Origin: a virus
Taxonomy: Duplodnaviria; Caudoviricetes
Length of the DNA stretch: 28,782 nucleotides
Reading direction: 5' to 3' (one strand)
Virus record (IMG/VR): IMGVR_UViG_3300032320_001068
Span: 1-28,782 of that record
Program-made: the position numbers and the translations under genes
In this document: positions 1 through 28,782 of the stretch, piece after piece
Layout: the number at the start of each line of letters is the position of its first letter
Position numbering within the stretch: position 1 is the stretch's first letter
Notes under the pieces: model-generated
The model's database searches: none
Told to the model about the DNA's origin: nothing
The model's input: the letters and a program-made list of their open reading frames with translations, nothing else

Positions 1-54
1 AGAATATTGCAACTTTAATGGAAACAAAAAAACAAATTTCTGCATTCTAATTCA

Positions 55-86
55 TTTGCAGATTAAAATAATAATCCGTAATCTTG
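55..86 (+). promoter_or_regulatory. Bacteroidota primary-sigma type promoter (-33/-7)
   Basis: TTTG (55-58), 20-nt spacer, TAATCTTG (79-86; one mismatch to TAnnTTTG), intergenic upstream of the replication genes. Confidence 0.6.
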
Positions 87-116
87 CAAAACCGTTCTTA
101 AAATTTACAATTAATA

Positions 117-215
117 GTTGTGTGCCAGCAACAAATAGAAATAAAGGTGGAAACACCGATATAAACAAACCTCGACTGAGTAAATGGCACTTTACTTTTT
201 CGGGGTTTTTGTTTT
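117..215 (+). ncRNA. Structured 5' leader RNA / putative attenuator with complementary hairpin loops
   Basis: Hairpin GTTGT[GTGCCA]GCAAC (117-132); GGTG-GAAA-CACC tetraloop hairpin (146-157); long stem 163-214 with loop TGGCAC (185-190), the exact complement of GTGCCA (122-127). Confidence 0.6.
167..215 (+). terminator. Intrinsic terminator-like hairpin within the leader
   Basis: AAACCTCGA..GAGTAAA[TGGCAC]TTTACTT..TCGGGGTTT with U-rich tail TTTTTGTTTT (206-215). Confidence 0.55.
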
Positions 216-224
216 AAATACATT

Positions 225-419
225 ATGGAAGATATTACTTGGAACATTGATAACAATGACAATTTTAAAGTATCAATTAAATTAGGCTCAGGGAAAGAGA
301 TAACCATTGAGGATTCTACACCTTGTGCAATTGTTAAAGATTTAAGTTTGGAAGAACTTGAAGAAACAAACAAAAAACTATCACAAACAATTGCATTATT
401 AAGAACAGTTTTTAAATAA
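225..419 (+). CDS. Hypothetical 64-aa protein, first gene of the replication operon
   Basis: ATG after A/T-rich start region; stop 3 nt before the initiator gene; C-terminal amphipathic helix. Confidence 0.7.
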   Translation: MEDITWNIDNNDNFKVSIKLGSGKEITIEDSTPCAIVKDLSLEELEETNKKLSQTIALLRTVFK

Positions 420-422
420 ATT

Positions 423-1052
423 ATGAATTACATATCCCAAATTAATGGATTTTGGAAAATTGCTGAGGATAAACAATTTTCATCAAGTGAAATAGCGACA
501 TATTTTGCTCTATTAAATTACTGCAATAATCTTAACTGGTTAAATCCTTTTGTGTGCCATTTTGAATATGTTTGTCAAACTGCAAGTATTTCAAAAAATA
601 CTTTTTATGCTTGTATGGAAACACTCCACAATGAAAAGTTAATTGAATATACTAAGGGGATAAAAAACTCAAAAAAACCTAAAGTTTTTATTCTTAATTT
701 AGAGAATAAAACTAAGAATAAAACAGGAATAAAACTAAGAACAGAAGAGGAACAGAATAAAGAACAGAAAGGGAACTTAAATAAACTATTAAACAATGAA
801 ACTAATAAACCTATAAACAATAAAGAAATTTATAAATTTTTCTCCCACCTATCTATTTCAATTGAAGAAGTAGAAAAAATAAAAGAACTTGGATTTACAA
901 AGTTTCAAATCGATGAAGTATTGGAATCAATAGAAAACTACAAAAACAATACAAAATATAAAAGTTTGTATTTGACTGCAAAGAAATGGCTGAACAAAGA
1001 AAGAATTGAAAATCCACCTCCAACAGAAGTTAAACGCCCAATGGTATATTAA
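423..1052 (+). CDS. Phage replication initiator / replisome organiser (N-terminal winged-helix, DnaD-like or lambda O analogue)
   Basis: N-terminus MNYISQINGFW...ATYFALLNYCN..NW...ISKNTFY..L..L...KLIEY typical of wHTH replication proteins; low-complexity linker carrying iteron-like repeats; C-terminal YKSLYLTAKKW domain; directly upstream of primase-helicase. Confidence 0.75.
   Translation: MNYISQINGFWKIAEDKQFSSSEIATYFALLNYCNNLNWLNPFVCHFEYVCQTASISKNTFYACMETLHNEKLIEYTKGIKNSKKPKVFILNLENKTKNKTGIKLRTEEEQNKEQKGNLNKLLNNETNKPINNKEIYKFFSHLSISIEEVEKIKELGFTKFQIDEVLESIENYKNNTKYKSLYLTAKKWLNKERIENPPPTEVKRPMVY
704..840 (+). repeat. Iteron-like repeats plus AT-rich tract (putative replication origin inside the initiator gene)
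   Basis: GAATAAAAC at 704, 716, 727; GAACAGAA at 739, 750, 762; GAAC at 773 (alternating 12/11-nt spacing), followed by a very AT-rich stretch 777-840. Confidence 0.6.
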
Positions 1053-1054
1053 TT

Positions 1055-2890
1055 ATGACAATAGCAGTAATAGAAAAGGAATCAAAACGTGAATATCTAA
1101 TTGATATTTCCAAAGGTGGCGAAAATAAACAGACTTGCCCAGCATGTTCTCACGAACGGAAAAAGTCAAAAGATAAATGCTTTAGCTACAATGCAACTAA
1201 GGAAGTAGGAAGTTGCTCTCATTGTGGTAAGGCTTTTTACAAGAAGTTAGAGAAAGCAGAAAACAACTACCAAAAAATTGAATATAAGCGACCCATTTGG
1301 AAAAATGAAACAACACTATCTGAAAAATTAGTTAAGTGGTTTGAAGAAAGAAAGATTAGCCAAAAAACACTTTTAAAGGCAAAGATTACAGAGGGATTAG
1401 AATGGATGCCACAAACAAACGGAAACATCAACACCGTACAATTTAACTACTTTAGAGATGGTGAATTGATAAACGTAAAATATCGCACTGGCAACAAACA
1501 ATTCAAGTTGGCAAAAGATGCTGAGTTGATTTTTTATAATTTAGATGCAGTAAAAGACCAAAAAGAAATAATAATTGTTGAAGGTGAAATTGATTGCTTA
1601 ACATTAATTGAGTGCGGAATTGAAAATGTTATTAGCGTTCCTAATGGTGCTACAATTGGAAGAAACAATCTTACCTATTTAGATAATTGCATAGACCTAT
1701 TTGATGAAGATACAAGGTTTATATTGGCATTAGACAATGACCAAGCTGGAAATAGTTTAAGAGATGAATTTGCCAGAAGATTAGGGGTTGAGAATTGTTC
1801 TAAAGTAGCTTTCAAAGATTGCAAGGATGCAAATGAATGTTTGGTTAAATACGGAATGGATGGAATATTGGAAAGCATAAATAATAAAATTGAATATCCT
1901 TTAGTCGGCATATTTACCTCCACAGACTTAAACGAAGAAATAGATAATTATTACAACAACGGATTGCCACAAGGCGAAACAATAGGATTAGAAACATTTG
2001 ATGAAAACCTTAAATTTCACTTGGGGTACATCACAACGATTACAGGCATCCCAAATCACGGAAAGTCGGAGGTATTAGATTTTATTTGTGCATCTTTAAA
2101 CATTCGTGCCGGTTGGAAGTTTGGTTTATTTAGCCCTGAAAACTATCCATTAGAACTACACTTTAGCAAGTTTGCTGAGAAATTAATAGGCAAAGCATTT
2201 GATGGAAACTACAAAATGAATAAAATGGAATTGGAATTAGCAAAAGATTATTTTTCAAAAAACTTCTTCTTCATAAAACCTGAGAATGATTTTAAACTTG
2301 AAGATATTTTGCGAATGGTAAAAAGTTTAATTAGAAAGTATGGAGTAAATGCCTTTGTAATTGATGCTTGGAATAAGTTAGAACACAATGAAGATTCAAC
2401 ACACTATGTTTCAAAACAATTGGATATATTAGCAACCTTTTGTGAAAGAAATATGGTTCATTGTTTTCTTGTGGCCCATCCAACAAAGATTATGAAAGAT
2501 AAAAAAACAGGATTATTTGAAGTGCCAAACCTTTACAACATAAATGGCTCTGCAAACTTCTTTAATAAAACTCACAACGGATTAACCGTATATCGCAACT
2601 ATGATTCAAAGAAAACAGAAATTTACATACAAAAAGTAAAATTTAAACACTGGGGTCAATCAGGCACAATGTGTTCTTTAGGATGGCATTTTATTAATGG
2701 CCGATATTATACATTTATCCCCGACAACACCAATTGGATATTAGGCGAAAAGAAACAAGTAGAAGCATTTGAACTACCACCAACCCCAATAAAGCCCAAC
2801 GGAGCATTCGACACCCCAATTAATAAAAAAGATAATTGGGATTTCATCCCAAAGAATGAATTTTTAGACATAGGCAACGATGCCTTTTAA
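1055..2890 (+). CDS. Bifunctional DNA primase-helicase (T7 gp4/Twinkle-like: zinc finger, TOPRIM, SF4 helicase)
   Basis: CPAC...CSHC zinc finger; TOPRIM IIVEGEIDC and ALDNDQAG; KDANE motif; Walker A GIPNHGKS; VIDAWN; LVAHP; INGSANF. Confidence 0.93.
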   Translation: MTIAVIEKESKREYLIDISKGGENKQTCPACSHERKKSKDKCFSYNATKEVGSCSHCGKAFYKKLEKAENNYQKIEYKRPIWKNETTLSEKLVKWFEERKISQKTLLKAKITEGLEWMPQTNGNINTVQFNYFRDGELINVKYRTGNKQFKLAKDAELIFYNLDAVKDQKEIIIVEGEIDCLTLIECGIENVISVPNGATIGRNNLTYLDNCIDLFDEDTRFILALDNDQAGNSLRDEFARRLGVENCSKVAFKDCKDANECLVKYGMDGILESINNKIEYPLVGIFTSTDLNEEIDNYYNNGLPQGETIGLETFDENLKFHLGYITTITGIPNHGKSEVLDFICASLNIRAGWKFGLFSPENYPLELHFSKFAEKLIGKAFDGNYKMNKMELELAKDYFSKNFFFIKPENDFKLEDILRMVKSLIRKYGVNAFVIDAWNKLEHNEDSTHYVSKQLDILATFCERNMVHCFLVAHPTKIMKDKKTGLFEVPNLYNINGSANFFNKTHNGLTVYRNYDSKKTEIYIQKVKFKHWGQSGTMCSLGWHFINGRYYTFIPDNTNWILGEKKQVEAFELPPTPIKPNGAFDTPINKKDNWDFIPKNEFLDIGNDAF

Positions 2891-2968
2891 CAAACTGACA
2901 AACAAATAAAAAAAGTAAGGTTATAAACTGACAAAAAAAACAATAAACTTTGACAATTAAATAATTTG

Positions 2969-2976
2969 TATATTTG
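2969..2976 (+). promoter_or_regulatory. -7 promoter element upstream of small terminase
   Basis: TATATTTG exact match to TAnnTTTG in an intergenic region, 4 nt before ATG 2981; TTTG at 2949-2952. Confidence 0.55.
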
Positions 2977-2980
2977 CAGT

Positions 2981-3400
2981 ATGGCAAGACCTAAAGGAAC
3001 AAAAAATATTGAAACACCTGAAAAACTTTGGGAAATATTTTTAGCATACAAAAAATACACTAAAGAAAATCCAATAAAAGTTCAAGATTATGTTGGAAAA
3101 GATGGAAATGACGTACTGCGAGAAAAAGAACGGCCATTAACTATTGAAGGATTTGAATGCTATTGTTTTGAAAATGCAATCATAGGCGATTTAAGCCATT
3201 ATTTTGCTAATACGGATAATAGATATTCAGATTATGTAACTATCTGCTTACGCATAAAGAAAATGGTCAGAAAAGACCAAATAGAAGGTGGCATGGCTGG
3301 AATATACAATCCAAGCATTACACAGCGATTAAATAACTTAATTGAAAAAGTAGAACAAACGAATATAGAACAACCTTTATTCCCTGAGGATAAAAAATAG
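2981..3400 (+). CDS. terS: Terminase small subunit (P22 gp3-like DNA-packaging protein)
   Basis: MARPK..IETPEKLWE.F..Y, RPLTIEGF, DQIEGGMAGIYNPSITQRL motifs; immediately before TerL; ATG 2981 preferred over the TTG at 2966, which overlaps the promoter. Confidence 0.85.
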   Translation: MARPKGTKNIETPEKLWEIFLAYKKYTKENPIKVQDYVGKDGNDVLREKERPLTIEGFECYCFENAIIGDLSHYFANTDNRYSDYVTICLRIKKMVRKDQIEGGMAGIYNPSITQRLNNLIEKVEQTNIEQPLFPEDKK

Positions 3401-3417
3401 TTTTGTTGTAGATTAAA

Positions 3418-4581
3418 ATGTTTCAAAGAACAACGGCAATAAATAAATTACTTAAATTAAAAAGCCGCAAGAAAGTTATACAAGGAGGGACAAGTGCAGG
3501 TAAGACATTTGGCATCATTCCAATACTTATAGACTACGCAACAAAAAATCCAAGACATATTATAACTGTTTGTGCTGAATCAATTCCAGCGGTAAGAAAT
3601 GGTGCTGTAAGAATATTTGCTGATGTAATGGTAGAAACAGGTAGATGGAGACAGGATGGTTGGAGATCAAACCCAATGGAATATAGATTTGGAAATAGTT
3701 CATTAATTCAGTTTACTGCTTTTGATTCAGTAGGAAAAGCTAAGGCAGCTGGTAAAAGAGATGTTCTATTTTTAAACGAAGCCAATCATATTGAATTTGA
3801 GATTGCCGATGCTTTGATGGTACGTTCTAATGAAATTTGGATTGACTACAACCCAGATAATGAGTTTTGGGTGCATTCAGAAACATTAAAAGAACCGGAT
3901 TCAGAGTTTTTATTATTAACTTACAAAGACAATGAAGCAATCCCACCAGAAATATTTAGTGAATTAATGATTAAGATTGAAAAAGCTAAAACTTCGGAAT
4001 ATTGGGCTAATTGGTGCAGAGTTTACATTGATGGTGAAATTGGAACTTTGCAAGGTGCAATCTTTCAAAATTGGAAACTTGGAGAATTTGACGATTCACT
4101 TCCTTATGTTTATGGTTTGGATTTTGGTTTTAGTAATGATCCTGATTCGATGGTAAAAGTTGCAATCGATAAAAAAAGAAAACTAATTTACATACAAGAG
4201 ATATTTTACAAAAAAGGCAATTCAACATCTCAGTTAATTGAATTAATTGATTTGTCTGTAACCAATAAGCGTGATTTAATTGTTGCAGATTCAGCTGACC
4301 CAAGAACAATAAACGACATAAGAGCAAAAGGATTTAACATTATTCCAGCAATAAAAGGCCCAGATTCAATTCGGAATGGCATCAAAGGAATGCAAGATTA
4401 TGAAATGATTATTGATGAAAACTCTACCAATCTAATAAAAGAATTAAGAAATTATGTTTGGCACGATAGAAAAGCACAAATGCCGATTGATGACTTTAAC
4501 CACCAAATAGACCCAGCAAGGTATGTATTTCAATATCTTTGCCCGGCAAATACCTTAGCAATTGGAGGAATGAAAAGATAA
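3418..4581 (+). CDS. terL: Terminase large subunit (PBSX/SPP1-like family)
   Basis: Walker A QGGTSAGKT; Walker B LFLNEAN; IDYNP; nuclease motifs GLDFGFSNDP, ADSADP and DDFNHQIDPARY. Confidence 0.95.
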   Translation: MFQRTTAINKLLKLKSRKKVIQGGTSAGKTFGIIPILIDYATKNPRHIITVCAESIPAVRNGAVRIFADVMVETGRWRQDGWRSNPMEYRFGNSSLIQFTAFDSVGKAKAAGKRDVLFLNEANHIEFEIADALMVRSNEIWIDYNPDNEFWVHSETLKEPDSEFLLLTYKDNEAIPPEIFSELMIKIEKAKTSEYWANWCRVYIDGEIGTLQGAIFQNWKLGEFDDSLPYVYGLDFGFSNDPDSMVKVAIDKKRKLIYIQEIFYKKGNSTSQLIELIDLSVTNKRDLIVADSADPRTINDIRAKGFNIIPAIKGPDSIRNGIKGMQDYEMIIDENSTNLIKELRNYVWHDRKAQMPIDDFNHQIDPARYVFQYLCPANTLAIGGMKR

Positions 4582-4582
4582 A

Positions 4583-4615
4583 TTTGTAATAATCAATAAT
4601 AAATTTATAAATTTG
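4583..4615 (+). promoter_or_regulatory. Bacteroidota-type promoter upstream of portal
   Basis: TTTG (4583-4586), 21-nt spacer, TAAATTTG (4608-4615). Confidence 0.65.
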
Positions 4616-4638
4616 CATAAAATAATAATTTATATCGT

Positions 4639-5931
4639 GTGAACTTATTACAAAAAGCAGTTTTCGCAATTAACAAATCAGTAAACGGTGAAAGAATACC
4701 GCTTACAACACAAAACAGAAACTTGCTTTGGCAATTAATGGGTGGATTTATTCCTTTGAATTGGAACAACTCAAGCAATGTGCAAGTAAATGAGGGATAC
4801 ATTAGAAATGTTGATGTTTACGCAATTGTAAAAAAGATTGTTGACATTTCAAAGTCAATCCCCTGGATAGTAGAAAAGCAACAAGTTAGCGGAAATTGGA
4901 AAGTGATGGAAAACACAACCATTCATGAACTAATGGATGAGCCTAATATGAGTAAGGGCTACACTTGGAACGATATTGAGGAACAAGTTTTAATCTATCT
5001 TTTGATTACTGGTAACAGCTATTTAGTAGGCAACACTCAAATAGATTCAACATTAATCGAAGAGTTGGATATTTTACCAAGTCAAGCGATTAATATTTTA
5101 AATAGAAATTCAAGTTTCTTTATTCCTGAGTTGGAATTTCAATTTAGTTACGGTTCGACATCAAGAATATACAAGAAAAGTGAAATAGAACACATCAAAT
5201 TTTTTAATCCTAATTTACAAAGGTACGATTATGGATTAAGCCCAATTGAAGTTGCAAGTAGGGTGGTTGAAGTTGGTAACCAAAGATGGATTGCAGATGC
5301 TTCAATTTTAGGAAACAAAGGAATAAGTGGATTAGTATCTGACAAATCAAACAATGCAATGACACCGGATGAGGCAGACATTGTCAACGATGAAATGAGA
5401 AACAGAATGGGTGGTGCGGAAAAGTTTGGTCAAGTTTTAGTTACCAACAAAGATTTGACTTATATTCCAATTGGTTTATCCCCAGCCGATATGCAACTAC
5501 TTGAAAAGGGAGTTGTAACAACAAGAACCTTGTGCAATGTATTGGGTTTAGATTCATCACTATTTAACGACCCAGCAAATAAGACTTACAATAACAGACT
5601 TGAAGCAGAAAAAGCAATGTACACTAATTGTATAATCCCTTTATCTGACAAAGTAGCTGAGGGATACACTCATTTTATTTGCAGAAATCATTTTCCATTG
5701 CAAAGAGTTAGAATGAGACAAGACTTCAGTAAAGTAGAATGTTTGCAAGAAAATCTAAAAGAAAAAGCGGATATTTTAGGAAGTTTCAAAGACAAAGGAA
5801 TTTACACAGCCAATGAAGTAAGGGATAAAATGGGCGAACCAAGATCAACTGACCCAAATGCAGATTTATTAATTATCAATACAACACCAATTAATAATTT
5901 GCAAAATACACAACAACAAGAACCAAAATAA
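4639..5931 (+). CDS. Portal protein (HK97 family)
   Basis: GY..NVDVYAIV..I, PN..YTW, LLITGNSY, IEHIKFFNP...YGLSPI, TYNN, IIPL, GIYTANEVR motifs; follows TerL. Confidence 0.93.
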   Translation: MNLLQKAVFAINKSVNGERIPLTTQNRNLLWQLMGGFIPLNWNNSSNVQVNEGYIRNVDVYAIVKKIVDISKSIPWIVEKQQVSGNWKVMENTTIHELMDEPNMSKGYTWNDIEEQVLIYLLITGNSYLVGNTQIDSTLIEELDILPSQAINILNRNSSFFIPELEFQFSYGSTSRIYKKSEIEHIKFFNPNLQRYDYGLSPIEVASRVVEVGNQRWIADASILGNKGISGLVSDKSNNAMTPDEADIVNDEMRNRMGGAEKFGQVLVTNKDLTYIPIGLSPADMQLLEKGVVTTRTLCNVLGLDSSLFNDPANKTYNNRLEAEKAMYTNCIIPLSDKVAEGYTHFICRNHFPLQRVRMRQDFSKVECLQENLKEKADILGSFKDKGIYTANEVRDKMGEPRSTDPNADLLIINTTPINNLQNTQQQEPK

Positions 5932-5937
5932 AATATA

Positions 5938-5970
5938 TTTGCATAATTCAATAAATAATAATTAATTTTG
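5938..5970 (+). promoter_or_regulatory. Bacteroidota-type promoter upstream of the protease/capsid operon
   Basis: TTTG (5938-5941), 21-nt spacer, TAATTTTG (5963-5970); a second TATATTTG at 5934-5941. Confidence 0.65.
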
Positions 5971-5977
5971 TACGAAA

Positions 5978-6064
5978 ATGAGCAAGAAACTAAACAAAGA
6001 AGAAATTAAAAAAGCAAAAAAAGCAAAACAAGTTAAATTGGATAGCAAATTAATTAAAAAATAA
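5978..6064 (+). CDS. Lysine-rich 28-aa micro-protein (MSKKLNKEEIKKAKKAKQVKLDSKLIKK), absent from the ORF track
   Basis: Translated by hand; ATG 7 nt after the -7 box; stop overlaps the protease start (TAATG at 6062-6066). Confidence 0.6.
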   Translation: MSKKLNKEEIKKAKKAKQVKLDSKLIKK

Positions 6065-6894
6065 TGAAGATACCAGCCTTTAAAACACAAGCTGAAAAGT
6101 TTGATTTCTTATTTAGAAATAAGCAATTGATTATTGATGCAAAAAAGTCAATGGTTAAACACGCTGACTGTATTGCTTATGCTTTACCTACTGAATATAA
6201 ACAAGGCAGTGCAATTAAGGAATTAAATAAAGATGTATCATTACCTGAAGATGTTGAAACAATTACTGCAAAGGTTGTAATTAACACTACCAATATAATT
6301 GATTCACACGATGACTGTCACATACCTGGCATTTGGAAAAAATCGCTAAACGAAATGAAAACTTTTTATTTGTTGCAAGAACATAGAATGAATTTTGATA
6401 AAGTAATTAGCGACACGATAAATGCCTACACAAAAAAATATACTTGGGATAAATTAGGATTTGAGAAACTACAAGGCGAAACAGAAGCATTAATTTTTGA
6501 TGCTGAAATAAGTAAAGACAGAAACGAATTTATGTTCAACCAATACATTAATGGTTGGGTTAAAGAACACTCAGTTGGTATGAGATATGTGAACATTTAT
6601 TTGTGTATGAATGTAAACGACAAAAGGTATCAAGAAGACAAAGCAAATTGGGATAAATATTACCCAATGGTTGCTAATAAAGAAAAAGCAGATGAGGAAG
6701 GTTATTTCTTTGCAGTAACAGAAGCTAAAATAATTGAAGGTTCAGCCGTTTTAAAAGGGTCAAACTATGTAACCCCGACATTAGATATTACAATACCAAA
6801 AGAAATTGAGCCGGAACATTCCACTCAAAAAACAGAAGCCGAGAAATCACTTCAAGCAAAGCGTGAATTACTAAAAAAATTAATTATTAACTAA
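6064..6894 (+). CDS. Prohead maturation protease (HK97 gp4/S78-like)
   Basis: NIIDSHDD.HIPG.W.KSL, LLQEH (His), EHSVGM (Ser), IEGSAV motifs; lies between portal and capsid. Confidence 0.85.
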   Translation: MKIPAFKTQAEKFDFLFRNKQLIIDAKKSMVKHADCIAYALPTEYKQGSAIKELNKDVSLPEDVETITAKVVINTTNIIDSHDDCHIPGIWKKSLNEMKTFYLLQEHRMNFDKVISDTINAYTKKYTWDKLGFEKLQGETEALIFDAEISKDRNEFMFNQYINGWVKEHSVGMRYVNIYLCMNVNDKRYQEDKANWDKYYPMVANKEKADEEGYFFAVTEAKIIEGSAVLKGSNYVTPTLDITIPKEIEPEHSTQKTEAEKSLQAKRELLKKLIIN

Positions 6895-6913
6895 AAACAA
6901 ACACTTAAAAAAA

Positions 6914-8416
6914 ATGAAAGAGTTAAATTACAACAACAGCAATGCCAACAAAATGAAGATTGGCTTTGCTAAAAGAAAGCAAATACTTAGCAGAGCAATT
7001 GTAGGAATCTTCTTACTGTTTTGTGCTATTGGTTTTGCTGGTGCAGACTTCTCAAAGTCGCAAAATGCCGAAACTGTTATAGGTCAAGTTTTAACAATTG
7101 CAACAGTTATTCCTGCCTTTATGGTAGAAGGAAAATTTAAAGAATTAAAAGGAGAAGAATTGAAAACGTTTATCGAAACTGCTGACCCTGAACAATTGGC
7201 TGAGTATTACAATCAAAAAAATGAAGCTACAAGAAAAGAATTGGAAGCTAAGATTGAAAGCAAAGCTACAAAAGAAGACATCGAAGCACTTAAAACACAA
7301 TTAGCAGAAGATGGCAAAGAGCAGTTGAAAATGTTGAACAAAGCATTAAAAGAGTACGGTTTAGCAATTGAAAAAATCAATAAAGAAAACAGAGCAAATT
7401 CTTTGACTACTCAAACAACTGCAATCAGAAAAGGATTGGAAGAAAATCTTGAGCAATTGAAAGCATTAAAAGGTGTTGATAGAAGTAAAGCAACTGAATC
7501 AGGATGGATTTCATTCAAAGCTGCTGATACAATGTTGGAATCAACTAATATTAGTGGTGGTAACGTTCCTGTTGAGCAAAGAATCCCAGGATTAAACCTA
7601 ATCGCAACCAGAAGAATACGTTTGTATGATTTGTTTGCTAAAGGTTCAGCAACATCGAATATTATATCTTGGGTGTACCAAGCTAATAGAGATGGTTCTG
7701 CTGGTGGTACTGCCGAAGGAACAACAAAGAATCAAATTGACTTTGATTTAGTAGTAGCTTCTCAAGCAGTAGTTAAAAGAACTGCATTCATAAAAGTTTC
7801 AACAGAAATGTTAGATGATATTGATTTCATTGAAAGCGAAATCAGAAACGAATTAATGAGATTATTAATGTTAGATGTTGAATCTACTGCTTATAGCGGA
7901 AACAACACACCTCCAAACATGAATGGAATCAGAACAGTTGCTTCTGCTTTTGCAGCTGGTACATTTGCTGGAAAAGTTGACAATGCAAATGAGGCTGATG
8001 TATTAACTGTTGCAGCTAATCAAATTGCAATTGCTAATCAAGAAGCACCAAATGCAATATTAATGCACCCATCTGATATTACTAAATTGAAATTATACAA
8101 AGTAAGTTCAACTGATAGAAGATACATTGATCGTTTAATATTTATTGGTGATACATTAACTTTAGATGGTGTACCAATGATTGCAACTACTTTAGTAACT
8201 GCGGGCACTTACTTAGTTGGAAACTTTAATCTGTCAGTGTTATATCAAATGCAAGGTGTTATGATTAACATTGGATTAGATGGTAACGATTGGACTAAAA
8301 ACTTGCGTACAATCATTGCAGAATGGAGAGGTGCTTTAGTAACCAAGAATAATGACAGAACTGCTTTTGTTAAAGGAACATTTGCAACTGACATCGCTGC
8401 CTTAGAAACTGCTTAA
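6914..8416 (+). CDS. Major capsid protein, HK97 fold, with coiled-coil delta domain and an extra hydrophobic N-terminal extension
   Basis: AEGTTKNQ.D, KRTAFIKVSTEMLDD, GN...PNMNGI, AILMHPSD, LDGVP, LVGNF, DWTKNL.TI.AE.R, AFVKGTF; charged helical residues ~72-202. Confidence 0.93.
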   Translation: MKELNYNNSNANKMKIGFAKRKQILSRAIVGIFLLFCAIGFAGADFSKSQNAETVIGQVLTIATVIPAFMVEGKFKELKGEELKTFIETADPEQLAEYYNQKNEATRKELEAKIESKATKEDIEALKTQLAEDGKEQLKMLNKALKEYGLAIEKINKENRANSLTTQTTAIRKGLEENLEQLKALKGVDRSKATESGWISFKAADTMLESTNISGGNVPVEQRIPGLNLIATRRIRLYDLFAKGSATSNIISWVYQANRDGSAGGTAEGTTKNQIDFDLVVASQAVVKRTAFIKVSTEMLDDIDFIESEIRNELMRLLMLDVESTAYSGNNTPPNMNGIRTVASAFAAGTFAGKVDNANEADVLTVAANQIAIANQEAPNAILMHPSDITKLKLYKVSSTDRRYIDRLIFIGDTLTLDGVPMIATTLVTAGTYLVGNFNLSVLYQMQGVMINIGLDGNDWTKNLRTIIAEWRGALVTKNNDRTAFVKGTFATDIAALETA

Positions 8417-8418
8417 TA

Positions 8419-8637
8419 ATGGGAAAAAATACTAAAAATGGTGGTTCAGCTTCAGAAGTTGAATCACCAAATTTAGAAACAGAATCAACAGAAGTTGAAG
8501 TTTCTAAATTCAGCCAATCAACAGAACCAACAGAAGTTGAAGTTATAAAAGATTTCAAAGGATTAAAAGTTGGCGATGTAGTAACAGTTTCTAAAAATGT
8601 AGCAGAAATATTAACCTCTAAAGGATTAGTGAAATAA
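8419..8637 (+). CDS. Small capsid-adjacent protein (acidic Ser/Thr/Glu N-terminus, small C-terminal beta-beta-alpha domain)
   Basis: Coupled to capsid stop; C-terminal VEVIKDFKGLKVGDVVTVSKNVAEILTSKGLVK. Confidence 0.75.
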   Translation: MGKNTKNGGSASEVESPNLETESTEVEVSKFSQSTEPTEVEVIKDFKGLKVGDVVTVSKNVAEILTSKGLVK

Positions 8638-9419
8638 TGAAAAAAATAATTTTATCAATGTGTTTAATGTTGTTGACATTCGCAACATTTTCACAATCTG
8701 CCTCAAAGTATGTTGCAATGACAAATAATGGTGCAGCTTTAACCAATGCTGGTACTACTTACGTGACAATTGCACCAACTATCTTTTATGAAGCGGTTAG
8801 TTTTCAAGCTGTAGTAACAAAAGGAACAGGAACTCCTGATGGAATAGCTACTTTGCAATATTCAAACGATGGAACAAACTACATTGAAATGGATATTACA
8901 GATTCACTTTCTATTGCAGACCAAACTACTAACACCAAAGTATTCGTCAAAACTTTTAACCCTGCATTCTATTATAGAATTGCTTTTGTTGGTAGAGGTA
9001 CACAAGCAAGTACAGTTAGCGGTTTCTTTTGGGGTGCTGGAGTAAACAATAACAAAGTTGCAAGAACAATGTTATCTAATTATTCTTTGACTTCTGATAC
9101 GATAACAAATACCGGAAGTGGTTATGTTGAATTCACACTTAATTCATTTTACAAACGTGTTTCCTTTCAACCAGTAGTTACTAAGTTAAGCGGAACAGCT
9201 GCAGGAACAGTAACATTGCAAGGTTCAATTGATGGAATAAATTATGTAACTGTTTCAAGTTCTTATGTTTCATCAGCAACAATGTCAGTTACTAATGTAA
9301 CAACATCAACCGCAATACTAATTGTTACTTCAAGTCCTTACCGATATTATAGATTAAATTATGTCGGTTCAGGAACAATGAGTTGCCGATTAAGCGGATT
9401 CTTAGTAGCAAACAACTAA
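8637..9419 (+). CDS. Signal-peptide-bearing protein with two tandem beta-sandwich (jelly-roll/discoidin-like) repeats; possible head decoration protein
   Basis: MKKIILSMCLMLLTFATFS|Q signal; repeats FY..VSFQ.VVTK..GT..G..TLQ.S.DG.NY and P..YYR...VG.GT.....SGF each occur twice. Confidence 0.7.
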   Translation: MKKIILSMCLMLLTFATFSQSASKYVAMTNNGAALTNAGTTYVTIAPTIFYEAVSFQAVVTKGTGTPDGIATLQYSNDGTNYIEMDITDSLSIADQTTNTKVFVKTFNPAFYYRIAFVGRGTQASTVSGFFWGAGVNNNKVARTMLSNYSLTSDTITNTGSGYVEFTLNSFYKRVSFQPVVTKLSGTAAGTVTLQGSIDGINYVTVSSSYVSSATMSVTNVTTSTAILIVTSSPYRYYRLNYVGSGTMSCRLSGFLVANN

Positions 9420-9429
9420 TTTAATTTCA

Positions 9430-9939
9430 ATGGGATTAATAATAAATACTTCTGATTTTGCAAGTGGCGAAAATGCAATCGCTACAGATGTGTATACTAC
9501 TGCTCAGTTGAATTTGGCTATTGATACCAATGAAAAAAGATTGTTGTATGAAATGTTAGGCATTGAGTTGTTTGATTTGTTTGAATTAGATTTATCAAGT
9601 GGTGTTCCAAGTAATCCAATTTATTTAGAAATATTTAACCCATTTGTAAAAGAGATTAACTATGTTCAGTACCATTCTATTGGTATTAAACAAATGTTGG
9701 TTAAATGGGTTTACTTTTTCTATGTTAGAACACAACCGCAAACAAACACAATTCAAGGCAATACACAAAATGAAGGCACAATAAGCAATCCAAGTGCAAT
9801 GAGTTACTCTACATTGATAAACCAATATAATCAATGTATTGAAACATACAAAGCTATTCAGGCTTATATTGAGAAAAATAAAGAGGTAAGTTATCCAACG
9901 TATAAAGGAATTTACAAAAAATATAATTCATGGGCTTAA
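9430..9939 (+). CDS. Putative head-tail adaptor/connector protein
   Basis: Position after capsid; helical pattern E..LL..MLG.ELF and GIK.ML..WVYF.Y. Confidence 0.65.
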   Translation: MGLIINTSDFASGENAIATDVYTTAQLNLAIDTNEKRLLYEMLGIELFDLFELDLSSGVPSNPIYLEIFNPFVKEINYVQYHSIGIKQMLVKWVYFFYVRTQPQTNTIQGNTQNEGTISNPSAMSYSTLINQYNQCIETYKAIQAYIEKNKEVSYPTYKGIYKKYNSWA

Positions 9940-10613
9940 CTACAAACCAACATTTAAAAATAGTAATTGATAGTATTGATACTTCAATTGTTGTTGATTC
10001 TGTGGAGGTTTTAGGTTCAGGAAAATATAAGTTAAATTCAAAAAATACTAAATGGGCAACATTTGGTAAGTTGCTAAATTCTTTGACAATTACAGAAGTA
10101 GTTCAAGATGTTTCGATAACAGTTAAAAGTTCAAGTTTGCCAGTTAAAGGAATTTTTACTTTGGCAAATCCTTTTTTCTATTATGGTACATTTATGGATA
10201 CTTCAGCAGAATTGGTTAAGACAATGCAATCGAATAGCAAATTACCTTTTATTTATTTACATTTATTTAGCCCTGAGAATTATGCTTCTGATATGGATAC
10301 AGTTGATTATACGAGCGATTGTGCTATTTACTTTATGGTAGATGCTTTGCCAAAAAATTGGCTAACTGGTGACCATTATACAAATGCTATTAATCAAATG
10401 AAATCTTTGAGGGCAGAATTTATCAAATCTCTTAAAGCCTACTCACAACTAAACGCTGATAATGAGTTAAGATTTACTGAAAATGACTATGTAAATTTTG
10501 GTAAAGTTCAAACAGATTTAGGTGTTGTAAAACAAATTTTCGCTGACAACATAAGCGGAGTGGAAATTCAAATCCAAATACCATTCAATAAATGTATGGA
10601 ATGTTGCAATTAA
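9930..10613 (+). CDS. Putative tail completion/terminator protein
   Basis: Directly before the tail tube gene; K.PFIYL and ISGVEIQIQI beta motifs. Confidence 0.5.
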   Translation: MGLTTNQHLKIVIDSIDTSIVVDSVEVLGSGKYKLNSKNTKWATFGKLLNSLTITEVVQDVSITVKSSSLPVKGIFTLANPFFYYGTFMDTSAELVKTMQSNSKLPFIYLHLFSPENYASDMDTVDYTSDCAIYFMVDALPKNWLTGDHYTNAINQMKSLRAEFIKSLKAYSQLNADNELRFTENDYVNFGKVQTDLGVVKQIFADNISGVEIQIQIPFNKCMECCN

Positions 10614-10651
10614 AAATAATTATAAACAAAAAAAAATAAAAAAATAAAAAT

Positions 10652-11605
10652 ATGGCTACACTTTGCGATTGTGGCGTTTCGCTACAAAACACCGGAACAC
10701 CAAGTTGTGTTCCTTTGTTTGGGGTTACTAAACAGTATATCCTTGTTCCTTTAGTTGCTGATGATGGAACAGAAAACAAAATAGACCCAGCTACAACATT
10801 GAACAATGCTTATTTTACAGCATTAATCAATCAAGCTGATGACTCCAAAAGATGGTATCCAACTGGACCATTGAAAAATGTTGCTGGTGAAAGAGCCGAT
10901 GCAATCTTTGAAACCTTTGAAGATGGAAGTAAATATTTTATCCGTCAAGGAATTAGAAATGTTTCTGCATTAATCCTTAAACAAGGCCCTGAGTTATTGG
11001 CACAATTAAACGCTAACAGATGTTCAACATTTGGAATGTTTATTATTGACAACAATGGTTCTATTTACGGAAAAGTAAAAAACAACGATGGATTTTTATA
11101 TCCAATTGAAGTTGATGCAAATACATTTTATGCAAAAATGGTTTTCACTACTGATACAACAATCCAAAAATTGATGCTTCAATTTGAATGGGGAGTTGAT
11201 GAGCGTGATGAAGATTTAAGAATGATTGCAGCAAGTTCAATTACAGGAATTAATTTGGCTACTGTTAGCGGATTAATGAACTTGTATTGTACTATTGTTT
11301 CAACTACTCAAACAGTAATGACATTAAAAGTATTTGCTAAGTTTGGGAACATTGTAACAAACTATCCTATATCTGGATTAGTTACTGCCGACTTTGTTTC
11401 AACGGTTGCGGCTGCCACAAGTAAAATGAGAAACAATACAGATGGTGCAGATGTTACGGTTGTAGCTGCTGAGAGTTCAACGGTACCGGGAACATACACA
11501 CTAACTTATTCTTCTCAAACTGTTGCAGATGTATTACAGCCACTTGTTAAGAAGAACGGATTAGATGGTTCAACAATGATTGGAACTACTGGAACGGTCG
11601 TTTAA
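10652..11605 (+). CDS. Major tail (tube) protein with C-terminal beta-rich extension
   Basis: Strong A-rich start region; N-terminal C.C....NTG.P.C; RWYP, FETFEDGS...IRQG; Thr/Val-rich C-terminal ~110 aa (GTYTLTY); followed by a terminator. Confidence 0.8.
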   Translation: MATLCDCGVSLQNTGTPSCVPLFGVTKQYILVPLVADDGTENKIDPATTLNNAYFTALINQADDSKRWYPTGPLKNVAGERADAIFETFEDGSKYFIRQGIRNVSALILKQGPELLAQLNANRCSTFGMFIIDNNGSIYGKVKNNDGFLYPIEVDANTFYAKMVFTTDTTIQKLMLQFEWGVDERDEDLRMIAASSITGINLATVSGLMNLYCTIVSTTQTVMTLKVFAKFGNIVTNYPISGLVTADFVSTVAAATSKMRNNTDGADVTVVAAESSTVPGTYTLTYSSQTVADVLQPLVKKNGLDGSTMIGTTGTVV

Positions 11606-11626
11606 TTGAATCTAAATTATTAAATT

Positions 11627-11657
11627 AACCCTTGTATTAATTTACAAGGGTTTTTTT
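11627..11657 (+). terminator. Rho-independent terminator after the major tail gene
   Basis: Perfect 10-bp stem AACCCTTGTA (11627-11636) / TACAAGGGTT (11643-11652), 6-nt loop, T-run. Confidence 0.9.
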
Positions 11658-11660
11658 ATT

Positions 11661-11668
11661 TATATTTG
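11661..11668 (+). promoter_or_regulatory. -7 promoter element re-initiating transcription after the terminator
   Basis: TATATTTG right after the terminator, 14 nt before ATG 11683; no well-spaced -33. Confidence 0.5.
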
Positions 11669-11682
11669 CAAAAAGAATTGTA

Positions 11683-11886
11683 ATGGAAAAAAACCTACCT
11701 CGAACTTTTATCACTTGTGATGGATACGATTTTGAAGTAAACACAATTGGTAAACTTACAGAAACTGAGTTTATTAATGGCAAACCAGGAATAAAAGGAT
11801 TTAAAGATTTGCCAAACTTTAATGCTAAAAATGCTTGGAAACAAATACAAAAAGCTTATCAAAAACTTGTTAGAGATAATAACTAA
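11683..11886 (+). CDS. Hypothetical 67-aa tail-module protein (possible assembly chaperone)
   Basis: Position after the tail tube gene; TAATG coupling to the next gene. Confidence 0.6.
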   Translation: MEKNLPRTFITCDGYDFEVNTIGKLTETEFINGKPGIKGFKDLPNFNAKNAWKQIQKAYQKLVRDNN

Positions 11887-12344
11887 TGTGGAACGCTGAA
11901 TTAATTGCAAAGAAAGTGCTTAAATTGAATGAACAAGAAATTTATTCAAAGGTTGTAAATACTCCTGACATTAAAGCAGAAGCAATTAGATTAAATACAC
12001 AAGTGCAATTATATCAGAAAGGAGAAAATACATTAGGCCAAAAAATGAGGTCAGTTTATGCAAGATTTGGCAACTGGTATTCATCTTTTACTATCAATCT
12101 AAAGCAAGAAAAAAGGCAACCAACAGACAGAGTTACTTTAAAAGATACAGGTCAATTTTATTCTACTTTTAAAACAAGATTTGATGGCGAGTTAAAACTA
12201 ACAGCAAACACAATAAAAGATGGCGAAGATTTGCAAATTACTTGGGGTCAAGTTGTCGGATTAAACGAAGAAAGCAAAACAGAATTAGTTGAAAAATTAA
12301 AGCCAAAAGTTATCAGTTATGTTAAGAGTAAAGTATTACGATAA
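11886..12344 (+). CDS. Putative neck/tail completion protein (HK97 gp10 / virion morphogenesis-like)
   Basis: YS..T...K..K.QPTDRVTLKDTGQFY motif. Confidence 0.65.
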   Translation: MWNAELIAKKVLKLNEQEIYSKVVNTPDIKAEAIRLNTQVQLYQKGENTLGQKMRSVYARFGNWYSSFTINLKQEKRQPTDRVTLKDTGQFYSTFKTRFDGELKLTANTIKDGEDLQITWGQVVGLNEESKTELVEKLKPKVISYVKSKVLR

Positions 12345-12780
12345 CATTGCAGAGATGCCAATCCACAACTATTTCAAATTGAATGAAACAAATGAAATTA
12401 AGTGGCTTGTTGAAAAAAAAGGAATTTACGGAAATACAAAAGAAGCTATTGAAAAAGCAATTACAGAAATTCAGCAACAGATAATTGATGAGTTTGGAAT
12501 TGGTGAAACATTTACTGAGATTTTGCAGTTAAAACAAGAAATTGCAATGTATAAATGTGATAATGTGATGGAGGATACAAATTTTTATAATACATTTGTA
12601 AATATTAAAGAAACTGAATTAAAGGCTTTAGAAGAACAAAAAGGCACAACAAAAGAAGAAATGCAATTGCACCTAACAAAGTTCATTGGAGTTAAATTAA
12701 ACTATAAAGAAACAAGTGTAAAGGAATATTATACTTATATTAAAAAACTAAATGAAAATAATTCTAAACAACCTGATTAA
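12319..12780 (+). CDS. Putative tail assembly chaperone
   Basis: Helical acidic protein ending ...TSVKEYYTYIK; near the tape measure gene. Confidence 0.55.
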   Translation: MLRVKYYDNIAEMPIHNYFKLNETNEIKWLVEKKGIYGNTKEAIEKAITEIQQQIIDEFGIGETFTEILQLKQEIAMYKCDNVMEDTNFYNTFVNIKETELKALEEQKGTTKEEMQLHLTKFIGVKLNYKETSVKEYYTYIKKLNENNSKQPD

Positions 12781-13012
12781 AATTGGAATGATTATTTTGC
12801 TTTTTGCTTCTTGTAAAAAAGAACAATATGGAAAATGTGTTGATAAAGAATTTACACAAAGCCAAGGATTTAAAACTACTGGAGGATTTCAACAAGTAAA
12901 TCCTGCTAAATACATTTTGTTTTTAGATTTAGAAGGTAATATTATTGAGCAGAAAACAACAGAAAAAATATACTTTAAAACTAATATTGGTGATTTAGTA
13001 AAATTAGAATAA
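12752..13012 (+). CDS. Small lipoprotein
   Basis: Hydrophobic leader with lipobox LLFAS-C21, followed by KKE and a beta-rich domain. Confidence 0.7.
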   Translation: MKIILNNLIKIGMIILLFASCKKEQYGKCVDKEFTQSQGFKTTGGFQQVNPAKYILFLDLEGNIIEQKTTEKIYFKTNIGDLVKLE

Positions 13013-13013
13013 T

Positions 13014-15527
13014 ATGGCAGAAGGTTCAGCATTAAAGAAAGATGATTTATTTGAAAGTGGTGCATTTGAAGAAGCCAAAAAAGGAGCATCTGAGTTCCTC
13101 AGAATTATAACTGATACACAAACACAAATAAAAGAAAATATATCGGCACAGCGTGAATTTGTTGCCACGTTTCAAGCTAAATCATTTGCCGACATTCAAA
13201 AGGTAAACACAGAATTAGAAAAAACAAATGTTTTATTAAAAGCAAATGAAAAACTAAGCATTGATAGAATAAAAGTTGAACAACAGAGTGTTAAATTATT
13301 AGCAGAAGAAGAAAAGTTACTTCAACAAAAAAACAAAACTGAACAATCCAATTTAAAAACACAACAAGAAAAAATAAAACTTGATAATGCTGCAGAAAAA
13401 GCGCTTAAAAATTTGAATGGAGAATATCGTCAAGGTGTTGCAAGATTAGGAGAAATAAAAAAGCAGTTAAAAGAACTTGCATTTGTTGGGCGTGATGGTG
13501 GCAAAGTTTACAAAGCATTGAGTACTGAATTTAAGGAACTTGATGCAAAAGTAAGAAAAGCAGAGGAAGGTGTTGGCGAATTTCAAAGGAATGTAGGAAA
13601 CTATCGAAGCGGATTTAATGGATTAGGAAACTCAATAAACCAATTAACAAGAGAATTTCCAGCGTTTACAAACTCAGTTCAGACGGGGTTTCTTGCACTT
13701 TCAAATAACTTACCTATTTTCTTTGATGAAATAAGTAAAGTTCAAAAGGAAATTAAGGCATTAAGAGCAGAAGGTCAACAAGTGCCAGGATTGTTTAAAC
13801 AACTTGCAACAAATATTTTAAGCGTTGGAACTGCTTTAAGTTTGGGCGTTACTTTATTAACATTATACGGTGCAAAATTAGTTGATTTTATTTCTAAAAT
13901 AATAACTGGTAAAGATGAAATTAAATCTATTAATGAAGCCTTGCAAGATAGTTATATTGAAAGTGTAAAAATCTATGAAAAAAACATTGAACTTTATCTA
14001 AAATTAGCAGTTGCACAAGGTAGATTAACACAAGCAGAAGCCGACAATATTAGATTGAGTAATGATGTTAAAAAACAAAGATTAGAAGCAGAAAAAAGAT
14101 TTGCCAAAGCACGAATAAAACTTGCTGAGGATTTGGGAGTTTCATTAGAAGTTTTAAACGGAAAACTTGAAGAGCAAACAATTGGTAAAGGGCGAAGAGA
14201 AGGTGAAATAATTCAACTTGATAGAAACAAAAAATTAAACGAAGCATTTAGAAAATTAGAAGAACAAAAAAACAAAGAATTGGCTGCAATTGATAGACAA
14301 TTTCAAACCGAAAAAGAAATAAACCGATTAGCAGAAAACGAAAAAGAAAAAAAAGAAAGAGAAAAAGTAATTGACGATGCACTAAAAGACGAAAAGAAAT
14401 TTCAAGAAGAATACCAAAAACTATTAATTAAAGGCGAGGAAGATAAATTTAAACAAAAGCGATTAGAAATAGAAAATACTTTCAGAATTGCAAATGAAGA
14501 ATTAGCAGTTGCAAAAGTCTTAGAAGAAACTCGCAACAAAGTATTTATTGAGCTTAAAAAAGTTTATTTAAAAGACCTTTATGACCTTAGGCAAGAACAA
14601 TTAGCAGAATTACAAAAAGAACTTGATGAAGCGGCTAAATTAGAATTGGAAACAGAAGCCAAATTAGAAAAAGAACGTTTGAGAATTGCATTAGAAAACC
14701 AAAAGAAATTTGATAAAGTAAAAAAACAAGCTGAGGATAAAAATAAAGAAGAAGCCAAAAAAGAAATTGAACTAAAAAAAGAAGTTCAAAGGGAATTGTT
14801 TAACATTGGAAATGCAATTGAAGCAGCACAACAAGCAAGAAGCAACCGCAACATCGACCGAATAAACCGGGAAGAGGACAGAAACAAAACAGCAATTGAG
14901 AAACAAGAAGAATTAGCACAAAAAGGATTGGAAAATACTTTGGCATTTGAAAGAGCAAAAACAGTTCAACTTGATTTGGAACGTAAAAAACAGCAAGAAA
15001 AAGACCAAAGAAATCAAAAAATACTTGCTTTTTATAGATTATTTGCAAGTTATGCAGACAAAGACCCACAAACAGCATTAGCAAGGGCAGCACTTGATAT
15101 TTCATTAAGTGAATTAGTTGCTGGTAGCTTTATTGAAGGAACAGAAAATGTAGGTAGAGATTTACAAGGCAATAAGGTACATAACGGAACTGATGGATAT
15201 GTTGTTGCTGTTGATGGAGATGAAAGGATATTTAACCCATCACAAAATGCAAAAATAGGCGATATAACAAACGATGAAGCTGCAAACATATTAGCAGATT
15301 ACCAAAGTGGCAAACTATTCAATTATGGCATGATTAACCAACCTAAAATAATAATCAAAGAAACTTCAACAGATAAATATTTTAAAGAACTTAATCAAAC
15401 AATGATTGAGGTAAAAAAAGCAATTTTAAATAAGCCTGTACCAAGCTATTCAAAAGATATTCAGGGCAATTTAATTGAGACAATTCAAAGCGGAAGAACA
15501 ACAAAAAGAATAATCCATAAAAGATGA
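13014..15527 (+). CDS. Tail tape measure protein
   Basis: 837 aa, mostly coiled-coil; FQRNVGNY motif; hydrophobic patch LSVGTALSLGVTLLTLYG; C-terminal FIEGT...GTDG......DERI motif. Confidence 0.9.
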   Translation: MAEGSALKKDDLFESGAFEEAKKGASEFLRIITDTQTQIKENISAQREFVATFQAKSFADIQKVNTELEKTNVLLKANEKLSIDRIKVEQQSVKLLAEEEKLLQQKNKTEQSNLKTQQEKIKLDNAAEKALKNLNGEYRQGVARLGEIKKQLKELAFVGRDGGKVYKALSTEFKELDAKVRKAEEGVGEFQRNVGNYRSGFNGLGNSINQLTREFPAFTNSVQTGFLALSNNLPIFFDEISKVQKEIKALRAEGQQVPGLFKQLATNILSVGTALSLGVTLLTLYGAKLVDFISKIITGKDEIKSINEALQDSYIESVKIYEKNIELYLKLAVAQGRLTQAEADNIRLSNDVKKQRLEAEKRFAKARIKLAEDLGVSLEVLNGKLEEQTIGKGRREGEIIQLDRNKKLNEAFRKLEEQKNKELAAIDRQFQTEKEINRLAENEKEKKEREKVIDDALKDEKKFQEEYQKLLIKGEEDKFKQKRLEIENTFRIANEELAVAKVLEETRNKVFIELKKVYLKDLYDLRQEQLAELQKELDEAAKLELETEAKLEKERLRIALENQKKFDKVKKQAEDKNKEEAKKEIELKKEVQRELFNIGNAIEAAQQARSNRNIDRINREEDRNKTAIEKQEELAQKGLENTLAFERAKTVQLDLERKKQQEKDQRNQKILAFYRLFASYADKDPQTALARAALDISLSELVAGSFIEGTENVGRDLQGNKVHNGTDGYVVAVDGDERIFNPSQNAKIGDITNDEAANILADYQSGKLFNYGMINQPKIIIKETSTDKYFKELNQTMIEVKKAILNKPVPSYSKDIQGNLIETIQSGRTTKRIIHKR

Positions 15528-17383
15528 ATGATTTAAACTTTTATCTAAATAATCAATTAATAAATCCTCCGAAAAACTACAAGGAATTAGGAATTGAATG
15601 TGATTTTGTAGATGGTGAGTTTCAGCGTTCAAAGATTACTATTAACGATTGGGAGTTTGTCAGAGAAAATATAGACACTATTAATATTTGGATTTCTCAA
15701 GGTAGAATATTTGAAGGCATTCCATTTAAAATAGAGGAAGTAGATTCACAAAATTTTATTGAAAATATTTTTGATGGTTATATTGATTTAACTGACAATA
15801 CAGAATTTAAGGAAGATATGATTGTTGCCAAATCGAAAGAGCAATATTCAATTGATTGGTTAAACGATAGAGCAGATTCATTTAGCTTTGATTATCTTTA
15901 TTCAATTGGAGTAATTACAGATGCAGATTTTGTAAATATTCCTTATGTTTTAAGTTCTATTCCAGATTATGAAAAAGCAGCTATTACATTAGTATCTATT
16001 ACTTTTATTTCAACTAATATTGGAAGTTTGATTCCAACAATTGTTAGTGGTGTTGTTGCTGTTGCAGTTGACCCATTTCAATATGGTCAAATAGTTATAG
16101 TTGTAGCTCAAATACTTCAATTCATATTGCAAGTAGCAGCAATGCTTATATTGTTAAAGCAATTATTTGATTTGCTTGTTCAACAAATTAAGTATCACAA
16201 AGGAATGAGAGTATTAACATTGATGAATAAAGGTTGTGAACAATTAGGTATAACTTTTAATTCTACAATATTAGTTTATGACTATCCAAATTTAGTTATA
16301 TTACCAAGAAAATTTTATGTTGAAAATAATCCAACAAATATTGTATATGACATATTAGGAGCATTTTCTCCTGGTCAAATATCTCAATTAGGTTATCCTC
16401 AAGGGACATTTGGAGAATTAATTAGGAAATTAATAACAATGTTTAATGCAAAAATAATATTTGAAGGAACTACACTTAGATTAGAAAGAAAAGACTTTAA
16501 CTTAAACACGCCAACATTTACTATACCGGATATTTATAATCCAAACTATACACTGAACACTGATGATTGCGTAAGTAATTATTTTATTGAATTTAGAGTT
16601 GATAATTTGGAAAGTAACACAATGACTAATTACAAAGGCACAAGTTTTCAAGCACAATTAAAACCTACCAATGTAATTAATCCAAACTTTGTTAATCTTA
16701 GAGAATTAACACAAGTTCAAGTTGACTTTGCTTTGGCAAAAAGAAAAGATTCTTTAACAAAAATAGAGAAAGCGTTTGATAATATACTTGAGGTTATTGA
16801 ATTTATAATTATGCCATTGCAAAATTCTTTAGCTGGGTTTACTTATACTGTCAATGCAGTAATTGACTTTACCAATGATTTAATAGATGCGTTTGATATT
16901 ATTATTGGAATTGACAATCCTAATTTGCCAAGCATTCCAAATTATGTATACCAACCAATCGGAAGTTTTATATCAAACAGAGTAGGTTGTTTAATACTTG
17001 AGAAAGATTTATTTTCAGTTGATAAAATATTTTTAATTGAAGCACAAAATGGCATTAATTCAATAGCATCAAATAATTCAACAGAAATTACTGCGAAAAA
17101 AATATTTGATAATTATCACATTATTGAAACATTTATTCCATTGCCAAACAATCCAAATTATAATCAATTTAAAAGAAAAGATATTGATGTAATGCCATTT
17201 ACATTGGAAAATTATAGACAAGTAAAAAATAATGCAAGTGGATATGACAGCGATGGCAGTTTATGTTTGTTTGAATCAATAAAATATAATATTTGGGATA
17301 AAACTGCTTCAGCTAAAATAAAAATTGCGTATATTTACACCCAAAATTTAACCTTTAATTTTTTTGAACCTGATGGAAAATAA
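15524..17383 (+). CDS. Putative tail tip/hub protein with inserted hydrophobic helices
   Basis: Directly after the tape measure gene; N-terminal FYLN..LINPPKN and IFDGYIDL beta motifs; MFNA....EG..LRLE; hydrophobic residues ~152-211. Confidence 0.65.
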   Translation: MNDLNFYLNNQLINPPKNYKELGIECDFVDGEFQRSKITINDWEFVRENIDTINIWISQGRIFEGIPFKIEEVDSQNFIENIFDGYIDLTDNTEFKEDMIVAKSKEQYSIDWLNDRADSFSFDYLYSIGVITDADFVNIPYVLSSIPDYEKAAITLVSITFISTNIGSLIPTIVSGVVAVAVDPFQYGQIVIVVAQILQFILQVAAMLILLKQLFDLLVQQIKYHKGMRVLTLMNKGCEQLGITFNSTILVYDYPNLVILPRKFYVENNPTNIVYDILGAFSPGQISQLGYPQGTFGELIRKLITMFNAKIIFEGTTLRLERKDFNLNTPTFTIPDIYNPNYTLNTDDCVSNYFIEFRVDNLESNTMTNYKGTSFQAQLKPTNVINPNFVNLRELTQVQVDFALAKRKDSLTKIEKAFDNILEVIEFIIMPLQNSLAGFTYTVNAVIDFTNDLIDAFDIIIGIDNPNLPSIPNYVYQPIGSFISNRVGCLILEKDLFSVDKIFLIEAQNGINSIASNNSTEITAKKIFDNYHIIETFIPLPNNPNYNQFKRKDIDVMPFTLENYRQVKNNASGYDSDGSLCLFESIKYNIWDKTASAKIKIAYIYTQNLTFNFFEPDGK

Positions 17384-17606
17384 AGATTTAGAAAACCAAA
17401 TGCGAAATGTTTCTAAAGGACTTGAATCCATTATTAAATTAGCAACCGACAATTTAATGGAATCACAAAAAAGAGTTGAAGAAAATGGAACAGATCAAGA
17501 AAAAAAGCAATTTGCAATTGAGTTTCATAAATCAGGAATTGCAGAAAAATTAACCGAGATACAAACTACTTTTACTAAGATTAATGGCGGTTCAAATAAC
17601 AAGTAG
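17373..17606 (+). CDS. Hypothetical helical protein in the tail module
   Basis: Overlaps both neighbours; ATG 17373 more likely than TTG 17364. Confidence 0.65.
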   Translation: MENKDLENQMRNVSKGLESIIKLATDNLMESQKRVEENGTDQEKKQFAIEFHKSGIAEKLTEIQTTFTKINGGSNNK

Positions 17607-20046
17607 AAAGATTTATGATAAATTAAGGCCATCAAGTGCTGTTGATTGGAGTTTGTTTGCCATTGGCGATAGATTAACAATAGAGATTGAATTTACTGTA
17701 TTTACAAGAATAGCTTTTACTGTTAATAGCCCAATGAACATGGGTTCTCCAAATTCTTTAGACCCAAATATATTGAGAAGCACTGGAAATAGATTTGCAA
17801 GTGTAAATGTAGGCGATACAATTAAGATAGTTGACCCAACACCATTTCCAACCAACACAACATGGAGTGATTATTTGGATGACAATTATACTTTTACTGT
17901 ATTATTTAAAACAAATTCTAATGAAATTATAGTAAGTAATTCCATTGAGAATGATTTGCCTTTGGATTATGATGCAAATGCAACATCTACCGCAATAATT
18001 TATAATTTAACAGCTATCACTGGAGTTGGATTGCCTTATAACTTTATTGAAAACAACGAGCCAGTAAACTTTAATTCTAAAGTAGATGGTTCGTTTCAAA
18101 GATTAATTGCAGATGGTTTAGATGCAAGTAATACAACACCAGTAGCAATGCAATTTGATGGGCCTTTGCCTTACCAAATAGGTTCAGCAACCATTGAGGG
18201 TGTTAGTTGGGATACTGATTTTGGAGAACAAAAATTTAAAATAATTCACGAAACAGTAGTAACTCCGTTATTTTTATCAAGTCAATACTTTGATTTAGTT
18301 GCTAACATTGCACCAAGTTATTTTTTAAGTGGTAGATGTTTAAGGCACGTTTACCAAATACAAGCATGTGCAGTATTAAGCAATCCTAATTCAGCACAAA
18401 TTGGAGAATGTCCATTTGAGATTGGTAATAGTGGATGGTTTGATGAAGTTTTTAACGGAGGATTAAAAAATTATACGATTGAAGATTTTGAAGTACAAAG
18501 TGGTTCAGCGGCAAACAATCAGATTATAAATTCTTTAACTGAGCAACATTACAGATTTAATATAATTAGCACAGATTCAGATTTCACTAATGACACAAAA
18601 GTTAGTGTAGGTTGTTTTAAGTTGCCACAAAATCAAACTGAATACCAAAACAACGCAAGATTATTTCAAGATAATTTTCTATTTACAAACGTAACTGGCA
18701 ATAGTGGAGGTACTGAAATTCCTGATACAGAGGGAACAGATTTGCAAACAGTTACAATGGTAGAATTTTTAAGACTTGACGCAAATACAATTAGAATAGA
18801 TATTTACTTTCAATTTACTCAAAATGCTTTAGATATTTACTTTGAAAGTCAAGCACCTAAATTATTAATTTATGCAACTACTTCAAATGTTGCAGAAATA
18901 TCAACGGAAGATTCAAACAAACAAGCATTATTAGTTCAAATATTAGAATTTGACCCAACAAGAAACTTAAATCCTCGTGAAGATGTAAAATTTATTAGAC
19001 ATTACGAAGATGCAGACGATGTAGGGATTGAAAGCGGAATCACAACATTTTTAGAAGACGAATGTGTTTTGATTACTGACTTTTATGCTTCAACTGTTAG
19101 CGGTGTTACCGATAGTTATATTAGTGAAATAAGGCAACAGATAATTGTTAAAAAAACAGATGGAACTGAATTTATTTTAGAAGATTTATTTTGGACTACT
19201 GCAAGTCCAATTGGTTTTGGAATATCTCAGCAAATTAACTTTGAAAGTCCAAGGGTTTTTCAAATACCAGAAACAGAACCAAGAAAAAAATTTAGTATTA
19301 CAACAAGTGGTTCTCCTGAAAGTATTTTTAGAATCAATCACCCGTTTATGATTAGATGGGAATATTGGATTACATTACTTGGAGTTAATTCAGAGTTTTA
19401 TAATACAAGTTTACCGAATAATGGACTTAATGAGTTGTGGCTTAATTATCAGACTGGTGATTGGGCAGTTTATCATAGAACAATTATCAGACAAGTAAGT
19501 CAAAGTGGTGCTGTAGTATTCAATGATTTTGTTTCTGATTTAGAAATAGAAATTAACGATTATGAAAGCAATCCTGCTTACACTACAAAAGATGTAGAAA
19601 CATATTCAGAAGATGGTTCAGTTGCTTATTTTGATGCTGGTAATTCAAGATGGTACTATTCTTTAACTGAAAGAACATTAGTAAGGGCCATTTTTGAAAA
19701 AGCTACTTCTTTTGATTTTGAAAATGTTTATGTAGTTTTTGGAATTGAAATATTTGAAAATGGAGGAATTGGAGGTAGAAGAAGATTTAGTTCAGTATGG
19801 GAAACAGATACGCCATTAACTTGGTTTATTCCTATAAATGGTGCAAATACAGTTAAATTGACAAACGATGTGGCAACTGAAATTATTGCAGAGGCTTTTC
19901 TTGACTCTGAACAAATCCCAAATGGTGAATTTGTTTTTAAAATTGTTGCAAGAATTTACGAAGCTGATTTAACAGAAACAAACAAAATAACCGAAGCTGG
20001 AGTTGATAAAATAACTGAGGCTTCTGTAATTAAAATAATTGAATAA
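17584..20046 (+). CDS. Large beta-rich tail tip/baseplate structural protein
   Basis: 820 aa, acidic and beta-rich; C-terminal KITEAGVD-KITEASVI-KIIE repeats. Confidence 0.65.
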   Translation: MAVQITSRKIYDKLRPSSAVDWSLFAIGDRLTIEIEFTVFTRIAFTVNSPMNMGSPNSLDPNILRSTGNRFASVNVGDTIKIVDPTPFPTNTTWSDYLDDNYTFTVLFKTNSNEIIVSNSIENDLPLDYDANATSTAIIYNLTAITGVGLPYNFIENNEPVNFNSKVDGSFQRLIADGLDASNTTPVAMQFDGPLPYQIGSATIEGVSWDTDFGEQKFKIIHETVVTPLFLSSQYFDLVANIAPSYFLSGRCLRHVYQIQACAVLSNPNSAQIGECPFEIGNSGWFDEVFNGGLKNYTIEDFEVQSGSAANNQIINSLTEQHYRFNIISTDSDFTNDTKVSVGCFKLPQNQTEYQNNARLFQDNFLFTNVTGNSGGTEIPDTEGTDLQTVTMVEFLRLDANTIRIDIYFQFTQNALDIYFESQAPKLLIYATTSNVAEISTEDSNKQALLVQILEFDPTRNLNPREDVKFIRHYEDADDVGIESGITTFLEDECVLITDFYASTVSGVTDSYISEIRQQIIVKKTDGTEFILEDLFWTTASPIGFGISQQINFESPRVFQIPETEPRKKFSITTSGSPESIFRINHPFMIRWEYWITLLGVNSEFYNTSLPNNGLNELWLNYQTGDWAVYHRTIIRQVSQSGAVVFNDFVSDLEIEINDYESNPAYTTKDVETYSEDGSVAYFDAGNSRWYYSLTERTLVRAIFEKATSFDFENVYVVFGIEIFENGGIGGRRRFSSVWETDTPLTWFIPINGANTVKLTNDVATEIIAEAFLDSEQIPNGEFVFKIVARIYEADLTETNKITEAGVDKITEASVIKIIE

Positions 20047-20543
20047 TGGGAATAAAAATAACTCAATATCCAAATACTCAAACTACATTTAATAACTTAG
20101 ATGAGTTTGATGTTAGTGCTTATATTGCACCAGGCAATTTTCAATCAAGAAAATATACATGGGCAAATTTAGTAACTCAATTAAGTGCAGTAATAACTGG
20201 TTTGCCAAGTGGAACACAAGGTTATACTTTGGCTTACAATGGTTCGGCTTGGACATCAAACAACAGAATATTTGTAGATTTTACTAATAGTTTGGTTATA
20301 TTTAATAATAATACAGATTTCAAAGGAACTGCCGGTAATTATAGTGGAGAGGTTGCAAAGTTTGGAGATTTGAGAATTAAATCACAAAAATTATGGTTTC
20401 AAACACAATTTGCATTAGCAGGATATACCACAGGATTTGAGGTTGTAAAACACGCTGCTATTTCTCCTCAAACTCAAGATTGTTATTTAAAAATAATAAT
20501 AAATAATGTGCCAATTAGACTACACGGAACAATAGAAAGTTAA
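20046..20543 (+). CDS. Short tail fibre/spike-like protein
   Basis: N-terminal domain similar to that of 21884..22813; LPSGTQG.TL.YNGSAW fibre motif; C-terminal YLKIIINN. Confidence 0.6.
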   Translation: MGIKITQYPNTQTTFNNLDEFDVSAYIAPGNFQSRKYTWANLVTQLSAVITGLPSGTQGYTLAYNGSAWTSNNRIFVDFTNSLVIFNNNTDFKGTAGNYSGEVAKFGDLRIKSQKLWFQTQFALAGYTTGFEVVKHAAISPQTQDCYLKIIINNVPIRLHGTIES

Positions 20544-20546
20544 TTT

Positions 20547-20957
20547 ATGAAAATATCAAAAAAAACAATTTTAATAACAGAAGCTTTAGAATTAAGGTCT
20601 TTTGCTGAAGTATTTAAAGGACAAAAATCTGTATTTGGTTTTGCTTGTTTACAATTATGGAAACAAATTTGTATTGATTTACAATCGTATGAAATGCAAT
20701 TGCATTACAAAAAAATAGAACTTGCGTTAAAGGGTGAAAATGGAGAAGTTTTAGAAAATGAAAGAGGTGGATTTTTGGCAAATGCAGAAGGAAAAATTGC
20801 ACTTCAAGAATGGCAAAATGATAAAGTAAAAGAATTGATTGAAATCACTTGCTACATAGTTGATGACTACCAAATTATTAAAGATAATTTAGAAGCTATT
20901 GACTTGGTAAATGGAATATTAATTGATGTAAATATTAACGATTTAATACTGAGTTAA
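20547..20957 (+). CDS. Hypothetical helical protein, possible fibre chaperone
   Basis: Follows the fibre gene; long helix then LKGENGEV beta-hairpin. Confidence 0.55.
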   Translation: MKISKKTILITEALELRSFAEVFKGQKSVFGFACLQLWKQICIDLQSYEMQLHYKKIELALKGENGEVLENERGGFLANAEGKIALQEWQNDKVKELIEITCYIVDDYQIIKDNLEAIDLVNGILIDVNINDLILS

Positions 20958-21884
20958 ATGGCTTTTGATGGCGAAACAGCACTACAATATTTTTATCCAA
21001 TAACACCATCAGTAGAAAATATTAGGCCATTAGATTTGCCCAATATTACATTAGAAGATTGTTGTTCAGATAAAAAAATACTTGTTTTAGCAAACGATGG
21101 CGAAAATATTGATGAAAACGATTTTACAAGTTTTCTTTATTGTGCTGGTTCAACAACTTCGGATGCGGTTTATTCACTTTACAAAGAAACAACAACAGGC
21201 TTTGAATTGCAATTAGAACTGGATGGGGATGATATTGGGATAAATTATCCATTTGGTTTTGCTCAATTTAGAACACGCAAATATGTTGGTTATAGAATAA
21301 ATTGGTTTGAAGTGTTAACGTTGTTTGGGGAAGGAATTTATAAGGTACAATTAGATATTACAGACAGTATTTTAGGCAACAGTGTATTAAGTAGTGAAAT
21401 GTATAAACTATGCACTTATACACCAATGAGAGCAAAGGGAACAGTTAGAATAAATTGGACTTTAAATGGAACAATTGGAGATGTTCAAAGTACTCAAATA
21501 AATTTTAATTATTTAAACTTAAATTGGCAAAATCAATTAAGATTGCCGGGTTGGTTTGGATTTCCTACTGCTGAATATTTGAATGAATTTGTGAGGTATC
21601 AAAATGGATTAGAAGAGTGGACAAAAATGGAACAAACTGCTAAATACAATTTACAGATTAAGCGTATTCCATTTAATTTATTACAAATTATAAGGATTCA
21701 AATAATAATGTCAGATAGGGCAACTATTACAGATTATAATCCTACAAATAATAATGTTTGGCAAGATTTTCCAATAAAGTTTAACACTGGATTTGAACCA
21801 AAATATGAAAAGTTAAGAAGCGAATTAGCAAGTGTAGAATTAATTGTTGAGCAAAGATTTAACAACTTGAAAAAATTTAGATAA
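20958..21884 (+). CDS. Putative tail structural protein
   Basis: Beta-rich 308-aa ORF in the tail module, coupled to both neighbours. Confidence 0.6.
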   Translation: MAFDGETALQYFYPITPSVENIRPLDLPNITLEDCCSDKKILVLANDGENIDENDFTSFLYCAGSTTSDAVYSLYKETTTGFELQLELDGDDIGINYPFGFAQFRTRKYVGYRINWFEVLTLFGEGIYKVQLDITDSILGNSVLSSEMYKLCTYTPMRAKGTVRINWTLNGTIGDVQSTQINFNYLNLNWQNQLRLPGWFGFPTAEYLNEFVRYQNGLEEWTKMEQTAKYNLQIKRIPFNLLQIIRIQIIMSDRATITDYNPTNNNVWQDFPIKFNTGFEPKYEKLRSELASVELIVEQRFNNLKKFR

Positions 21885-22813
21885 TGGCAATAAAAGTAAG
21901 TGAGTATGTAGAAACTCAAACCGTTTTTAATAACAATGATTTGTTTGATGTATCAGCATATTTAGGTGTTGATAGTTATGAAAGTAGGAAGACATTATTT
22001 TCTACTTTAAAGGCCGCAATGGCTTCAGATACTTGGGCTTCAATATTAGTAAGCACATCACAAACAGCCGCAAATAACACTCAATACATAGTTGTTGCAA
22101 ATGCTACATTTACAGACCCAATAACACCAGCAGAGGGCAAAGGATTTAAAGTTTATATAAGGTATGGAACAGCAACTATAAATTCAGTTGGTTATTCTGT
22201 TGCTGGTACTATTATTTATAGGGTGTTTCATTCGGGTGCTTGGGCTACTTATGTATCTTTAGGAGTTGTTAATAGTGGCACACAATACAGATTAGCACAT
22301 TATGCTAACAATGGGACAGCAGTAAGTGAAAATGCAGCAATAACCGCAGCAAGGGCATTGAAATCAGATGCCAACGGATTACCTACTCACTTTGATACAA
22401 CAACAGAGCCAAGTTTAACAGAATTAGCAAGAGTTAAAAATTTAGGTAGTCAAGCAGTAGGCGTAAGTGATACAAATACTCTTACAAACAAACGTATAAC
22501 CGCAAGAACAGGCACAGTATCAAGTTCAGCAACGCCAACTATTAATACTGATAATATTGATATTTATTTAATAACAGCACAGCTTGTTAATATTACTTCA
22601 TTTACAACTAATTTAAGTGGAACACCAACAGAAGGTCAAACATTATGGATAGCAATTACAGGCACAGCAGCAAGAGCAATAACTTGGGGCTCAAGTTTTG
22701 AAAGTTCAGGTAATATTCTTCTACCTACAACAACAATAAGTACTACAAGATTAGATGTTGCATTTATTTGGAACTCAGTAACGAGCAAATGGAGGTGCGT
22801 AGGAGTAGCATAA
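21884..22813 (+). CDS. Tail fibre protein
   Basis: Thr/Ala/Ser-rich; TLTNKRI fibre motif; C-terminal domain GTPTEGQ.L.I.I.....RAITWG...LPTTT......V.FIWN....KWRCV. Confidence 0.75.
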   Translation: MAIKVSEYVETQTVFNNNDLFDVSAYLGVDSYESRKTLFSTLKAAMASDTWASILVSTSQTAANNTQYIVVANATFTDPITPAEGKGFKVYIRYGTATINSVGYSVAGTIIYRVFHSGAWATYVSLGVVNSGTQYRLAHYANNGTAVSENAAITAARALKSDANGLPTHFDTTTEPSLTELARVKNLGSQAVGVSDTNTLTNKRITARTGTVSSSATPTINTDNIDIYLITAQLVNITSFTTNLSGTPTEGQTLWIAITGTAARAITWGSSFESSGNILLPTTTISTTRLDVAFIWNSVTSKWRCVGVA

Positions 22814-22814
22814 T

Positions 22815-23600
22815 ATGGGAATACCGGCAAACATAATAGGAATAATGGGTAAAGTAATTTATGATGTTGATGCGTTAGCATTTATAACGGCAATAGGATT
22901 ATCTGATGATACTCAAAAAAGAGCTATAAACACACTTGTTATTTCATTAAAAAGTGAAAATATTTGGACAAAAATAATAGGTGCTTATCCATTTATAGGA
23001 GGTACATCAAGTTCTTGTTCAAGAAACTTAAAAGAAAATGCTAATAATTTAGCTTTTTCAAATACTGTAGCAGGAGATTTTACTTCTAATGGATGGTTAC
23101 CAAATGGTACTAATAGTTATGCAGATACTAATGTTACGTTTAACACAGAAACATCATTAAATAGTGTAGCTATTGGATTTTATTCAAGAACTAATAATAC
23201 TACATCAGCTATTGATATGGGAGGTTCTGCTGTCAATAATAATCTTATACAAATATTAAGTGGAACAACGATAAATACATTATCAAATAATATTACAGGT
23301 TTAGTAAGTTCAATATCGAGTACTGAAGGTTTGTTTGTTGTAAGTAGAACAGCAAGTAATGCAGTAGCGAATTATAGAAATGGTGTATCATTAAATACAA
23401 GTACAAATACTTCAATAGCTTTACCACCAGTAAATTGTTTTTTAGGAGCAAGACAAAATGGAACTGGAGGAGGAGCATCTAATTATTCAAATAGACAATT
23501 TGCTTTTGCTTTTATATCATCAGGTTTAACAGCTGGAGAAGTAGCTACATTATACACAATAATTCAAATATATCAAACAACACTTGGAAGAAACGTTTAA
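22815..23600 (+). CDS. Putative receptor-binding/adhesin protein (LamG/ConA-like fold)
   Basis: D.DA.AFITA.G, W.K....YPF.GG, NGT..YADT, YRNG, GLT..E...LY..IQ.YQT.LGR; Asn/Ser/Thr-rich; follows the fibre gene. Confidence 0.6.
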   Translation: MGIPANIIGIMGKVIYDVDALAFITAIGLSDDTQKRAINTLVISLKSENIWTKIIGAYPFIGGTSSSCSRNLKENANNLAFSNTVAGDFTSNGWLPNGTNSYADTNVTFNTETSLNSVAIGFYSRTNNTTSAIDMGGSAVNNNLIQILSGTTINTLSNNITGLVSSISSTEGLFVVSRTASNAVANYRNGVSLNTSTNTSIALPPVNCFLGARQNGTGGGASNYSNRQFAFAFISSGLTAGEVATLYTIIQIYQTTLGRNV

Positions 23601-23611
23601 AAATAAAAAAT

Positions 23612-23935
23612 ATGTCTACACCAATAGTAACAAAAAATCTTGGAATTAATCAAGAATCAGGACTTGAAGAAGTTCTTAAAGTATGGTCAGTTTTTACTAA
23701 TGCAGAAACTGAAATAATTGATGTAATGTTTAAAATATATGAATTACTACCAAGTGGTTTAGAAAGAGCAGTAAGCGGAGAAAAACATTATTATAGATAT
23801 AATCACGAAAACAATATGGCTTTTGACAATTGGAGAAACTCTGTAATAGGAAAAGGAATAGCACAAGCTATTGATAGAACTATTTCAGATTATCCAAATA
23901 TCGAACAAAATATAGACCCTCGAAAAGAAGAATAA
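23612..23935 (+). CDS. Hypothetical protein (fibre-associated)
   Basis: 107-aa ORF with A-rich start region. Confidence 0.65.
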   Translation: MSTPIVTKNLGINQESGLEEVLKVWSVFTNAETEIIDVMFKIYELLPSGLERAVSGEKHYYRYNHENNMAFDNWRNSVIGKGIAQAIDRTISDYPNIEQNIDPRKEE

Positions 23936-23959
23936 TATATTAAGAATATAAAAATTAAT

Positions 23960-23967
23960 TATATTTG
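23960..23967 (+). promoter_or_regulatory. -7 promoter element upstream of the membrane/lysis genes
   Basis: TATATTTG in an intergenic gap, 12 nt before ATG 23980. Confidence 0.5.
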
Positions 23968-23979
23968 TCAAAAATTAAT

Positions 23980-24210
23980 ATGAAAAAGATAACAGATTTT
24001 ATTGGATGGTTGGTTTTCAAAAATACAATTTCATTTGTTTGTTATTTAGTATTTTTGATATTAATGTTGGCTACTTTCCACGAAAAGCAGTCAATTGTGG
24101 ATAATAACAATATTGCAGTTTTTGCTGGATTTGTTTTGTTTATTTCCATCTGCATTATTTTCTTTACTTTTTTTAGTGTAATCCCCGAATATAAAAAAAG
24201 AAATGATTAG
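23980..24210 (+). CDS. Small two-TM membrane protein
   Basis: Two strongly hydrophobic segments and a basic C-terminus; ATG 23980 preferred over TTG 23965. Confidence 0.65.
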   Translation: MKKITDFIGWLVFKNTISFVCYLVFLILMLATFHEKQSIVDNNNIAVFAGFVLFISICIIFFTFFSVIPEYKKRND

Positions 24211-24592
24211 CCACATCTACATACTTGTAATGTTTTCAGCTATTGCCAAAGCAGCAATGGACAAACTTAACTTTCATTTTTACGATAGTATATTTGCAAA
24301 ATTAAATCATAGATTTTGGAATAGTGAATATTCTTGGCAAAACAAATGGAGGGATGGAAAGCCTGAGTTAGGCGAAGATTATCCATTTAGTTCTACTTTG
24401 TTTGTTTTTTTAACCGATGGATGGCACTTATGTCAATTCATATTTTTAAACACTATTTTTTTAGCATTATTTTTTGTTGCCTTGCACGATTTTAGTTTAA
24501 GGGAGGCAATCGTAAATCTGATATTATTAAGAGCCTTATTTGGGCTTACATTTGAATTGTATTTTAAACACATTTTTACTCTTAGATTATGA
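24203..24592 (+). CDS. Multi-TM membrane protein of unknown function
   Basis: Hydrophobic segments flanking a Trp-rich loop FWN...SW.NKW..G and TDGWHL. Confidence 0.7.
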   Translation: MISHIYILVMFSAIAKAAMDKLNFHFYDSIFAKLNHRFWNSEYSWQNKWRDGKPELGEDYPFSSTLFVFLTDGWHLCQFIFLNTIFLALFFVALHDFSLREAIVNLILLRALFGLTFELYFKHIFTLRL

Positions 24593-24954
24593 TTACATCC
24601 TCAATAGCATTTGGTATTGTTACATTAATTTTAGGAGTTACTTTCGGACTGGTAAAAATTATTTACGACATCATAATTAGGAGGGTTGAAAAACTTGAAC
24701 AAAACGGATTAATAATTCACGATAAAGTTAAGGAGTTGGAAGCATTCAACACTTACAAGATTGACCAATTAATTAAAGATTTTGCAGAGTTTAAAGCAGT
24801 TGTTACACAAAAACTACACAATGATGCAGGGTTTATTAGTGATACAAAAAACGCTATTAAAAGAATGGAGCCAATTATGCAACATTTTGAAAAAATACAA
24901 GACGAACATGAAGAAATGAAATTAACAATAAAACAATTAACAAAACAACTATGA
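24589..24954 (+). CDS. Single-TM coiled-coil protein (holin-like candidate)
   Basis: N-terminal TM helix followed by heptad-rich C-terminus; upstream of the endolysin. Confidence 0.55.
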   Translation: MITSSIAFGIVTLILGVTFGLVKIIYDIIIRRVEKLEQNGLIIHDKVKELEAFNTYKIDQLIKDFAEFKAVVTQKLHNDAGFISDTKNAIKRMEPIMQHFEKIQDEHEEMKLTIKQLTKQL

Positions 24955-25181
24955 AAATTGAACCAAGAAACTACACACAAGGGCCACAGGCAATCTACAA
25001 GAATGGAACTTATCGAGTAATTGCCAACTATCCCGAAAAGAGGGAGGCAAAGCTAATATTAAATGGAGTTACTAAGAATATTTCTTACGATGAATTATTT
25101 GAAGTATTATCTGAGAGTGAAGCAAATCTAAGGATGTTGGAGGAACAGGCAAAAGAAATGAATGCTAAAACTAATTTATGA
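24951..25181 (+). CDS. Hypothetical 76-aa protein (small beta-barrel-like N-terminus)
   Basis: ATGA overlaps at both ends. Confidence 0.6.
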   Translation: MKIEPRNYTQGPQAIYKNGTYRVIANYPEKREAKLILNGVTKNISYDELFEVLSESEANLRMLEEQAKEMNAKTNL

Positions 25182-25645
25182 AAATCAGCCTAATTTTAGA
25201 GAGAGAAGTTTACACTGACAAATCAACAATTGGTAAACTTTATTTTAAAGATTTGCAAATAATCTACCCACGTTTTATTTGTTATACACTTGAAGATACT
25301 TGCAGAGATTGGAATAGGGATGGCGATTTAGACGATAAGGGAGAAGCAAAAGTATTTGGCGAAACTGCAATACCAAGCGGAACGTATCAAATGGAGTTTA
25401 GATATTCTCCAGGATTTAAAATAAACACACCACATTTATTGAATGTAAAAGATTATAAATACATTTTAATCCATCCCGGCAATGGCCCTAAAGATTCCAA
25501 AGGATGTATTTTGGTAGGCAAAAATCAATCTAAGGATTGGATTAGCGAAAGCAGGTCAGCATTCAAAGAATTGATGTTTTTGCTGAAGAAATATAGTGAA
25601 ATGGAAATTACATTAGTTGATAAAAAAATAATCCCATTAGCATAA
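25178..25645 (+). CDS. Putative endolysin, DUF5675-like (L,D-transpeptidase-like His/Cys peptidase)
   Basis: STIGKL, CYTLED, AIPSGTY, ILIHPGN...DSKGCILVG, SR.AF motifs. Confidence 0.8.
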   Translation: MKISLILEREVYTDKSTIGKLYFKDLQIIYPRFICYTLEDTCRDWNRDGDLDDKGEAKVFGETAIPSGTYQMEFRYSPGFKINTPHLLNVKDYKYILIHPGNGPKDSKGCILVGKNQSKDWISESRSAFKELMFLLKKYSEMEITLVDKKIIPLA

Positions 25646-25929
25646 TGTGGCAAACTTTTATAAAAAATATTTCTCTCAACGCATTGAGGGATTTTTATCA
25701 TACTTTTAGCAATGAAAAAAGTTTCCTCAGTAGCAAGAAAATTGAACGTAGTTTATTCGTTACTACTATCCTTGCTATGTATTGGACTTTTTTTATTTTG
25801 GTGGTGCTTAAAGCCACTATTACGGATTTTATTTTATTTATTTCGCCTTTATTTATTGCAGCAGGATTTAACTTATTACAATCAGAAAAAAACAAAAAAC
25901 AAGACAATCCACCAAATGAAAACTTATGA
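25645..25929 (+). CDS. Putative holin (two TM helices)
   Basis: SSKKIER followed by two hydrophobic helices and a charged tail; coupled to the endolysin stop. Confidence 0.6.
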   Translation: MWQTFIKNISLNALRDFYHTFSNEKSFLSSKKIERSLFVTTILAMYWTFFILVVLKATITDFILFISPLFIAAGFNLLQSEKNKKQDNPPNENL

Positions 25930-26984
25930 AACTAAAAAAACAAATTTTAGGTGTATTAGCAAAAGAACCAAATTTAACAGGAGGACAAATTGCTAATAGG
26001 TTTGGTTATACATACAAAGAGGATAGGGCCGACTATGACCGCATTAGGATTTACGCAAGTCAGTTAATAAAACGCAGTATTTCGGAAAAGCCGAACAACC
26101 CACAAAAAGTAGTTCAAAATTATATTAAGCAAAAAAGAAAAGAAGAAGTTGACAATCAAAATGAGTTTTTATCGTTAGCAGAAAATATCACTGGTAAGCA
26201 ACGCAATACTTACAACCTCCCAAATAGCTTAGAAACACATTACGAAGCTTACAAGTTGCCAAAAGAATGCAACGACATATTATTTATCAATGATATTCAT
26301 TTGCCCTACCATTCCTTAACTGCTTTAAACATTGCTTTAAAATATGGATTTGATAAAAAGGTAAACACAATATTTATCAATGGGGATTTGATTGACTTTT
26401 ATGCAATTTCAAGATTTCAGAAAGATCCACGCAAAAGAGATTTAGGAATGGAGATAAAAACTACAAGAGATTTTTTAAGCATCCTCAGAAAAATATTTCC
26501 ACTTGCTAAAATATTCTACAAATTAGGAAACCACGATGTAAGATGGGAACATTATCTAATTGAAAAAGCACCCGATTTATTGGGCCTAAGTGAATTTAAT
26601 TTGGAGAGTATATTGAAGTTAGCAGACCACGATATAACAATGATACCCGATAAGCAGATAGTTCACATAGGTAAGTTGACTGCTTTGCACGGACACGAAT
26701 TAGGAACATCTATAATGTCCCCAGTTAACATTGCAAGAGGGTTGTATCTAAAAGCTAAGGATAATGCAATATGTGGCCATCATCATCAATCAAGTGAACA
26801 CACTGAGCCAAATATTAACGGTAAGGTAGTAACTTGTTGGAGTGTTGCTTGTTTGAGTGAATTGCACCCTGACTATGCACCAATCAATAAATATACACAC
26901 GGATTTGCCCACATTAGAGTTGTGGATGAAGAAGGAAATTTTGAAGTAACGAATTTAAGAATTATCAATGGTAAAATTAGATAG
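25926..26984 (+). CDS. Calcineurin-like metallophosphoesterase with N-terminal HTH-like segment
   Basis: DIH, GDLID, GNHD, HGHE, GHHH metal-binding motifs; N-terminal PNLTGGQIANRFG. Confidence 0.85.
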   Translation: MKLKKQILGVLAKEPNLTGGQIANRFGYTYKEDRADYDRIRIYASQLIKRSISEKPNNPQKVVQNYIKQKRKEEVDNQNEFLSLAENITGKQRNTYNLPNSLETHYEAYKLPKECNDILFINDIHLPYHSLTALNIALKYGFDKKVNTIFINGDLIDFYAISRFQKDPRKRDLGMEIKTTRDFLSILRKIFPLAKIFYKLGNHDVRWEHYLIEKAPDLLGLSEFNLESILKLADHDITMIPDKQIVHIGKLTALHGHELGTSIMSPVNIARGLYLKAKDNAICGHHHQSSEHTEPNINGKVVTCWSVACLSELHPDYAPINKYTHGFAHIRVVDEEGNFEVTNLRIINGKIR

Positions 26985-26986
26985 TT

Positions 26987-27226
26987 ATGGCGGTAACAAC
27001 AAAATCAAAAAAGCCAAAAGAAAAAGCAAAGGCAGAGATTATTCCTATTGATGAAGTTAGGGAATGGGTTGTTGTACTTAGTAATCTATTGGAATCGCAA
27101 AAGGTAAATTTAGAAAGAACAGTATTTTCATCTGAGCCATTTATGGAAAGTCCATTCACGAATGAAGAAATGCAAAAAATAAAAAACAAAATATTTAATT
27201 TATTAAGTTGGATTAAAGATGAATAA
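26987..27226 (+). CDS. Hypothetical protein
   Basis: 79-aa ORF tightly packed in the operon. Confidence 0.6.
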   Translation: MAVTTKSKKPKEKAKAEIIPIDEVREWVVVLSNLLESQKVNLERTVFSSEPFMESPFTNEEMQKIKNKIFNLLSWIKDE

Positions 27227-27422
27227 AACAACAGTAACAACAGAATTTGAAAGTCAACAAGATTTGTTTGAGCATTTAGAATATTTGCAAAAAGCTAACT
27301 TGGGATTTCAAACACAACATAATTTAATTAAAGAAATGGAATGGTTTTTTGATAGTAATCCTGAAACATCTCCATTAGAAATAATAGAATTTCTTCAAGA
27401 ATTTATAAATAAAAACTTATGA
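27219..27422 (+). CDS. Hypothetical acidic protein
   Basis: 67-aa ORF overlapping both neighbours. Confidence 0.6.
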   Translation: MNKTTVTTEFESQQDLFEHLEYLQKANLGFQTQHNLIKEMEWFFDSNPETSPLEIIEFLQEFINKNL

Positions 27423-27946
27423 AAAAATTAATCCTGGTACTACTTATAGCAACAACATTTAGTTGCAATGTCATCAAGAGTTTGCAAAAAGAAAAAAGCA
27501 AAGAGGAAACTAAAACTGAGCAAGAAATAAAAGTTGATTCAGTTGCAAAGGTCGAAATCGAGAAGGAAATAGTATCAACATTCACCACCGATACGAAAAC
27601 AGAATTTTTCGATTTAAGCGAGGTTACTATCTTTGAAGTTATGAATGATAGTGGCAAGGTTATTAATCGCACCACAACGACTAAAATCAATATAAAGGGC
27701 AATGTAATTGCCAAAGGCAAAGAGGATAAAAAAGAAACCTCCGCAGAAAGCAAAAAAATAGATTTGTCAAAAATTGACAAGTCAAAAGAAAGCAAGTCAA
27801 AAAGCGAGTTAGTAAAAGTTAAGGAAGTCAAGAAATGGTCATTGCCAACGTGGATGTGGTGGTTATTAATCATTGCAGGAGTAGTGTTTGCCCTTGTTGG
27901 AATTTGGAAGGTAAAAAAAAATAATTTTACCCAATTTTTTAAATAA
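27419..27946 (+). CDS. Putative unimolecular spanin (lipoprotein with C-terminal TM helix)
   Basis: MKKLILVLLIATTFS-C16 lipoprotein signal; C-terminal TM WMWWLLIIAGVVFALVGIW followed by KVKK. Confidence 0.7.
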   Translation: MKKLILVLLIATTFSCNVIKSLQKEKSKEETKTEQEIKVDSVAKVEIEKEIVSTFTTDTKTEFFDLSEVTIFEVMNDSGKVINRTTTTKINIKGNVIAKGKEDKKETSAESKKIDLSKIDKSKESKSKSELVKVKEVKKWSLPTWMWWLLIIAGVVFALVGIWKVKKNNFTQFFK

Positions 27947-27987
27947 ATGGCTAATCAACTTACTTATTAAGTTGGACTGCTATTTTT

Positions 27988-28012
27988 GCCTCAATTTAAT
28001 TGGGGCTTTTTT
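27988..28012 (+). terminator. Intrinsic terminator ending the late/lysis operon
   Basis: GCCTCAAT-TTA-ATTGGGGC hairpin followed by TTTTTT. Confidence 0.75.
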
Positions 28013-28028
28013 ATTTCAAAATAATTTG

Positions 28029-28036
28029 TACATTTG
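28029..28036 (+). promoter_or_regulatory. -7 promoter element between two terminators
   Basis: TACATTTG exact match to TAnnTTTG. Confidence 0.5.
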
Positions 28037-28040
28037 TGCA

Positions 28041-28101
28041 ATTAGTTTTCATAGACTGGTAATTGATTGTTCGGAAAGCCCATCTTATAGGTGGGTTTTT
28101 T
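28041..28101 (+). ncRNA. Candidate ~60-nt small RNA
   Basis: Bounded by a -7 box (28029-28036) and a terminator (28075-28101); no ORF; internal hairpin TTAGTTT[TCAT]AGACTGG. Confidence 0.4.
28075..28101 (+). terminator. Intrinsic terminator
   Basis: AAAGCCCATCT-TAT-AGGTGGGTTTT hairpin with T-run. Confidence 0.8.
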
Positions 28102-28153
28102 CGTTTCTATAAAATTAATCTATTTGAATATCAGTTAATTAAACATAGTTGTG

Positions 28154-28182
28154 TTGTATATTAATATAATTGTATATTTTTG
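28154..28182 (+). promoter_or_regulatory. Bacteroidota-type promoter for the downstream small-gene region
   Basis: TTG (28154-28156), 18-nt spacer, TATTTTTG (28175-28182), upstream of ATG 28205. Confidence 0.55.
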
Positions 28183-28204
28183 CAAACAACAAATCACAAT
28201 TAAT

Positions 28205-28372
28205 ATGAAAAAACTAACACAATTTACAGACTACCTAAACAATTTATTGTTGAAGTATGAATGGTGTACATCACATCGTGATAGATACTCAATTCAACAG
28301 CCAAAGGAAGAAGAAAAAAAGATTAGAATTTGGCAAACAACTCACAACGGAATAACAACCAAACACAATTAA
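28205..28372 (+). CDS. Hypothetical 55-aa protein
   Basis: ATG 28205 with A-rich start region downstream of the promoter; the track's GTG 28151 lies upstream of the -7 box. Confidence 0.55.
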   Translation: MKKLTQFTDYLNNLLLKYEWCTSHRDRYSIQQPKEEEKKIRIWQTTHNGITTKHN

Positions 28373-28373
28373 T

Positions 28374-28568
28374 ATGTCAAAGAGAAAAATTCAATACATT
28401 ATTTCACCAATGCAAATGGCATTTGTGAACTCAATTATCTACAAGGCAACAGAGCCAAGTAGTAGCTTGAAAAAAGGAGAAGCATTCGGCAAGATATTTA
28501 TTGAGAGCCATCCTGAGTTCAAATCGTTTAAAAAACGCAATGCAGATAAAGAGTTGGATGGAGAGTAA
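28374..28568 (+). CDS. Hypothetical 64-aa protein
   Basis: Starts 1 nt after the previous stop. Confidence 0.6.
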   Translation: MSKRKIQYIISPMQMAFVNSIIYKATEPSSSLKKGEAFGKIFIESHPEFKSFKKRNADKELDGE

Positions 28569-28672
28569 ATCATTCATTAGCTATGAATATAGCCTATAAT
28601 GTATGATAAATCATTCTGATAACGGTACGGGGGTTGTCTAAGTAATTTTACGGATTAAAAAAACGAAACAAA

Positions 28673-28782
28673 ATGGATAGTAAATTAGCATTGAAAGTAA
28701 ATAAATTTATACACGAACAATGTATAGACGGAACACCTCACGACATTGGATGGAATGTAGTAAAGTTGATTGAAGAAGAAAC
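28673..28782 (+). CDS. Hypothetical protein, truncated by the window end (MDSKLALKVNKFIHEQCIDGTPHDIGWNVVKLIEEE...)
   Basis: ATG after A-rich start region; frame open to the window end. Confidence 0.55.
   Translation, partial: MDSKLALKVNKFIHEQCIDGTPHDIGWNVVKLIEEE

Follow-up and report, generated by a model that had tools for sequence, protein, structure and literature searches.

The guanidine-IV riboswitch (mepA motif) and Gd4v have two hairpins whose loops form a pseudoknot, the 3′ hairpin being an intrinsic terminator, as set out in the available parts of their descriptions (PMC11611296, PMC9788692). In guanidine-IV, according to the part available, the kissing loop prevents assembly of the terminator and the growing stem shortens the linker, all within a narrow co-transcriptional window (PMC11611296). 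The leader described here lies in a 28,782-nt stretch of viral DNA (hereafter, the window, meaning the whole stretch that was analyzed), and guanidine-IV appears to be its closest mechanistic precedent. However, the pseudoknot bases of guanidine-IV are highly conserved, guanidine is the signal, and the genes concern guanidine export or metabolism, whereas here the pairing word varies by phage and an initiator and a primase-helicase lie downstream; the leader would thus carry a variable address and no conserved pocket.

Phage P4 immunity, with which the c4 RNA of phages P1 and P7 is grouped as the same kind of system, offers a further comparison. Its CI RNA, seqA, and seqC resemble our leader, in the role proposed for it, in that a same-strand untranslated leader governs replication genes by premature termination through short complementary sequences (PMC4825925, available text). 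In the same portion of that source, P4 maintains lysogeny by means of a processed CI RNA that has two flanking targets, whereas here the two sites lie within ∼120 nt, one of them is the terminator loop itself, and many carriers have no integrase, some being cultured lytic phages. The Rfam c4 models gave no match in the window, and no convincing second site was found elsewhere in six genomes. A likeness also exists to the rep pseudoknot of IncI-alpha/IncB plasmids (ColIb-P9 repZ) and to pT181/pIP501, in which loop pairing occurs upstream of an initiator and possibly confers specificity (PMC8383071, available text). These plasmids, in the same text, depend on a counter-transcribed antisense RNA, and repZ is controlled at the level of translation, whereas here we found no antisense promoter signal and, in the window allele, no third site at the start codon. 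An earlier interpretation made from the letters of the window (the sequence-only reading) had named ColIb-P9 and P4 as precedents; since neither an enriched antisense promoter nor a convincing distinct partner site was found, guanidine-IV is closer than these.

That interpretation had also failed to recognize the leader as a named RNA family, and the Rfam search agreed: Rfam 15 returned nothing at its curated threshold for window positions 1-1000, nine loci, 20 loci, or five cultured-phage loci. A blastn search of the leader against cultured phages gave only 17 short chance matches, a scan for the exact pattern of the window words plus hairpin 2 gave five matches in unrelated contexts, and a pattern scan of metagenomes returned 20 stretches, eight of them chance and none with a new loop word. 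No description of the leader was found in the open full-text literature, a scope outside which most subscription papers lie. It is not described in the available part of a survey of 224 motifs (PMC5737381) or in that of a catalogue of 10,006 phage RNAs (PMC10690425), for which four of six listed supplements held no match and the rest may include members listed as unnamed terminators. Overall, the leader is likely uncatalogued, probably working like the expression platform of guanidine-IV but lacking a defining feature of each known system.

The window is a single virus record with its long ORFs on the + strand, which encode an initiator-like protein, a Toprim primase-helicase, a terminase, a portal, a capsid protein, and tail proteins; it is a partial genome of a tailed freshwater phage that probably infects Bacteroidota. 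The relative G002 is complete, measuring 37.8 kb and carrying terminal repeats; judged by it, ∼9 kb that would precede the leader are probably absent from the window. The best cultured-phage matches to the primase-helicase were Flavobacterium phages, Cellulophaga phages, and vB_RanS_PJN03, with 37-39% identity to the proteins of the cultured Flavobacterium and Cellulophaga phages. These matches, together with promoters that fit the Bacteroidota consensus (TTTG / TAnnTTTG), point to a Bacteroidota host. The features of the leader and of the genes that follow it are:

55..86, + strand: Bacteroidota-type promoter, with the −33 TTTG at 55-58, a 20-nt spacer, and the −7 TAATCTTG at 79-86
117..132, + strand: hairpin 1, with a 5-bp stem and the kissing loop GTGCCA at 122-127 (−3.2 kcal/mol)
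141..162, + strand: hairpin 2 in the linker, GGTG-GAAA-CACC at 146-157 plus a predicted AUA/UAU extension; an accessory of the subfamily
170..205, + strand: hairpin 3, a predicted intrinsic terminator with the kissing loop TGGCAC at 185-190, extendable to 163-215
206..215, + strand: U-tract of the predicted terminator; a T-rich tract is kept in 7/7 close alleles
225..419, + strand: first ORF, 64 aa, of no family and not conserved across the RNA family
423..1052, + strand: replication initiator-like protein, 209 aa, with mosaic N- and C-terminal parts (phrog_19658, E 1.5e-7)
1055..2890, + strand: Toprim primase-helicase, 611 aa (phrog_239, E 2e-87; Pfam Toprim)

The promoter at 55-86, the three hairpins, and the first ATG after the leader at 225, all proposed in the sequence-only reading, held in every coordinate when checked against the sequence and the minimum free energy (MFE) fold. 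The predicted transcription start lies, we assume, near 92-93. The MFE fold of 85-230 contained all three hairpins (−30.7 kcal/mol, z −2.0), and 8 of 200 shuffles were as good. The stability of hairpin 3, whose core is directly followed by UUUUUGUUUU, was −12.7 kcal/mol for the core and −17.7 kcal/mol in the extended form, and in six of seven alleles hairpin 3 folded better on the + strand than on the − strand. A simple terminator scan of the window leader called 0 sites and missed hairpin 3, likely because its stem has an internal loop; termination in the window leader would be expected at ∼210. The GC-rich character claimed for these elements applies to the loops and stem bases but not to the leader as a whole (33% versus 31% GC in the window). 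In one run of a freshwater metatranscriptome, sampled for a small share, five contigs were found, and they left window positions 1-800 uncovered.

Three further candidates in this region found no support. The 33-aa ORF from the ATG at 184, considered as a leader peptide and rejected, is 2-5 aa long or absent in the six other alleles; a second occurrence of 10 nt of hairpin 1, at 550-559, falls within the initiator gene and outside any loop and was taken as chance; and a Rop-like role for the 64-aa ORF was unsupported, as the ORF has no family or look-alike and is not conserved after the terminator. The initiator itself follows the terminator within 60 nt in 20 of the 56 members of the family defined below.

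Close relatives were sought with two leader patterns as well as with the initiator and the primase-helicase as queries, which yielded seven alleles of the window design, given here as loop 1/loop 3 together with an eighth allele of another layout:

GTGCCA/TGGCAC: window and L003
CGGCAT/ATGCCG: L001
GGGCAT/ATGCCC: L005
GGCCAT/ATGGCC: L012
GTAGGAG/CTCCTAC: L006
GTCGGAG/CTCCGAC: L008
GTGGAAG/CTTCCAC: L030
TTCCGCC/GGCGGAA: L007 (eighth allele, another layout)

In each of the seven close alleles the two loops are complementary; across them the stem of hairpin 1 is kept and its loop changed, and the loop of hairpin 2 is GAAA or GCAA in all seven, with a different stem in L001. The claim that loop 1 (GTGCCA) is the reverse complement of loop 3 (TGGCAC) is confirmed, the decisive evidence being covariation in relatives. 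In a 7 × 7 matrix of duplexes, each row had its own pair as the strongest; own pairs ranged from −7.7 to −10.7 kcal/mol, and the best cross pair reached −6.9 kcal/mol. Comparison of the window with L038 and L024 gave 92-99% identity over 216-2890 and 96% in the promoter versus 56% in hairpin 3, and within this 2.9-kb block the only 50-nt segments with <80% identity were those spanning 106-230. Other relatives differ outside the leader too, and the genomes are mosaic.

A coupling between leader and initiator was tried and rejected: a single type of initiator was seen alongside six different leader alleles, and a single allele alongside two types of initiator. Separately, the N-terminal domain of the initiator (window 423-1052 compared with relatives) occurs in at least four swapped types in phages with 96-99% identical primase-helicases. 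A second leader design was seen in the close relatives L007, L023, and L047, ∼200-490 nt before the initiator; it has the same promoter, no linker hairpin, and a CCGA-GTAA-TCGG tetraloop hairpin within the terminator loop, adjoining the kissing word.

For the family-wide test, loci were gathered around three initiator alignments, and 208 of them (193 from the alignments and 15 added by hand) went to the detectors; three genome hits to the C-terminal part only and most loci from the first initiator alignment were left out. Most of the 77 new loci from that first alignment showed no such leader, and only five entered the test. A detector of loop complementarity called 49 of 564 terminators upstream of the initiator versus 3 of 575 downstream. 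Because selection on the answer was to be avoided, units were then defined by position only, as a −7 box followed by a terminator at most 1,200 nt upstream of the initiator, with near-duplicates removed (n = 80). Pairing with the own 5′ segment reached at least 6 nt in 56 and at least 7 nt in 48 of the 80 units, compared with 6.3 and 2.1% of mismatched pairs, and the highest count in 10,000 permutations was 9. Control terminators paired in 2/26 and 3/49 cases, which was not significant. When the 11 units from hand-added loci were removed, 47/69 (≥6 nt) and 42/69 (≥7 nt) remained.

The 56 members carry 53 different words, and no loop-centered column exceeds 57%; one word, GGTAGGA, is common to many distinct records. 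Clean loop-loop cases number 41/56, the ∼15 others not being clean, and the loop-to-loop spacing has a median of 53 nt (interquartile range 50-62). In 53/56 members, a set that had been selected on a looser box, a strict −7 box precedes the hairpin 1 word by at most 60 nt. The effective linker has a median of 15 nt in the family and is 16-19 nt in the window subfamily if the GNRA hairpin is counted as a compact insert. The conserved core of the family comprises the promoter, hairpin 1, an A-rich linker, a terminator with a complementary loop, and the U-tract. The GNRA hairpin that the sequence-only reading had placed between the loops is present in the window but does not define the family, being found by MFE in 6 of 56 members, all of the window subfamily.

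We also counted pairs in a subfamily of 16 sequences, 14 chosen by flanking motifs and two added from the position-only units. Overall, 98.4% of 430 cells were paired and 0 of 500 shuffles were as high, a shuffle count that is not a probability; the kiss helix was 96.9% paired, with 30 both-side changes, 0 one-side changes, and no G-U, and because the sequences are related these counts overstate the number of independent events. The terminator stem tolerated G-U, and slid controls were 28-46% paired. Loop-loop covariation, which the sequence-only reading had called for, was seen both here and in the seven close alleles. For two given 6-nt loops, the prior of an exact match is ∼6e-5 to 2e-4. 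The word alone is not rare, GTGCCA occurring in the window at chance frequency (10 occurrences versus 7.3 expected), which would suit a plain leaky terminator whose 6-nt match arose by chance; covariation in the seven close alleles, the permutations, and the pair counts argue against such a terminator, and with the position-only test already contradicting it we regard it as extremely improbable. Together, the comparisons lend strong support to the structure of a real RNA element of a widespread phage family.

Some observations on individual loci of the family may be added. L353 has two leaders with different words (5318-5358 and just upstream of 3001), the second of which precedes an ORF resembling, by eye, an HNH endonuclease. 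The terminator stems of L302, L303, L309, L316, L318, L337, L353, and L364 contain an AGTA/GAA internal loop, which resembles a loop-E or sarcin-ricin motif. No such leader was found within 3 kb upstream of the initiator homologue in L276-L278, L280-L282, L284, L285, L287, or L292; these loci lie on long contigs of named bacterial genomes and are probably prophages.

The cultured carriers are Lillamyvirus, Muminvirus, Cellulophaga phi10:1 and phi19:1, and Polaribacter Danklef and Freya, in which the leader occupies an unannotated or mis-annotated gap before the replication module. Three words occur among the phages of Flavobacterium sp. LMO6/LMO9:

GTGAGAC: 28/46 records, identical to lillamy9-5
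GTGAGAAG: morran, 2 records
GTGGAAC: seen in mumin6-1 and snusmum9-1, which belong to a group of 16 records

Two of these three natural alleles differ by matched changes in both loops. In the available text of its authors' report, the mumin group is lytic only (PMC7077304), whereas Danklef and Freya encode an integrase (PMC8776804, available text), the latter also being present in our own check. In uncultured records with a completeness of at least 90%, tyrosine integrases turned up in 0/18 clear carriers, 0/3 doubtful or unclassified records, and 2/9 non-carriers; two incomplete carriers have one. Therefore, with a lytic-only mumin group, an integrase in Danklef and Freya, and these integrase counts, the leader does not seem to be tied to lysogeny. 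A link between leader and lifestyle was tested and was not significant (Fisher p 0.095, 0/19 versus 2/9). An S24-type repressor was found in 0/30 near-complete records. Small phages of Flavobacteriia mostly lack a recognizable repressor, and we found no description in the literature of how their initiator and primase-helicase are controlled, for which the leader is a concrete candidate.

We propose, with a probability of roughly 0.58, that the conserved leader is a kissing-loop antiterminator that gates transcription of the replication operon. The cis-acting attenuator suggested by the sequence-only reading is thereby retained as the best interpretation, given that the loops covary, that dozens of phages have the unit between a conserved promoter box and a replication operon, and that Rfam returned no match. 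Host RNA polymerase would start near 93, and hairpin 1 would fold first; loop 3 (185-190) would then exit the polymerase before the 3′ arm of the terminator and pair with loop 1. Tethered by a linker of ∼15 unpaired bases, the kiss would hinder zipping of the terminator stem, so that some polymerases would read through into the 64-aa ORF, the initiator, and the primase-helicase. Where the terminator prevails, the outcome would be release of a ∼120-nt leader RNA. In nested folds of the nascent window RNA (equilibrium, pseudoknot-free, and with an assumed 12-nt footprint), the loop-loop helix was the MFE structure at 3′ ends 204-214 and the terminator only from 216. In the window, the kiss (−8.5 kcal/mol) and the terminator core (−12.7 kcal/mol) are of similar size. 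Steric exclusion between the kiss and the terminator was not borne out, as reach was shorter than need in only 4/41 members; linker length did not track stem length (rho −0.06), and the geometry permits the kiss and the full terminator together in most members.

This geometry bears on an alternative in which the kiss forms with or after termination and either makes the released ∼120-nt RNA more compact or shields it, or else reinforces termination; the functional product would be the small RNA (as decoy, scaffold, or primer) and read-through mere leakiness. Besides the reachable kiss with full terminator in most members, the element has its own promoter and terminator, and L006 and L008 gave weak CopA-like matches (34 bits against a gathering cut-off of 60, with no CopA match for the window). 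The element lies, however, in sense orientation at the head of replication operons, as the upstream and downstream counts of the detector indicate, and neither conserved sequence for a fixed outside partner nor a loop-centered column above 57% was found, and we consider this alternative unlikely.

The identity of the downstream genes and the variability of the words bear on a guanidine-IV type of riboswitch that senses a metabolite or an ion. The layout of two hairpins, pseudoknot, and terminator is the same (PMC9788692, available text), some unpaired bases are kept in subfamilies, and AGUA/GAA-like internal loops occur; however, there is no Rfam match, 53 words in 56 members leave no family-wide conserved bases at the kiss, and replication genes follow, making such a riboswitch highly improbable.

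Classical antisense control, in which a counter-transcript or an RNA encoded elsewhere binds the loops as in pT181, pIP501, ColIb-P9, or P4, would find its hallmark in variable complementary loops before replication genes (PMC8383071 and PMC4825925, available text). Yet a motif scan found antisense −7 boxes within 150 nt downstream in 7/56 members versus 24/161 background windows, five of six genomes had no intergenic second copy of either word in a loop (the one weak candidate being in G005), and the terminator stem tolerates G-U on the + strand; antisense control is in our judgment very unlikely. Translational control like that of ColIb-P9 repZ, in which the terminator loop would have two possible partners, loop 1 and a third copy of the word located at the start codon, we regard as quite unlikely. 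A third copy does lie just before the ATG in L194, L208, L311, and L365, but copies of at least 5 nt occur in only 4/80 units, one of which, L030, counts only since its word overlaps a start-codon sequence common to other alleles, and the window allele is without one.

For the antiterminator itself, the leading guess at the tipping signal, which we offer tentatively, is that terminated leaders occupy loop 1 of new transcripts in trans. The broader form of this idea, that of self-addressed RNA feedback across Bacteroidota phages with one short transcript as both switch and regulator, is possible but doubtful. In cis, the kiss would let polymerase through to the replication genes; in trans, the stable terminator loop of a released leader would bind loop 1 of new transcripts and force termination. 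The 6-9-nt word would then be a swappable address through which a phage keeps its replication in check and silences any co-infecting phage that shares the word. Such feedback would need neither a repressor protein nor an antisense gene, and because there is no antisense gene, the terminated leader would be the obvious reader of the address. The hypervariable island with 53 words in 56 members and near-orthogonal pairing agrees with feedback in trans, as does L353, one phage with two leaders and two different words. On the other hand, stems diverge as much as loops, GGTAGGA is common to many distinct records, 28/46 cultured records share one word, and the two loops of a released leader might kiss each other and leave it inert. 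For a helix acting only in cis, compensatory changes could let the words drift, and recombination could move them.

If the antiterminator reading is true, kissing-loop antitermination would no longer be confined to one class of ligand-binding riboswitch but would also have a form that needs no ligand and is addressed by sequence. Should the words prove orthogonal in trans, Bacteroidota genetics would gain from the family a ready-made set of transcription switches. The three natural alleles in the cultured LMO6/LMO9 phages make the antiterminator idea directly testable.

Elsewhere in the window, further Bacteroidota-type promoter boxes lie at 2969, 4608, 5963, and 28175, before the terminase, portal, head, and small-gene blocks; no kissing leader was seen by eye after these four boxes. 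At 28030-28105 (+ strand), a second promoter-like box precedes a 68-nt unit of two hairpins that ends like a terminator and whose fold (−22.8 kcal/mol, z −5.2) was matched by 0 of 200 shuffles; the 5′ arm of the unit resembles the complement of a start-codon region, and the unit is possibly a separate small RNA. Finally, a terminator-like hairpin with a T run lies at 27985-28015 (+ strand), 3′ of a 175-aa ORF (27419-27946).

Follow-up and report, generated by a model that had tools for sequence, protein, structure and literature searches.

Introduction

The capsid proteins that make up tailed-phage heads are regarded as soluble, and membrane contact, where known, is through the portal. In phage HK97, the scaffold domains form 100-angstrom towers on the inner side of the prohead, and the N-termini of the delta domains point to the prohead centre (PMC10275583). 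T4 proheads begin on the inner membrane and leave it after the maturation cuts (PMC9958956). SAR anchors are weakly hydrophobic and can leave the bilayer (PMC9239132).

The DNA stretch analysed here (the window), a linear virus record of 28.8 kb and 83% completeness, belongs to an uncultured freshwater tailed phage; Pfam/PHROG-type annotation of its ORFs reveals no recognised sheath gene. Its major capsid protein opens with a hydrophobic leader ahead of the delta domain, and this leader is a real, widespread, and optional feature.

Genome organization and host

The genes of the window run in the order terminase, HK97-type portal, probable protease, and capsid, followed by neck, tail, and lysis genes (Table 1).

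Table 1. Coordinates of the head-gene region and of the parts of the capsid precursor (positions in the window; res, residues of the capsid protein)
Feature	Position	Strand	Evidence
Terminase small and large subunit genes	2966..4581	+	Profile matches
HK97-type portal	4639..5931	+	Phage_portal E 4e-41; signal or membrane helix absent
Probable S78 prohead protease, export signal absent	6064..6894	+	H107 and S170 invariant in 16-row alignment
Basic N-region of leader, res 1-27; start codon 6914, A-rich context	6914..6994	+	
Hydrophobic helix 1, res 28-44, signal/anchor grade	6995..7045	+	Kyte-Doolittle 15-mer 2.72, crude dG -0.72
Polar loop, res 45-53	7046..7072	+	Length varies among relatives
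Weak helix 2, res 54-67, with many small residues and a nearly invariant terminal Pro	7073..7114	+	Crude dG +3.4
Conserved junction, res 69-78, onset of soluble delta domain; contains Met70	7118..7147	+	24-row alignment
Helical delta (scaffold) domain, ending at K202, where the prohead protease likely cuts	7148..7519	+	Model and alignment
Mature HK97-fold capsid domain, res 203-500	7520..8416	+	phrog_10 and HK97 chain matches
ORF of 72 aa between capsid gene and secreted-protein gene; occurs with and without leader	8419..8637	+	
Two-domain beta-sandwich protein, 260 aa, predicted Sec signal peptide cut before Gln20	8637..9419	+	

From the A-rich starts, a signal peptide cut before Gln, and the fact that the nearest cultured relatives are Flavobacterium phages (41% capsid identity), we infer a probable Bacteroidota host. 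By eye, no Shine-Dalgarno motif is seen at the A-rich starts of the window genes, and starts of this kind fit the Bacteroidota (PMC6847099), where most signal-peptidase substrates have Gln at +1 (PMC5837995). Most of the sequencing runs containing part of the window are lake and freshwater metagenomes. A search of a genome collection returned two weak loci only, so that prophages appear to be rare or absent and the host is not readable from them.

An 86-aa ORF at window 12752-13012, just before a tape-measure-like gene, possesses a lipoprotein-like signal (a short hydrophobic run followed by Cys) and is not among the gene clusters common to the records. Loci L035 and L141/L148 belong to one 37-kb contig with slightly differing versions of the head genes at both ends, representing either an end overlap or a strain mixture. 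Record G003 contains a gene run (L204:8213-12220) which by eye resembles a 7-deazaguanine (Que/FolE) DNA-modification cluster and is a candidate for one. The endolysin candidates differ in type among the records: that of the window (25178-25645) is a DUF5675 protein, another is found at L206:12086-12508, and the leader-bearing records other than the window carry various types. An M15_4-like peptidase cluster is present in 5/5 complete leaderless genomes versus 0/5 leader-bearing records, two of which are incomplete, and a split of this endolysin by leader status is a lead only.

The major capsid protein and its leader

The 500-aa product of ORF 6914-8416 is an HK97-type major capsid protein, matching phrog_10 (E 5e-28, beginning at residue 84) and HK97 gp5 chains (E 1e-24). 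Pfam returned no matches for the window's capsid, protease, or secreted protein, and NCBIfam nothing meaningful. The original prediction described a basic patch, a hydrophobic segment at residues 28-44, a nine-residue loop, and a second hydrophobic segment at 54-71, all of which are found at those positions. The N-region carries seven Lys/Arg versus one Asp/Glu (means of 7.5 and 1.0 over 26 leader-bearing relatives) and, at 25-27 aa before helix 1, is unusually long for a signal peptide; a structure model of the capsid protein places a helix at 13-42 with low confidence. Between the best hydrophobic windows of the 26 relatives the loop measures 5-18 residues, and it is nearly absent in tight-turn forms such as P0180, P0188, and P0199.

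Alignment of 24 rows reveals that Pro67 is present in at least 90% of them and that Phe75 and Leu78 are invariant; residues 69-78 are modelled as two short strands, again with low confidence. Since junction-like sequence also opens leaderless capsids (e.g., P0131 and P0224), the junction belongs to the soluble part of the protein. Long helices follow at 92-161 in the low-confidence capsid model (pLDDT 55). A short Lys-Glu-Leu repeat flanks the leader of the window at 6914-6928 and 7136-7147, at both the protein and the DNA level, and matches the deletion junction in the leaderless locus L050.

The leader could be an artefact, with translation beginning at Met70: leaderless relatives start at the equivalent place, and the position is kept as Met in 20/26 leader-bearing relatives. 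A start-context matrix built from 31 window genes, itself weak (leave-one-out mean -0.55), gives scores of +1.9 for 6914 (top 5% of 533 other ATGs), -5.1 for 6953, and -3.8 for 7121. The strong context described at 6914 and the poor one at 7121 are borne out by the matrix; 6953, named as another possible upstream start, does not reach the top 5%. The upstream start has A at -3 in 8/9 leader loci; the internal Met lies in a pyrimidine-rich context, with T at -3 in all nine. In five of the 26 leader-bearing proteins, Met is lacking throughout the stretch from 15 residues ahead of the junction to 40 beyond it, leaving the long form as the only plain capsid candidate there. Of 12 pairs examined, the four closest give a pN/pS of 0.17-0.23 over codons 2-69; in distant pairs synonymous sites are near saturation, and leader pN resembles that of the delta domain. 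The leader architecture is retained in relatives down to 55% identity. Met70 and Met14 were ruled out as starts by alignment, context scores, and the -3 residues. Given the purifying selection, the poor internal context at all nine loci, and the five proteins with no Met, we attach almost no weight to the artefact. On comparative evidence, the leader is shown to be translated from 6914, in frame, and under purifying selection. An RNA-library contig, which may be DNA, spans the leader, capsid, and secreted gene without gaps at approximately 94% identity.

Hydrophobicity and signal-peptidase motif

Hydropathy scales were applied uncalibrated, and the insertion energy is a crude, uncalibrated dG sum. 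In the window this sum is -0.7 for segment 1, +3.4 for segment 2, and +3.6 for the best soluble window of the capsid body. By this measure helix 1 surpasses the clear signal peptide of the window (+0.6) and comes close to the window's membrane proteins (-0.5 to -2.9), and in 26 relatives it averages 2.67 on the Kyte-Doolittle scale with a crude dG of -0.66. Helix 2 of these relatives averages +3.2 (range +1.7 to +6.0; soluble controls +3.6 and +3.7) and in 26/26 is too weak to span a bilayer alone on this uncalibrated score, which does not include help from helix 1. It has only 9-14 residues before the Pro in several relatives (9-10 in P0008 and P0089), and over 28 leaders 47% of its residues are Gly, Ala, Ser, or Thr. 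After helix 2 the acidic and basic residues are about equal in number, and the N-end is strongly basic. By comparison with a SAR domain, the first helix is strong and follows 5-9 Lys/Arg residues, only helix 2 being SAR-like in make-up. Several far leaders are made up of 30-35 hydrophobic residues turned by a Pro, the polar loop being absent; by eye, the arrangement of basic N-region, strong helix, and weaker small-residue helix recurs in most of 22 far leaders. Of the proposed two-helix anchor, the first half is borne out as a helix of signal or transmembrane grade behind a basic N-region; the second is marginal and also short, and a stable two-helix anchor is not supported.

The Ala-Gly-Ala signal-peptidase-like site that had been pointed out at the end of helix 1 is present in the window but is not retained in near-identical relatives, its -3 position being Tyr or Gln in L002, P0002, and P0004. 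Signal-peptidase motifs occur in 19/28 near leaders versus 15.6 in shuffles (p 0.11), and in 9/20 far leaders versus 11.2. A conserved signal-peptidase site is not supported by these counts, in which the motif is not enriched over shuffles. Gln follows none of the listed sites in the leaders, whereas the secreted protein encoded at 8637 does have it, and neither a Tat signal nor a Prp motif was seen by eye in the leader.

These data bear on whether the capsid protein is exported, helix 1 acting as a cleavable signal peptide that sends part of the protein to the periplasm while the rest builds heads. Such export is congruent with a second helix that scores no better than soluble windows, with the A-x-A-like ends of 19 near leaders, and with the strong co-occurrence with Gln-rule secreted proteins, including a tailspike, described below. 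However, the portal and protease have no signal, the motif is not above shuffles and is lost in near-identical relatives, tight-turn hairpin forms exist, the N-region is 25 residues long, and Gln is never at +1. Glycosylation motifs, moreover, are rare in the mature capsid (0.39 per protein with the leader versus 0.04 without, from small numbers). We consider export unlikely, including those variants in which the periplasmic share would serve as a decoy, play an envelope role, or undergo late assembly there.

Distribution of the leader

The leader is found in 23 of the 120 best protein hits, with one further protein retaining its second half only. Among the best 80 viral loci nine possess it and two are open at the 5' end; the remaining loci have an in-frame stop just upstream of the short start, some of them at 75-78% identity. 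Of 150 distant representatives, 126 are full length, and at least 22 of these have a hydrophobic leader, a lower bound because gene callers may have trimmed some leaders. In the distant capsids at L131:3797-5149 and L133:3782-5269, the N-terminus is extended by a segment that is basic but not hydrophobic.

On a quick tree of 72 capsid cores the leader label needs 13 changes, eight of them forced by strong branches, and on a 133-row tree it changes 23 times, versus 24.1 for shuffles, with 13 forced. Loci L050 and L055 share 96-98% DNA identity over 9 kb, and in L050 the leader is cleanly absent, in frame, between short Lys-Glu-containing repeats, a state that from its sequence reads as leader loss; P0084 and P0010 look alike and are comparable to this case. 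L146 has a leader 77% identical to that of P0006 on a core only 28% identical to that of the window, and the secreted neighbour is kept. A profile of the near leaders matches 6/22 far leaders at E below 0.01, although hydrophobic make-up may partly explain this. The alignments and trees show a leader that is optional and that has been gained, lost, and swapped repeatedly. The extension is missing from most close relatives, among them L050, whose DNA is 96-98% identical to that of a leader-bearing phage; it therefore does not represent an obligatory assembly pathway for the capsid family. Absence from close relatives is one of the outcomes that the original prediction had listed as refuting it, and this outcome is partly realized.

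A predicted secreted neighbour and a tailspike with a predicted signal peptide

The protein encoded at 8637, two genes downstream of the capsid gene, contains Asp-Ser/Thr glycosylation motifs at 89 and 154. The Asp-Thr motif is invariant in 9/9 aligned homologues, and 6/9 homologues give a weak phrog_427 match. In Bacteroidota the periplasmic O-glycosylation motif is Asp-Ser/Thr-hydrophobic in non-cytoplasmic proteins (PMC12871550), and the 8637 protein fits as a predicted substrate; the motif is no denser in it than in cytoplasmic window proteins. Neither a cultured close homologue nor a solved structural relative was found, and a single-sequence model (pLDDT 35, best Z 4.8) was too poor for a fold match. 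A search for shorter homologues, spanning 30-63 residues only, revealed none. Judged on its sequence, the protein is a candidate capsid decoration or virion part; it may instead be the product of an accessory envelope gene.

Co-occurrence was scored wherever the capsid gene was complete and followed by 500 or more bases of sequence, a gene of secreted type being counted within 700 bases. Such a neighbour is present at 20/21 leader-bearing versus 2/134 leaderless loci (both of the latter the same contig, L029), and at 6/7 versus 1/50 after merging of near-copies; the Fisher p of 1e-6 overstates the link since the loci share descent. Among 102 leaderless loci with 1.5 kb of downstream sequence, a one-domain homologue lies further on in two (L131 and L133), where it is secreted and located 1.2-1.6 kb downstream of the capsid gene. 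L055 has a leader and no neighbour, and L029 a neighbour and no leader. In the distant P0199 clade the leader is present in 6/6 loci with a capsid start and the secreted neighbour in 0/5 with downstream DNA, glycosyltransferase and methyltransferase genes following the capsid gene instead. At L192-L198 (e.g., L194:5185-8448), leader-bearing capsid genes directly precede a cluster with GT2, GT1-like, and methyltransferase genes, possibly a capsid glycosylation cassette. The leaderless loci L061, L063, and L065 have a 150-aa ORF between the capsid and head-completion genes which by profile is unrelated to the 8637 protein.

In five complete leaderless genomes the 8637-type gene is absent, apart from one weak match of 32 residues, and a pattern search revealed no Gln-rule signal peptides. 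At least one such peptide occurs in 4/5 leader-bearing records, the exception being the 71% complete record of L055. Record G002 has four Gln-rule signal peptides. Among them are those on a 963-aa beta-helix tailspike in the fibre position (L202:13395-16286, minus strand), in which a fibre-type N-terminal motif directly follows the signal peptide (profile E 0.001 among 453 proteins), and on its 180-aa neighbour (L202:12848-13390, minus strand). By pattern search, the fibres of the other nine records have no Gln-rule signal peptide.

The leader might also act as a timer, host targeting factors holding the nascent capsid and so delaying or metering assembly, in which case the membrane location would be incidental and the secreted neighbour an unrelated moron. 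The ease with which the leader is gained, lost, and swapped is consistent with this, as are the P0199 clade, with its leader but no neighbour, and the precedent of phage 80alpha for dispensable capsid leaders handled by host factors (PMC5744158). The conserved helix 2 and its Pro would, however, be left unexplained, no stalling motif was noticed in the leader, and a tailspike with a signal peptide would be an untypical moron. We therefore regard a timer as very unlikely.

Protease, topology, and head assembly

Five of the 16 rows of the protease alignment match Peptidase_S78 (PF04586), the window's own protein not being among them. K202 is invariant in 24 rows, occupies the same site in leader-bearing and leaderless capsids, and aligns four residues before the HK97 cut; neither the protease nor K202 co-varies with the leader. 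The parts on which the original prediction depends are present, in the form of a probable S78 protease gene with its His and Ser upstream and a conserved K202; an obligatory pathway is not supported. The best crude dG for the portal is +5.4. Neither portal nor protease bears an export signal, so that head formation is expected in the cytoplasm; since K202, H107, and S170 are common to both capsid forms, the last step would be ordinary delta removal. As the delta domain faces the shell interior, leaders cannot suspend a closed prohead from a flat membrane. This leaves release of the subunits ahead of closure, a shell that encloses membrane, or central packing of the leaders. The idea of a finished, tethered prohead released by the cut at K202 is not supported for this reason, the delta domain lying inside the shell (PMC10275583).

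The weak helix 2 favours letting go before closure. Were a stable two-helix hairpin to hold every subunit until the K202 cut, as originally envisaged, the inward-facing delta domains would require the shell to close round an inner-membrane bud in the manner of a vesicle coat. The hairpin architecture and the tight-turn forms agree with this, and on rough geometry with T=7 assumed, 415 hairpins (approximately 660 square nm) would fit a vesicle of 10-12 nm radius. Yet helix 2 is marginal, lipid must leave before DNA packaging, no scission or lipid-handling gene was seen, near-identical phages manage without the leader, and the HK97 scaffold is internal (PMC10275583). A stable hairpin is, we believe, quite unlikely.

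A strongly hydrophobic helix behind a basic N-region is an expected substrate of SRP/SecA. The charge asymmetry and the very hydrophobic helix 1 should attract these factors, which argues against a leader that stays outside membranes, its helices packing at the prohead centre as an extra scaffold for nucleation or size control; this would, moreover, leave the co-occurrence with secreted proteins unexplained. Central packing is congruent with delta N-termini that point to the centre (PMC10275583), and the optional nature of the leader suits an assembly aid, but we judge such packing decidedly unlikely.

Our preferred reading, to which we assign a probability of about 0.45, is that the 67-residue leader is a temporary tether of the capsid precursor to the host inner membrane, added to a delta domain of the usual HK97 kind. 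Sec/SRP is predicted to engage helix 1, the basic N-terminus remaining inside, and the weak helix 2 would turn the chain back such that the capsid body stays cytoplasmic; the tight-turn forms, which leave little room for an outside domain, count for this topology. Subunits or capsomers would gather at the membrane, where T4 prohead assembly starts, and because the delta domain points inward most would let go before shell closure. Release would presumably occur when the marginal helix 2 slips out in a SAR-like manner, whether or not a host signal peptidase also cuts after helix 1, and what remains of the leader would go with the delta domain when K202 is cut. In near relatives the leader is accompanied by secreted-protein genes in the virion module, which suggests that the tether may place head precursors beside parts maturing in the periplasm.

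Against a temporary tether, most relatives assemble without a leader, and L050 lost its own with flanks and protease 96-98% identical. A helix 2 this short and weak may fail to halt export. In addition, the signal-peptidase motif is not enriched, and the link to the neighbour fails in L055, L029, and the P0199 clade. A wider view, which we hold to be rather doubtful, is that a group of Bacteroidota tailed phages build the virion across the inner membrane: precursors would dock on the cytoplasmic side by a Sec-engaged leader, possibly budding the membrane into the growing shell, while surface parts (the beta-sandwich protein of the head module and, in one genome, the tailspike) would be exported, glycosylated by the host, and joined in the periplasm or at lysis, the whole forming a swappable module with many gains and losses.

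A selected, membrane-grade capsid leader occurs in approximately one sixth of the lineages of a large freshwater family, and its link in near relatives to secreted virion-module genes points to an unrecognised use of host secretion in virion assembly. The natural pair L055 and L050, with and without the leader, makes its role directly testable. For annotation, leader starts are easily trimmed, or the capsids called membrane proteins.

Comparison with known systems

In the literature searched, mainly open full texts, no HK97-fold major capsid protein was found described as carrying a membrane or signal leader, nor was one in passages of PMC7911831 and bioRxiv 2026.10.24.761521. Within the same literature, a leader together with a secreted-protein gene beside the capsid gene was not found described for tailed phages. 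The window phage shares with HK97 gp5/gp4 the capsid fold, a helical N-terminal scaffold, the portal-protease-capsid order, and a Lys cleavage site (PMC10275583); HK97, however, has no hydrophobic leader, whereas the window phage has 67 extra residues before the delta domain. With T4 it would share a head assembly linked to the inner membrane and a detachment that follows the maturation cuts (PMC9958956), but T4 attaches by its portal gp20 with gp40 and YidC, and the candidate tether here is on the inward end of the capsid protein. SAR endolysins resemble the leader in their weak, small-residue segment, which is handled by Sec and releasable (PMC9239132), but theirs is the first helix and frees an enzyme to the periplasm, whereas here the weak helix is the second and the cargo is expected to be cytoplasmic.

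The nearest cultured relative, Flavobacterium phage hattifnatt9-1 (NC_048832), has a capsid protein 41% identical to that of the window and the same order of head genes, but its 393-aa capsid has no leader and the secreted neighbour is absent. The leader is also absent from Leeuwenhoekiella phage Arctus_1 and Cellulophaga phage phi19:1.

M13 procoat and the PRD1-type internal-membrane phages provide examples of virion proteins that cross or enclose the inner membrane. These have other capsid folds, and their membrane parts stay in the virion, whereas the leader of the window phage is located ahead of the maturation site.

Among dispensable capsid leaders, the closest precedent is that of Staphylococcus phage 80alpha, whose capsid and scaffold proteins bear removable N-terminal leaders, the one on the capsid protein being dispensable (PMC5744158). 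In 80alpha these consist of 13-14 residues copying the L27 cleavage motif, are cut by the host Prp, and have no membrane-grade helix (PMC5744158).
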